Below, piece after piece: positions 1 to 64,000 of a stretch of DNA of 64,000 nt. The first letter of the stretch is position 1, and each line of letters opens with the position of its first letter. This stretch comes from Coleofasciculus chthonoplastes F2-STO-03 (GTDB lineage: Bacteria; Cyanobacteriota; Cyanobacteriia; Cyanobacteriales; Coleofasciculaceae). The notes below the pieces were generated by a model. That model was not told the DNA's origin and made no database searches. It saw nothing but the letters and a program-made list of their open reading frames with translations. The translations under genes were made by a program, and so were the position numbers. The DNA is taken from the NCBI GenBank assembly GCA_040222015.1, contig JAVJWO010000176.1, forward strand, positions 1-64,000. Direction: 5' to 3'.

Positions 1-7
1 CATTTCC

Positions 8-105
8 CCCTCATCCCCTAACCCCTTCTCCCACCGTGGGGAGAAGGGGAACCCTCACCCCCATCCCCTCTCCCCGGCGTGGGAGAGGGGCTGGGGGAGA
101 GGGGT
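8..105. repeat. CCCCT(T)CTCCC...GGGAGA(A)GGGG hairpin dispersed repeats (cyanobacterial small dispersed repeat type), two copies
   Basis: Same motif at 1165-1274, 57085-57125 and, in frame, 51331-51375. Confidence 0.8.
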
Positions 106-130
106 TGAGCTTAAGTTGACACAGATGATA

Positions 131-207
131 GACGTGCGCCCAATTCCACTGACGTGCTCCCAATTCCATTGACGTGCGCCCAATTCCATTGACGTGCGCC
201 CGATTCA
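131..207. repeat. 20-bp tandem repeat, about 4 copies (GACGTGCGCCCAATTCCATT)
   Basis: Directly visible 20-bp periodicity. Confidence 0.9.
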
Positions 208-293
208 ATCTTAATCAATCTCAGGGCTAAGGTCCCTTACTACGAACCTAATCTAATATAGTATTTAATCCATCTTGGCTCAAGGAGTGTTCT

Positions 294-1082
294 ATGGCTT
301 CTCCCTTTCCCGGCATGAATCCTTATTTAGAAAATTCGGCATTTTGGTCAGAAGTACATAATCGCTTAATTGTAAACCTTGCTGACTTTTTAGCCCCGCA
401 AATTCCGCCACAATATCGGGTGGCAATTGAGCAGCGCACGTATTTAAGTGATGAGTCAGATTCGGTTTTGTTAGGAATTCCTGATGTCTCTGTATTTTCT
501 CAACAGAAGAATACTAAACCAACGGCATCAACCGCCACCTATCCCGATACATCTGAAGCTGTAACCGTAACAATGCCTGTACCCGAACCTATCAAAGAGA
601 GTTATTTAGAAATTAGAGAAGTCGCCACCAGTTATGTTGTTACAGTGATTGAAATTATATCGCCTAAAAATAAACGTGCAGGTGAAGGGAGAAAAGCTTA
701 CGAACGGAAGCGCAAAAAAGTATTAACGACGACTGCTCATCTCGTCGAAATTGATTTACTTCGAGGGGGAAAGCCGATGGTATTTTTAGGCGAAGTCCCT
801 CTTTCAGATTATCGAATTGTGGTGAGTCGAGGCGATTGCCGTCCTCTAGCCCAATTGTATGGGTTTAGCGTGCGAGATGTGATTCCCTCGTTTGGATTAC
901 CGTTACAGTCAGAAGATCTAGAACCTCTGGTCGATTTACAAACGTTGTTGAATGGTGTATATGAACGTGCCAGATACAATTTAGCGATTGATTATAATCA
1001 AGAACCCGTTCCACCGTTGTCGGAAAAAGATGCGGTTTGGGCAGATAGACTCTTGCGAGAAACAGGGCATCGAAATAATTAA
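294..1082 (+). CDS. DUF4058 family protein (PD-(D/E)XK-like)
   Basis: MASPFPGMNPYLE start, VIEIISPKNK and HLVEIDLLRGG motifs; AAGGAG upstream. Confidence 0.85.
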   Translation: MASPFPGMNPYLENSAFWSEVHNRLIVNLADFLAPQIPPQYRVAIEQRTYLSDESDSVLLGIPDVSVFSQQKNTKPTASTATYPDTSEAVTVTMPVPEPIKESYLEIREVATSYVVTVIEIISPKNKRAGEGRKAYERKRKKVLTTTAHLVEIDLLRGGKPMVFLGEVPLSDYRIVVSRGDCRPLAQLYGFSVRDVIPSFGLPLQSEDLEPLVDLQTLLNGVYERARYNLAIDYNQEPVPPLSEKDAVWADRLLRETGHRNN

Positions 1083-1164
1083 GAATAGGACTTAAACTTG
1101 CTTTTACATTGAATCGCAATTTGTAGAAAACTCTTCATTAGCATCCATGTCTATTTAAGTTACA

Positions 1165-1274
1165 GCCCTCACCCCCAGCCCCTCTCCCAAGTGTGGGAGA
1201 GGGGAGCAAGAAAAGACTTCATTATGATTATTTCCCCTTCTCCCTGGATGGGAGAAGGGGTTAGGGGATGAGGG
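1165..1274. repeat. Inverted pair of CCCCTCTCCC-type hairpin repeats
   Basis: CCCTCACCCCCAGCCCCTCTCCC...GGGAGAGGGG followed by inverse copy ending GGGGATGAGGG. Confidence 0.8.
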
Positions 1275-1345
1275 TAAAATTTTGAGTTTCACGGCATATA
1301 ATTTTGACCTAACGCGCTGAAGAGTCTGGTATGGCACATAAATGT

Positions 1346-1405
1346 GTAGGGGCGGGTTTTACTACTATCTTTTCGGTTGCACCCAGATGCGACTAAACCC
1401 GCCCC
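1346..1405. repeat. GTAGGGGCGGGTTT...AAACCCGCCCC REP-like element
   Basis: Near-identical copy including loop at 63609-63668; relatives at 45518, 49308, 58592, 60772. Confidence 0.85.
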
Positions 1406-1522
1406 GATTCGTCGGTTTCGTGAGTGTATTTGACAAGTCAGATTACCGTGAGGGTACACAACCAAAAAGGTTACCAATGTTGGTTTTCACCTTAAGTGAA
1501 ACCAAAGCTTCATGGATTTCCC

Positions 1523-1795
1523 CTACCCTCGCTTATAACCATAGTACCAACGACTCGTCCTATCCCCCACATTTTTAACCGTATGAGATTCTTTTGCTGG
1601 AATCAGCACTTCCTCTCCGACTTGGGGACGAAATGTTTTCCCTTGAAACGATAACTCAATGTCTTCTTCCAAAAGGATTATCAGTTCATCGGTATCGTGG
1701 ACATAATCTGCCCACACCTGTCCCGGCGAATCCGTCCAAATTCCACAACTAAAGCCTCGGTTTTGCCAGTCGTTTTTAACAGTAGAATAGTCCAT
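1523..1795 (-). CDS. Small cupin-domain protein
   Basis: HDTDEL and GEEVLIPAKESHTV cupin motifs. Confidence 0.8.
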   Translation of the reverse strand: MDYSTVKNDWQNRGFSCGIWTDSPGQVWADYVHDTDELIILLEEDIELSFQGKTFRPQVGEEVLIPAKESHTVKNVGDRTSRWYYGYKRG

Positions 1796-1929
1796 AGTGA
1801 ACTGACACAGCTAAAATTGTCGAATAGATTGAGTTCGTAGTGAGGGCTTTAGCCCTCTCAAGCTAGGCGTTAAAGCACTCTTCGTGCTTACTACAAACAA
1901 AGCCCTATTTTAGTTGTGCCAAGCCAGTA
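1795..1929. mobile_element. MITE-like element with imperfect terminal inverted repeats and internal GTAG hairpins
   Basis: TAGTGAACTGACACAGCTAAAAT ... ATTTTAGTTGTGCCAAGCCAGTA; related right end at 6754-6776. Confidence 0.55.
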
Positions 1930-1983
1930 GGTTGGGTTGACGCCAGGAAACCCAACAAAAGATAGGGCTAAAGCGCTTACTAC
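1927..1983. repeat. Composite REP doublet GTAGGTTGGGTTGA..GAAACCCAAC + AGGGCTAA..CTTACTAC
   Basis: Same architecture at 19858-19914 and degenerate at 6774-6846. Confidence 0.75.
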
Positions 1984-2000
1984 AAGCCTGACAGGATGGG

Positions 2001-2303
2001 CTATTCGACAGAAACGGATTTCACATCTACCGTAGCTTCCGGTGTCGTACTGGTTTCTTCCGTGACGATTCCCGCTTGGCGAGATTTAGCCAAATCAATC
2101 AACCACTGCGACATCTCAGACACCAGCAGCGTCAGCACGACGACATCATCAATTTGCCCGACAATTGGAATCAAGTCTGGAGCGATATCAATGGGACTAA
2201 ACACGTAAAGGAGAGTCCCTAAGACTATCCACCAACGGTATTTAGGATTGCGAACCGCGTTACGATACCAGTTATATATGGATTGGATTGAAAAATTATT
2301 CAT
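2001..2303 (-). CDS. YkvA/DUF1232 family membrane protein
   Basis: YVFSPIDIAPDLIPIVGQIDD signature. Confidence 0.9.
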   Translation of the reverse strand: MNNFSIQSIYNWYRNAVRNPKYRWWIVLGTLLYVFSPIDIAPDLIPIVGQIDDVVVLTLLVSEMSQWLIDLAKSRQAGIVTEETSTTPEATVDVKSVSVE

Positions 2304-2461
2304 CAGTTTTCCCCGACAGCTACCTTTCATCTTGCCAAATTCATCCCGGAATCTCTATGGGGATAACCCACCTGTTCAGGTGCAGAACTTACACCTACTG
2401 ACGTGAGGGGGAGAGTTTGATGGGATTGGGATTTGCTGGGGATGATGGGAATCGCACTTTG

Positions 2462-5400
2462 TTACTGTTTTACATCATCACACAAAGCCTGATCACTCTC
2501 TGGAGCATTGTATTTTAGATAATCCTCCACCCAATCACAGGCTCTATGCATGAGTACATCTAGCGTTAAATCCTCTAAATTCCACAACCTGACTGTTTTA
2601 TCAGAACTAGCAGAAGCAACCGTCTTTCCATCTGGGCTGAACACTACGCTCCTGACCCCATCTTCATGACCAGAAAGAATGTGGAGAAGTTCACCTTGTT
2701 GATTCCATAACCTGACGGTTTTATCCTCACTAGCAGAAGCAATCGTCTTTCCATCTGGGCTGAACACTACCCTATAGACCCCATCTTCATGACCAGAAAG
2801 AGTGTGGAGAAGTTCACCTTGTTGATTCCAAAACCTGAGTGTTCCATCCTTACCAGCAGAAGCAATCGTGTTTCCATCTGGGCTGAACACTACGCTGATG
2901 ACCCAATCTTCATGACCAGAAAGAGTCTGGAGAAGTTCACCTTGTTGATTCCACAACCTGAGTGTTCCATCGAAACTAGCAGAAGCAATCGTGTTTCCAT
3001 CTGGGCTGAACACTGCGCTGGTGACTGGTGCTTCATGACCAGAAAGGGTATGGAGAAGTTTACCGTCTCGATTCCACAACCTAACTGTTTTATCCCCACT
3101 AGCAGAAGCAATTGTCTTTCCATCTGGGCTGAACACTACGCTCCTGACCCAATTTTCATGACCAGAAAGAATGTGGAGAAGTTCACCGTCTCGATTCCAC
3201 AACCTGAGTGTTCCATCATCACTAGCAGAAGCAATCGTGTTTCCATCTGGGCTGAACACTACGCTCCAGACTAAATCTTCATGACCAGAAAGAATGTGGA
3301 GAAGTTCACCTTGTTGATTCCACAACCTGACGGTTTTATCCTCACTAGCAGAAGCAATCGTCTTTCCATCTGGGCTGAACACTACCCTATAGACCCCTTT
3401 TTCATGACCAGAAAGAATGTGGAGAAGTTCACCTTGTTGATTCCATAACCTGACGGTTTTATCCTCACTAGCAGAAGCAATTGTCTTTCCATCTGGGCTG
3501 AACACTGCGCTATTGACCCCTTCTTCATGACCAGAAAGAATGTGGAGAAGTTCACCTTGTTGATTCCACAACCTGACGGTTTTATCCTCACTAGCAGAAG
3601 CAATTGTCTTTCCATCTGGGCTGAACACTACACTCCAGACCCAATTTTCATGACCAGAAAGAGTGTGGAGAAGTTCACCTTGTTGATTCCACAACCTGAG
3701 TGTTCCATCCTTACTAGCAGAAGCAATCGTGTTTCCATCTGGGCTGAACACTACGCTATAGACCGATTCTTCATGACCAGAAAAACTGTGGAGAAGCTCA
3801 CCGTCTCGATTCCACAACCTGAGTGTTCAATCATCACTAGCAGAAGCAATCGTTTTTCCATCTGGGCTGAACACTACGCTGATGACCCAATCTTCATGAC
3901 CAGAAAGCGTGTGGAGAAGTTCACCGTCTCGATTCCACAACTTGAGTTTTCCATCCAAACTAGCAGAAGCAATCGTGTTTCCATCTGGGCTGAACACTAC
4001 GCTGATGACCCAATCTTCATGACCAGAAAGGGTATGGAGAAGTTTACCGTCTCGATTCCACAACCTGAGTGTTCCATCCTTACTAGCAGAAGCAATCGTG
4101 TTTCCATCTGGGCTGAACACTACGCTATAGACTTCATCTTCATGACCAGAAAGAGTATGGAGAAGTTCACCGTCTCGATTCCACAACCTGACGGTTTTAT
4201 CCTCACTAGCAGAAGCAATCGTCTTTCCATCTGGGCTGAACACTATACTAATGACCCCTTCTTCATGACCAATTAGTCGATTCCGCTCTCTAAATCTGTC
4301 GTCATAAATTGCCGTCTGCAAGGTTTGATAAATTCGTCTCTCACTCTCCAATTTTTCTGAATTTGATTCTTTGAATAGCGCTCCTGCCCGAATCCCTTCA
4401 ATCAGAGCATCGAATTTCAGATTTGATTTAACCAGTATCTGGGAAAAGCGGCTTAACGCATCAATTTGACCTGCCATCCTTTGTTCGGATTCCCGCCACT
4501 GGACTACAGCCAAGCTGGTTAAACCCATCAACCCAATCAAGGCAGTAACCGATACAACGATAATGCGGCGAGCTTGTTTAAGTTCTCGTTGACGGCGACT
4601 TTCTTCTTGACGCAAATAAGCCTCTTTTGCCGCTAGACTTGCCTGAATTAATGCGTTTTGCAAGTCGGTGGCTGAAGGCTTTTTCTGGCTTTGATTTGTT
4701 TCCTGTAACCAGTCTTGTGCAATGGCTAATTCATTTCCCCGTAACAACAAATCATCACTTTTATCCTGCTGCTGCCATTCCAACGCCCGCTGTGACCATT
4801 TGCTATGCAGGTGAACGTGTTCTCTATCCGTATCTAAAGCCCTGACCAATTGATTGAAATTGGCATTAAACTCCCGTTGATTCTGATTGAAGTCAATCCA
4901 CTGAATCTTAGCTAACTCTGGATGTAAATTTGCCGAGTCTACGGGCTGATGTAATACGGTGATAAAACGCTTATTTAAGCTCGCTGCATAGTCCACCTCA
5001 GCAGCACAGTACGGTGAATTAACCGAACGCGGTGAAAGAATAAACAAAAAGTTATCACAGGCTTTAATCCCTGCCTGAATTTCCTGCTGGAAGTCACTCC
5101 CCGATGCAATACTTTCCTGGTCAAACCACGTCGTTTTTCCTTGCATCTGTAAGGCATCATTTAGCTTTCTCGCTAAGTCTGAGTCCGCACGAGAGTAAGA
5201 GATAAACACATCCAGCGACTCTAACGGTGGTTGTCGCAGGCTTTCAGTAATGTATTCTTCCTGTAAGGCAGTGGGTGGATGGTGTGTCCGTTTTTGTGCG
5301 ACTTTTAACCACGCTTCAGCACTGCGTAAGTTATAGCCTCGTAGCAGAATACTGGGATTTTGGTATTGCTCTTTCCACTTGAGCGCTTTAGTCAGTAAAA

Positions 5401-6526
5401 TCTTATGTTCTCGATAATAAGCCTCATCCTGATGCAGAATCCGTAATAACTGACTTTCATCAAGGTGATAATCCTCTTCCTTTACATTATCGGTGAGGTC
5501 AATATATTGTAATCCCTGTAGCACGGGTGGGATTTGTTCCACGGGTGTTTCCCGTACCAATACCGGAATAATTCGCTTGTGTAGTGACACCGCCAAGTCT
5601 AATTCTTGTTGACAGTATTTCGAGCCTATGGAATCCGGTGAAATCAGATACACCAAATTATCCGCCTGTTCAATCCCCCGTTTAATCGCCTCCTCAAAGG
5701 ATTCTCCGGTTTTGATATCGGTGGTATTTGTCCACACGGTAATACTTTCTCGCCTTAAACTGCGACGAATCTTTTCCATCGTCGCCTTATCCTCGTCGCT
5801 ATAGGCAATAATCACCTGAGTCATCAAGTTATTGGCATTCTTGATACTTTCGGTGATGTATTCGCAATGTAAGTCAGTGGGAAGACAAGGCGGTTGTTCA
5901 TCTTTAAACCGTATCTTTAACCAAGCTTCTGCCTGTTGTCTCTCTTCGCCAACTAATAACCAACTATGTTGCTTTTGATTTCTCTCCCACTCCAAGGCTT
6001 TAACTAACAAGTCAGTGTGCTGTTGTACATAGTCTGTATGAGAACGAAGTAGCTTAACCAAGTCAGTTAAGGATGCGTCAAAATCGTTTATCTCCTCCTG
6101 AAAATACACCCAGTTGAGTTTACGGATTGTTGGGTGCATATTCTGATAGCTTTCGTGCAATCCTTTTTCTTTATAGGCTTGCCACTCTGACTCTGTACTA
6201 TTAGGATTACGCTGCTGCCAGGTTTCCTGGCTAATGTCCATAACGTGTAATATAGGAATAATCCGTTTATTCAGCTTTACCGCCAGTTCAATTTCTTTTA
6301 GGCAATAGGGAGAGTTGACGGAATGAGGCGCAATGATAAATAGAAAATAACTGGCTTTTTCGATACCATCATCAATTTGATTCTGGAAGTCTACAGCTAG
6401 GGGAATATCATTGAAGTCAAACCAGACGTTAAACCCTTGTTGAGTGAGACGCGCTTGCAGGTTTTGAGCGAAGGCTTTACTATCGGCTCGTCCGTAAGAG
6501 ATAAAGGCATCAAATAATGTTGTCAT
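2462..6526 (-). pseudogene. Triple-TIR, transmembrane, 14x WD40 protein interrupted by one in-frame TGA at 3827-3829
   Basis: ORFs 3827..6526 and 2462..3817 are in the same frame; three FISY/IIAY-type TIR starts with SxYC..E motifs; hydrophobic helix near 4497-4565; WD40 array. Confidence 0.85.
2579..4270 (-). repeat. Intragenic tandem array of 14 near-identical 123-bp WD40 units
   Basis: GH codons recur at exact 123-bp spacing from 4270 to 2671. Confidence 0.95.
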
Positions 6527-6547
6527 TTCCTGGTATTTGTCCCTAGT

Positions 6548-6653
6548 TATAGCGCTTCGCGCTGATCTATTTACACTTTGGATTCAGAAACATCTTACCT
6601 GGACTAAGTTTCAGGTATGGGAGTTGTAAATACACGCCTAGCGACTTGCTATA
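6548..6653. mobile_element. TA-flanked MITE-like element
   Basis: TATAGC...ATTTACA and TGTAAAT...GCTATA inverted ends. Confidence 0.55.
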
Positions 6654-6669
6654 AATGTCACCCTTGTCT

Positions 6670-7140
6670 TAGCGTGACACACCTAATGGGGTGGATGACG
6701 ATTGTAGGGGCGCACCGACGTGCGCCCAATTTAATCGTAAAATCTATGCCACCATTTTAGCTGTGTCAGTCCAGTAGGTTGGGTTGGCGCATGTTACTAG
6801 GGCGGAATCTAGGCTAAAGAACTTTAGGGCTAAGGTTCCCTACTACAAGCCGGAGCGATCGCACATGCCCAACCGATAAGAACATTTTGTGCAAAAATTT
6901 AGGTTGAATGGTACTAAGTTAAGGCTGGTGGGCAATGCCCACCCTACGGTAAATCAAAAGTTTCGGGGATTCAAAAATATAAATTTTCAGTACCATTTAA
7001 TTTAAGTTGGGGATGAGTAGCGAGCAAGATGCAAAGCCTGCGGCATGGCTTCGCTTAACGCACTACGAGAATTTTGCCATTATTGACAATAACAATTGTT
7101 TTCTTCCCCAGCTCCCAGACGCGCCATGGCGCGTCTCTAC
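6670..7140. repeat. Cluster of MITE-like shell and GTAG/CTAC REP-like hairpins
   Basis: GTAGGGGCGCACCGACGTGCGCCC 6704, GTAGGTTGGG 6774, GGTGGGCAATGCCCACCCTAC 6927, GTAG..CACTAC 7017, AGACGCGCCATGGCGCGTCTCTAC 7117. Confidence 0.75.
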
Positions 7141-7313
7141 CGAACCGTATTGAGACAGTTACCAAATCGCCACCCGCCTCTCCCGAATCCCGCGCTCTAG
7201 CCGCGAAAATTAATCAACCTCTTTGCAAGCGGCGAGAAATCCCTAGAATTGGAGTGGCTTGCATTTTAACAAAGGCAATTAGACTTAGCAATCAAGGGAG
7301 GTTGAGAACTGAT

Positions 7314-8267
7314 ATGGATATTGTTGCGGTTATTGAAAAGGGCGGAATCGCCATGTGGCCCCTGTTAGGGCTTTCGATCCTAGCAGTTGGTACAATTTTT
7401 GAACGCCTCTGGTTTTGGGCGGGAATCCTATTGAAACAACAGGAAATTGTCAATCGGGTGCTGGATGCAGCCGCTCAAAATTGGCAGGTGGCTAGAGAAA
7501 TCGCGCTTAAATCACGGCGACAACCCGTCGGACGATATTTATATGCTCCCCTACGCCTGATCAGCCCCGAACCGGAATTGTTCCGCTTGGCTTTAGAGGG
7601 GGCGGCTGATGACGAGTTAGCAGCGATGCGACGCGGCGATAAGCTATTAGAAGCGGTGATTGCCCTGTCTCCGCTGTTGGGGTTACTGGGAACGGTACTG
7701 GGTTTAATCAACTCCTTAGGCTCAATTACTATTGATCAACTGGGTACAGCCTCCACCGCTGGGGTAACGTTGGGGATCGGTGAAGCGCTGATTAGTACAG
7801 CGACAGGACTAATTATTGCGATTACCAGTTTGGCATTTTATCGACTGTTTCAAGGCTTTTGGTTTAACCAAGTCAAAATATTCCGTAAAGCGGGGACAGA
7901 GTTGGAATTACTGTATCGCCAAGATTGGTTACAAGCCGAGGATAGTGATCAAATGATGAATGATCACCTCCAAGACAATACGGTTAACGTTTACCAAGAG
8001 AGTTTTGAGGTTCCCAAACGCGATCGCACTCCACCCCCAAAACCTCGATCCCAGCAGAAGCCGGACGATCTCACTCCTGTCGCCAATGCTAAAGGAAACC
8101 AAGACGATAAAGTTTCCCCAGACAATTCTCAAGTCCCCCAAACCGATCGCACTCCTGTCGCCAATGCTAAAAAAAACCAAGATGATAAAGTTTCCCCAGA
8201 CAATTCTCAAGTCCCCCAAACCGATCGCACTCCTGTCCCCAACCCTCAAGGAAAGCCGGAAAATTAG
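7314..8267 (+). CDS. exbB: MotA/TolQ/ExbB proton channel protein with low-complexity C-terminal tail
   Basis: [32 protein letters not shown] motifs. Confidence 0.9.
8072..8238 (+). repeat. 78-bp intragenic tandem repeat (about 2.1 copies)
   Basis: TPVANAK(G/K)[18 protein letters not shown] duplicated. Confidence 0.9.
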
Positions 8268-8405
8268 ACATCTTTTGTTTGATTTTACAGATATTATTCG
8301 TGCAGCTTGGCTGCAAATTCCCACCTGTTAATAATAGGCGAAAAAGCAGACACCATAAACAAGTTCAGCCCTCTGCCCTCTTTTGACCTTTTGCAACTCA
8401 AAACG

Positions 8406-9167
8406 ATGACAACACTACGCCAGCCATCCCAGCCGCGAACCCCAAAAAAACGTGCCGCTTTTGTCCCCCCATTACCCCGCCGTTTAAACTTGCGGATGGA
8501 TTCCTCAACCGAAGAAGTTCGGATTGAAATCGTACCGCTAATTGATGTTATTTTCTGTATCCTGACCTTCTTTATCCTGGCAGCCGTAGGTCTATCTCGC
8601 CAACAAGCCATTAATGTGGATTTACCTAAAGCCAGTACCGGAACCGCCCAGGGACGACAAATTCTGATGATCAGTCTGGATGAATTGGGGCAAGTGTATG
8701 TAGAGAAAAATCCGGTAATTAGCCAGGAACAGTTTATTCAACAACTCCAAGCTTACAAACAACAAAACCCCAGTGGCGTGTTTGTCCTCTACGCTTCCCC
8801 CAATGCCATGTATAACGAAGTCGTGCAAGTTTTGGACTTGCTGCGAGAAGTCGGGGGCGATCGCGTAGCGCTAGCCAATTCACCCGGACAATCGCCGCAA
8901 ATTCCGGGAACGAATCCCCTGTCTCCGCCAACTGGAGTCCCCGAATTTAACCCCAATCCCGGACAAATGCCAATGAATCAGGATGGCACATTTAATCCCA
9001 ATTTGCCGCCTCAATTTCCAGGGATTCCGGGTCAACCTCAATTTGGAACACCCCAACCCAATCCAGGTAGTTTATCACCTGCTCCTGGACAATTGCCCAT
9101 CAACCCCGGTGGTTCTGTTCCACCCAATTCTGGCACGCCGACGTCACCGCAGCCGCAAGGGGAATAA
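8406..9167 (+). CDS. exbD: ExbD/TolR biopolymer transport protein with Pro-rich tail
   Basis: IEIVPLIDVIFCILTFF motif, follows exbB; start uncertain. Confidence 0.88.
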   Translation: MTTLRQPSQPRTPKKRAAFVPPLPRRLNLRMDSSTEEVRIEIVPLIDVIFCILTFFILAAVGLSRQQAINVDLPKASTGTAQGRQILMISLDELGQVYVEKNPVISQEQFIQQLQAYKQQNPSGVFVLYASPNAMYNEVVQVLDLLREVGGDRVALANSPGQSPQIPGTNPLSPPTGVPEFNPNPGQMPMNQDGTFNPNLPPQFPGIPGQPQFGTPQPNPGSLSPAPGQLPINPGGSVPPNSGTPTSPQPQGE

Positions 9168-9172
9168 TTTTT

Positions 9173-9210
9173 TAAGTAGGTAGGGACAATAAAAGTTAAC
9201 GGCTGAGATT
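9173..9210. repeat. TAAGTAGGT..ACAAT(A/T)AAAGTTAA dispersed repeat (solo MITE-like end)
   Basis: Copies at 36961 and 62500. Confidence 0.65.
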
Positions 9211-9641
9211 GTCATTCGTCCTTCGTCATTTGTCCTTAGTCTTATGTAAGGGTTTGAGGGTTATGTACAGAATTTACATTATGTTGATATCGCTCAAATT
9301 AAATTAGCGGCATTATCGTGAGGTACACAGACAGATCCCCGACAACATCTTGCGCTGTATCTATCTTAGTCTCTCATTGGGAGTTGTATTTTTATAGTGA
9401 ATGAGGATTTTGGCGGCGTGATTCTGGGCGTATGCAATCATGGGTGTCAACTTAAGGTGAAATCTTTGCCCCACCTGGAATTAGAAGATACTGTGGGCGA
9501 ATCACCTCAAAGAAGCGTAAAATCGTAGGGAGATAGGGAGATGGGGAAATAGGGGAAACGCTTGCTAGCCAAGTATTTTATTGGGTTGAGGGGTTTGACC
9601 ACCCAGTTAACTGACCCACAGTATCTTAGAATGAGAGGCTC

Positions 9642-9671
9642 TTGACTTCCACGAATTTTGGGTGCTATAAT
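9642..9671 (+). promoter_or_regulatory. Sigma70-type promoter for the 9862 gene
   Basis: TTGACT-N18-TATAAT with extended TG. Confidence 0.55.
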
Positions 9672-9861
9672 CATTAAATCTAAAATCAGAAGCAGTAAAG
9701 TATTGCAATAGCTGTCTCATACCATTTATCTTTAATCTTGCAACTAATATGTTTTCTGTGGAGACAATTGTCTGAGATTTTCATTAGGCGCAGTATCATG
9801 GAGAAATCGTATCAGTAGTAGCGCAACTGTTATCAGACAGGAATTAATACAGGAGCTCATC

Positions 9862-10446
9862 ATGCTTAAAGACTTCAAAAAAATAGGTTATTGTTTTTTA
9901 ACAACAACATTATTGATACTCGGTATTAGTTCAAAAACAAATAGTCAAAATACTACTCCCGGTTTGTGTCTAAGACATACAAGAATAAGTGGTTCATCTG
10001 GAAATGTGATAGATACTAATTGGGTATGTTCAAGAGCAGGTGATTTTAGTAAATGGATTGGACTAGGAGATGATACAGGTTGGAAGGATCAAGAATTAGC
10101 TTTTAAAGTGATTGGTGACGCTAAAATTTGTTTTGAGCATACTAGAGTTAGCCCTGCTAGTGGATTACTTAGAAATAGTAAATGTAGCCGATCTTATAAT
10201 GACATTCAGTCAGTAAGTTTAGGAGACGACACTGGTTGGAAGGAGCAAAAGTTGAGTTTTACTATCTATACTCCTAGAGAGAATTACGAAATATGTTTAC
10301 AGCATAGAAGAAGAAGTGGTAGTACAGGAGAGGTAATTAATACTGGTTGGAAATGTGCCTCTGAGTGGGATAGGGAAACCATCTATTTAGGTGATGATAC
10401 AGGTTGGAGAGACCAAAACTTAAGATTTACAATAAGAAATAGATAA
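9862..10446 (+). CDS. Hypothetical secreted protein with three internal repeats (C..H.R.S...C...LGDDTGW.DQ.L.F)
   Basis: AGGAG RBS, signal-peptide-like N terminus, three repeats visible in translation. Confidence 0.8.
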   Translation: MLKDFKKIGYCFLTTTLLILGISSKTNSQNTTPGLCLRHTRISGSSGNVIDTNWVCSRAGDFSKWIGLGDDTGWKDQELAFKVIGDAKICFEHTRVSPASGLLRNSKCSRSYNDIQSVSLGDDTGWKEQKLSFTIYTPRENYEICLQHRRRSGSTGEVINTGWKCASEWDRETIYLGDDTGWRDQNLRFTIRNR

Positions 10447-10936
10447 TGAATTTAGAAAAGAAAGGATAACCGTTTCTTGGAATTTTAATTATTTGACAAT
10501 AATTAAATCTATTGGTGCTAGATAAAAGCCTTGATAGACAAGAGGTTCAGGTATTATTGTCACCCCGTCAGCATCCAAATGCTTCACCCTATTCACCCTA
10601 TAAGCAATATCACTTGAACAAGGTTTCGACATTTGGCATTGTCCTAATCGCCCTGGTGGCTGCTATACTTTAAAAACAAGAAGAATTAGACACTTATTTT
10701 GAGCAATTTACTCAACTCTGGGTCCAAAAAGAAGAATGGGCTATTTTGTCATAGTCTAAACTCCAGTTAGAATAACCAACGCACTTGTTTAGCCGAAAAT
10801 ACTTGAAACCCTTGTCTGGTATAGCTTCTAAATTCATTCAGTCCGCCCTAAGTAGAGGCAGGAATAGGAAATTAGTGATAAAGTTTTCTCAAAACCCAAC
10901 CCGCCTAAGTGAGAGAGTGTTCAGTTTTGAGTGACT

Positions 10937-12340
10937 ATGACTGATAAATCAGGTGCCAGATATCGAATCGAACATGATTCTATGGGGGAACGCGAAATCC
11001 CCAACCATGCCTACTATGGGATTCAAACCCTAAGGGCAATTGAAAACTTTCCCATCAGCGGGATTAAACCCTTACCTACCTATATAGACGCCTGTGTACT
11101 GATAAAAAAAGCCACCGCGATCGCGAATGGTAATCTAGGCTGTATTCCCCAAGATATTAGCCAAGGGATTATCCAAGCGGCTGATGAAGTTCTCAAAGGA
11201 CAATGGCGGGATCAATTTGTCGTCGATGTTTACCAAGCGGGCGCTGGCACATCCCACCACATGAATATTAATGAGGTGTTGGCAAATCGGGCATTGGAAA
11301 TCCTGGGCGATGAGAAGGGGAACTATAAACGGGTTAGCCCCAATGATCACGTCAATTATGGACAATCCACGAATGATGTCATCCCCACAGCGATTAGAAT
11401 CGGGGCGCTGTTGGCTTTAGAACATACTTTGTATCCAGCCCTATCTGATGCGATTACCGCCCTGGATAACAAAGGGGATGAATTCCAAGATGTAGTTAAA
11501 TCCGGCAGAACCCATCTCCAAGACGCCGTACCGGTGCGCCTAGGGGAAGACTTTCGGGCGTGGGCGCAAATTCTCACGGATCATACCACTCGGATTGAAC
11601 GAGCCTCAGAAGATTTAATGGTACTGGGATTAGGGGGAAGTGCAGCGGGAACGGGATTAAACACCCATCCCGACTATCGCCATCAGGTTGCCCAAATTCT
11701 TGCCCAACTGGTGGATCAACCCCTCAAATCTGCCCCCCATCTCATGGCAGCGATGCAGAGTATGGCACCATTTGTTAATGTATCGGGTAGTTTACGGAAT
11801 TTAGCACAGGATTTGGTGAAAATTTCCCATGATTTGCGGCTCATGGATTCGGGACCCAAAACCGGATTCAAGGAAATTCAGCTTCCCCCCGTGCAACCGG
11901 GATCATCGATTATGCCGGGAAAATATAACCCGGTGATGGCGGAAATGACCTCTATGGTATGCTTTCAGGTGATGGGGTATGACAGCGCGATCGCCTTGGC
12001 GGCTCAAGCGGGTCAATTGGAGTTGAATGTGATGATGCCGTTGATTGCCTATAATCTGATTCACAGTATTGAAATTCTCGGCAATACCCTATCTGCCCTA
12101 ACCCAAAAATGTCTAGCCGGAATCACAGCCCGACGCGATCGCTGTTTGGACTATGCCGAAGGGAGTCTAGCATTAGTCACCGCCCTGAATCCCCACATCG
12201 GTTATCTCAACGCGGCGGCTGTCGCCAAGGAATCTCTGGAAACAGGCAAATCTCTACGACAAATCGTACTCGACAAAGGATTGATGAGTGCTGAAGACTT
12301 AGCTAAGGTACTCGATCTTGATAAAATGAGTGCCTTATGA
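10937..12340 (+). CDS. aspA: Aspartate ammonia-lyase (fumarase/aspartase superfamily)
   Basis: YYGIQTLRAIENF, QAGAGTSHHMN, GSSIMPGKYNP signature. Confidence 0.85.
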   Translation: MTDKSGARYRIEHDSMGEREIPNHAYYGIQTLRAIENFPISGIKPLPTYIDACVLIKKATAIANGNLGCIPQDISQGIIQAADEVLKGQWRDQFVVDVYQAGAGTSHHMNINEVLANRALEILGDEKGNYKRVSPNDHVNYGQSTNDVIPTAIRIGALLALEHTLYPALSDAITALDNKGDEFQDVVKSGRTHLQDAVPVRLGEDFRAWAQILTDHTTRIERASEDLMVLGLGGSAAGTGLNTHPDYRHQVAQILAQLVDQPLKSAPHLMAAMQSMAPFVNVSGSLRNLAQDLVKISHDLRLMDSGPKTGFKEIQLPPVQPGSSIMPGKYNPVMAEMTSMVCFQVMGYDSAIALAAQAGQLELNVMMPLIAYNLIHSIEILGNTLSALTQKCLAGITARRDRCLDYAEGSLALVTALNPHIGYLNAAAVAKESLETGKSLRQIVLDKGLMSAEDLAKVLDLDKMSAL

Positions 12341-12382
12341 ATTCCCTATTTGAGTTTTGAATTAACCAACAACTCCCCCATC

Positions 12383-12408
12383 TCCCTGTTCCCTGTTCCC
12401 TGTTCCCT
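12383..12408. repeat. Heptamer tandem repeat (CCCTGTT)n
   Basis: About 3.5 copies. Confidence 0.85.
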
Positions 12409-12423
12409 GAACAATGACCAACC

Positions 12424-12705
12424 ATGCAAAGTCAAGATAGTTTTACCCAAATCACCTTTCATTACATCAATGGCGAAACCGAATCCTTTGATATTCCGGT
12501 GACACCAGAAGCCTTTAGCGAACAACTTGTTGATTTTCTCAGTCAACCGTGGTTAATCCTGCATCTGTTTGATCAAACGGTGATCATCCTGACATCTCAA
12601 GTTGTCAAAGTCGAAGTGACACCCCAGCTTACTCAACTGGAAGGGGATGGGGTTTTCTTTGATTGTCAACGAGTCACGGCTCTGTCCCGTGGCGCGAAGG
12701 TCTAA
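12424..12705 (+). CDS. Hypothetical protein
   Basis: 93-aa ORF co-oriented between aspA and DUF362 gene. Confidence 0.65.
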   Translation: MQSQDSFTQITFHYINGETESFDIPVTPEAFSEQLVDFLSQPWLILHLFDQTVIILTSQVVKVEVTPQLTQLEGDGVFFDCQRVTALSRGAKV

Positions 12706-12733
12706 GATAAACTAAAGCTATTTCACGACACTT

Positions 12734-13693
12734 ATGTCTAGCGTTAGTTTAATTCGGGCAGAGTCCTATAACCAACAGCCATTGAGAACAGCCGTAGAAA
12801 CCTTGCTGGAACCATTGGGCGGGATTAGGGCATTTGTCAAATCAGGCGATCGCGTCCTTCTCAAGCCTAATCTGCTGACGGCTGGACGTCCGGGAAAGGA
12901 CTGTATTACTCGCCCTGAACTGGTTTACACCGTCGCCCAGTTGGTCAAGGAAGCGGGGGGGCAACCGTTTCTCGGTGATAGTCCCGCCTTTGGTACAGCA
13001 AAAGGGGTGGCGCAGGCGAATGGCTATGGCCCGATGATGGACCAACTGAATATCCCCATTGTCGAATTCCATGGTCAGCGTTATCAAACGGTTAGCCATA
13101 CCTTTAATCACCTGCGCCTGTGCAAAGAAGCGATGGATGCGGATGTGGTGATTAATTTACCCAAGCTGAAGTCTCACACCCAGTTAACCCTGACTCTGGG
13201 GGTTAAGAATTTATTTGGCTGTGTCCCTGGTAAAATGAAAGCCTGGTGGCACGCAGAAGCGGGTAAGGATGCCTTGCGATTTGGAGAAATGTTAGTGGAA
13301 ACGGCGCGGACAATTGATCCCAGCTTGACGATTCTGGATGCGATCGTCGCTCATGAGGGCAATGGTCCGAGTGGGGGAGAACCCCGACGCTTGGATATCC
13401 TAGCGGCGTCGGCGGATGTATTTGCTTTGGATTGTGCGATCGCGAATTTACTCAATGTCGATCCGACTCAAGTCCCCACTCTAGCCGCCGCGATGAACTT
13501 AGGGTTAAATCCAACTCTGGACACTTTAGATTTTCCTCACCTGCACCCCGCCGATATCAATGTACTCGATTGGAAGCTACCGGATCGGTTAATGCCGATT
13601 GATTTTGGAATGCCCCGCCTGATTCGCTCTACATTTAAGCATTTTTACATCCGGTGGATCAAAGAGCCTATGGGTGTGTATGCTCATCGCTAA
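12734..13693 (+). CDS. DUF362 family protein
   Basis: VLLKPNL, VINLPKLKSH, LGVKNLFG, HEGNGPSGG motifs. Confidence 0.9.
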   Translation: MSSVSLIRAESYNQQPLRTAVETLLEPLGGIRAFVKSGDRVLLKPNLLTAGRPGKDCITRPELVYTVAQLVKEAGGQPFLGDSPAFGTAKGVAQANGYGPMMDQLNIPIVEFHGQRYQTVSHTFNHLRLCKEAMDADVVINLPKLKSHTQLTLTLGVKNLFGCVPGKMKAWWHAEAGKDALRFGEMLVETARTIDPSLTILDAIVAHEGNGPSGGEPRRLDILAASADVFALDCAIANLLNVDPTQVPTLAAAMNLGLNPTLDTLDFPHLHPADINVLDWKLPDRLMPIDFGMPRLIRSTFKHFYIRWIKEPMGVYAHR

Positions 13694-13758
13694 TGTGATA
13701 ATTGTTGTATCATTTTTGAGCAAAATTTAACAGTTAAAACTCAAAAAGGAATTATTTG

Positions 13759-13801
13759 GTAAACATTGTTACAGTCTCCCAATAAGGAAGGAACGTAATC
13801 T
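13759..13801 (+). promoter_or_regulatory. NtcA-activated promoter
   Basis: GTA-AACATTGT-TAC (13759-13772), 23 nt, then TAATCT -10 (13796-13801). Confidence 0.75.
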
Positions 13802-13807
13802 ACTACT

Positions 13808-13856
13808 ACCCTCCGATTGCTTAATTCCACCGCCTAGTGTTAGAGGCGGTTTTTTG
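13808..13856 (+). ncRNA. nsiR4: Probable NsiR4 small RNA (short form)
   Basis: ACCCTCCGATTGC motif recalled from NsiR4, NtcA promoter upstream, terminator downstream. Confidence 0.7.
13829..13856 (+). terminator. Rho-independent terminator
   Basis: ACCGCCT-N8-AGGCGGT followed by T run. Confidence 0.8.
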
Positions 13857-14184
13857 TATTGGTCTGACTGGAATTAGAATAGATTAGGTGTTTACTGTTA
13901 GGGTTTGACTAAGGCTCTTCCTTGTCTCCTTTCTAAGAGAGGGTCAAAAACTTCTGCGAGGATGCACTAGGACTCACGTCAATCTGTCTCGTCAATCTGT
14001 CTAAGGTCAGTTGTTTGGGGAAAACAGATGTCCTAAGTAGTAAAATGTCAGGTTTTATGCGAATTGTTGACTAGAAAACAATTATTGCGAAAAAACTTGT
14101 TAAAATAGACACCATGGGGTTGATAGTTTACCCCATTTTCAGATCAATTATAAATTGACTCAAGTTCTGATCAAAACCTCATTT

Positions 14185-14388
14185 ATGGAATCAAGCGGCT
14201 CGTCTGCCAACTCTTCTGAACCCCATCCTCATAGGTGGGCAGAAATTATAGGTGCGGTAATGGCTTTTTTAACTCTGACCTTACCTTTCTTAGCCATTGC
14301 TTATTACTCGTCTGGCAGCTTAGATGTTTTGCCGACAGCCCCCTACTCACTGCCAAGGTCAGAAATAAACAATTGGCAAAATTATTAA
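14185..14388 (+). CDS. Small hypothetical membrane protein
   Basis: Single hydrophobic segment IIGAVMAFLTLTLPFLAIAYYS. Confidence 0.6.
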   Translation: MESSGSSANSSEPHPHRWAEIIGAVMAFLTLTLPFLAIAYYSSGSLDVLPTAPYSLPRSEINNWQNY

Positions 14389-14569
14389 ATAACAAGATAA
14401 CGATGAAATAATTAATAAAGTCTTAATCTAATCGAGAGTCTTTTGGCTGGTACAAAATCCGATGATGTCACCCCCGTTTAAACTGGGGTACTTTTTCCTT
14501 CTACCCCATCTGCCCTAGATGATGTAGGCATGGACTCAGAGCCAATGAGAGCCAATTTAATTAGGCTGT

Positions 14570-14600
14570 TCCCCCTGCCTTAAGGCAGGGGAAGATGTCA
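14570..14600 (+). mobile_element. Possible IS200/IS605-family right-end remnant
   Basis: TCCCCCTGCCTTAAGGCAGGGGAAGATGTCA hairpin plus GATGTCA tail. Confidence 0.4.
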
Positions 14601-14694
14601 GCAAAGTTGTATAACAGAAAAGGCAGTGTGGGGAAACGCCACCCTTGGATAGTTAGGTGATCCCCATCTGCTGTGTCGCTTACACGATTTAGTC

Positions 14695-15216
14695 ATGGAT
14701 TTATCACGCATTCCAAGTCAACCCAAACCGGGACTGATCAACGTTTTAATTGAAATTCCAGCCGGGAGTAAAAACAAGTACGAGTACGACAAAGATTTAC
14801 AGGCTTTTGCCCTTGATCGAGTCTTATATTCCTCGGTGCAATATCCTTATGATTACGGCTTTATCCCAAACACCTTAGCCGATGACGGTGACCCCCTTGA
14901 TGGTATGGTGATGATGGATCAGCCAACCTTTCCGGGTTGTGTCATTACTGCCCGCCCCATTGGTATGCTGGAGATGATTGACTCGGGCGATCGCGACGAG
15001 AAAATCCTCTGTGTTCCTGACAAAGATCCACGCTATGCTCAAGTGAAATCGCTCAAAGATGTTGCCGAGCATCGGTTGGATGAAATTGCTGAATTTTTCA
15101 AGACTTACAAAAATCTGGAGAAAAAAGTCACGGAAATTCTAGGCTGGAAGGATATCAAGGAGGTTATGCCACTGGTTGAGAAGTGTATCGCCGCCGGGAA
15201 CAAGGGTGGCAAATAG
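14695..15216 (+). CDS. ppa: Inorganic pyrophosphatase
   Basis: [27 protein letters not shown] motifs. Confidence 0.96.
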
Positions 15217-15599
15217 TCCAGTAGCCTAAGTAGGGGTTCCAAACCCCTACAGTACCCTCATAAGACAGGTGAGAACGCAACTTGGTATAAGCTCATCGCC
15301 GCTTTTTGTGACAGAACTCACAAGTCAAGTCCACCAAGCACGCTAAAATTAACAGACTTGAGAGAAACTTCCTGATCAGAATCAGGGTGCTAGAAAATTC
15401 AACCTAGGGGAAAGCTATAAATTCATCGTTGTTTTTGTACGAGCTCTCCCAACCAAATTTCCTTTAAAAATACGTAATTTGCCCCCTTGGACACAAAAGC
15501 CTTAGCGACTCTCTCACCGAAAGTACTCTTATCTGAGTATCATATAGTGGAAATTGCTTGGTGTGAAGCTTGGCTAAGGGCAGCTCACTTAATTGAACG

Positions 15600-16508
15600 A
15601 TGCCAGATTCTGCTCCAGCGTCACCCAGTCCCCGCACATCTAATGTTATAGCCAACATGGTAACTGGCCCTACCGTCAATTTTGTAGTCCAATTTTGGGG
15701 CGTCCGAGGTAAAGTTTCGGCTCCAGGAAAAGAAACGGTACGCTATGGTGGCAATACCTCCTGTGTGGAAATGCGTGTCGGTTCCAAACGCCTCATTTTT
15801 GATGGGGGGAGTGGTTTGCGACCTCTCGGCAACCATTTACTCCGCCAAATGCCCCTAGAAGCTTACCTGTTCTTCACTCACTGCCACTGGGACAGCATTC
15901 AGGGATTTCCTTTTTTTACACCTGCCTTTATCCCCGGCAATTGTTTCCACATCTATGGTGCTAAAGCAACAAACGGAGATTCCATCGAAAAGCGCCTAGG
16001 GCGGCAAATGTTAGCACCTAATTTTCCCGTGCCACTGCAGGTCATGCAATCGGAGCTAAAATTTTACGAACTGGGTTCGGGTGATAAAATCACTGTAGAT
16101 GATCTAGTCGTTGAAACCGTTTTACTCAACGCTGCCTCCCATTCAATGGGCTACCGAATCACTTGGAATAGTCATTCCGTCGTCTATGCGATCGCTTACT
16201 CCCAATCACCCGATCAGCTGGATCAAAATTTGTTGCACTTAGCCCGCCATGCTGACTTGCTCATTTTGGATGCTCCCTGTAATATTCGTGCAAATGATTC
16301 TCTAAAACCTTCCCCTTTAGACTGGCAAGACCAACTCTGGCAAACCGGTTTAGCTACAGCTAAAGCCGCAGGAGTTAAACGAATTGTGATGTCTCATTAC
16401 CATCCTGACCATGATGATGAATTTCTTGAATGGATGGAATCCCAAGTGAAATCGGTCTTTCCTAATGACGTACTGGCTCGTGAGGGTATGGTTATACCAA
16501 TCTGTTAA
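15600..16508 (+). CDS. MBL-fold metallo-hydrolase-like protein
   Basis: FWGVRG, YGGNTSC, THCHWD, HYHPDHDD motifs. Confidence 0.85.
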   Translation: MPDSAPASPSPRTSNVIANMVTGPTVNFVVQFWGVRGKVSAPGKETVRYGGNTSCVEMRVGSKRLIFDGGSGLRPLGNHLLRQMPLEAYLFFTHCHWDSIQGFPFFTPAFIPGNCFHIYGAKATNGDSIEKRLGRQMLAPNFPVPLQVMQSELKFYELGSGDKITVDDLVVETVLLNAASHSMGYRITWNSHSVVYAIAYSQSPDQLDQNLLHLARHADLLILDAPCNIRANDSLKPSPLDWQDQLWQTGLATAKAAGVKRIVMSHYHPDHDDEFLEWMESQVKSVFPNDVLAREGMVIPIC

Positions 16509-16864
16509 TCAGAGACGTTTTGACACTTTAAGTAAAATAATTTATATTAACATAATTCATTAGTATTTGAGCCAAGAAAAACTCAATCAAATACCTCATT
16601 GGGGTTATTCCCAAACGAAAAAAGAAAATTAAAGCGCACTGACCCTATTGGCAGGTCACGGAATCGGTGTAAGAATCAAGCGATTCATCACATCAGGGGC
16701 TTAAAGTGCAGTGGGCATGAAAATACTTGAGCAGCTTCGTAGATACGATGAAGCCGAGGGAGCTGAGGAAACTGGGAAGATATTATTAAGCTTTAAATGA
16801 CGAACAGCTTATCGATAATTGCTTGACCAAGTTCTTTGATAATTAGCCTCTTTATTTTTTACAA

Positions 16865-18982
16865 ATGAGCAAGATGATTGGTGTGAATTCCAACGGGCAA
16901 ATTATAGTCACTTCTATAGCAGCATTATGGGCGGCGTTCTGGCTAGCTCCCTCGGTAAACGCTCAAACTCTGCCTATCCCCACAAACAGTAAGTCCTCAG
17001 CCGATAAGTCTTTATCTCTCACAAAGGCAGAAGATTCCATCAAGGCAGAAGGTAGAGGACAGAGGGCAGGAGGTAAGCAGCAAGGTGGCAAAGTCGAAGG
17101 ACATGATAGACATGATAACTGTTTAGGCGGACATGAGATCACCCATTCAACACTCAGTCAGGGCGGGTTTTGCCCAAAGGTTACTATCCATAGCCAAAAG
17201 AAAGTTCCATTACCCCCCCCTACAAACCAGGTTCCCGATGCACCTAGGGTTGGGTCAACACTCAACACCCAACACTCAACATTCAACGCTCAAGTTCCCG
17301 ATCGCACCACTCCCCGTGACAGTCCCTCAATTCCAGAACTCCCTCCGCCTCAAGACATTGAGCCACCGCCTCCCTCAAGGCTGCCAGAAACTACGCCGTC
17401 TCCGACATTACCTCCCCCCGAACAGCTTCTAGACCCTGAATTAGCGCCAACAACGCCTGATGAGACACCTGAGACACCGGAGGGGGCGCAAATTACTGTA
17501 AAACAATTTGAATTCACAGGCAATACCGCCTTTAGTGATCAAGAGTTAGCCGAAGTAACCCAGGAGTTCACCAATCGCCCGATTACCTTTGCTGAACTCC
17601 TAAATGCCAGAACTACTGTCACCCAGTTGTACGTGGACAACGGCTATGCCACATCTGGTGCCTTTATTCCACCTCAACCCCTAACCCAAGACACCGTAAC
17701 CATTGAAATTATCGAAGGTGGACTCGAAGAGATTCAGGTGAATGGACTGCGCCGTCTGCGTCCCAACTATGTGCGATCGCGCATTGCCGTTGCTAATCCC
17801 AAACCCCTGAATGTACCGCATTTACTAGAATCCCTGCGTCTTTTGCAACTCGATCCCCTGATTGAAAATGTTTCGGCTGAACTCTCGACGGGTTCTGGAC
17901 CCGGTACAAGCTTATTAATTGTTGATGTTATTGAAGCCAACACCTGGAGTTATCAACTCATTGCCAACAATGGGCGTTCCCCCAGTGTGGGTAGTTTCCG
18001 GCGCGGGGCGTCTATCACCCAAGCCAATTTACTCGGATTCGGCGATGGCGTAACCCTCAGCTATACCAATACCGATGGTAGCGACGAGATTGAATTTAAC
18101 TACACCCTACCCGTTAATCCGCGTAATGGCGAGGTTAGCTTTAGCTTTAGCAACACCTCCAGCGAGATTATTGAAGATCCATTTAACTTTCTCGATATCC
18201 AATCTGACTCCACCAGTTTTGACCTCACCTTTCGTCAACCCCTCCTGGAAACGCCAACCCAGGAATTGGCAGTGGGTTTAACCGCGTCCCGACGCAATAC
18301 AAAAACCGTTTTCTTAGAAGAGTTGGTGGGAGAAGAAGTGGGTTTTCCCTCGCTGGGTGCTGATCAGGATGGAAGGATTCGGGTTTCAGCCCTACGATTC
18401 TTTCAAGAGTGGACTCAACGAGGGGCAAGTGAAGTCTTTGCCCTACGCTCTCAGTTTAATTTGGGTCTGGGTATCTTTGATGCCACGGTTAATGATGATG
18501 AGCCAGATAGTCGCTTCTTTTCCTGGCGGGGTCAAGCCCAGTGGGTGAGACTTTTAGCCCCGGATACATTACTGGTGCTTCGCGGTGATCTTCAACTGGC
18601 GGCTCAAGATTTGTTACCCGTTGAGCAGATTGGTTTAGGGGGGCTAGGGAGTGTGCGCGGCTATCGCCAAGATATTCGACTCACGGATAATGGAGCCTTT
18701 GCCTCGGCTGAGGTGCGGCTGCCCATTTTACGCATTCCTGAGTGGGATGGTATTTTACAGGTGATTCCCTTTGTGGATGTTGGCACAACCTGGAATAACG
18801 GCGAGATCGATGATCCTGACCCGAGTAGTTTGGCGGCTCTGGGGTTGGGACTACAATGGCAACAAGGCGATCGCATTACAGCTCGCTTAGATTGGGGGAT
18901 TCCTCTGATTTCAGTTGATTCTGAGGATGATACCTGGCAAGAAAATGGCGTATATTTTTCAATAACGATTAATCCGTTTTAA
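16865..18982 (+). CDS. ShlB/FhaC/HecB (TpsB) family outer-membrane protein
   Basis: POTRA region (FTGNTAFSDQEL, YVDNGYATSGA), SVRGYRQ loop, C-terminal Phe. Confidence 0.9.
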   Translation: MSKMIGVNSNGQIIVTSIAALWAAFWLAPSVNAQTLPIPTNSKSSADKSLSLTKAEDSIKAEGRGQRAGGKQQGGKVEGHDRHDNCLGGHEITHSTLSQGGFCPKVTIHSQKKVPLPPPTNQVPDAPRVGSTLNTQHSTFNAQVPDRTTPRDSPSIPELPPPQDIEPPPPSRLPETTPSPTLPPPEQLLDPELAPTTPDETPETPEGAQITVKQFEFTGNTAFSDQELAEVTQEFTNRPITFAELLNARTTVTQLYVDNGYATSGAFIPPQPLTQDTVTIEIIEGGLEEIQVNGLRRLRPNYVRSRIAVANPKPLNVPHLLESLRLLQLDPLIENVSAELSTGSGPGTSLLIVDVIEANTWSYQLIANNGRSPSVGSFRRGASITQANLLGFGDGVTLSYTNTDGSDEIEFNYTLPVNPRNGEVSFSFSNTSSEIIEDPFNFLDIQSDSTSFDLTFRQPLLETPTQELAVGLTASRRNTKTVFLEELVGEEVGFPSLGADQDGRIRVSALRFFQEWTQRGASEVFALRSQFNLGLGIFDATVNDDEPDSRFFSWRGQAQWVRLLAPDTLLVLRGDLQLAAQDLLPVEQIGLGGLGSVRGYRQDIRLTDNGAFASAEVRLPILRIPEWDGILQVIPFVDVGTTWNNGEIDDPDPSSLAALGLGLQWQQGDRITARLDWGIPLISVDSEDDTWQENGVYFSITINPF

Positions 18983-18998
18983 CTGAATTTTTATAGTA

Positions 18999-19835
18999 AT
19001 GATTGATCATCCTTTTATTATTTAAACCCAATTTCTAAAAGAACACCTCGATGATCCGCAAGTGGTCATCATTGATTGTCGTTTTGCCCTTGCTGATCCG
19101 CAACAGGGATATAAAGAGTATCAGGCGAGTCACATTCCGGGAGCGTATTACTTGGATTTGAACCAAGACCTTTCCGCCCCCGTGGAACGTCATGGAGGGC
19201 GTCATCCCTTACCTGATCCCAACCGAATTGCCGAAAAACTTGCCGCGATTGGGGTCAGATTCGGTGAAACTTTAGTCGTGGCTTATGATAATTCCCGTTT
19301 TGCGTTTGCGGCGCGTCTGTGGTGGTTACTGCGTTACCTGGGACACGATCGCGTGGCGGTACTGGATGGTGGCTGGGGCGCATGGCAATCTCAAGGGTAT
19401 CCGGTAACCGATGCGATACCGGCACATCAACCGGGGCAGTTTGTGCCGCAAGTGCGCTCTGACTGGGTGGTTGATATCAACGGGGTCAAAACCCGGAAAG
19501 ATTTACCTGACGTCGCTTTAGTCGATTCACGGGCACGCGATCGCTATTTAGGAGAGCATGAACCGATTGACCCGATTGCCGGTCATATTCCTGGGGCGAT
19601 TAATTACCCTTGGCAAGAGGTGACTAATGCTCAAAGTTATCTCCACTCCCCTGATCAGCAAAAACAGCGATGGCAGGATATCCAAGATAAATCAGACATC
19701 ATTGTCTATTGTGGCTCTGGAGTCACCGCCTGTGTGAATCTCTTATCCCTGGAATTAGCTGGAACAGGAATGGGTAAGCTTTATGCTGGAAGTTGGAGCG
19801 ACTGGTGTTCTTACTTAGCAGAAACTTCTGTGTGA
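18999..19835 (+). CDS. sseA: Rhodanese/SseA-type sulfurtransferase; in-frame TAA at codon 9 if the upstream ATG is used
   Basis: HIPGA, GRHPLP, YCGSGVTAC, YAGSWSDW; ATG 18999 in frame with GTG 19062. Confidence 0.85.
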
Positions 19836-19857
19836 GGTTTACTTTAACGCAACAGAG

Positions 19858-19914
19858 GTAGGTTGGGTTGAGGAACGAAACCCAACAGAATATAGGGCTA
19901 AGGTTCCCTTACTA
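19858..19914. repeat. Composite REP doublet
   Basis: Matches 1927-1983. Confidence 0.75.
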
Positions 19915-20114
19915 CGAAACCAAGCTAATCTACCAAATAAGGTGTGCCACGGTACTACGTTTCTACAAACACCAAGGTAGAGTTCCGTCTCTCGCCTAGA
20001 CGTGACTTTCCTTATACCCCACGGTAGAATTGTGCTTATATTCAGTATGTTTAGGAAAAAACATGTAATATTATCACACTTGTTGACTTAACTGCAAGCA
20101 AGCTTGCTGTTACT

Positions 20115-20166
20115 GGCGATTCATCCCCAACTAACTCTGATCGGGTATAGTTGGGGATGAATCGCC
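20115..20166. repeat. Perfect 19-bp inverted repeat with 14-nt loop
   Basis: GGCGATTCATCCCCAACTA / TAGTTGGGGATGAATCGCC. Confidence 0.9.
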
Positions 20167-20473
20167 GAATTCGATCAAGTACATCTACAGCTAATGGGTT
20201 GGTGTTATTCTCAACCCTGACAATAGCTTGAAGGTAGCGCCCTGTATACGTTCTATCGAGTCGCTAAGGTTTTCTCAACCAGAGAGAAATCTAGCAACAT
20301 GAGTTTCTTTGCCAGGAGATTGAACTTGGAGGTGAGAGAGTTAAGAAAATTTAGATAGCGCTAAAACGCTTAGGAATGACGCCGATAGACTAACTATCAG
20401 CCAATATTTAGATTAAAATTGCTAAAATAAGAAGTTGACTTAAATTCTCCAAAACTATTAGGTCTTAGTTTAT

Positions 20474-20992
20474 ATGCCTTGCTCGATGAACCGTATTTCT
20501 ATTTTTGTTGACGGGAACAATATGTTCTATGCTCAACAAAAAAATGGCTGGTTCTTTGATCCGAAGCGGGTCTTAGAACATTTTAGAAAAGAACCCCATA
20601 TTGTTCTGGTTAACGCATTTTGGTATACCGGATTAAAAGATCCTCAAGATCAGCGCGGATTTAGAGATGCCCTAATTAGCCTAGGTTACACCGTCCGAAC
20701 TAAAATTTTAAAAGAGTATTATGATGATAGTTCGGGTCGCTACTCCCAAAAAGCGAATCTTGATATAGAAATTGTTGTTGATATGTTTAATACTGTAGAA
20801 CAATATGACCGAGTTATTCTATTTAGTGGAGATGGTGATTTTGAACGGGCAATCGAATTGCTGCGTTCAAAGAATACTCATATTACCGTCGTATCAACGG
20901 AAGGAATGATTGCCCGAGAATTAAGAAATGCTACAGATCGGTATATCGATTTAAATGATATACGTGATTCTATCGAGAAAATGGATTCTTGA
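20474..20992 (+). CDS. labA: LabA-like NYN (DUF88) domain protein
   Basis: IFVDGNNMFY, KANLDIEIVVD, FSGDGDF motifs. Confidence 0.85.
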   Translation: MPCSMNRISIFVDGNNMFYAQQKNGWFFDPKRVLEHFRKEPHIVLVNAFWYTGLKDPQDQRGFRDALISLGYTVRTKILKEYYDDSSGRYSQKANLDIEIVVDMFNTVEQYDRVILFSGDGDFERAIELLRSKNTHITVVSTEGMIARELRNATDRYIDLNDIRDSIEKMDS

Positions 20993-21062
20993 TTAACGGC
21001 ACAAATTAGCCCTGATGATTTAACTCATTGAAGATGAACGAGTTTTGACTGGAGACAATCAA

Positions 21063-22682
21063 ATGAACAAACAACCCAATCGAATTATTATTTTTGATAC
21101 CACGCTGCGCGATGGTGAACAGTGTCCCGGAGCCACATTAAATGTAGAGGAGAAACTGACGATCGCACGGCAACTAGCACGACTCGGTGTCGATGTGATT
21201 GAAGCGGGGTTCCCTTATGCCAGTGTCGGTGACTTTGAGGCAGTGCAAAAGATTGCCCAAACCGTCGGCGTCGAGTCGGGACCAACAATTTGTGGGTTAG
21301 CGAGAGCCACTCGTCAGGATATCGAAGCCGCCGCCAAAGCCCTCAAACCCGCCGCCCATGGGCGAATTCATACATTTATTGCCACATCCGATATTCATCT
21401 CAAATATAAACTGAAAAAGACTCGACAAGATGTATTGGCGATCGCAGAGGAAATGGTGGCGTATGCCAAATCCTTTGTCGAGGATGTGGAGTTTTCCCCC
21501 GAAGACGCAGGGCGTTCTGATCCAGAGTTTCTCTACGAAGTGCTAGAACGTGCGATCGCGGCGGGGGCGACAACGGTGAATATTCCCGATACCGTCGGCT
21601 ACACCACCCCCACTGAATTTGGTGCCTTGATTCGCGGGATTAAAGAAAACGTCCCCAATATCGACCAAGCGATTATCTCCGTTCATGGTCACAATGACCT
21701 AGGATTAGCCGTTGCCAACTTCCTCGAAGCCGTGAAAAATGGGGCGCGACAGTTAGAATGTACAATTAACGGCATTGGCGAACGGGCAGGAAATGCCGCA
21801 TTAGAAGAACTCGTCATGGCATTACACGTCCGGCGACAATTTTACAACCCCTATTTGGGACGCCCTGCGGAGTCAGAGGAGTCTTTAACCAATATTGACA
21901 CGCGCCAGATTTACAAAACCTCGCGGTTAGTCTCGAATTTAACCGGAATGTTAGTGCAACCGAATAAGGCAATTGTCGGTGCTAACGCCTTTGCCCACGA
22001 ATCGGGAATTCACCAAGATGGCGTCCTCAAAAATAAGCTGACTTACGAAATCATGGATGCCAAGTTAATCGGTTTAACTGATAATAAGATTGTCTTGGGT
22101 AAGCATTCTGGGCGCAACGCCTTCCGCAGCCGCCTGAAGGAATTGGGGTTTGATCTGTCCGAGACGGAGTTGAATAAGGCATTTGTCCGCTTTAAAGAAG
22201 TGGCGGACAAGAAAAAAGAAGTATCGGATTGGGATTTAGAGGCACTGGTTAACGACGAAATCCGCCAAGTTCCCGAACTCTTCCATTTGGAATTAGTTCA
22301 GGTATCCTGTGGGGATCACGCTCGTCCTACGGCTACCGTAACCTTACGCACGCCTGAAGGGGAAGAATTGATCGATGCGGCGATTGGAACCGGTCCGGTG
22401 GATGCAGTGTATAAAGCGATTAACCGGGTGGTGAATGTTCCGAATGAACTGATTGAATATTCGGTGCAGTCAGTGACAGCCGGGATTGACGCTCTAGGGG
22501 AAGTCACGATTCGGCTACGGTATAATAGTCGCGTCTTTTCCGGTCATGCTGCCAATACCGATATTATTGTGGCATCAGCCCAAGCTTATGTGAATGCCCT
22601 GAACCGACTCTATGGTTGGTTACAGGGGCAAGGTCAACAACAGAGCGATCGCGAGACAGATAAAGCGGTAGCCTCAGTTTAA
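21063..22682 (+). CDS. leuA: 2-isopropylmalate synthase
   Basis: [34 protein letters not shown] and C-terminal regulatory domain. Confidence 0.97.
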
Positions 22683-22694
22683 TCCTCCTTGCCA

Positions 22695-22785
22695 GATCCC
22701 CGACTTCTTAAAGAAGTCGGGGATCTAATTTATAATCCAGTCCGCGTAGGCGGACTTTGTTTGTGTAGCAGCGATTTTAATCGCC
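22695..22785. repeat. AGATCCCCGACTTCTTAAAGAAGTCGGGGATCT palindrome plus AGTCCGCGTAGGCGGACT hairpin
   Basis: Perfect inverted repeats downstream of leuA; partial copy near 9333. Confidence 0.8.
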
Positions 22786-22837
22786 GTGGCTTCAGTGGAT
22801 TTGATATCATCAATTGCATCAATTGGAGCAAAATAGC

Positions 22838-23473
22838 TTGAGTGTCACTATTCCCATTCGCGCCATTAAACTAACTCCAGGTAGCACCATTCAGATTTCT
22901 GACGTATCTTGGCAAGACTTTGAACAAATTCTGACTGAATTAGGTGAACACCGAAACACCCGCATCGCCTACTACCAAGGCATTCTCTCAATCATGTCCC
23001 CGTTAGCCATTCATGAACGTCCCCATCGCATCATTGCCGATATTGTTAAAACGATTTTAGATAGCCAAGAGCGGGATTGGGAAGACTTTGGTTCAACAAC
23101 CTTCAAGCGTCCAGTTATTGCTGGTGTTGAACCCGATACCTGTCTCTATATCCAAAACGCCAACCGTGTCCAAGGTTGCACGATGATGGATTTGGATATT
23201 TACCCACCCCCTGATCTGGCTATTGAGTGCGATGTTACCTCAAAAACCACCCTTGACGCCTACGCCGCTTTACGAGTTCCAGAAGTTTGGATTTATCGCC
23301 ATCATCAGCTTAGAATTTATATTTTCCGCAATGGGGACTATAGTCTCTCAACAGAAACAGCCATCTTTCCTGATATGTCGATTACCGAACTAATTCCCCC
23401 ATTGGTGCAACAAGCCATTGAACAGGGAACCAGTCGGATGTTGCGGGAATTGAGGCGACAATTGAGTCGATGA
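22838..23473 (+). CDS. Uma2 family endonuclease-like protein
   Basis: VSWQDFEQIL, EPDTCLY, PPPDLAIECD, VPEVW; start uncertain. Confidence 0.9.
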   Translation: MSVTIPIRAIKLTPGSTIQISDVSWQDFEQILTELGEHRNTRIAYYQGILSIMSPLAIHERPHRIIADIVKTILDSQERDWEDFGSTTFKRPVIAGVEPDTCLYIQNANRVQGCTMMDLDIYPPPDLAIECDVTSKTTLDAYAALRVPEVWIYRHHQLRIYIFRNGDYSLSTETAIFPDMSITELIPPLVQQAIEQGTSRMLRELRRQLSR

Positions 23474-23515
23474 GATATAGAAATAATAACCTCAGATCTT
23501 GCACTCGCGATCGCG

Positions 23516-24376
23516 ATGATTCAACCCATTCCATTGTCTGCTGTATCAGGATACCGTTCCCAGGCTGAAGACACCAGTATAGAAACCGATAAACTGACAT
23601 TCCACTTACTCCGACAACGGACACCGGGCGATCGGTTGAAAATGGCAGCCTCGCTGACAAAGAGCGCCCGTAAGCTGTCGTTGTGTTCTCTAAGCCAACA
23701 ATTTGCACATCTTTCCCCAACCCAGTTCGCCCAAAAAATTGCCAGAGCGTGGTTACAAGACCATTGCCCTGCTAATTACATTCCCACCGTCAAGTCACAA
23801 ATGTGGATTCAGGATTCGGTACAGTTAGCGGTTAAACTTCATCCCATTTTTACCGCCTTGTCCATTCCCTATTACATCACGGGTGGGATAGCAGCAATTG
23901 CTTACGGTGAACCCCGGACAACACAGGATTTAGATTTGGTGATTGGGATTTCTCCCACTGATATTGATCGCCTTACCGACGCCCTCAGCGAGTGTGGTTT
24001 TTATGTTCCTGGTGTTGATGATGTGAAATTGGGTCGGATGAGAACCCTGCAAATTACTGATATGGAGAGCATTAGCCGTGCTGATTTGCTGATAACTGGA
24101 ACAGAGGAATTTGATCGCCTAAAGTTTGAGCGCCGACGGCTGATTGAGTTTGAAGACACGATGCTCTATTTTGCTTCTCCTGAAGATGTTATTTTAAGTA
24201 AACTCCGATGGAGGCAGGGTTCAGGTTCGGACAAACAATGGCGTGATGTCTTGGCAGTTCTCAAGGTACAAGGGGAACAACTTGATTTTGATTATTTATG
24301 GGAGTGGGCTGAAAATTTGGGTTTAACATTTGACCTAGACCGAGCTTTTACCGAAGCTGGCTTGTTTGGTTTTTGA
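23516..24376 (+). CDS. Nucleotidyltransferase-fold protein with N-terminal helical extension
   Basis: YYITGGIAAIAYGEPRTTQDLDLV, SPEDVILSKL motifs. Confidence 0.75.
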   Translation: MIQPIPLSAVSGYRSQAEDTSIETDKLTFHLLRQRTPGDRLKMAASLTKSARKLSLCSLSQQFAHLSPTQFAQKIARAWLQDHCPANYIPTVKSQMWIQDSVQLAVKLHPIFTALSIPYYITGGIAAIAYGEPRTTQDLDLVIGISPTDIDRLTDALSECGFYVPGVDDVKLGRMRTLQITDMESISRADLLITGTEEFDRLKFERRRLIEFEDTMLYFASPEDVILSKLRWRQGSGSDKQWRDVLAVLKVQGEQLDFDYLWEWAENLGLTFDLDRAFTEAGLFGF

Positions 24377-24645
24377 GCTTCAGGGGTTCCCTGATTTCTT
24401 CTTTATTGTTAGGGCGCGATCGCCTTTTTTTTTACCGACAAAGGTGATATTATCCCAGGGCGACCCGAGTCAATTGAGTGGACAAAATTGGGCATTTGTG
24501 CAAGCGGGTCGCCCCTACAGGAGAATCAAAGGTGATGTACTCTCGATTCTATCTACCTTGCTCACCACCTTTCTTAAAATATGATCAGGTAGTATAAAAT
24601 AAACCATGACAGATTCTTTTTCCTTCTAGATTGCTTACCCACAAC

Positions 24646-25446
24646 ATGATTGACGAAACTCTCAGCAAAGAACGCCAGTTCCATGATAACTGGGCAGCCG
24701 CCATTGATGTCGATGGCATTCGCGTGGCTGATTATTTTGAAGCCTGTACTGCCCCAGAAAACCGATTTATTCTGCAACAACTGGGCGATATTCGCGGTAA
24801 ACGTCTCTTAGATTTAGGCTGTGGTGCAGGTGAAAATAGCGTTTATTTTGCCCAAAAAGGCGCGAATTGTGTCGCCGCTGACTATTCAGCCGGAATGGTA
24901 GAGGTGGCGCTAAAATTAGCAGCAGCTAACGGCGTTAATATTGAGGGACACACAGCGAATGCTATGGCGCTGGATTTTGCCGACAATACGTTTGATATTG
25001 TTTATGCGTCCAATTTATTGCACCATATTCCTGATCCCAAAATCGCCCTAAAGGAAATGCACCGTGTTCTCAAACCTGGAGGAAAAGCCTGTTTTTGGGA
25101 CCCGCTAAAGCATAATCCTGTGATTAATGTCTATCGGCGTATGGCGACTGAGGTGCGTACCGATGATGAAATGCCGTTGGATATTAATATTGTCAAAGTG
25201 GTCAAGTTTCTTTTTTCGCAAGTAAGCTATGATACATTTTGGCTGGCAAGCCTTTGGATTTTCTTGCGATTCTATTTAATTGAAAAGGTTGATCCCAATC
25301 AGGAACGTTACTGGAAAAAGATTATTATCGAATATAAACGATTAAATCCGACGTATCGGCGGCTGGAGACAATTGATCAGAGTTTAAAAAAGATTCCTTT
25401 GATGAAACGGTTTGCGTGGAATATCGCTGTTGTTGCGACGAAGTAA
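24646..25446 (+). CDS. Class I SAM-dependent methyltransferase
   Basis: LLDLGCGAG, FDIVY, RVLKPGG motifs. Confidence 0.92.
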   Translation: MIDETLSKERQFHDNWAAAIDVDGIRVADYFEACTAPENRFILQQLGDIRGKRLLDLGCGAGENSVYFAQKGANCVAADYSAGMVEVALKLAAANGVNIEGHTANAMALDFADNTFDIVYASNLLHHIPDPKIALKEMHRVLKPGGKACFWDPLKHNPVINVYRRMATEVRTDDEMPLDINIVKVVKFLFSQVSYDTFWLASLWIFLRFYLIEKVDPNQERYWKKIIIEYKRLNPTYRRLETIDQSLKKIPLMKRFAWNIAVVATK

Positions 25447-25596
25447 TTCCTGAAAAAATACATTCAGAATACAGATGACAAAAGGAAAAGAGTAAGGTAG
25501 CCAAATGACAGGAAACAATAACGGTTTCGGCGGATATGATATCATGAATCGAAATCAACCGAAAAATCTTAGCCTTAGCTAACCCAATCTATATTT

Positions 25597-25640
25597 TTTT
25601 GACCCTTTGCAACCCTCGATGGCAAGTTTTTAAACTTTGT
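25597..25640. repeat. 44-bp dispersed repeat
   Basis: 41/44 identical to reverse complement of 60831-60874. Confidence 0.85.
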
Positions 25641-25876
25641 CAAGACGCGATCGCGACCTCCTGGATACAGCTTCCTGGGGATAGTCCGGAAAAGAATCGT
25701 TCACGAGACTCTTGCCTAACCAAGCCTTCCATGACCGCTTGCTGCAATCGAATGAAGGCTTTCAAGTCTTCTGTACCATAGTTTCTAGATAGAAGCTGGC
25801 GCAGTTGATTTTCCGATTCCAGGGTTAAATAACCGGTTAATAGCGCTTGTTGAGTAATTTCACAAATTAGATTCAT
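25640..25876 (-). CDS. Small hypothetical cyanobacterial protein
   Basis: QQALLTGYLTLESENQLRQLL...LQQAVMEGLVRQESRE; start uncertain. Confidence 0.65.
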   Translation of the reverse strand: MNLICEITQQALLTGYLTLESENQLRQLLSRNYGTEDLKAFIRLQQAVMEGLVRQESRERFFSGLSPGSCIQEVAIAS

Positions 25877-26332
25877 GCCTTCTTGTCCTTCTTGAGATGT
25901 CTGTTCAAGATCAGGTGAGATTGTATCACCAACTGTATCCAAATCTACGATTGCACTTCAATGGCAACCCAGGATTATTATCGAAAAAGACGTACTCCTT
26001 AAGGGTTTGTTTCAAGGTTGCGCTGATACGCCCCACGTTCTTGATTAAAGATTACATTTATTTACACAAAACCTTGACTCCGTTGATAAGTGCCTAACCG
26101 TATAGTGAGTAACTTAGCTAAATCATTATGTTTTGGGTATCCTTCTGAAGAAAGAATTAATCTAAATTAGCTGTGACAAAAAGGCAGGATGCACCGAACC
26201 CGACCCAATACCCGCTCTCCGAGACGCGATCGCTTCGGGTGCATCCAGGATTGATATGGCTGCCAGGGGCGTTGCCTGGTATAGTTAATGGCAAAAACTT
26301 AAACTATAAAATCATTTCTACTCTTGCTACCG

Positions 26333-27145
26333 ATGAAGTCTTACCTTGCCGCTGCTGTGCAAATGACAAGCTTGCCTGACCTAGAGAAGAATCTGGTTGA
26401 GGCAGAAACATTGATTGAACTGGCGGTGCGCCAAGGCGCTGAGCTGATTACTTTACCCGAAAACTTCTCGTTCCTCGGTAAAGAAGAAGACAAAGTGGCA
26501 CAAGCTGACGCGATCGCCCTCCAGAGTGAAAAATTCCTCAAAACCATGGCACAGCGCTTTCAGATCACGCTGCTTGGGGGAGGATTTCCTGTGCCTGTAG
26601 ATGATACAAAAGTTTACAACACCGCCTTGCTCATCGATCCCAATGGCGTTGAACTGGTGCGTTATCAAAAAGTTCACTTATTCGATGTGAATGTCCCCGA
26701 TGGCAACACCTATCAAGAGTCGAGTACGGTGATGCCAGGGGATCAATTACCACCCGTTTGCCACTCCGAAACATTGGGTAACTTAGGACTATCGGTGTGC
26801 TATGATGTTCGCTTCCCAGAACTTTACCGTCATTTAGCCGATAAAGGGGCTGACATTTTGTTTGTTCCGGCTGCCTTTACCGCGTATACGGGAAAAGATC
26901 ATTGGCAAGTCCTACTCCAAGCACGAGCCATTGAAAACACCTGTTACGTGATTGCACCCGCCCAAACAGGACGTCATTACGCCATGCGTAAAACCCACGG
27001 TCATGCCATGATTGTTGACCCTTGGGGGGTGATTTTAGCCGATGCTGGCGATCAACCGGGTGTCGCGATCGCAGAAATTAATCCGACTCGCCTTGAACAA
27101 GTTCGCCGCCAGATGCCATCCCTAGAACATCGGGTTTTTATTTGA
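26333..27145 (+). CDS. Carbon-nitrogen hydrolase (Nit1/deaminated glutathione amidase-like)
   Basis: LPEN, YQKVHLFD, SVCYDVRFPE, QARAIEN triad motifs. Confidence 0.92.
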   Translation: MKSYLAAAVQMTSLPDLEKNLVEAETLIELAVRQGAELITLPENFSFLGKEEDKVAQADAIALQSEKFLKTMAQRFQITLLGGGFPVPVDDTKVYNTALLIDPNGVELVRYQKVHLFDVNVPDGNTYQESSTVMPGDQLPPVCHSETLGNLGLSVCYDVRFPELYRHLADKGADILFVPAAFTAYTGKDHWQVLLQARAIENTCYVIAPAQTGRHYAMRKTHGHAMIVDPWGVILADAGDQPGVAIAEINPTRLEQVRRQMPSLEHRVFI

Positions 27146-27250
27146 TGGGTCATTGGTCTTATGTTTTTTGGATGTGAAGTGACCAAACCGGATTAGACAA
27201 CTGGTTTTGCCGTAAAAATTTGTTAAGCCTAAATTTACAAGATAAAACCT

Positions 27251-27955
27251 ATGGATGCTACAGAAATTCGGTCGCGTTATGCCGCAGGTGAAAGAAATTT
27301 TCGCAGTGTCAATCTGAGTGGTGCTGACCTAAACCAAGCTGACCTAAGTTATTCTGATTTGAGTGGTGCTAATCTAAGCGAAGCTAATTTACAAGGTGCC
27401 AATCTAACGGGTGCGGATCTCATTTTTACCACCCTCAGTGATGCGGATTTGAGAGGGGCTAATCTGAGTGAGGCAAACCTGATTGGCGCAAAGATGGGTG
27501 TTGCTAACCTGAGTGAGGCAAATCTGATCGGTGCCAACTTAATCAGTGCAGAACTCAGTGGTGCTAACCTCAAGAGCGCCAGCCTGAGTCGCGCTTATCT
27601 GAGTGATGCGAGTTTAATTAAAGTTAACTTGAGCGACGCTAACTTAAGCGGTGCTAATCTAAGTATTACCAATCTCATCGGAGCGGATCTCAGCGGTGCT
27701 AACCTAATTAGTGCTGATCTCAATGGGGCTAACTTGATTGAAGCCAATCTCAGTGGTGCCAATTTGAGTGAAGCCAAATTGTATCGAGCCAACCTAGCTC
27801 ATGCCAAGCTAAATGGAGCATTATTGTGTCATGCCGATCTGCGAGACGCCAACTTAGCTAGCGCGGATTTGACCGATGCCAATCTAGATCAAGCTAAGCT
27901 AGAAGGAACCTTGATCAGTTTGACTGGAGATTCCCAAACCAGTTCCGTGACTTAG
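27251..27955 (+). CDS. Pentapeptide repeat protein
   Basis: RYAAGERNF start, A(N/D)LS repeats. Confidence 0.95.
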   Translation: MDATEIRSRYAAGERNFRSVNLSGADLNQADLSYSDLSGANLSEANLQGANLTGADLIFTTLSDADLRGANLSEANLIGAKMGVANLSEANLIGANLISAELSGANLKSASLSRAYLSDASLIKVNLSDANLSGANLSITNLIGADLSGANLISADLNGANLIEANLSGANLSEAKLYRANLAHAKLNGALLCHADLRDANLASADLTDANLDQAKLEGTLISLTGDSQTSSVT

Positions 27956-28046
27956 GATTCCGGTATCCTCTGGTTCGTGCTAAAACTTAGCATTGGGAAA
28001 AGCTAGTTCAAGCTGAATTCCCAACAAACAAAACCTACCTACACCT

Positions 28047-28787
28047 ATGGATGCAAACGAATTTCGGTCACGTTACGCAGCAGGAGAGCGAAGTTTTCAG
28101 AATGCTGACCTGCGTGATGCCGACTTGCGTAATGCTGACTTGCGCGATACTGACTTACGAGGGGCTGACCTCATGGGGGCTAACCTGCGTAATGCTGACC
28201 TCAGTGATGCTAACTTACGAGATGCCAAACTAATTGGAGCGGATCTCAGTAAAGCTGATCTGATTATTGCCACGCTCAGTAATGCGGATCTCAGAGATGC
28301 TAACCTCAAAGATGCGAATTTGATTGGCAGCAAACTTGGCGTTGCCAACCTGCGGTATGCCAATCTCAATGGCGCTAACTTGAGTGGAGCTGAACTGAGT
28401 TGTGCGGATATGAGTCATTGCAGTCTGATGATTGCTTACCTGAGCGGCGCTAACTTGATCAAAGCGAATTTGAGTGACGCCGATCTCACCGGCGCTAATC
28501 TCAGTATCACCAATATGATTGGAGTCAACCTCACCAATGCTAATCTGAGTGGGGTTAACTTGAGTGGGGCGAACCTCATTGAAGCTAATCTCACAGAAGC
28601 TAAACTGAATGGAGCCAATTTAGGTCGGTCTAATTTAGCTTATGCCAAGTTAACGGCGGCGATTTTAAAAGATGCGGATTTAAGCGACGCCAATTTAGCC
28701 GGAACAGACTTGACAAATGTCAAACTTGATAGCACCAAACTAGAAGGGACAATCCTTGAGGTCACCTCTTTAAACTTAGTGGAATGA
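28047..28787 (+). CDS. Pentapeptide repeat protein, tandem paralog of the preceding gene
   Basis: Shared irregular landmarks (GVANL, AYLS, LSITN, KLEGT). Confidence 0.95.
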   Translation: MDANEFRSRYAAGERSFQNADLRDADLRNADLRDTDLRGADLMGANLRNADLSDANLRDAKLIGADLSKADLIIATLSNADLRDANLKDANLIGSKLGVANLRYANLNGANLSGAELSCADMSHCSLMIAYLSGANLIKANLSDADLTGANLSITNMIGVNLTNANLSGVNLSGANLIEANLTEAKLNGANLGRSNLAYAKLTAAILKDADLSDANLAGTDLTNVKLDSTKLEGTILEVTSLNLVE

Positions 28788-28810
28788 ATTGGATAGTTCT
28801 CCCCCCGACT

Positions 28811-28875
28811 GTAGAGACGTAGCATGCTACGTCTCTACCATAAGATACGTCCTAACCGCTATGGCGATTGCTATA
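28811..28875. repeat. GTAGAGAC palindrome plus GTCCTAA..TTGCTATA MITE-like right end
   Basis: Same composite at 37621-37687 and 38953-39018. Confidence 0.75.
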
Positions 28876-28906
28876 TTTGGGAAAATACGGATTTGCTACA
28901 AATAAA

Positions 28907-29233
28907 ATGAATCAACCAATTCTTCAGTTCCTGGCAGCAAAAAATTATAAAAATCTACAATTATATCAGTCGAACTATCTCAACAAGCTTAACGTCTTTA
29001 TCGGTTCAAATGGTTCAGGAAAAAGTAATTTTCTTAGTTGCTTGGAGTTCTTAAAAAATTGCCTAACAACTATTCCTGATGAAAGTCGAGGGGTTAGTAG
29101 TTTTGAAAATGCCGTTGCCCAAATGGGTGGGAATAAAATTTTAGCTGGGAACCTGGATAGTCCGGCTAAAGTCAGCAAACTTGACAACCCTCTGCATTCT
29201 TGGACTAATTTCGCTTCAGCACTAGCAACGTAA
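28907..29233 (+). pseudogene. N-terminal fragment of an ABC/SMC-type (AAA_15/AAA_21-like) ATPase
   Basis: KNYKNL and VFIGSNGSGKSN Walker A, no Walker B; runs into convergent gene. Confidence 0.7.
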
Positions 29234-31295
29234 TATCATCAAACACTTTCTGCTGACCAATGTGTCGCTGTACATCATCAATCACCGCTTGCTTAATCTC
29301 CTCCGCCGACTTTTGCCAATTTTGATGCACCACCTGACAAAGCTTTTCTATCCCATACTGAATATGGTTTATATTTTCAGCTTCCGTAATCCCATCGGTA
29401 TAAAGGACAATCCCATCACCTGGATTGATCTGTACTAGAGTATGATCAATAAAGTCGGAAATTTCATCCTCTAAACCAATAGGAAACCCTAAATCTATGG
29501 TGTCAATGCGCTCTATTTTGCCACCCTCTCGCACCACAATAGTTTCCTCATGTTGACCACTTACGCTGACTTGACCTTGGGCATAATTAAGAATCGCTAA
29601 TGTCAGATTTTTGTCCGAGTTCATCCGTTGAATATTTTTATAAATGGTACGGTTAAGCGTATCCAAAAATCTAACCGGATCAGTTTCGCGAATTTCTTTG
29701 AGCGTGCGGACACCCATTTGAGTCATCAGCATTAAAATACCACTTTCGAGTCCATGTCCAGTAACATCACCGATACCAATAGTGACAACACCGTCACTGT
29801 AGAGTACATCATAATAATCACCCCCCACTTCATCAGCGGGTTCCATAAATCCAGCAATATCGAGTCCTTCAATACATTGGAGTTCCTCGGCTTTGGGTAG
29901 AATTAGATGCTGCATTTGACGGACAATATCCAGTTGAGCGCTCATGCGAAGGTTTTCAGTTTTCAGCTTCTGATTGAGCGCCTGAATCTCTTGATTCGCT
30001 GTGGCAAGTTGCGCGGTGCGTTCGGTGACTTTATCTTCTAAGGTGACAAAGGCGTGCTTCAGTTGTCCTGACATACAGTTAAATGAGTCAGCCAGTTTTC
30101 CCACTTCATCGGTTGAGTTAACCGCCGCTTTCACACTCAAATCCCCATCTTGGAGACGACGGGTTACGTCTGTCAGTCGTTTAATCGGTTCAGCAATTTG
30201 TCGGCGTAACCAAAATGCCATAGCTATGGCAAGGATTAAGGCGAAAATTCCCCAAATTAGCGTTTGCAATTGCGCTTGATTGAGACTGCGATTGGCTTTT
30301 TTTAATTCCTGAGCTAGCATTAACTGCTGCGCTGTAACAATTTGATCAAGCTGGCTCAACATGTCTTCAGCTAGGGGTTCAGCTTGAGTTTTCAGTAAGA
30401 ATAATTCTTGGCGATAGCGGTCACTTTCGACAATCTCAAACATTTGTGGGGGTAAACGAAAGAATTCAGTACGTCTGTTGGCAATTTCATCAAAGCTGGT
30501 GCGCTGATTAGCCGTCAAAAATTGTTTTTTTGCCACTAACTCAAGCCAAGCATTTTGGTTGGCTTGAGCCAGAGCATTATACTCAAAGCGAAAGGAAGGA
30601 GAACGAGTGACTAAGTAGCTTTGTAAGGCGGAGACGAGGAGAGCAAAACTACTTTGAAACTCAGCCATATCCAGGAGGAGAGCCGTGTTCGTGGCGGAGG
30701 GCGATCGCGTCTGTTGATCATCGAGCATTTCTTCTATCTCTCGCTGAATAATAATAATCGGTTTTTTCCCTTGGCTATCCAAAAGTTTTAAGGCGGGTTG
30801 ATTTTCCAGCAAGTCATCTCGCAAGGCGATTAACTGATCGGGGAGTTGCGACCAAACCTGATACGTTTGTTTTAGTTTACCGACGCGATCGCGAATATCA
30901 GAGGCGGAGTGGTTCGCCAGCACCTCCATTTGGGCTAAATCGGCTTCAAACTTCTGTCTCGATCCTTGGTAGCGGTAGCGGTACTCCGGATCTCCCGTGG
31001 CTACATACGCTCGCACTTGGGACAACATTTTCAGCAAATTTGCCTGGGCTTGGGCGGAAGCTAGGGCGGTAGGAACTCGTGTATTCTGGGTTCGATTGAT
31101 ATTGACTTGAGCCTCTCGCCCCCCCAAATAATTTCGCCCAATCACCAGAAACGTCATCACCATTAAAATACCAAAGGCAATATTTAATTTTTGTCCAATT
31201 TTCTGATTACGCAGCTGAGCGGCTAGTTTCCGACGGTTAGCTTGAACTCGATCATTCAAAAATTTAGCTTTAAAAGCATTCAGCCTGGAATTCAC
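29205..31295 (-). CDS. Membrane-bound SpoIIE/PP2C phosphatase with periplasmic helical domain and HAMP
   Basis: Two TM helices, DEVGKLADSFN HAMP, VGGDYYD, GDVTGHG, YTDGITEA, DDITL. Confidence 0.93.
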   Translation of the reverse strand: MNSRLNAFKAKFLNDRVQANRRKLAAQLRNQKIGQKLNIAFGILMVMTFLVIGRNYLGGREAQVNINRTQNTRVPTALASAQAQANLLKMLSQVRAYVATGDPEYRYRYQGSRQKFEADLAQMEVLANHSASDIRDRVGKLKQTYQVWSQLPDQLIALRDDLLENQPALKLLDSQGKKPIIIIQREIEEMLDDQQTRSPSATNTALLLDMAEFQSSFALLVSALQSYLVTRSPSFRFEYNALAQANQNAWLELVAKKQFLTANQRTSFDEIANRRTEFFRLPPQMFEIVESDRYRQELFLLKTQAEPLAEDMLSQLDQIVTAQQLMLAQELKKANRSLNQAQLQTLIWGIFALILAIAMAFWLRRQIAEPIKRLTDVTRRLQDGDLSVKAAVNSTDEVGKLADSFNCMSGQLKHAFVTLEDKVTERTAQLATANQEIQALNQKLKTENLRMSAQLDIVRQMQHLILPKAEELQCIEGLDIAGFMEPADEVGGDYYDVLYSDGVVTIGIGDVTGHGLESGILMLMTQMGVRTLKEIRETDPVRFLDTLNRTIYKNIQRMNSDKNLTLAILNYAQGQVSVSGQHEETIVVREGGKIERIDTIDLGFPIGLEDEISDFIDHTLVQINPGDGIVLYTDGITEAENINHIQYGIEKLCQVVHQNWQKSAEEIKQAVIDDVQRHIGQQKVFDDITLLVLKRN

Positions 31296-31397
31296 GGTGT
31301 TAACCTCACCCCATGTAATCGGGTTGAACTGATACCGAGTTTAAAGTTTATAGTTTAGCACTTTTTACACGAATCAATCCCGACTGAATCATTGATT

Positions 31398-32477
31398 TTA
31401 GCTAAAATCTTTCAGAACAAACTGCTCCAAACTCAATTCATTGATTCGATTCCACTGATAAATTTTACGGCGAAACGCTTTCCATTTATCGTATACCTCT
31501 CTAAAGATTATATCTTGACGAGCATTTTCTTCTAAAAGTTCAACACTCACTTGATACGCCGTTTGTAATATCTCGTGGCTGTAGGATTTTAATTGGGTTC
31601 CGCCTTCAACTAACCGTTTCAGCGCCTCCCCATTCGCCGCATCTAAGGCGGCTAACATGGTCAAACTCGTTTCCGTCGCCGCCGCTTGCAAAATTTGCTG
31701 ATAAGCTTTCGGTAACGTTTGCCATTGCTGGCGACTCACGAGAATATCTTCACTCGCGCCCGGTTCCCACCATCCTGGATAATAGTAATAGTGAGCGACA
31801 CGGTGCAGTCCTAGCTTCTCATCATCATGAGGATTTCGCCATTCGGCTGCCTCAATTCTACCTGTCTTTAGTGCCGTCAAAATTTCATCACCGCCTAACA
31901 CAATCACCTGCGCCCCAAAACGGCTAAGAATTTGCGCTCCCCATCCAGGAATGCGAATTTTTAGTCCTTTAAAGTCAGCCGAACGATTTATTTCTTTGTT
32001 GAACCATCCGCCCATTTGGATACCCACAGCACCAGCAGGAAATGCGATAACGCCAAAGTCAGCATAGATCTGATGCATGATCTCTAAACCACCCCCATAA
32101 TATAGCCAAGCATTCTGTTGATATGCCGTTAGTCCAAAGGGAACAGAAATGCTAAAGATTAAGGTGGGATTTTTTTCCAGATAGTAAAGAGCGGTTGTAT
32201 GACCGCACTCAACCGTTCCCGCTTTAACTGCATCAAATACCTGTAATGGGGGAACAATTTCACCCGCCGGATAGGGAATAATCACAAACCGTCCATTCGT
32301 CGCCACCTTCACTCGTTGACAAAGTTCTTCAACCGCGCTAAAGGTAATATCACTTTTGAGCCAACTGGTTGCCATGCGCCATTGAATCGCGGGTTGAGTT
32401 GGTGTAGAAGCATCAGGTACTGTGGTGAACCCTGCTGTTCCTAGCACAGCATTTTTGCAGAAGTTTCGGCGCTTCAT
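31398..32477 (-). CDS. TRAP substrate-binding protein (DctP/TakP-like), Tat signal
   Basis: MKRRNF, WRMATSW, QMGGWFNKEI, GLKIRIPG, YYYPGWWEPG. Confidence 0.9.
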   Translation of the reverse strand: MKRRNFCKNAVLGTAGFTTVPDASTPTQPAIQWRMATSWLKSDITFSAVEELCQRVKVATNGRFVIIPYPAGEIVPPLQVFDAVKAGTVECGHTTALYYLEKNPTLIFSISVPFGLTAYQQNAWLYYGGGLEIMHQIYADFGVIAFPAGAVGIQMGGWFNKEINRSADFKGLKIRIPGWGAQILSRFGAQVIVLGGDEILTALKTGRIEAAEWRNPHDDEKLGLHRVAHYYYYPGWWEPGASEDILVSRQQWQTLPKAYQQILQAAATETSLTMLAALDAANGEALKRLVEGGTQLKSYSHEILQTAYQVSVELLEENARQDIIFREVYDKWKAFRRKIYQWNRINELSLEQFVLKDFS

Positions 32478-32586
32478 CGCTAGAATACCCAATGAGTTTA
32501 AATGGAATGGTACTGACTTAAGAAAAATAGCAAGCACTTTAGCGCTTTAAGCACTAAAGTGCTGACTACAAACTATTCAGCAGTCC

Positions 32587-35500
32587 CTAAATGGATATGA
32601 AAGCGTCTTCAGTCAGCGTTGACGTATCAATTCCATTCAACATGGCTAAGGTTTGGTTGTTGTAACGAATCTCACTCCCTTGGAAGAACAAATCGTTAAA
32701 GGTGACACCGTTAGTTAAACCCAGTTGATCTCCTTGACCTAAACTAAAGTCAGTAATCGTATCCTGGTTTTCCCCAGCCGTCAGGACAAAGGTATCTATC
32801 CCTAAACCGCCTGTCAGGTTATCATTACCGAAACCACCGGAGAGCAGATCATCGCCATCGCCGCCGACGAGTTTGTCTTGACCTTGACCACCGATGAGGG
32901 TATCGTTCCCAGCATCCCCATAGAGTTGGTCATCGCCATCTCCACCATCAAGGGAATCATTACCTAAACCGCCTGTGAGGGTGTCTTGACCTTGACCGCC
33001 TAGGAGGGTATCGCGTCCATCGCCGCCATCGAGGATATCTTCACCGTCGCCACCATCGAGGGAATCGTTACCATTGCCCCCTGTGAGGGTATCGCGGCTG
33101 CTGCCACCGAGTAGGGTATCGCGTCCATTGCCACCATCGAGGATATCTTCACCACTGCCACCATCAAGCAAATCGCTACCGCCACCGCCATCAAGGGTAT
33201 CCCGTCCGTTCCCGCCGATGAGGGTGTCACTACCCCCACCCCCGATTAACTCATCACTACCATTGCCGCCATCGATACTATCATTACCCTGAGCGCCACT
33301 GAGGGTATCATTACCGTTATTGCCGTTGATGCGATCGTTCCCTGGAGTGCCGTTGATGGTATCGCTATTGTTGCCCCCCTCAAAGTTATCGCCCACTTCA
33401 ATCGTCACGGTGGCAGTATCGGTTGCACCCTGAGTATCAGTAATCATGTAGTCGAAGCTGGCTGTGCCAGTGAAGCCGGAGTCAGGGGTGAATGTGACTC
33501 GACCGTTATCCTCGGTGAGTGTGCCGTTGGTGATATTGCTGATATTGGTCAGACTCAGGGTATCCCCGTCATCTACATCTGAGTCGTTGTTGAGGGGACG
33601 CAGGCTGATGGGGGTATCTTTAAAGGCAGTACGTCGGTCATTTTTGGCAACAGGGGCATCATTGATGCCTGTGACCATAACGCTAACGGTGGCGGTATCA
33701 GTGCCGCCATTCCCATCATTCACGGTATAGATGAAACTATCGGTTGTGGTTGTACCTGCATACAGGAAGTCTAGGTTCCCTGTCGGGTCATAGGTGAAGG
33801 TGCCATCACCGTTATCGGTGATATTGGCGAGGGTGTTGCTGGTGTCAATACTGGTGAGGGTTAGGGTATCCCCGTTGGGGTCTGAGTCATTAACGAGAAC
33901 ATTGCTGATCAGGATGGGGGTTTCTTCATCGGTTGTGCCGCCGTTGTCGTCGGTAGCAATAGGAGCATCGTTGACACCGTTAATCGTAATATTTACTGTG
34001 GCGGTATCGGTGCCACCATTCCCATCACTGATGGTGTAGGTAAAGCTATCGGTATCGCTATCACCAACGGGTAAGGCGTCGAACTGTCCGTTGGGGTTGT
34101 AATCAAAGCTGCCGTCGGAGTTGAGGGTGAGGAGTGCGCCGGAGGTGAGGGTGATTTCAGTATCCACATCAGCGGCATTGCCGTTGACTTCAGTGATAGT
34201 CAGGGGGTCGCCATCGGGGTCAGAGTCGGCTCCGTTGCCATTATCAGCCAAGACACTGCCACTCAGGAGAGTGTCTTCACTCGTGGCAACGTCGTCATCG
34301 GTGGCAACGGGGGAACTTGCTTCTCGCTGGACTTCAAAGGCTCCAATGTCTACGGCACTCCCAAAAACGCGATCAAACCCATCGCCGCGCTGGTCAAAAG
34401 TCAGATTATTGGGATTACTACCTGCATCAATGGCAGCGGAACCCGCTTGCAGGGCATGGGTTTGGGTGGGACCGCCATTGTCAGCGAGGGGGTCGAGTCC
34501 AGGGTCAGTAATGCCAGTGATGTCACCACTTTGGTTGAATGCGGCTGTCGCATTACCATCCCCGATCAGGTTATGAGCACCACTGGTAAAGGAGTTGGTA
34601 TCCCCATCGACGAAATCGACATCACTATTAATGTTGCCTGATACAATGCTAGAGGTGATAGTCGTTTGTGTGAACGTACTCCCGTCGCTGGCAATGCCAC
34701 TGCCGTAGCCATCTGGGGCAGTGTTCAGGGTAATGGTACTGTTGCTGACGATCAACGGTCCATCATCATTAAAGATGCCACCCCCGTAACCGTCAGTTGA
34801 GTTGCCCGATATCGTACTGTTGGCGATAGTCGCTGGTTCGGTAGACTTACTAGAGTTGACATAGATACCGCCGCCGTCGCCGTTAATAACAGAGTTGCCC
34901 GAGACGGTGCTGTTGCTCAAGGAAAATGCTATACCGTAGCTGTAGATACCGCCGCCGTCACCGTCAAGCGCAGAGTTACCTGAGATAGTGCTGTCGCTCA
35001 CGAACAATGTACCGTACTCGTTGTGGATACCACCACCATCGTCAGCCGAGTTACCCGAAACAGTGCTGTTAGTGACCGTTAAGGTATCCTCGAACCCGAC
35101 GTAGAAGCCGCCACCAAAGAATCCAGCCGAGTTACCCGATACGATGCTATTGCTCACGGTCGCTGTACCGCCGACGACGGCGATACCGCCACCATCACCC
35201 AATTCAGCCGAGTTATCCGAGATGGTGCTGTCGCTCACGGTCAATGTCAATGTACCGTCGCTATAGATGCCGCCGCCGCTATCTGTAGCCGAGTTACCTG
35301 AGATAGTGCTATTATCCACGGTCAATGTATCGTCGTTGTAGATACCGCCACCATTGTCTGTAGCAAAGTTATCTGAAATGATGCTATTGCTGACGGTCAA
35401 TGTATCGTTGTTGTAGATACCGCCACCATTGTTAGCAGAGTTACCCGAGACAGTACTGTCACTCACGGTCAATGTACTGAAGTTGTAGATACCGCCGCCA

Positions 35501-36774
35501 TTGTCTGTAGCCGAGTTACCAGAAATGTTACTGTTGCTGACAGTCAATGTATCGTCGTTGTAGATACCGCCGCCATATCTTCTAGCCGAGTTACCAGAAA
35601 TGGTACTGTCGTCAACAGACAATGAGCCGCCCCCGTGATCGATGCCGCCGCCATCGAATTCAGCCGAGTTACCAGAAATGGTACTGTTGGTCACGGAGAA
35701 ACTACCCTCGTTGTAGATGCCGCCGCCATCGAATTCAACAGAGTTGTTAGAAATGGTACTGTTGGTCACGGTGGTTAAACCGTCTTCATTGTAGATACCG
35801 CCACCATTGTTAGCAGAGTTGCCTGAGATGGTGCTGTCGCTTACAGACAATGTACCGTTGTTGTAGATGCCACCACCACCATCTTCCGCAGCGTTGTCCG
35901 AGATGTTGCTGTTAGTTACGACAGCAGCGCCTCCTCCCTCGATGCGAATGCCACCACCATCGTCGTTGGAAGACGTTCCCACTGCGTTGCCTCCGGTTAG
36001 GGTCACGCCATCTAAGACTAGGGTGCCTGCGTTTAAGACATGCAGTACTCGTTCAATGGAGGCGGCATCAATGATGGTCGTTTCAGCCCCCGCCCCCTGA
36101 ATAATAATTGAGCTGGTAATGTCGAGGTCGCCGTCTAGGGCAGCATCCTCGTTTGTACCAGCAAGGTCGAGGGTATAAGTTCCAGCAGAGAGAATAATCG
36201 TATCAGTCCCAGACCCCATCTCTCCCAGGTCTGTCATGCCATCGCTATTAGCCGCAATGATGGCTTCCCGCAGGGTAACCAGTCCGTCACCGCTGGTTAA
36301 GTTGTCAGCAGTGCTATTCACCGCGATCGTGTTGTTAGACGCAAAAATATCCACAACATCGATCGCAATATCATATACACCTGTACCTTCCTCACTGCCA
36401 CTTCCTTCCACGCTTGGATTATATGCATCGTTACCAAAACTACTCACCCCCACGTAGTAGGTGCCAGTAGACGGCGCTAAAAAGCTGAGTGCAGAGTCAG
36501 TTCCATCAGCATCGTCGTTAGCTGCCAATTCAGTGCCACTGTCATCAAACAACCGCAGGTAGGAATCGAGAGTAGACCCATTCACCTGTGCATCAATATC
36601 GGCAGTGATAAAGTTTCCAGCGTTGACCTGAAGCTCGAACAAGTCAATATCTAAGCCCGGTGCAATGTTGGAATTATCGCCAATCGAGCCATTAAAAAAA
36701 GCGGTTCCAATGCCATTGATGCCCGTCTCAGTCGCTTCAAGTAGGATATCGTTGGGTTCATTGAATGTTGCCAT
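32587..36774 (-). CDS. Large Ca-binding RTX-type surface protein (PPC-like, CSLREA, GGGI beta-helix, choice-of-anchor Q, Ig-like, RTX repeats)
   Basis: [10 protein letters not shown], repeated [26 protein letters not shown], GGxGxDxL nonapeptides, no Sec signal. Confidence 0.9.
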
Positions 36775-37502
36775 GGGTTTAATTCTCCAAAATTGTGTAT
36801 AAATTGCAGGTCATGCTGAATGACCGTCGGGCTAAGTTCAGCAAAAATTAATCTCATTGATGAAGACTATCGGACTGTCTTGGTCATCAAGATTAGGGGG
36901 TGTTTTTGAACTTTTGGAAGTTGAATCACCCAGCAGAAACTAGCAGCGTCTAAGCCGCTCTAAGTAGGTGGACACAATTAAAGTTAACGATTGAGATTAG
37001 GGAACCGGGAACAGTAAAGAATGTTAAAACCTGTCTTGGTACTGTGATAAAGACTGGCAGACTGAGTAAGTCAACATGAAAAATTTGTTAATTAATCTTT
37101 GTTGATGAATAAACCCTAACAAAAAGGAGAATGCAGAAATGATGAGTTTAATGAAGATTCTGTAAAGTTATTCGGAGGCGTTTATGAAGTTTTGGTAAAG
37201 ATAATCGCCGATTATCGATCCATTACTGGCAAATAATAAATGGCAACTCAACTAAGGGTTAATTAACGAATTTATATGTATTGATCAAATGACTTAAGTA
37301 TGTATTTAATACAAGTTAGCCGAGTTTTGATAAAAGTTCGCTTTTGTTCTCCTTTTATATATATAGCGTTTACATTGGAGATGTAAAATCGGGGTTGAGT
37401 GCAAAAAGGAACGGGGAACACCTCGACTTCGCCCGGTGTGTCACAGGCAACAGGCAACAGGGGAATGTCCTAACGTATCGCCGTAGTGCTATACCTATAG
37501 GT

Positions 37503-37716
37503 CAGCCGGGAAATAAATTTCCGGCTGATAGCTAAAGTCAGCTAAAGCTGACTAGACGTTTTAAGCCGTTTTAACGGGTTTTATAGCAATAGACACATCG
37601 ATTAGGACGTTCGGCACCATTGTAGAGACGCGCCATGGCGCGTCTCTACATAAATGATGTGTCCTAACAGCCATGGCGGTTGCTATAGCTTGGGTTCCGG
37701 AACTTGAATTCACGGC
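37503..37716. repeat. Multi-hairpin repeat element interrupted by a MITE
   Basis: CAGCCGG..CCGGCTG, AGTCAGCTAAAGCTGACT, AAGCCGTTTTAACGGGTT, CCGGAACTTGAATTCACGG hairpins. Confidence 0.6.
37584..37685. mobile_element. 102-bp MITE-like element with TA target duplication carrying a 30-bp perfect palindrome
   Basis: TA|TAGCAAT..TTAGGAC ... GTCCTAA..TTGCTA|TA; palindrome 37621-37650. Confidence 0.75.
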
Positions 37717-38811
37717 TTAGTGCTGCTGATACTTTTGCCCATCAGGTACATCTGCCAAGGCTGCATCAGGCAAAACATAGGATGTGGCAATCAATTGTTC
37801 ATCCCAATCGATAATCTCAGGAAACCGAATCTCTGGTAACACCTGAACCGCAAAAATTTCCTGCACCGCCTCTTCAAACTTTAAAAACGCCACAGTTTGC
37901 CCTGTCTCAATATTCACCACCCAAACTCCACAGATGCGTTCCTCTAACCTTTCAGTCAACGGAATACCACTAAATACTGCCGTCTCCCGCACTTGGGAAA
38001 GACCAATAAACGCCAAGGAACCCCAGAAGTCTATACCCCGGGTAAAGCCAGGAAGCTGAGTCACTGTCTCACTTTTTCCAGATGCCAAATCAACGGTTGC
38101 TAGAGAACCATTCCCTGATTCCAATACCCAGAGACGATTTTGATACCAACGGGGTGAGTGAGGCATTGATAATCCCTGGACAATCACCTGATTTGTCTCT
38201 ACATCCATCAATACGCCACCATAAGCCTTATTTTCTCGCCAGCCGCCTCGACTATCGGTTGTCCCCAATGCGGTGACGTACTTGGGGTAATTATTTACCA
38301 TACCTAAACCATTGAGATGACAACGGTCTTCTGGTGATAAAGCGCTGATAAAATGGGGTCGCCAACGGGGAACAAAGCTGTGGTCAAAGTCTAGAGTACA
38401 TAGACAAGAAAAACGGGTATTAATAAACCAGAGTTCTTGTTGAGCCCATGCCATTTCATGGATATCAATATCCCCAGTAACATGAGAATTGCGGGGCAGA
38501 TAGCAAGCGTCGTGTTTCCCGATAGGTTCTAATTTCTGAGCAACGGCTGGCACATTGCGGAGTTCACAAACTTGGTTGGCTGTACCAATGGCAATTCTAC
38601 CTCGGTCAGCCGCTAAACCCATGGGTTTTTGGAAGATGCGGAAGTGAGTATTGATATGTTCTCCATCAGCACGGAGGACGATTAACTTACCTGCTTGGTA
38701 AGTGGAAACCACTAAGGAAATTCCCAGTTGGTTGAGGATTTGGGGGAAGTTCGTGGTATGGACACTCCGCATTGGGTCATCCTTTGGGGGGTGCTGGGGA
38801 GAGTGCATCAT
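37717..38811 (-). CDS. TIGR03032/DUF4915 family protein
   Basis: STYQAGK, TGDIDIHE, NTRFSCLC, EDRCHLNG, MPHSPR motifs. Confidence 0.9.
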   Translation of the reverse strand: MMHSPQHPPKDDPMRSVHTTNFPQILNQLGISLVVSTYQAGKLIVLRADGEHINTHFRIFQKPMGLAADRGRIAIGTANQVCELRNVPAVAQKLEPIGKHDACYLPRNSHVTGDIDIHEMAWAQQELWFINTRFSCLCTLDFDHSFVPRWRPHFISALSPEDRCHLNGLGMVNNYPKYVTALGTTDSRGGWRENKAYGGVLMDVETNQVIVQGLSMPHSPRWYQNRLWVLESGNGSLATVDLASGKSETVTQLPGFTRGIDFWGSLAFIGLSQVRETAVFSGIPLTERLEERICGVWVVNIETGQTVAFLKFEEAVQEIFAVQVLPEIRFPEIIDWDEQLIATSYVLPDAALADVPDGQKYQQH

Positions 38812-38836
38812 TTGTTATTTGTTATTTGTTATTTGT
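38811..38836. repeat. Heptamer repeat (TTTGTTA)n abutting the start codon
   Basis: About 3.5 copies. Confidence 0.8.
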
Positions 38837-39045
38837 AATGTGACCAATCCTAACTTATAATAGTCCAAAGGTGACTATCACAACGCAATTACCTGTGACG
38901 ACGACTTATTTGCCGTCTGGTCGTTTGGTAAAGATGATGGTGATATCGATAAGTAGAGACCGTCCATGTTTGGTCTCTACATAAATGATGTGTCCTAACA
39001 GCTATGGCGGTTGCTATAACTCTAATCCATCAAATAGGGAAAATA

Positions 39046-40095
39046 TCATAACATTTTCATTACAGCATCAACCAATAAATCAGCGCCAAACCGCACCACA
39101 TCCGTACAAGGTAAACCCGTCTCATCCTGAACCTGCGCGATCGCGTCTCGTGCTTCCCTTTCTGTCAAATGCCCGGTATTCAAAGCAATGGCTACGACTG
39201 GCACCGATGCAAACGCCCCTCCCACCCTCGCCACAGTTTCATACAATTGAATCACCTCCGTTAACGGTGGAATCAGTACATCCCGGCAATGGCAAATCTG
39301 TTTTTGTCCAGCGCGATGAACTAACACTAATCCTGTCGGTTGTGTGCCTCGAATTAGGGGTAAGGTGGCTGTAGAACCTGGATGAATTAGTGAACCCTGT
39401 CCTTCTATGATTAACAACTCATAATCCTTACCAAATTTCATCACTATTTGTTCAACCGCACCCGCCGCAAAATCAACCCGAATCGCATCTAAAGGAATAC
39501 CATCTCCAGCAATCATTAACCCCGCTTGACCCGTTGCCAAAAACTTAGACTTGATTCCCTTTCGACAAGCGGCGCGATGGAACTCAATACTGGTAGACAT
39601 TTTGCCCACACTCATATCCGTGCCAACTGTTAAAATCCGTTGACAAGACAGCGATCGCGCTTGGGCTTTGCCTATCCCTAAATCCTGGGGTTCCTGACGA
39701 ATATCCCAAATTTGTTGATTCGGTTGAAGTAATTTCTGTAACTCTGGATCAGATGCCATTGGCGTATGCAAGCCGTTATAAACTGAAAGTCCAGCCGCGA
39801 TTCCCTGCTTAACTTCTTGCCACCAAACCTCTGGCAACCGTCCCCCCGATGGGGCAATTCCAATCGCTAAAATCGTGGGATTGTAGGCGAGGGCGGAACT
39901 GACTGAATCCACAATTGGCGCATTACAGTTAATTCCCGTTAAGTCCGATAACGACTCTCCCGCACAGTCTTGATCAATCACCGCCACCACTGTTGCTTCT
40001 GTATACCGTAGCAGCGTTAATCCGGTTTTCCCCTGATCGCCGCGAATCCCTTCATGTAATAAAATAGCGACGCGCTGATCACTTGTCAGATACAT
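39046..40095 (-). CDS. DUF1611 family P-loop protein
   Basis: GKTG, VGTDMSVGKM, ATGQAG, IEGQGS; overlaps epimerase gene. Confidence 0.9.
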   Translation of the reverse strand: MYLTSDQRVAILLHEGIRGDQGKTGLTLLRYTEATVVAVIDQDCAGESLSDLTGINCNAPIVDSVSSALAYNPTILAIGIAPSGGRLPEVWWQEVKQGIAAGLSVYNGLHTPMASDPELQKLLQPNQQIWDIRQEPQDLGIGKAQARSLSCQRILTVGTDMSVGKMSTSIEFHRAACRKGIKSKFLATGQAGLMIAGDGIPLDAIRVDFAAGAVEQIVMKFGKDYELLIIEGQGSLIHPGSTATLPLIRGTQPTGLVLVHRAGQKQICHCRDVLIPPLTEVIQLYETVARVGGAFASVPVVAIALNTGHLTEREARDAIAQVQDETGLPCTDVVRFGADLLVDAVMKML

Positions 40096-41152
40096 GGCGT
40101 TGCACTCCCAATCCTGATAAATTATTTGGTATCAATCGTCCATCTTGCATCGTCGCCCCGGTGAAGGGATCGTCGGCTAAGTTCAAATGGCTGTCTAAAT
40201 CCAGATAATCGGCGAAAGAGGATAAGTGAGAGGCGGCGGTATTGGCAAGGGTGCTATCAGAATAGCAGCCATACATCACTTGTAATCCGCAGGCTTTGGC
40301 AGTATGTACCATCCGCAAGGCTTCCGTTAATCCACCAGATTTCATCAATTTGATATTAATCCCATGAACGCAATTCGCCAGAGGCGGAATATCCTGACTG
40401 GTAAAGCAGCTTTCATCAACGAAAATAGGTAGAGGCGATCGCGAATACAGGTGAGGCAAATCCGCCTCTTGTCCGGCTCTAAGGGGTTGTTCAATGTATT
40501 TGACGCCCTGTTGGGCTAACCAGTCACACATTTTCACAGCGTCGTCTACACGCCAACCGCCATTCGCATCAACGGTTAGTTGGGCTTGGGGGGCGACATC
40601 TCGGATAGCTAATAGCATTTCGCGATCGGCTTCAATTCCGTCAGGGGAACCGAGTTTAATTTTAATCACACTGCCCCCCGTAATCGGTATCCAATCTCGC
40701 ACTCGTTGTTTTGCGGCTTCAGGTGTGCCAATTCCTACCGTGGCGGAAATTGGCACAATTCGATGGCGATTGCATCCCCACAATTTCCATAAGGGAACAC
40801 CTAGGTGTTTTCCTAACCAATCCTGTAATGCGATATCAATCGCCGCCCTAGCCGCCGATGGTACATCCGCATCTGCCAAGACTCGTTCAATTTTCTGGCG
40901 TTCCCAGGGGGTATAGGTTTCTAATGTCGGTATGACTAACTCCAGTGCATCCAACAACATCTGAGTCGTTTGGGGAGTTTTAGTTAAGGGATGGGATGGA
41001 GTCGCGATCGCAAAGGGAGAGGCTTCGCCCCAACCTTCAATCCCCTGATGTTCTAGCCGCACCCAGATATTGGTGCTTTGGGAGGTTGTGCCACGACTAA
41101 TCGTTAAGGGGAATCGCTTGTGAACAGTAAAAGGTTCCAGGCTAAAACGCAT
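40079..41152 (-). CDS. Dipeptide (L-Ala-D/L-Glu) epimerase, enolase superfamily
   Basis: KIKLG, VDANGGW, EQP, DES, INIKLMKSGG, DLD. Confidence 0.92.
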   Translation of the reverse strand: MRFSLEPFTVHKRFPLTISRGTTSQSTNIWVRLEHQGIEGWGEASPFAIATPSHPLTKTPQTTQMLLDALELVIPTLETYTPWERQKIERVLADADVPSAARAAIDIALQDWLGKHLGVPLWKLWGCNRHRIVPISATVGIGTPEAAKQRVRDWIPITGGSVIKIKLGSPDGIEADREMLLAIRDVAPQAQLTVDANGGWRVDDAVKMCDWLAQQGVKYIEQPLRAGQEADLPHLYSRSPLPIFVDESCFTSQDIPPLANCVHGINIKLMKSGGLTEALRMVHTAKACGLQVMYGCYSDSTLANTAASHLSSFADYLDLDSHLNLADDPFTGATMQDGRLIPNNLSGLGVQRHVSDK

Positions 41153-41246
41153 AATCCAAGGGTGGTTTGTTACACAGTAAGCCCATATTAGATTGAATAG
41201 CACTGAAAAGCGTGCATTTTGGGAGCGCCTCCACCATTGATATACC

Positions 41247-41482
41247 GTAGGGTGGGCATTGCCCACCAACATACGAGTCAGTGACATTTATATTAAGCTA
41301 TGGTACTGGAATTGGCTGATTCCAACCCGAAGCTGATGTGGTAACTATCTTCAAGCTTAGCTTGACAGCGCTTCAGGTAAATCTGTAGGGTGCGTTAGTG
41401 AAGCGTAACGCACCACTCACCGTTAAAGACTTTAGTGGAATAGATTTTACGGTTAAATCGGGCGCAAGCCTTGCGCCCCTAC
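41247..41482. repeat. Three GTAG/CTAC REP-like hairpins
   Basis: GTAGGGTGGGCATTGCCCACC 41247, GTAGGGTGCGTTAGTGAAGCGTAACGCACC 41385, GGGCGCAAGCCTTGCGCCCCTAC 41460. Confidence 0.8.
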
Positions 41483-41513
41483 ATTTGGGTGTACCTTAAA
41501 CACTGGAGAACCG

Positions 41514-44500
41514 CTATATTTGTTCGTCACGACTAACTCGAAGTCTGGCTCTATGACTAACTGAATAAAGGGCAGAGTAAATTTCAGGTTCCAAATACAT
41601 TTCTTGCTTGCTAGTAAGCGATAAATAGGCTTTTCGTAATTCGGTCACTGTTTCCAGATCATCAGCTACTTCGCCAATTGCTCTAACTATACAACGTTTC
41701 CAATTGAAGGTTCGATTATTGTTGTGGATTTCGGGTAATAGCTCCCGTAGTTCAGGTACTAATAACTTGGTAATAAATGTGGGCAAGTTGTTCAAAATCT
41801 CATTTTGAAATACCAGCCCACTGGATTGATGCAATATTGATAGTATTTGTTGAGCAATTGTATCAGACTGGTACTCTGAGGCAGCCCAGAGAATACCTTT
41901 TGCCTCACAAATAGATAAATTATACTTTTCTGTCGTAGTGAAAATTCTATTAGCGTAATCAACGATAAACTTGCGCCCTGATTCCGGCGCTACTCCATGA
42001 TCCCAGCTTGCCTGACTTTGCTCCAATGCTTGCACCAGCGTTGGCACTACAGAGTTATCTCCCAAGCTTTTGAGAGTGCGAGTTATTCGTTGCCAAACAT
42101 ATCCAAGCCAAATAGAGTCTCCTAAACACCAGTTAGGAGGCACAACTCGCCTTTCTATTGCCTGAACTAGATAGGTGATGCTCTCTTGTTCTCCCCAAAT
42201 TCCCAAAGTTGTGGCTATGCCCACTCGAACAGGCTCATCAACGTTGTGGTCTTTTGGGATTTGTCTTAGTGAATCTATCGCACTTTCTTGTAAACCTTCT
42301 AGGGATTCTGTCAATAACCACCGAATCTGCCAATCAATGGATTCATCCTGAATATGTTGCAAAATGGAATTCACCAAAGATGCATTCTTTAAATCTCTTA
42401 ACGCCCTAGAAATGGCTGGCTTTACTCTAGAGCTTGTAGTGTCTGCTAGAATCAAATCCAGCAGTTTTGGAGCGATAGATTGATCACCTGAACTGCCCAG
42501 CAACTCAAAAATTTCAATTTCTTCTCTGTTATAGCATTCTGGGTCAGTCCGCATAGTCAGCAGCTCAGAAGTTATAGAGGTTTCGCCTAGCTCGATCAAC
42601 GCCCTAGCAATCTGTAGCCGAATTAATATCCATTCGTCATTTTTTTCTCTAAACCTCTTGAGTAGATAATCGCTAGCATTTGTCACTTTTAACTCAGCTA
42701 GCGAATATAAGATACGTCCACATACCCGTCCATCCCGTTCTACCTTCCTCTGAAAAAGTTTCAGCAATTTATTACCTACATTCTGGTCACCATATTTTCC
42801 ACAAGCCGAGGCAATGATAAATTGCTTTTCCATTAAGGCAACATTCATCCTTCGCCGTTCTAGCTCATTCTTGCCTACGATAACCAGCATCTCCAGTAGC
42901 TCATCAATTAGGGTTGGGTCGCCAATCTCCACCAAAACTTTAGCTGCCCGTTCCCAATTCAGGGCATAGGGTGAATTACTAAGCAGATCTTTCACTTCGG
43001 TAATAATGCGATCGCGTAACCCCTGCATCAGAATCGTGGGTTTACCAACCAGACAACGTGCTGCCAAGAGCAAATCACTATCAAAAAGGTCATCATTGAC
43101 AGCTAGCGGTTCCCCTTCCGGTATTAACTGGTTGATGTTTCCAGGTAACAATGGAGGTAGCGAACGTCCCAAGATACCTAATAGTAGCGGTGTCGCATCG
43201 TCCATACATTCAGCTAATAGCAGGATTACCTCTTCCCACCAAGGTTCATGTCGATGCTTAACAACCTCTTGCCATCCAACTGCACCTTTTTTATTGGCGG
43301 CTAGTGCGGCAAAATATTCTTGAAACGTCAAATGCAGAAAGCCATACAATTCATAGGCGGCTTCTTTCAGCAAACTCGATGAATCTGTAATTTCCTCCAG
43401 GATTGCTTGGTTCTCTTCTGGTGAGATATTGATTTGATCATTAGAAAGAAAGCGAGGAAGTTGCCGCAATAGTTCAGCTTCGCGGAAATAGCTTGTCCCT
43501 TGCTGATGGAAATACCACGCTACCTCTATCAACAGCTTCTGCATTTGTGTTGGTTTAAACTGCCTGAATCGCTTAACATCTCGATTAGGTTCCGCATCCC
43601 ATTCTTCGAGCAATACTTCAACGCAGTGCTTGTACAATTCAGAGCGACGCTCAGGTAATTTCAATTCTCGCCCATAGACAATCGCCATTAGTGAGAGAAT
43701 TAACGGATTTCCTGCCAACGTCTTCATCCGCAAGTTTTTATCTAATTCTTGCCATAGTCCTTCCGCCTTGGAGGGATCTGATTTGAACCAGTTGTTGGCA
43801 AATTCCTTAATCTGAGGTTCATCAAATTCCAGCACTTCCATTGTCTGGAACCCAGTTAAACCACCGCGCCAGCCAGCCCGACGACAGGTAACTGCGATCG
43901 GAGCATTACGAAATCGAAATTGTGTGGCTAATTGATTTACTTTATAAACCGCCTGATTGTAAGCATTTTTCGCCTCAGCAGGGCTTTTACCACCCAATAC
44001 TTCGTCTAATCCGTCTAACAGCAATGCAGCATTACCGTCTTCTAGCTGTTTTTCAAGATAGGGGCGGGCATTTGGAAAGCCATAGCGTTCCGCCAAGTCA
44101 GCAGCAACAAACTCTAGAACGTTTTCCGTGTTACCTTCTAAAAATTTCAGTTCAACATAAATAGGCAAATAGGGTAAGCTTGGCTCATCTTTAGCCATTC
44201 GCACAGCTAGGTGTCGCAGGATCGTCGTTTTACCTGCACCAGGCTCACCCAACACAGTTATCCGTTTGTGTTCGGTTAATGCCTCTTCTGGGGAAATTGC
44301 CGTTGCCGCTTTTTCTGCTAAACGCCGTTGAGATTGTCGCAACAGTTCCCCTGGCTCACCCCCAGCTGACGAGGCTTTTTCTTCTTCTTGGGTAGAGGAC
44401 AGTGGTTGTTCTTGCCGCACTTGCAGTTTTACATAAATATTCTCCAGCTTCAGAGGACTGGACATCTTAAAAATCTGTAGATTTTCGAGTCTATAAATCA

Positions 44501-45407
44501 GTTGTTTACGGTAGGCGGCAACATGGCGTTCGATAGTCTGTTCTGGTTGAGTTTCTTCTTTCGTTTTCTGTGCATATAAAATGTTACGTATTTTTTCTTT
44601 AGTGATGCACTTTCCTTGAATGCTAGCCGCCGTTTTTTTCTCTTCTGAATCAGTAAGCAGATCAAAATAGAGAGGCTGTGAGGAATCATTGGCTAGGGAA
44701 GCGGCACGAAGCATTTCGTGGATGAGGACATTAGCTAAATCTTTTAACTCGTCGTATACTCTCTGGTTTATATCAGGGAGTTTCGCAATATCATCAATAA
44801 GATACCTTTCAATATCGTCTAATCCTGGCAAATCAGCCTGTGGTTTGACTTTGCTCAAAACCTTTAAGGCTAATTCACTAATAGTGCTATCATCATTTAA
44901 AACAAGGTCTCTTATCTCTTTGTCCTCATCTTTATTGGAGGATAATTTATTTTTGGTAAAATCGAATAAAATTTTCTGAGGAGCAATGCCTTCTTTTTTG
45001 GCATCTTTAGCTAATTGCAAAAGATAAGATAAGTTACTGCTATTCTTTTTTTCGTGCCAAAAGCCATTATTAACAGCTATTGCATATTGAGAAAAATATT
45101 CTGGGAATTCGTGTTCAAGCTTAACAAATCTCCTCAAGGACTTGACTATTGGTTCGTCAATAGCTTTATAGGGACCATTACTAACCTGCCGCGTTTTGAT
45201 CTGAATACCTACAAATGTGCCATCTTTACGCTTAACTAGAACATCTTCATGATGTTCACAGAATATGTACTCAAACTCAGATTCTTCCTGAAGCAGGGAC
45301 AAAGAAATTATGGCAGCATAGGTAGCTTGGTAGCGAAATCGTCGCTGGGTATCATCACCAGGGTCATCATTGCTGAGTACGTTCTCAGGCGTTATAGGTC
45401 GATTCAT
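41514..45407 (-). CDS. Cap4/DUF4297-like nuclease - NACHT NTPase - HEAT-like repeat protein
   Basis: DPGDDTQRRFRYQ, EHHEDV, IQIKT; GEPGAGKTT, LLLDGLDEV, FLHLTFQEYFAA; helical repeat C terminus. Confidence 0.85.
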   Translation of the reverse strand: MNRPITPENVLSNDDPGDDTQRRFRYQATYAAIISLSLLQEESEFEYIFCEHHEDVLVKRKDGTFVGIQIKTRQVSNGPYKAIDEPIVKSLRRFVKLEHEFPEYFSQYAIAVNNGFWHEKKNSSNLSYLLQLAKDAKKEGIAPQKILFDFTKNKLSSNKDEDKEIRDLVLNDDSTISELALKVLSKVKPQADLPGLDDIERYLIDDIAKLPDINQRVYDELKDLANVLIHEMLRAASLANDSSQPLYFDLLTDSEEKKTAASIQGKCITKEKIRNILYAQKTKEETQPEQTIERHVAAYRKQLIYRLENLQIFKMSSPLKLENIYVKLQVRQEQPLSSTQEEEKASSAGGEPGELLRQSQRRLAEKAATAISPEEALTEHKRITVLGEPGAGKTTILRHLAVRMAKDEPSLPYLPIYVELKFLEGNTENVLEFVAADLAERYGFPNARPYLEKQLEDGNAALLLDGLDEVLGGKSPAEAKNAYNQAVYKVNQLATQFRFRNAPIAVTCRRAGWRGGLTGFQTMEVLEFDEPQIKEFANNWFKSDPSKAEGLWQELDKNLRMKTLAGNPLILSLMAIVYGRELKLPERRSELYKHCVEVLLEEWDAEPNRDVKRFRQFKPTQMQKLLIEVAWYFHQQGTSYFREAELLRQLPRFLSNDQINISPEENQAILEEITDSSSLLKEAAYELYGFLHLTFQEYFAALAANKKGAVGWQEVVKHRHEPWWEEVILLLAECMDDATPLLLGILGRSLPPLLPGNINQLIPEGEPLAVNDDLFDSDLLLAARCLVGKPTILMQGLRDRIITEVKDLLSNSPYALNWERAAKVLVEIGDPTLIDELLEMLVIVGKNELERRRMNVALMEKQFIIASACGKYGDQNVGNKLLKLFQRKVERDGRVCGRILYSLAELKVTNASDYLLKRFREKNDEWILIRLQIARALIELGETSITSELLTMRTDPECYNREEIEIFELLGSSGDQSIAPKLLDLILADTTSSRVKPAISRALRDLKNASLVNSILQHIQDESIDWQIRWLLTESLEGLQESAIDSLRQIPKDHNVDEPVRVGIATTLGIWGEQESITYLVQAIERRVVPPNWCLGDSIWLGYVWQRITRTLKSLGDNSVVPTLVQALEQSQASWDHGVAPESGRKFIVDYANRIFTTTEKYNLSICEAKGILWAASEYQSDTIAQQILSILHQSSGLVFQNEILNNLPTFITKLLVPELRELLPEIHNNNRTFNWKRCIVRAIGEVADDLETVTELRKAYLSLTSKQEMYLEPEIYSALYSVSHRARLRVSRDEQI

Positions 45408-45517
45408 CGTCCCATTTAGACTAGCTTTCCCTAGTATGACCAATATAAAGCTGATGTAACCACTGATTTACAAGGATATTTTGGCGATTATTCTTAAGAA
45501 ACCCTCCTCCATTTTGA

Positions 45518-45584
45518 GTAAGGGCGGGTTTTGCTGAAATATTATGGGTGAGACTCGAAATTAAACGGCTAAACCCGCCCCTAC
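45518..45584. repeat. GGGCGGGTTT..AAACCCGCCCCTAC REP-like element
   Basis: Family of 1346-1405. Confidence 0.8.
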
Positions 45585-45737
45585 AAGCCTCCACAGGTTT
45601 TTCTCTTGAGATGGGATACCCAAGCTTGACTACAGGGAATCAAGAATCGACTGGTTGAGAATGTTCTATTTGTCAAGTTATTCAAAAAATCTTAAAGGAA
45701 TGATAGTCCCGCACCTCCACCCCCCACACCCCACCTC

Positions 45738-46181
<444 letters not shown>

Positions 46182-46271
46182 CTAGTTCAACCGCATCGGT
46201 TTTCTATAATTTATTAGCCTGCAACGAGAGTGCATGGCATTCTCAATATTGGAACAAGACGTTAGTCAGCT

Positions 46272-46643
46272 ATGTCTATCGAGAAACTTCAGCCTGCCGA
46301 TAAAGCCGCCGTCGGTGTCTATATGCCTTACTATCAAGGCGCTAAACGCAATGCCCTCCCTCTGGCGATTAGTCTGTATCAACAGGGATCGTTAGAAGGG
46401 AGTCGCCGTATTGAAGGGGGTGAAAGCATTCCCTTTGTGGCAACCTGGTTTGTCTCCAAGCTACCTTCGGAACCAACCCGCTGCCGATTACAGTTTGACG
46501 GCAATGCGGAACTGAGTTATGAGGTAACGTTGCCGAATTCTGAATTTATTAATTACTTAATCGAAGTCATTTTGAATTTCAAGCGCACCCGCTTGACCGA
46601 TTTTTCCCAGACGTTTTATCGCAAACTACTACGTGACGAGTAA
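46272..46643 (+). CDS. ebsA: Type IV pilus/secretion protein EbsA
   Basis: VYMPYYQG, LPLAISLY, CRLQFDGNAELSYE recognised by eye. Confidence 0.8.
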   Translation: MSIEKLQPADKAAVGVYMPYYQGAKRNALPLAISLYQQGSLEGSRRIEGGESIPFVATWFVSKLPSEPTRCRLQFDGNAELSYEVTLPNSEFINYLIEVILNFKRTRLTDFSQTFYRKLLRDE

Positions 46644-46681
46644 ACTCAAGTGGCATTTTGACCAGAGGAGTGAAATTAGGG

Positions 46682-47773
46682 GTGAAAAAATCTGTGAATT
46701 ATTTACTAATTGGATCAACGGAAGCGTATAGTGGCAAGTCTGCTATCATTCTGGGTATCGCCCATCAGCTTAAAAGTAAAGGACTGGATATTGGTTATGG
46801 TAAGCTCTTAGGCTGTACTGAGTATGCGAATAAAGTGGATCGGGAAGGCGATGATGTGCAGTTTATTCCGTCTATCCTGAACCTACCCGAAAAACAAGTG
46901 CGATCGCCTCTACTCTATCTGGATGATCAGACGATGCAGAAACGCTTGCGGGGTGAGGATTCGACCAATTATCGTGCATCACTCAAGTCCTATCTCCAGC
47001 CGCCGATTGGTGATTTAATGATACTCGAAGGACCGAGTACCCTGTTTGAAGGCAATTTATTTGACCTCTCGTTGCTGGATATTGCTCAGGAAGTAGAGGC
47101 TTCTATTATATTAGTCAGCCGTTTTCATTCGGTGCTACTGGTGGAAACGCTACTCTCTGCTAAACACCAACTCGGCGATCGCTTACGGGGAGTTGTGATT
47201 AATGCGATTCCGGCTGATCAACTGGAAATCGTCCAATCCACTGTCCAACCTTTTCTAGAGGCGCAAGGTATTCCCGTATTGGGGATGTTACCTCAAAACG
47301 ATTTACTCCGCAGCGTTACGGTTCGAGAATTAATTCATCAACTCGATGCCCAAGTGCTTTGTCGTCCGGATCGGGTGGATTTATTGGTTCAAAGTTTGAC
47401 CATTGGCGCGATGAATGTCAACTCTGCCCTAAAATATTTCCGCAAAGGCAAGCACATGGCGGTTGTCACGGGAGGCGATCGCACGGATATCCAAATGGCA
47501 GCACTGGAAACCTCAACCCATTGTCTGATTCTAACGGGTAAAATACCACCCCAACCGTTAATTGTCAACCGGGCGGAAGAATTGGAAATTCCTATCTTAT
47601 CAGTGGATCTCGATACCCTGACAACGGTGGAAATTATCGATCGCGCGTTTGGTCAAGTCCGCTTGCGCGAATCCATTAAAGCCCAGTGCATCCAAGAGCT
47701 TATGGGAGAACATTTTGATATTGAACGGTTGATGAATTTACTTGGTTTAAAAGCGGCTGTTTCAACGCATTAA
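46682..47773 (+). CDS. Phosphotransacetylase N-terminal-like (BioD-like plus DRTGG) protein
   Basis: YSGKS, IGAMN, VTGGDRTDI, LILTG. Confidence 0.88.
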   Translation: MKKSVNYLLIGSTEAYSGKSAIILGIAHQLKSKGLDIGYGKLLGCTEYANKVDREGDDVQFIPSILNLPEKQVRSPLLYLDDQTMQKRLRGEDSTNYRASLKSYLQPPIGDLMILEGPSTLFEGNLFDLSLLDIAQEVEASIILVSRFHSVLLVETLLSAKHQLGDRLRGVVINAIPADQLEIVQSTVQPFLEAQGIPVLGMLPQNDLLRSVTVRELIHQLDAQVLCRPDRVDLLVQSLTIGAMNVNSALKYFRKGKHMAVVTGGDRTDIQMAALETSTHCLILTGKIPPQPLIVNRAEELEIPILSVDLDTLTTVEIIDRAFGQVRLRESIKAQCIQELMGEHFDIERLMNLLGLKAAVSTH

Positions 47774-47905
47774 TAATTCATCATTTGTCATTTTTACTTA
47801 GTTTTAAGTCATGAATCTGTCTACCTTGCTAGGGCAGATTTTTTGTTTTAATCTTGACTTTTAACTTGGCTGGCTTAATGGTTCCCCATCACTGAATAGA
47901 ATCTC

Positions 47906-49291
47906 ATGAAGTTAGATTTAGAACGATTTTTCGCGGCGTGTAATCCCAGCAAAACCCTAAACATGAAAAATGCTGAGGATCACAAGTATTATATCGAATT
48001 TGCTGGAGTGCGGGGTGGTAAGGCAATTGAAGCATTAAAGCGGACGATCGCACGGCTATCACCCAACGAACCCACCTGTCAATTATTCACCGGACATATT
48101 GGTTGTGGCAAGTCTACAGAGTTATTGCGGTTAAAGATGGAGTTGGAGGCGTTGGACTTTCATGTCGTCTATTTTCAAGCCACCGATGATTTAGATGTCG
48201 CGGATGTTGATATTACCGATATTCTACTCGCGATCGCCCGCCAAGTAAGCGCCAGTTTAGAATCGAGTCGGGTGGCGTTACAACCGGGTGGATTTAAGGC
48301 GTTTTTACAGAAAACCATTGATGTGCTACAGACACCGATAGAAGTGGGAGGGGAAGCCAAAGTTCCGGGGATTGGTACAGTTAAAGCGAGTACCGAGGGC
48401 AACTTTGAAGTCTCTCTTCCCGATAAAATTGCTAAACTGACGATCAAAGCCAAAAATAGCCAGCAGATGCGTTCCAAACTCAGACAGCATTTGGAACCCC
48501 AAACCAGTCAAATTTTAGAGTATATTAATCAGGAAATCCTCGAAGTTGCTATTGCACAATTGAAGCAACTAGATCAAAAAGGATTAGTCGTCATTGTCGA
48601 TAACTTAGATCGCATTCCCAACCAAGAAACGGCTGCATCCAGCAAACCACTTCCGGAATATATTTTTGTCGATCGCGGCGAACAATTAAGTCAACTCAAT
48701 TGCCATTTGGTGTATACCCTTCCCCTATCGCTAATTTTCTCCAATTTACGAGAACCGTTAAAGAATCGTCTCGGAAATGGTCGTAGTCCGATTGTCTTAT
48801 CTATGGTGCCAGTCTTCTCCCGCGATGGTCAAGATCATCCGGGAGGAATCGCCCTACTGCGACAGATGATTTTAGCCCGGGCGTTTCCAGAAGCGACAGC
48901 CGAGGAACGTTTAGCAAGTGTCACCAAAGTATTTGATAGTCTTGACACATTAGACCGACTGTGCAAGATTAGTGGCGGTCATGTAAGAAGTTTGTTGGGG
49001 ATGCTTTATGCCTGTCTCCAGGAACAAGATCCGCCGATTTCTCGCCCGATTTTGGAAATGGTAATTCGCCAAGAACGGGATAGTTTATTATTGGCAATTG
49101 ATAATCATGAATGGGAGTTATTGTTTCAAGTAGTACGGGAACAAAAAGTTAAAGGCGATCATGAATATCAAACATTACTACAAAGCTTATTTGTATTTGA
49201 GTATCAAGATGAACAGGGGAGTTGGTTTGGCTTAAATCCCTTATTATTTGAGACCAAAAAATATCAGGCGTGGATACAGCAAAATGAGTAA
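47906..49291 (+). CDS. P-loop ATPase (STAND/KAP-related)
   Basis: FTGHIGCGKSTEL Walker A, VVIVDNLDR Walker B, SGGHVR. Confidence 0.88.
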   Translation: MKLDLERFFAACNPSKTLNMKNAEDHKYYIEFAGVRGGKAIEALKRTIARLSPNEPTCQLFTGHIGCGKSTELLRLKMELEALDFHVVYFQATDDLDVADVDITDILLAIARQVSASLESSRVALQPGGFKAFLQKTIDVLQTPIEVGGEAKVPGIGTVKASTEGNFEVSLPDKIAKLTIKAKNSQQMRSKLRQHLEPQTSQILEYINQEILEVAIAQLKQLDQKGLVVIVDNLDRIPNQETAASSKPLPEYIFVDRGEQLSQLNCHLVYTLPLSLIFSNLREPLKNRLGNGRSPIVLSMVPVFSRDGQDHPGGIALLRQMILARAFPEATAEERLASVTKVFDSLDTLDRLCKISGGHVRSLLGMLYACLQEQDPPISRPILEMVIRQERDSLLLAIDNHEWELLFQVVREQKVKGDHEYQTLLQSLFVFEYQDEQGSWFGLNPLLFETKKYQAWIQQNE

Positions 49292-49307
49292 ATAGAAGAT
49301 CAAGCTT

Positions 49308-49473
49308 GTAGGGGCGGGTTTGACCGATAACATATAGGAGACAACCGCTAACTTAACTAAACCCGCCCGACTTGGGGTACAAAGGAGACAAAGAAAACCA
49401 TATTAACTTGACACACCACCGACTCCAACCCCCTCTGCGTCCCTCTGCGTAAACCTCTGCGTCCCTCTGCGTT
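49308..49473. repeat. GTAGGGGCGGG REP-like element followed by CCTCTGCGT short tandem repeats
   Basis: Hairpin 49308-49368; four CCTCTGCGT units 49431-49472. Confidence 0.8.
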
Positions 49474-49520
49474 AAAAAAATATAATTCCCCCTCTAACAA
49501 ACTTACTATAAATTGTGATC

Positions 49521-52500
49521 ATGAACACCCCAGATCCCCTAGCCGAAATTGCCGCCTGTAACGATCAGGCATTAAACACCCTAACCCGATCGCTTACTAA
49601 ATCCCAGGGAGAGTTTACCTTAATTCTGGCGCGGTGTAACTATACCTGTTTGCGATCGCAGATTCTCCACCTGCTACACCAACGCTGTTCCCTCAACCTA
49701 TTTGAGTTAACCCTAGACTCATCGGCGCAGACGATATATACCGCGATTCACAATCATGTAGAGAATCAACAACCTGATGCTATATTAGTCACCGGGTTAG
49801 AATCAGTAACGGATCTCGATAACTTACTCATCGCCACCAATCGAGTACGGGATTTATTTCGCAAGTTTCCCTTTCCCGTCGTCTTTTGGGTAACTAATCA
49901 GGTATGCAAACGGCTGATCAAAGTTGCCATGGATCTCTACAATTGGTCGAGTCCCAAGCTAGAATTTGTCCTACCTGAACCTGCACTAATGGCATTAGTG
50001 GCAGAAACAGCGCACCAAGCCTTGGCAGATGAGGACAACTTAACCTTAGATGATACCGAATTACAAGCCATTCTGCAATCATACTCTGCTCAAGGACAAA
50101 ATTTTCCCCCTGATTTTCATGCTATTTTATGCTTAAGTTTGGGAATCATTCACACCCGAAACAATCACATCGATGCAGCGATTCCTTACTATCAGCAAAG
50201 TTTAACCCTTTGGCAAGAACATCAGTCCGGAGAACAGATGGGAATTACGTCACTGCATCTGGCTTGGGCGTATGCACTGAAAGGGGAGCAATATCAAGCA
50301 GAAATTCGGGACTATGTGCAGCAAACTTGGCAGCATTTGCATCAGGAACACTGCACTGATTCCTTGATTCATCATAGTTGTAAACTAGGAGATTTACTGC
50401 GACAGGTTGGTGACTGGGAAAAATTACAACAATTAGCGGAAAAAGCATTAACTTGGCATCAGCAGCAGGGGGATGTCCAGAAAATTGCCCAAGATTATGG
50501 GTTTTTAGCCGATGTTGCTTTAAATAAACGTCAATGGCGGGATGCTCAAAAGTTCGCGCAGCAAGGGATTAAGGCTTGGCAACAGGTATCAGAGTTTGAG
50601 ATTAAACGGTTAGGATTGTGTTATTTTATTCTGGCACAATCCCAGCAACACTTGGGTCAAGAAAAAGACGCGATCGCGACATTGGCGACAGCGAGAGAGA
50701 TTAGCTTAAATGCAACCATTCCCCTACATCAGTATGACCCGAAACTTTATGTTAATATCCTGCAAAACTTACGCACTCTAAAATTTGCCCAAGGGGATTA
50801 TTTAGACGCCTTTCATTTAAAGTTAGAACAACGGCAAATTGAGACCCAATATGGCTTACGGGCATTTATTGGTGCGGGACGACTGCACCCGCCACGACAG
50901 GTAATTCAGCCCGGTATTCGAGGAAGACAGGGATTATCCTTATCCCAAATCGTCGCTTCCTCTGGACGCCAGAAGGATGTCGAGGAACTATTAGAACGAA
51001 TTCGACGACGCGATCGCAAATTGACGGTGATTTATGGGTCATCTGGGGTAGGAAAGAGTTCGATTTTGCAGGCGGGATTAGTTCCGATTCTGCAACAGAC
51101 TTATTTTGAAGGACGGGATATTGTCCCTGTTTTGCTACAAGTTTATAAGGATTGGGTAGGGGGTTTAGATAAGGGTTTAGTGGAAGCCTTGAAGAAGGTT
51201 AATCGTTCTTCTATTTTTGCTAATGATTCCCTTGAGACTCAATCTGATCCCCCCCCCGCCCCCCTTAAAAAGGGGGGAGCTAAGAGAGGCTCTAACATTG
51301 ATTTAATTGGGGATAATAAAAGAAGTTCTGACTCCCCCCTTCCCTTGCAGGGAAGGGGGGCTGGGGGGGTTAGGTCAACCCTATCAATGATTCTCAACCA
51401 ATTGCGTCAAAATGAACACAGCCAACTGTTAACCGTGCTAATTTTTGACCAATTTGAGGAGTTTTTCTTTGATCACAAAGATCCAGCCAGCCGACGAGAG
51501 TTTTATGAGTTTCTGCGTCAATGTGTAGAGATTCCGTATGTCAAAGTTATTTTATCTCTGCGGGAAGACTATATTTATTACCTATTAGAGTTAAATCGCA
51601 CAACGCCGTTAACCAACATTGATAAAAATCACGAGCATATTCTCTATTACTTAGGGAATTTTTCAGCAGCAGATGCTAAAGCCGTCATTCAGAGTTTAAC
51701 CGCGCGATCGCATTTACCTTTTGAGCCAGATTTAGTTGACCAATTGGTGCAGGATTTAGCCAAGGATTTAGGAGAAGTGCGTCCGATTGAGTTGCAGATT
51801 GTTGGCTATCAACTGGAAACGGAGAAGATGACCACGCGGGAGGAGTATCAAAAATATGAGTCTAAGGAGGAATTAGTTGAGGCGTTTTTAGCCGATGTTG
51901 TTCAAGATTGTGGATCAGGAAATGAGCAGGTTGCCAAACTCGTCTTGTACTTGCTAACTGATGAGAATAACACTCGCCCCCTAAAAACTCGTGCGGATTT
52001 GGAATTGGAGTTAGAGGTAAAGAATGAAACGCTAGATTTAGTTTTAGAGGTGTTAGTCGAATCAGGGATAGTCTTGAGAGTTCCGGCTATTCCAGATGAC
52101 CGCTATCAACTGGTTCACGATTATCTCGTATTATTTGTGCGTCATCAACAATCTGAGCGATTAATTAAGGAACTAGAAAAAGAGAGAGAACAACGGAAGC
52201 TGACAGAAGCCAAGCTGAACCAAGTTCTGAGACAACAACTTGAAGACACTCGCCGTTCATTAGTGTGGAAAGTTGGACTCGGCGTTCTGAGTGGGGCGTT
52301 AGCAATATTCTTGCCATTTGTGTTACTGAATCAGAATGATAGTTATCTCAATTCTCGGATTACTGAAGCGAAAAGGAAACTTAGCTCAAACCAAGATTTA
52401 GAGGCGCTAGTTGAAACCTTAAAGGCTGGAAAACGGTTGCAACGTTGGTCAATTGGCGTCAATCCTGAGACTGAAATTAAAGTAAAAGCAGCATTACAGG

Positions 52501-55500
52501 ATGTGGTTTACAGTATCAGAGAAGTGAATAGTTTTCACGGACATAGCGGTACAGTAACTTGTGTTTCTTTTAGTTCGGATGGTCAGTTAATTGCATCGGG
52601 TAGTGAGGATACAACGATTAGAATTTGGACTGTGGAGGGTAGGAAAGTTGCCACATTTAAAGGACATGAGGATACGATTACCAGTATTGACTTTAGCCCA
52701 GACGGAAAATGGATTGTTTCTGGAAGTAAAGACAATACCCTGAAACTATGGCGTATTGAGGGCAAAGAACGTCAAGCAGTTGCTACGTTTACAGGACACA
52801 ATAAACCCGTTACCAGTGTAAGCTTTAGCCCCAATAGTCAGCTAATTGTATCGGGGAGTGAAGACAAAACTGTAAAACTCTGGAAGCTTGATGGCCAAGA
52901 AGTTGACACGTTCAAGCATGATAAAAAGGTTAATAGCGTCAGTTTCAGTCCAAATGGTCAGCTAATTGCCTCTGCTAGTGATGACGAAACGGTAAAGCTT
53001 TGGAGTCAGGATGGTAAATTAATTAAAACCTTAAATCATGGTTCTTCTGTTAATCAAGTAGTTTTTAGTCCGGATAGTCAAATTATTATATCTCAGTTAG
53101 ATCAATCCCTATTCTCATGGCGACAAGACGGTTTCTTGATAAAAAAATATAATTACAATTACTTTGGGGAAATATCGGATTCTAATCAGAAAATATTTGC
53201 ATTCTCTGATCCATTTTATTCAAACACAAAATACGTAACACTACTTCCATTTTTTAACGAAAAGAAAGCAAAATTTAGATTAATAAAAGGTCATAAAAAT
53301 AAAGTTAGTAGTATTGACTTGAGTCCAGATGCAAAAATGCTAGTTTCTGGAAGTGAAGATAACACAGTAAAATTATGGGATGTAGAAAAATCTAGTTTTG
53401 AAACTCCCAGACATATTGATTTGAGTGGTACGGCAACTCATATAAATTTTAGTTTAAATTCTAATCTATTTGCCTCCACTACTACACTTTATACCCGATA
53501 TGGGTTCAGCAAAATCAAAAATAAAAATACTGAACTAGAATTATGGAGTTTAGATGGCAAACTCTTACAAAGCTTTCCAGGAGAAAACTCAACAGTAAGT
53601 TTTAGCCCCAGCAGTCCGATTTTGGCTGCTGCCAGTAGCAATAAAGTTTTACAAATTTGGAGCGAAACTGGTAAAATATTTACCCTTAAAGGAACCAATA
53701 TTGATGAAACAATTAGTTTAGGTGCTAATGACATAGCGCTAACAAATAATAATCATACACAACTGTCAAACAAAGATGATCAATCAAAAATATTTCTCAA
53801 GGGGCATGAAGATCAGATATATCTGATCGATTTCAGTGCTGATGGAAAGACTATTGCCACAGCAAGTAAAGATAACACTGTTAAAATTTGGCAACGGAAT
53901 GGCAAGTTAATTAAAACTTTGAAAGGTTACAAAGATAGAATTAATAACATCAGTTTAAGCTCAAATGGTGAGACATTGGTTATTCATGATAGCGATAACA
54001 ATGTAAAATTCTTGCAAAGAGATGGAACAATTATTAAGACAGTTCAAGGATATGGTCTTCTTAATGTTAGGTTCAGCCCTGATGGTCAGACTCTGGCGAT
54101 TTTGGATAACCCTCTACCTCTATATATTTACACTAATAACACATTGACAACTTGGAAAATCGACGGCACTAAAATTGCCACGTTTAAAGTCAATGGCTGG
54201 ATTAAAGATTTTAGCTCGGATGGCAAGACAATAGTTACTGAAGATGACAACAGTAAGCAATTCTGGGATCTAAACGGTACTTTGCTCAATACCTTTGACA
54301 AAAAAACAAAAGGCTACAGTCATGATTACCGAATATTGTTGACGGTCAAAGATGATAAAATATTACAACTTTGGCAGCGTGATGGAAGTAAACTTGCTAC
54401 TATTAAAGTTCAGGCTGAGTCACTGTACAACGACATATATAGTGACTTTTTAGTTAGGTATCGTTTCAGTCCAGACAGTAAAAAGATCGCCCTGCTAACT
54501 AGCCAAAACACAGTGGAACTCTGGAAAACCGATGGCACTTTTATAAAAAGTATCCCATTTCAGATTGATCGATTCGCTAACGAAAATCAACCTGAACGCA
54601 TACCCATGAATTTTAGTCCCAATAGCCAAACCTTTGCCATTCGCAGTGATGACAACACTGTGCAACTTTGGAGTGTTCAAGGTAAATTGAAGCAGACTAT
54701 TCAGGGACAGGGAGATGCGATTACCGATCTAAGCTTTCTGCCAAACAGCGAAACTCTTGCCATTACGGGAATTGATGATACAGTGAAACTCTGGAAAACT
54801 GACGGCACATTGCTGAAAAGTCTTCAAGAACCAAGAAATCAGGTGAACCGCGTCAGTCATAGTCCCGACGGTAAACTGATTGCGGCTGCTAGCGATGACA
54901 AAACTGTTAAAATCTGGAACCGGGAAGGCAAATTAATTAGAACGCTTAAAGAACATACCGATCATGTTAATGATGTGAGTTTCAGCCCCGACGGTAAACT
55001 GATTGCCTCAGCCAGCGATGATAAAACCGTCAAAATTTGGCAGCTTGATGGTACATTAATTAAAACCTTCGATGAACATGGCAATAGCGTCAATCGGGTA
55101 ACATTCAGTCCTGATGGACAGTTTATTGCTTCTGCGAGTGATGACAAAACCGTTAAACTCTGGAGTCTGAATGACAAAACAACTCTCTCATTCTCTCATG
55201 ACTATCCAGTGACCAGTGTCAACTTTAGACCCGATGGTCAACTGATTGCTTCAGCGAGTACAGAAAACGTAAAACTCTGGAGTTTGGATGGTAAACTACT
55301 GACAACCTTTGAGCGGATAGGCAGTCATGACGTGAGTTTCAGCCCTGATGGTCAACTGATTGCGGCTGGCGGTGATAATAACATTTCCGTATGGGATTCT
55401 GATTTGGATAAATTGCTAGAACGGGGATGTAATTGGGCGCGGAATTATCTCAAGCATAATCCCAAGGTGAAAGAACGCGATCGCACTCTCTGTGATGATA

Positions 55501-55517
55501 TTGGTACTCAAGAGTAA
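49521..55517 (+). CDS. Degenerate-NTPase/TPR/STAND NTPase/TM/WD40 protein
   Basis: GSSGVGKSS, IFDQFEEFF, YQLVHDYL, hydrophobic helix near 52257-52328, many WD40 repeats. Confidence 0.88.
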   Translation: MNTPDPLAEIAACNDQALNTLTRSLTKSQGEFTLILARCNYTCLRSQILHLLHQRCSLNLFELTLDSSAQTIYTAIHNHVENQQPDAILVTGLESVTDLDNLLIATNRVRDLFRKFPFPVVFWVTNQVCKRLIKVAMDLYNWSSPKLEFVLPEPALMALVAETAHQALADEDNLTLDDTELQAILQSYSAQGQNFPPDFHAILCLSLGIIHTRNNHIDAAIPYYQQSLTLWQEHQSGEQMGITSLHLAWAYALKGEQYQAEIRDYVQQTWQHLHQEHCTDSLIHHSCKLGDLLRQVGDWEKLQQLAEKALTWHQQQGDVQKIAQDYGFLADVALNKRQWRDAQKFAQQGIKAWQQVSEFEIKRLGLCYFILAQSQQHLGQEKDAIATLATAREISLNATIPLHQYDPKLYVNILQNLRTLKFAQGDYLDAFHLKLEQRQIETQYGLRAFIGAGRLHPPRQVIQPGIRGRQGLSLSQIVASSGRQKDVEELLERIRRRDRKLTVIYGSSGVGKSSILQAGLVPILQQTYFEGRDIVPVLLQVYKDWVGGLDKGLVEALKKVNRSSIFANDSLETQSDPPPAPLKKGGAKRGSNIDLIGDNKRSSDSPLPLQGRGAGGVRSTLSMILNQLRQNEHSQLLTVLIFDQFEEFFFDHKDPASRREFYEFLRQCVEIPYVKVILSLREDYIYYLLELNRTTPLTNIDKNHEHILYYLGNFSAADAKAVIQSLTARSHLPFEPDLVDQLVQDLAKDLGEVRPIELQIVGYQLETEKMTTREEYQKYESKEELVEAFLADVVQDCGSGNEQVAKLVLYLLTDENNTRPLKTRADLELELEVKNETLDLVLEVLVESGIVLRVPAIPDDRYQLVHDYLVLFVRHQQSERLIKELEKEREQRKLTEAKLNQVLRQQLEDTRRSLVWKVGLGVLSGALAIFLPFVLLNQNDSYLNSRITEAKRKLSSNQDLEALVETLKAGKRLQRWSIGVNPETEIKVKAALQDVVYSIREVNSFHGHSGTVTCVSFSSDGQLIASGSEDTTIRIWTVEGRKVATFKGHEDTITSIDFSPDGKWIVSGSKDNTLKLWRIEGKERQAVATFTGHNKPVTSVSFSPNSQLIVSGSEDKTVKLWKLDGQEVDTFKHDKKVNSVSFSPNGQLIASASDDETVKLWSQDGKLIKTLNHGSSVNQVVFSPDSQIIISQLDQSLFSWRQDGFLIKKYNYNYFGEISDSNQKIFAFSDPFYSNTKYVTLLPFFNEKKAKFRLIKGHKNKVSSIDLSPDAKMLVSGSEDNTVKLWDVEKSSFETPRHIDLSGTATHINFSLNSNLFASTTTLYTRYGFSKIKNKNTELELWSLDGKLLQSFPGENSTVSFSPSSPILAAASSNKVLQIWSETGKIFTLKGTNIDETISLGANDIALTNNNHTQLSNKDDQSKIFLKGHEDQIYLIDFSADGKTIATASKDNTVKIWQRNGKLIKTLKGYKDRINNISLSSNGETLVIHDSDNNVKFLQRDGTIIKTVQGYGLLNVRFSPDGQTLAILDNPLPLYIYTNNTLTTWKIDGTKIATFKVNGWIKDFSSDGKTIVTEDDNSKQFWDLNGTLLNTFDKKTKGYSHDYRILLTVKDDKILQLWQRDGSKLATIKVQAESLYNDIYSDFLVRYRFSPDSKKIALLTSQNTVELWKTDGTFIKSIPFQIDRFANENQPERIPMNFSPNSQTFAIRSDDNTVQLWSVQGKLKQTIQGQGDAITDLSFLPNSETLAITGIDDTVKLWKTDGTLLKSLQEPRNQVNRVSHSPDGKLIAAASDDKTVKIWNREGKLIRTLKEHTDHVNDVSFSPDGKLIASASDDKTVKIWQLDGTLIKTFDEHGNSVNRVTFSPDGQFIASASDDKTVKLWSLNDKTTLSFSHDYPVTSVNFRPDGQLIASASTENVKLWSLDGKLLTTFERIGSHDVSFSPDGQLIAAGGDNNISVWDSDLDKLLERGCNWARNYLKHNPKVKERDRTLCDDIGTQE

Positions 55518-55601
55518 ATTTTGGTTCGTGGCTATCTTGTCCACAATTGTCCTGTGTTGAGCGGATAGCGCTACTCTGAAATTGCACTCTTATCTTGTGC
55601 C

Positions 55602-56576
55602 ATGAACTCTATCCTGGTTTTCGGTAGCATCAACATCGATTTAGTCACCAAAACGCCTCGTTTACCTGTTGCGGGTGAAACGGTGAATGGATCTGACTTT
55701 TTTACCGCCCCTGGGGGGAAAGGGGCAAATCAAGCCGTCGCCGCCGCACGACTGGGAATGATGACTCACTTGGTTGGGCGCTTGGGAGATGATGCATTTG
55801 CCCATCAACTGCTGGCAAGTTTACAAGCCGCAGGTGTGCAAACAGATAAAATTTTGCGGGATACTTCAACAAGTTCCGGTGTGGCGGTGATTTTGGTTGA
55901 TGAAGCGGGTGAAAATCAGATTGTGATTACAGCAGGTGCCAATGGACAACTAAATCAAACCGATGTGGAACGCCTCAAACCCCTCTTAGCCACAGCCACC
56001 GCGCTACTAATGCAGTTAGAAATTCCCCTAACAGCCGTAGTTGAAGCGGCTAGAACTGCCCATGACGCAGGTGTTCCAGTAATTCTTGATCCAGCACCTG
56101 CCCAGGATATTCCACCTGAACTGTACAGCTTGGTTGATATTATCACTCCCAATCAGATAGAAGCGAGTCAGCTTGTGGGTTTTGCTGTGGATAGTCTGGA
56201 AACAGCCAAACAAGCCGCGCCTATCCTTCAGCAACGAGGTGTGAAGACTGTAATTCTGACATTGGGGAACCAAGGCGTTTACTGTAGCACCCCATCTGAA
56301 AGCTTTTTTATACCAGCATTTCCAGTTCAAGTTGTTGATACTACGGCGGCGGGTGATGCGTTTAATGGGGCATTAGCTGTGGCGTTGGCTGAGGGATTAC
56401 CGATGCAGGAAGCTGTTGTTTGGGGTGCAGCAGCCGGGGCAATTTCGGTGACTCAAGCCGGGGCGCAGCCTTCGCTACCAAATCGCGAAACATTGGCACA
56501 GTTTCTAACGGATGTAGAGACGCGCCATGGCGCGTCTCTACGCAACATTCGTGGCGTTGTTTTTCGTTCAGATTAA
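55602..56576 (+). CDS. rbsK: Ribokinase
   Basis: [26 protein letters not shown]. Confidence 0.93.
56514..56541. repeat. 28-bp perfect palindrome GTAGAGACGCGCCATGGCGCGTCTCTAC inside rbsK 3' end
   Basis: Identical to core of 37621-37650. Confidence 0.92.
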
Positions 56577-56848
56577 CCACCAGCCACAGCAGGGACAATG
56601 CTGACTTCATCGCCATCGCTGAGTTGGGTATTTGTGCCATCCAGAAAGCGAATATCTTCGCTATTGACGTAGAAGTTTAAAAAGCGGCGAGGCTTCCCTT
56701 GATCATCACACAAGCGCCCTTTAATTCCAGGACAACTAATTTCGAGGGAGTCCAAAAGTTCAGCGACATTGCCAGCGCTGCATTCAATCATTGCTTTATT
56801 GTCAGTGAATTTCTGGAGGGTGGTAGGAATTAAAACTTTTACAGCCAT
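56573..56848 (-). CDS. MoaD/ThiS/CysO-like sulfur carrier protein
   Basis: Ubiquitin-like size, C-terminal PAVAGG. Confidence 0.92.
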
Positions 56849-57084
56849 AGATTTGGAATCAGTGATTAATGGGTAGATGTTCGAGATGTTTCCAAGTAGA
56901 GATATAGGGAAACAACTTAAGGTGATAAGCAATACTGGTCAGCTTTTGGGCTGTGTACTCGCACTTTTTGCCTCCCTTCTTCTACCCAAGCCGGGTTAAC
57001 TACCCCCTTCATGAGTAGAGACAAGGCAACAGGCTTTCATCGGCTAAGGGATAAAGGGGGTTCCTGTCGTCGGATTTGGTATTA

Positions 57085-57125
57085 CTCCCCTCTCCCAAGC
57101 TTGGGAGAGGGGCTGGGGGTGAGGG
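57085..57125. repeat. CCCCTCTCCC-type hairpin repeat
   Basis: Inverse of 1165-1205. Confidence 0.8.
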
Positions 57126-57136
57126 TTGTCAACGTA

Positions 57137-58450
57137 TTAAACCAAAACTTGTTGCCATTCTAAACGGTCAAGGGTATGCGCCCGTTCTAATGCTCGCTCA
57201 AAGCTATCCAATTTGGGTTCAATGGTGAGGGGTTCTCCAATATATCCTTGAACTGCTTCTTGGGTTTTGAGTCCATTCCCAGTGATATAGGCAACAGTGG
57301 TTTCATCCGGGTTAATTTTTCCAGCTTCCACCAATTTTTTGAGAACGGCAATTGTTGTACCGCCAGCGGTTTCGGTAAAGATACCTTCGGTTTCCGCCAG
57401 CAGTTTCATTCCTTCGACGATTTCAGCGTCGGTGACGGATTCAATAGTGCCGTTGGTTTTCTGGGCGATCTCTAGGGCGTAAATGCCATCTGCTGGATTT
57501 CCGATCGCGATCGACTTAGCAATTGTACTTGGTTTTACCGGAGTGACAAAATCCCGTCCTTCCCGGAAGGCTTGGGCAATGGGAGAACAGCCTTCGGCTT
57601 GTGCGCCACTGAAGCGAACCGCTTTATCTGCCACTAAACCAGTTTTGACGAACTCTTGGAAGCCTTTGTGAATTTTGGTGAACAGAGAACCCGAAGCGAG
57701 GGGAGCAACAATATGATCCGGTAACTGCCAACCCAGTTGTTCGGCGACTTCAAAGCCCAGAGTTTTTGAGCCTTCTGAATAATAAGGACGCAAATTAATA
57801 TTGACAAATCCCCAACCATGGGTATTGGCAACCTCACAACAGAGGCGATTGACCTGATCATAGTTGCCTTCTACTGCCATTACGGTGGGGTTGTAGATTA
57901 ATGTACCTAAGACTTTCCCCGCTTCTAAGTCAGCCGGAATAAATACACAACAATCTAAGCCCGCGTGTGCCGCGATCGCAGCGGTAGAATTAGCTAAGTT
58001 CCCTGTACTGGCACAAGATACGGTAGAAAATCCTAATTCTCTAGCTCTAGTGAGGGCTACAGATACCACCCGATCCTTGAAACTCAAGGTGGGCATATTT
58101 ACAGCATCATTTTTAATATAAAGATTTTTTAGACCCAGGCGTCGGGCGAGGCGATGGGATTTGACGAGAGGCGTCATCCCTGTACCCACATCAATAGGAT
58201 TATCACTAGCGACGGGTAAGAAGGAACGATAGCGCCAAATTGAATTCGGACCTGACTGAATCGTCTCACGAGTAACGTGGCGGCGCAGGGCGTCGTAGTC
58301 ATACGTGACTTCCAATGGACCGAAGCAGAACTCGCAAACGTGGATGGGCTGGAGTTCATACTCAGCACCACATTCTTTACAGGTGAGGTTTTTGAATGTG
58401 GCAGAGGTGCTGGATGTATTGGATGTATGGGGGATGGTTGCCTGGGTCAT
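57137..58450 (-). CDS. thrC: Threonine synthase family PLP enzyme
   Basis: CxxC..CxxC N terminus, PTLSFKDR, CASTGN, TGNGLK. Confidence 0.88.
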   Translation of the reverse strand: MTQATIPHTSNTSSTSATFKNLTCKECGAEYELQPIHVCEFCFGPLEVTYDYDALRRHVTRETIQSGPNSIWRYRSFLPVASDNPIDVGTGMTPLVKSHRLARRLGLKNLYIKNDAVNMPTLSFKDRVVSVALTRARELGFSTVSCASTGNLANSTAAIAAHAGLDCCVFIPADLEAGKVLGTLIYNPTVMAVEGNYDQVNRLCCEVANTHGWGFVNINLRPYYSEGSKTLGFEVAEQLGWQLPDHIVAPLASGSLFTKIHKGFQEFVKTGLVADKAVRFSGAQAEGCSPIAQAFREGRDFVTPVKPSTIAKSIAIGNPADGIYALEIAQKTNGTIESVTDAEIVEGMKLLAETEGIFTETAGGTTIAVLKKLVEAGKINPDETTVAYITGNGLKTQEAVQGYIGEPLTIEPKLDSFERALERAHTLDRLEWQQVLV

Positions 58451-58485
58451 GATGTGGTCTCTCTCTATTCGTCACTATTTTGCTG

Positions 58486-58538
58486 ATAGTATCACAGCCC
58501 AAAACCACCGTCAAACATACCCGACTTTTTTTGTCGGG
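58486..58538 (-). promoter_or_regulatory. Promoter of thrC with adjacent inverted repeat
   Basis: Minus strand TTGACG-N17-TACTAT; CCCGAC-N7-GTCGGG at 58520-58538. Confidence 0.6.
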
Positions 58539-58591
58539 ATTGATTTTGCGGAAAGGAAGCTGGGTAAGCTGGGGGAGATGAGGGAGATTAT

Positions 58592-58716
58592 GTAGGGGCG
58601 GGTTTCACTACTATTGTTTGAAATGGTGCGTTACGCTTCGCTAACGCACCCTACATACGAATGACAAATGACGAATGACAAATGACGAATGACAAATGAC
58701 AAATGACAAATGACAA
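58592..58716. repeat. REP-like hairpins and (A/G)AATGAC heptamer array
   Basis: GTAGGGGCGGG 58592, GGTGCGTTACGCTTCGCTAACGCACCCTAC 58625, about 8 heptamers 58659-58716. Confidence 0.85.
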
Positions 58717-61700
58717 ACACTTCCCTATATCAAGTCGGTGGAAGCTTGCACAAAGATGCTCCCACCTATGTTCAACGAAAAGCCGATCGCGAACTGTATC
58801 ATGCTCTAAAACAGGGTGAGTTTTGCTATGTTCTCAACTGTCGGCAAATGGGAAAATCGTCTCTATTAGTTCAAACCCACCATCGCTTGCAAGAAGAAGG
58901 ATTCCAATGTGCCACGCTTGATATGACCATGATAGGTTCGGAAACGATTACGCCTGATCAGTGGTATAAGGGATTAGTTCTGGATTTAACTCGCAAATTT
59001 AAACTGTTTAAAACGGTTAATTTAAAAAAATGGTGGCAGGAGCAAGAAGATATTTCGTTGCCTCAGCGATTTAATAAATTTATCAGCGAAATCCTTTTAA
59101 CTCAATTCCCCAACCAAAATATAATTATATTTATCGATGAAATTGATAGTATTTTAAGCTTGAATTTTCCTATTGATGACTTTTTTGCCCTAATTCGGTT
59201 TTGTTATAATCAACGTAGTCTAGAATCTGACTACAATCGCCTCACCTTTGTTATCTTTGGTGTCGCTACACCCAGCGATTTAATTGCCGACAAAAAGCGC
59301 ACGCCATTTAATATTGGCAAAGCCATAGAACTGCACGGCTTTCAACTGGACGAAGCCCAACCCTTAACCCAAGGATTCAGCCAACAATTTGCTAAACCTG
59401 AAGCCATTATTAAAGAAATATTAGCCTGGACAGGAGGACAGCCTTTTTTAACCCAAAAGCTATGTCAACTGGTGCTAGACGTGGCGCAAAATACAGTGAG
59501 AGATGATCTAAAAATTCCACCGGGTACTGAAGCCTTTTGGGTGGAATCCGTGGTACGCGATCGCATCATTCAGCATTGGGAGTCTCAGGATGAGCCAGAA
59601 CACCTCCGTACCGTCCGCGATCGCCTGTTGAGAAACGAAGCACGGGCGAGTCGATTACTGGGCATTTATCAACAAATTTTACAGGGGATTGATATTGCCA
59701 CCGATGATAGTCGTGAACAAACAGAATTACTTTTATCGGGCTTAGTCGTCAAAGAACAAGGAATATTAAAGGTAAAAAATCGCATTTATCCAGCCGTTTT
59801 TAACCTGGACTGGGTTGAAAAACAATTAAACCATCTACGCCCTTACTCTCAAGCCTTATCTGCTTGGATTACCTCCCAATTTCAGGATTCATCACGACTC
59901 TTGCGGGGACAAGCATTAAAAGATGCCCAAAACTGGTCTCAGGACAAAAGTTTAAGTGACTTAGATTATCAATTCTTAGCCGCCAGTCAAATCTGCGATC
60001 GCAATGAAGTACAACAGCAGATAGAAGCCGAACGCATCAAGGAAGTGGAAGCCCGACTAATCGCTGAACGTCAGATAGCGAAAAAGCAGCGATTACTCTT
60101 AGTAACCTTTGCGGCAATGTTAGTTATTGTCAGTGGATTGGCTGGCGCAATTCTGGTGCAAAACCGCAGGTTAGCCATTAGTGAAATTGAGGCAATTACT
60201 ACGTCTTCAGAAGCACTATTTGCCCTCGATCAACGATTAGAGGCATTAATCGCCGCCCTGCGAGCCAAACAGAAAGTACAAGCCTTAGGTCGAGTGGATA
60301 CCCAGACCAAAAATTCGGTTGAAACAGTGCTACGAAAGGCAGTGTATGGTGTCAGAGAACATAACCGCCTCTCTGGTCATCACCAGCAAGTCCATGATGT
60401 AACATTTAGTCCTGATGGTTTAATAATTGCTTCAGCAGGTGACGATAAAACGATTAAGCTTTGGCAACCTGATGGAACGTTATTAACTACATTTCAAGCA
60501 CACAGCGATACAATCAAAAGCGTAACCTTTAGCCCAGATAGTCAACTCATTGCTTCGGCGAGTCAGGATAAAACCGTAAAACTATGGCGGAGTGATGGCA
60601 CATTAGTTGCTACACTGAATGGGCATAATGCTCAAGTAAATAGTGTCACCTTTAGTCCGAATGGTCAGATGTTGGTGTCTGGGAGTGATGATCAGACAAT
60701 CAGACTTTGGACAATTGATCAGACTTGCATGAATTTAGCAGACAAGGTAGATGAGGGAGATAGGGGAGATGAGGGCGGGTTTAGTAACATTAGGGTGACA
60801 ACAAATGATCAGCTTGAAACCCGCCCCTACACAAAATTTAAAATCATGCCATCGAGGGTTGCAAAGGGTCAAAACCATTCCCTCGAACGAATTGAAGGAG
60901 CGCCCAATCCCCAAGAATGCTTTATTTCTAGAATTATCAAAGGGCATCGCGGAGAAGTTCGCAGTGTAGTCTTTAGTCCTGATGGTCAATACTTTGCCTC
61001 TGCCAGTTGGGATGATACTATCAAACTTTGGACACCTCAGGGTATGTTACTGAAAACTCTCAAAGGTCATGATGCTGGCGTGAATTATGTAACCATTAGT
61101 ACCAATGGTCAACTTGTGGCTTCAAGTTCGATAGATGGAACCGTCAAACTCTGGCAACCTGATGGAATATTACGGAGAACGTTAACCGGACATACGGATG
61201 GAGTTTTTGGTTTAGCATTTAGTTCCGATAGTCAAACCCTTGCTTCTGTAAGTTGGGATCAAACCGTTAGACTTTGGCAAACAGATGGAACCGAACTCAC
61301 TGTTTTGAAAGGGCATAAAAATGGACTCTGGGCGGTGGCATTTAGCCCCGATGGTCAAATGTTGGCGTCTGCGAGTTTGGATGGCACCATTAAACTTTGG
61401 ACGCCGGAAAAAACTTTGTTAACCTTTCTCCAAGGACATCAGGATGCAGTTTGGGGTGTTGATTTTAGTCCGGATAGTCAAACTCTGGTTTCTGGGAGTT
61501 GGGATGGTGCGATAAAACTTTGGCGACGTGATGGTCAGGTGTTGGCGTCTTTTGATGGGCATGATGAAGCCGTGTTCGATGTTGCTGTTGCTCCCAAAAT
61601 GAATGCGAATTCCCCCTCTAAAAATGATAGGGTTAAGAAGAAAGGAAAGAATCAAGGCAATAGCGAAACCGTTAAATCACTGCTAATCAATGAGTTAATG

Positions 61701-62486
61701 ATTGCCTCAGCCAGTGAAGATAAAACGATAAAACTTTGGCAGGGTGATGGGAGTTTATTGAAAACATTACGGGGACATAGCAGCGCGGTTTTTAGTGTCG
61801 CTTTTAGCCAAAATGGTCAGTTACTTGCCTCTGGAAGTGGTGATAAAACTGTCAAACTTTGGACACGAGATGGTAAATTGCAGAAAACTTTAACTGGACA
61901 TAATGGAGGGGTTTTCAGTGTAGCATTTAGTCCAGATGGTCAGTTGATTGCCTCTGGAGGTGAAGATAAAACGATTAAACTTTGGACAAGGGAGGGCACA
62001 TTGTTGAAAACCTTAACCGGACATGGTGATAGTATTCTTGGTTTAGCCTTTAGTCCCGATAGTCAACGCCTTGCCTCTGCCAGTTGGGATAATACGATAA
62101 AACTTTGGACAAGGGAGGGCATCTTACTCGCCACTCTAGAGGGGCATCGCGATCGCGTCAACGATATTGCATTTAGTCCCGATGGGCAACTTCTGGCGTC
62201 TGCGGGTTTAGATAAGACGGTTAAGCTGTGGCGCAATGACGGTACACTGCTAGTCACGTTAGAAGCCCATCGCGATCGCGTCTACGATATCACCTTTAGT
62301 CCCGATGGTCGCACCCTTGCCTCTGCTAGTGTAGACAAAAGCGTAATTTTGTGGGATTTAGAGCGAGTTGTTAATCTTGATCAGGTTTGGGCGTTTGGTT
62401 GTGATTGGGTACAGGACTATCTGCGGACAAATGTCAACGTTAAGGAACAGGACAAAAAAGTTTGTGACAACGTTAGTAACCCTTAA
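58710..62486 (+). CDS. AAA_35-like NTPase/TM/WD40 protein with two in-frame insertions
   Basis: [34 protein letters not shown] near 60092-60158, WD40 repeats. Confidence 0.9.
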
Positions 62487-62612
62487 CGCCGCAGGCGTTT
62501 AAGTAGGTGGGGACAATTAAAGTTAAATTTCATCTAGACTAGCTATATATTTTTTATCAATGCAGTGTGGTCATTCAGAACAAAAAACTTATAACTTTAT
62601 CACTTCTATAGT

Positions 62613-63122
62613 ATGGATATTCTAACCAAGCTGGCTAATCGCCGTTATTTTGACCAAAAACTTGAACAAGAGTGGCATCATTTAAATGTCGAACAGTCTC
62701 CTCTATCCTTGATTTTGTGTGATATTGATTGTTTCAAAACCTACAACGAAATCTATGGCATAGCAGCGGGCGATGAGTGCTTACAACGCATTGCCGATTG
62801 CCTACGTCGCTGTGTCAAACGGACAACAGATGTCGTGGCGCGTTATGGGGGAGAAGAATTTGCCATTCTTTTACCTCATACGAATGCCATGGGAGCGTTT
62901 CAGGTTGCTGAAAAGATGCGAGAGAAAATCAAATCCCAAGGCATTGAATTTAAACCGCCTGACCCGTTCAATTTACCCGCGCCTGTTGTCACCGTTAGTT
63001 TTGGCGTTGCCTGTCTGGTTGACCCCCATACTGACATTGATACCTTGATTATGGCGGCAAATCAAGCCCTTTATCTATCGAAACAGCAAGGACGCGATCG
63101 CGTTACCCTGAGTTCAGTATAA
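62613..63122 (+). CDS. Stand-alone GGDEF diguanylate cyclase domain
   Basis: LILCDIDCFK, ARYGGEEF. Confidence 0.88.
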   Translation: MDILTKLANRRYFDQKLEQEWHHLNVEQSPLSLILCDIDCFKTYNEIYGIAAGDECLQRIADCLRRCVKRTTDVVARYGGEEFAILLPHTNAMGAFQVAEKMREKIKSQGIEFKPPDPFNLPAPVVTVSFGVACLVDPHTDIDTLIMAANQALYLSKQQGRDRVTLSSV

Positions 63123-63242
63123 GAAGGACGAATGACATAAAATGTAAACAAATATTGCGACTATTTTTAAAATATGTTGAGAAATGCGCCAAACCTCAAA
63201 TACGGTCTTATCCTTGGAACTTAAAGAAATGTGTCGAGGTTG

Positions 63243-63557
63243 ATGATGGAACAATTTAACAAATATCGCTTGATCTGCACCCTGAGTTTTGGCGATATCT
63301 ATGGACAAATCATTGCGTGGTTAATCGTCATTTTCATAAGTCTTGCCTCTGCACTGGCGTTGTGGAGTGCCGATCGCCAAATTTATGCGTTGGCAACGGT
63401 GGGATTAGTCTTGGTCTTATCTTTGCCCTTTTTACTTTTTGCCTTTGTGACCACATTGCTGAATCATATTGAAATATTAGCAATGGATGAGCAGGAAACA
63501 ACGGCTGCCGATCGCAGCAGTCGCGGTGCATCCCAACCGGCTCAGGCAACGAGCTAG
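63243..63557 (+). CDS. Hypothetical two-TM cyanobacterial protein
   Basis: CTLSFGDIYGQII, two hydrophobic helices. Confidence 0.75.
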   Translation: MMEQFNKYRLICTLSFGDIYGQIIAWLIVIFISLASALALWSADRQIYALATVGLVLVLSLPFLLFAFVTTLLNHIEILAMDEQETTAADRSSRGASQPAQATS

Positions 63558-63608
63558 TACCAGAAGGCTCTAAGATCAGAGTAACTTTTCACAGGATGTG
63601 GTGTTTCT

Positions 63609-63668
63609 GTAGGGGCGGGTTTCACCACTATCTTTTCGGTTGCAACCGGATGTAACTAAACCCGCCCC
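63609..63668. repeat. GTAGGGGCGGG REP-like element
   Basis: Near-identical to 1346-1405. Confidence 0.85.
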
Positions 63669-63734
63669 GACTTTTGGTAGGGAATTTTTGTAATCAGTCA
63701 CTATAGATAACAGCAGAAATTCAATCGAGTTGAG

Positions 63735-64000
63735 ATGCAAGAACACGATGTCATTATTGTCGGCGGTGGTTTAGCCGGGTGTCGGGCGGCGTTGGAAATT
63801 AAACGCACTGATCCGAAGCTGAATGTGGCACTGGTTGCCAAAACCCATCCCATTCGTTCCCACTCCGTTGCGGCGCAAGGGGGAATGGCGGCGACGCTGA
63901 AAAATGTGGATGCGGAGGATACCTGGGAAGCCCACGCTTTTGATACGGTTAAGGGTTCCGATTATCTGGCGGATCAAGATGCGGTGGAAATTCTCACCCG
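63735..64000 (+). CDS. sdhA: Succinate dehydrogenase/fumarate reductase flavoprotein subunit, 5' part (runs off window)
   Basis: Hand translation MQEHDVIIVGGGLAG...RSHSVAAQGG...DTVKGSDYLADQDA. Confidence 0.92.
   Translation, partial: MQEHDVIIVGGGLAGCRAALEIKRTDPKLNVALVAKTHPIRSHSVAAQGGMAATLKNVDAEDTWEAHAFDTVKGSDYLADQDAVEILT

Follow-up and report, generated by a model that had tools for sequence, protein, structure and literature searches.

Predicted membrane receptors with three TIR modules and a hypervariable WD40 array in a filamentous cyanobacterium: a probable nonsense allele and the association of its family with an LSDAT/SLATT cassette

The window analysed, 64,000 nucleotides from the filamentous cyanobacterium Coleofasciculus chthonoplastes F2-STO-03 (contig JAVJWO010000176.1), carries one gene of a receptor family whose intact alleles consist of three TIR and helical modules, a single hydrophobic helix and a WD40 array (Table 1). 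The gene is flanked by exbB/exbD, DUF1232, cupin and DUF4058 genes, and its site is stable across the genus. Neither a gene of the LSDAT/SLATT/patatin cassette described below nor a known defence gene was found adjoining the locus, and a scan for promoters and terminators gave no signals above those of shuffled sequence.

Table 1. Features of the receptor gene (window positions; aa, amino acids of the frame).
Feature	Position	Strand	Basis or remark
Whole reading frame	2462..6526	(-)	1354 codons + stop, one in-frame interruption
TIR module 1, aa 4-162, with insert; Glu78 at 6295-6293	6041..6517	(-)	Pfam TIR_2
Helical module H1, three helices	5831..6040	(-)	structure model
TIR module 2, aa 236-364; Glu308 at 5605-5603	5435..5821	(-)	Pfam TIR_2
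Helical module H2	5225..5434	(-)	structure model + profile
TIR module 3, aa 438-563; Glu510 at 4999-4997	4838..5215	(-)	Pfam TIR_2
Helical module H3, then a long helix with a basic patch at its end	4565..4837	(-)	structure model
Predicted single transmembrane helix, aa 655-673, N-terminus inside	4508..4564	(-)	hydrophobicity, charge bias, CHASE2 paralog
Three-helix stalk after the membrane span, aa 674-749	4280..4507	(-)	structure models
Array of 14 WD40 units, 123 bp each	2579..4279	(-)	unit spacing, best PDB match 2YMU
In-frame TGA in WD40 unit 4	3827..3829	(-)	sole stop among units examined from 8 loci
C-terminal helical tail with Cys1330 and Cys1349	2465..2578	(-)	Cys pair conservation

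The initial annotation had read the frame as one protein, which was not borne out: the TGA at codon 900 (position 28 of its WD40 unit) leaves an ORF of 899 aa and a separate frame of 451 aa. At this position the sister units carry GGA (6 units) or AAA (7 units) as against TGA in unit 4. The stop is known from the assembled sequence, the assembly read comprising 219 contigs. None of the public sequencing runs compared by shared words reached half (best share 0.39), and of four runs compared with the locus, all of them contigs of relatives, X1 was without cover at 3770-3916, the region of the stop. Judged from its sequence, the window copy is probably an inactive nonsense allele. It is a poor choice for experiments because of the in-frame stop; intact natural alleles are P0010, P0125, L095 and L001.

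The three TIR modules, each said to keep a glutamate, were recovered as three TIR_2 matches with the motifs at aa 72-78, 302-308 and 504-510. The glutamate is present in 50 of 53 homolog rows in module 1 (3 gaps), in 52 of 53 in module 2 (1 gap) and in 50 of 53 in module 3 (Gln in the other 3), and the modules retain the catalytic-position residue of Thoeris-type signalling. Module 1 aligns with bacterial TIR structures, including the Glu motif, and module 3 gave matches to the SARM1 TIR; sequence matches of the TIR part extended to the AbTir and Cat1 TIRs. The first strand of module 2 is slightly degenerate in the window allele. For the helical modules, no convincing match was returned by Pfam, and the ESM Atlas yielded unnamed clusters only, plus a weak nSTAND1 lead at 0.80; the fold search of the N-terminal part gave nothing but TIR matches. 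A profile of H1 found 7 ORFs in the same genome, and the H3 region weakly resembles (profile E about 0.4, with a visible motif) the stretch that links NTPase and membrane helix in AAA_35-WD40 proteins. The motif search detected no Walker A motif in the protein, the 25 Pfam families listed (of 41) include no NTPase, and aa 1-654 of the structure model are wholly occupied by TIR and helical modules, with no central STAND NTPase.

The one hydrophobic helix noted previously was recovered with a Kyte-Doolittle 19-mer mean of 2.26, hydrophobicity never rising above 1.22 in the rest of the N-terminal part. By an alignment-anchored count it is present in 51 of 53 homologs, in 48 of which (48/51) more K/R residues stand before than after it. 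Confidence of the structure model was low at aa 659-673, and the model was counted neither way. A paralog in the same genome carries the same three TIR modules and the helix, followed by CHASE2; this fusion occurs in 24 of the 120 homologs listed, and Cache-type ectodomains are also joined to the same cytoplasmic module. CHASE2 is an extracellular domain accompanied by TM helices (PMC8195603, in part). The cysteines of the tail, invariant in 22 of 22 aligned ectodomains and present as a pair in 40 of 45 long homologs, are likely to form a disulfide. Charge bias, this terminal pair and the CHASE2 paralog together indicate that the helix probably spans the membrane, with the propeller outside.

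The exact 41-aa (123-bp) period of the 14 units was confirmed, as were the variable residues after GHE and in S-x-D and the two-state blocks, whose states (K-V or G-L, RD or QQ) occur in all four combinations among units 1-13. The description of the unit DNA as almost invariant was somewhat overstated: the internal units do have a mean identity of 0.88, but only 21 of 41 codons are invariant among the 12 internal units. Of the pairwise differences, 41% lie in codons 7, 8, 10 and 26 (4 of 41 codons) and 39% in the two-state blocks, the hypervariable positions being 8, 10 and 26, and also 7 and 28. Under a sequence rule for binding positions (R1-2, R1 and D-1; PMC3419727, in part), codons 8, 10 and 26 correspond to these top-face positions, which agrees with the expectation that the variable sites lie on one face of the propeller and suggests a top-face concentration of HNWD type. 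Their pN was 0.57 versus a background pS of 0.09. For the hot codons the ratio of pN to background pS was 5.8-9.4 and the local pN/pS 1.1-1.25, both by a counting method without tree or recombination model; the first and last units of arrays and units with a codon deletion were excluded from the pN/pS and neighbour tests. Four-gamete violations were found in 12 of 27 site pairs. The best PDB match of the array was the WRAP structure 2YMU (E 1.5e-266), and a model of the intact allele L095 (mean pLDDT 90) reached a TM score of 0.99 to a 7-bladed WRAP design. On sequence and model the array belongs to the highly repetitive, WRAP-like WD40 proteins with 7-bladed propellers.

Arrays are not invariant among strains. 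The P0010 allele is identical to the window allele in module 1 (0/232 differences), and only 2 of 13 hot-spot triples are common to both; a run of four P0010 units matches P0142, an allele with 24/232 differences in module 1. The long alleles contain 13, 14, 16, 16 and 16 units of differing content, one of the 16-unit alleles (P0125) being intact on a 7.78-Mb contig; short alleles (1-7 units) are possible assembly collapses. The arrays of close alleles differ wholly, and unit runs are common to separate lineages, a polymorphism of length and order as in HNWD genes. In total, 91 blades gave 71 distinct hot-spot triples. Positional orthology of units between genomes was found for the last unit only. 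Homogenisation is not simply a within-genome process, because unit identity is similar between and within genomes (0.883 vs 0.879) and unit runs cross lineages. High internal identity was seen in only 11 of the 43 family arrays examined, and these 11 independent arrays repeat the pattern with differing unit sequences.

Across 151 cyanobacterial genomes the TIR family was found in 37, all of which (37/37) carry a TRPM-like SLOG (LSDAT) gene, and in none of 106 LSDAT-negative genomes; the control family AAA_35 was present in 55 LSDAT-negative genomes. At a cut-off of E<=1e-40 no member of the TIR family was seen in 8 of 45 LSDAT-positive genomes; one fragmented genome of the genus (G008) gave no LSDAT match. 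P values for the co-occurrence are overstated because the genomes are related. In 10 of the 37 genomes, and at 10 of 65 loci, LSDAT and a family gene are no more than 8 kb apart; any cassette gene lies nearby at 17 of 65 loci. Co-oriented operons with the cassette were found at L030, L111, L112, L113 and L114; relatives of the window gene sit in such LSDAT/SLATT/patatin operons, and a signal-binding effector in the same operon, as in Thoeris, is found in these relatives and not at the window locus. The cassette of the window's own genome lies on a separate contig (C47), unlinked to the window gene. The LSDAT sequence matches the N-termini of TRPM2/TRPM8, several SLATT partners carry a fused lysozyme/GH19 or peptidase domain, and the patatin partner matches PADLOC phospholipase effectors; the three cassette proteins of the own genome gave 0 matches to PADLOC models. 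The link of the TIR family to LSDAT is new here. It points away from the earlier view of the TIRs as stand-alone NADases and towards a signal for the SLOG/SLATT/patatin cassette.

The reading preferred here, to which a probability of about 0.6 is assigned, is that of a STAND-less, Thoeris-like membrane receptor with its hypervariable WD40 array outside and a TIR-made messenger acting on the LSDAT/SLATT cassette; this genomic evidence suggests a signalling receptor rather than an NAD-depleting toxin. Intact alleles would hold three TIR and helical modules in the cytoplasm and, outside, a WRAP-type double beta-propeller closed by the disulfide-bonded tail. Point mutations would build up at three top-face binding positions per blade, and unit recombination, within the array and between lineages, would reshuffle and resize the array; it is proposed that each strain therefore presents a different binding face. 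The claim of a membrane-spanning receptor with a recombination-reshuffled face is supported in this sense by topology signals, variable-codon positions and allele comparison, the window copy itself being broken by its stop and perhaps caught at one point of rapid gene birth and death. A bound ligand would bring the receptors together and switch on the TIRs, whose action on NAD+ would yield a messenger of ADP-ribose type. That messenger would be sensed by LSDAT, the TRPM-related SLOG protein, and by its SLATT partners in the membrane; in other genera a patatin lipase or DrHyd/TPR-S proteins would take part as well. The outcome may be damage to the membrane or an arrest of growth, and the cassette on C47 may serve several receptors in trans. 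We infer a role in non-self or anti-phage recognition; ligand, messenger, effector action and a role in defence are guessed by analogy.

The pathway need not be immune, because ectodomains of the CHASE2 and Cache types belong to the usual sensors of environmental conditions. TIR-LSDAT signalling might instead serve kin recognition or another non-immune purpose, with a regulatory, non-lethal role in reporting contact at the surface, the identity of filaments or bundles, or the state of the envelope. This is unlikely, albeit consistent with the exchange of ectodomains on one cytoplasmic module, the fixed chromosomal position beside housekeeping genes, the lysozyme/GH19 or peptidase fusions of several SLATT partners and the recognition of conspecific alleles by the fungal HET-E analogues (PMC12222747, in part); the partner domains are of phage-defence effector types (patatin resembling the PADLOC phospholipase, TIR with SLATT being type VII Thoeris), and the fast loss and disruption of alleles fits conflict. 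A rather improbable alternative is that clustering by ligand makes the three TIRs deplete NAD+ directly, without second messenger, for which three catalytic-Glu TIRs in one chain, the AbTir, SARM1 and Cat1 matches and the missing effector gene at the window locus can be cited; it leaves both the 37/37 co-occurrence and the operon linkage with LSDAT, SLATT and patatin unexplained.

Variation at binding positions defined a priori, the intact P0125 allele and the recurrence of the pattern in 11 independent arrays all speak against unselected decay of a recently amplified propeller, with unit order, number and stop partly produced by short-read assembly. Such an origin is very unlikely, even though the assembly is in 219 contigs, Illumina assemblies fail on such arrays (PMC12222747, in part), repetitive propellers are often disrupted (PMC9218822, in part) and unit 4 has more private bases (3) than any other. 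An assembly artefact is possible only for the stop and the 1-7-unit alleles. The rewriting of variable codons by a diversity-generating retroelement or other templated mutagenesis is hardly credible: variation is limited to few codons and the rest of the genome contains three ORFs bearing an RT-like motif, but array 18-mers occur 0 times elsewhere in it, codons 8, 10 and 26 vary at each of their three positions, where 3-4 bases occur, and 43 of the 44 codons observed there are one step from another. The array was rejected as a target of such an element, the template repeat not being found and the variation not being adenine-specific.

Hypervariable WD40 arrays as such are already known (WRAP, HET-E). 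In highly repetitive cyanobacterial WD40 proteins the hot-spot positions vary, in-frame stops and frameshifts are frequent and immunity has been proposed (PMC9218822, PMC5587647 and PMC6805158, each in part). WRAP of Nostoc punctiforme (Npun_R6612, PDB 2YMU), the best match in sequence and fold, shares the 41-aa blade type and 14 blades with the receptor; WRAP is joined to a STAND ATPase, with a TIR on a neighbouring STAND protein, whereas the receptor has no NTPase and three TIRs in the same chain, its blades are far more diversified and its family is tied to LSDAT/SLATT/patatin. HET-D/HET-E share high internal conservation, length polymorphism and null alleles with stops, and the HNWD positions reported under selection (10, 11, 12, 14, 30, 32 and 39; PMC12222747, in part) would correspond, with an inferred offset of 4, to unit positions 6, 7, 8, 10, 26, 28 and 35, six of which vary here. 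HNWD proteins are cytoplasmic HET-NACHT-WD40 NLRs of fungi; the receptor, by contrast, is bacterial, lacks NACHT and has a predicted membrane helix and TIR effectors. Thoeris type I has a SLOG-bearing effector, type III several TIRs with a SLOG effector and type VII a TIR with SLATT and cADPR; the terms WD40, propeller, LSDAT, TRPM, patatin and DUF4231 do not appear in the main text of that survey, which left out stand-alone TIRs (bioRxiv 10.64898/2025.12.03.692087, in part). Catalytic TIRs and separate SLOG- and SLATT-domain genes are common to Thoeris and the receptor family, matches of ThsB/ThcB4 models to the receptor being weak and below cut-off; the receptor family differs in that sensing would fall to a large membrane protein whose ectodomain is hypervariable, its SLOG belongs to a stand-alone TRPM-related LSDAT clade and its cassette is often unlinked.

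Toll-like receptors have an LRR ectodomain N-terminal to the membrane helix and a C-terminal TIR. The label Toll-like given previously holds as an analogy only: a single pass, a repeat ectodomain, a membrane helix and cytoplasmic TIRs would be shared, whereas the receptor has no LRRs and the opposite orientation, with WD40 C-terminal and TIRs N-terminal, tripled and with the catalytic Glu kept; no evidence of homology past the TIR fold was seen. Burroughs et al. in 2015 reportedly predicted a TIR-SLOG(LSDAT)-SLATT-TPR-S nucleotide conflict network, with the same partner domains as the receptor family; the Pfam names LSDAT_prok, SLATT and TPR-S presumably go back to this work and its successors. 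In the openly accessible papers and preprint main texts searched, neither a TIR-TM-WD40 receptor without STAND nor a connection of one with LSDAT was described.

To our knowledge, it is in the cytoplasm that bacterial defences of the TIR and NLR-like kinds detect invaders. If correct, sensing outside the membrane by a recombination-diversified face coupled to a TIR messenger would widen the picture of bacterial defence and give the hypervariable WD40 arrays of cyanobacteria a testable function, immunity having been proposed in the literature examined without an output pathway. The close association with LSDAT offers a specific protein downstream, through which messenger, effector and the TRPM2 link become directly testable. 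More tentatively, filamentous cyanobacteria might possess a network for surface immunity of a Toll-like kind, in which STAND-less membrane TIR receptors form a library across the genome. The ectodomains of these receptors (hypervariable WD40, CHASE2, Cache, FGS) would be interchangeable, their binding-face blades would be swapped between species like an antibody repertoire, and their ADPR-type messenger would converge on one TRPM-related SLOG hub and SLATT pores. Such a network, if real, would couple extracellular non-self sensing to bacterial TIR signalling and would be, in functional terms, a bacterial forerunner of the ADPR-gated TRPM2 module.

On the minus strand, the frame 6526-2462 encodes three copies of the TIR_2 domain, behind each of which lies a three-helix (H) module of ~70 aa. 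A long helix comes next, then a single hydrophobic segment (aa 655-673, hydropathy 2.26), a stalk of helices, an array of 14 WD40 units with a period of exactly 123 bp, and a tail of 38 aa. Its nearest named relatives are Coleofasciculus records (91-92% identity). The unit residues listed in the initial annotation were correct on re-reading of the array; the uninterrupted protein assigned there to 2462-6526 overlooked a TGA stop in frame at 3829-3827; it occupies codon 28 of unit 4, which reads GGA in six of the other units and AAA in seven. As it stands in the source assembly (219 contigs), the gene yields a product of 899 aa that stops within the fourth blade, and a separate frame of 451 aa with no export signal. 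No public sequencing run contains the source DNA, and in the closest run the stop is left uncovered. Three bases are private to unit 4, more than in any other internal unit, which fits either decay or error. The receptor allele in the window is, as assembled, probably null.

In the 12 internal units 21 of the 41 codons never vary, and the pairwise differences are concentrated in codons 7, 8, 10 and 26 (41%) and in two-state blocks (39%). Positions 8, 10 and 26 show six amino acids each in the window array and 9, 10 and 12, respectively, in 43 internal units of four arrays. The rule of Wu et al. for deriving WD40 top-face positions from bulge and tetrad (PMC3419727) was applied with V9-x10-S11-V12 as bulge and H5/S23/D27/W33 as tetrad; positions 8, 10 and 26 are thereby predicted to be the top-face binding positions R1-2, R1 and D-1, in agreement with the proposed single variable face. 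By a counting method, pN at the three codons is 0.57 versus a background pS of 0.09, but pS within them, inflated by path averaging over multi-base differences, is 0.52 and the local ratio no more than 1.1. Of 27 framework-site pairs, 12 violate the four-gamete test, which indicates recombination. The best PDB match of the array is 2YMU (WRAP propeller); the structure predicted for L095, an intact allele of 16 units (mean pLDDT 90, one low-confidence blade), superposes on 7-bladed WRAP designs with TM 0.96-0.99.

The rest of the genome offers no template, sharing no 18-mer with the array, the variable codons differ at all codon positions, and 43 of the 44 codons observed at positions 8, 10 and 26 lie one step from another; a diversity-generating retroelement is thus unlikely, and ordinary mutation plus selection suffices. 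A motif resembling reverse transcriptase is present in three ORFs of the same genome (C16:29974-34065 and C215:4022-6298).

After module 3, 51 of 53 homolog rows have a helix whose hydropathy reaches 1.6 or more (the other two include one misaligned partial protein), and in 48 of these 51 K/R is richer before than after it. Two tail cysteines are invariant in 22/22 ectodomains; exactly two Cys occur in 22 of 40. In the paralog on contig C30, three TIRs and the helix are followed by CHASE2, which is also found in 24 of the best 120 of 895 homologs; one of the 120 listed carries PF02743 (Cache) and one PF03781. CHASE2 is described as extracellular in PMC8195603. Charge bias, tail cysteines and CHASE2 homologs make it likely that the TIRs lie inside and the sensor outside the membrane. 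The same helix-TM-WD40-Cys chassis stands behind STAND NTPases twice in the window; in the receptor, TIR modules occupy the NTPase's place. Another WD40 array of high identity (median 0.73), second to that of the receptor, belongs to a TM protein of STAND type encoded at the end of a contig (C194:2-2701).

Features in the window and in the same genome (C, contig; L110, locus)
Feature	Position	Strand	Remark
NTPase-TM-WD40 protein	window 49515-55517	+	same terminal Cys pair, diverged blades
NTPase-TM-WD40 protein	window 58710-62486	+	AAA_35 and helical segment resembling H module; terminal Cys pair, diverged blades
Six paralogs	C18:66364-71100, C10:76021-71945, C30:70522-73464, C72:37888-43544, C195:10397-9519		TIR-helix module
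Only cassette of the genome	C47:66672-72489 (L110 4673-10490)		off the receptor's contig

Across the genus, exbB/exbD and DUF1232 flank a conserved site, at which the gene is matched in 7 of 9 genomes. Another retains a remnant (L096 3230-5113) of the last 55 codons beside a transposase-like, presumably IS-type, ORF of 495 aa. In L020 a frameshift falls in unit 1, and the N-terminal modules are missing from the reading frame. Unit numbers in 11 coded arrays, with genomic context for those taken from loci, are 14 (window), 13, 16, 16, 16, 7, 4, 2, 1, 1 and 1; the short ones may be assembly collapses, since short-read assemblies fail on arrays of this kind (PMC12222747). The 16-unit allele P0125 is intact on a 7.78-Mb contig.

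The arrays are not invariant: P0010 is identical to the window over module 1 (0/232 differences), yet shares 2/13 hot-spot triples (residues 8, 10 and 26 of a blade), and P0125 (1/232) shares 0/16; 71 distinct triples occur among 91 blades. To within one residue, P0010 units 2-5 are the same as P0142 units 3-6, P0142 differing from the window at 24/232 module 1 positions. The nearest neighbour lies in the own array for 25.2 of 43 units, above chance (shuffled mean 10.9); mean unit identity is 0.879 within and 0.883 between genomes; and silent divergence between genomes is 0.013-0.097 in the unit framework versus 0.14-0.27 in the N-part (exbB/exbD, 0.17-0.33). We infer that blades are both locally duplicated and swapped between lineages; an alternative would be DNA-level selection that keeps units recombinable. 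Directly downstream of the array, DUF4058 (294-1082; 99.7% identical to L095, 0/127 four-fold sites differing) and DUF1232 (2001-2330; 99% identical to L001/L004), set against exbB/exbD (17-33% of four-fold sites differing), point to recent inter-lineage exchange. The low-complexity C-terminus of exbB holds a 78-bp tandem duplication (8066-8242, 94% match).

Seven ORFs of the genome carry the TIR-helix module, the six paralogs comprising three triple-TIR proteins (two with WD40, one with CHASE2), two tandem single-module WD40 proteins and one short single-TIR membrane protein. At least five TIR modules occur in homologs L057, P0001-P0006, P0019, P0025 and P0039, Parabeggiatoa records included, whose C-termini are of WD40, Cache or FGE-sulfatase type. 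Family genes stand two or three in tandem at L044, L045, L052, L054, L058, L018 and L025-L027; those of Microcoleus have TPR tails behind the propeller.

Among 65 family loci, 17 have at least one cassette gene nearby: LSDAT_prok (SLOG related to TRPM) adjoins 10, DUF4231/SLATT 8, patatin 8 and DrHyd/TPR-S 3, DrHyd being labelled by its motif. Of 151 genomes sampled across the class, 45 have LSDAT, nearly always as a single copy; 37 have the TIR-helix family at E<=1e-40, every one of them LSDAT-positive (0/106 LSDAT-negative genomes). The control family AAA_35 is present in 96 genomes, of which 55 lack LSDAT; for these 96 the TIR-family/LSDAT table is 34/0/7/55. Within seven mixed families the same nesting is seen (hypergeometric product 2.6e-8, overstated as kin are not independent). 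Against the association count eight LSDAT-positive genomes without the TIR-helix family at E<=1e-40 and one fragmented genus genome without an LSDAT match. Both genes lie within 8 kb in 10 of 37 genomes, with co-oriented runs such as LSDAT-patatin-receptor-SLATT (L030) and LSDAT-SLATT-SLATT-receptor (L112, L113). The C47 cassette comprises a SLATT plus TPR-S protein (1083 aa), an LSDAT SLOG protein (252 aa) and a DUF4231/SLATT-GH19 lysozyme-like protein (465 aa); the genome has no close patatin (best 38%). In L022, L051, L112 and L113 the DUF4231/SLATT partner is fused to a domain of phage-lysozyme, peptidase C39 or GH19 type, a joining of membrane effector and cell-wall enzymes.

LSDAT matches the N-termini of TRPM2 and TRPM8, and the matched TRPM2 region binds ADP-ribose. 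In Thoeris, 3'cADPR is bound by SLOG domains and SLATT effectors answer cADPR (bioRxiv 10.64898/2025.12.03.692087). Together with the co-occurrence and linkage, these make a TIR that signals to effectors in trans the preferred reading (probability roughly 0.6). The catalytic-position Glu is retained in TIR 1, 2 and 3 in 50, 52 and 50 of 53 rows; direct NAD+ depletion by the TIRs is nevertheless improbable beside the LSDAT linkage, and non-immune or kin signalling is only slightly less so.

The literature searched contained no account of a STAND-less TIR-TM-WD40 architecture or its LSDAT tie, although Burroughs 2015, Burroughs and Aravind 2020, Dunin-Horkawicz 2014 or the Thoeris preprint tables may hold one. 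Highly repetitive WD40 proteins are described as common in cyanobacteria, variable at hot spots and often disrupted (PMC5587647, PMC9218822, PMC6805158), and fungal HNWD receptors follow the same evolutionary pattern as the window array (PMC12222747). The feature is real: a hypervariable propeller of WRAP/HET-E type on a receptor that is STAND-less, probably membrane-spanning and TIR-bearing, and which genomic association assigns to a Thoeris-like LSDAT/SLATT/patatin circuit.
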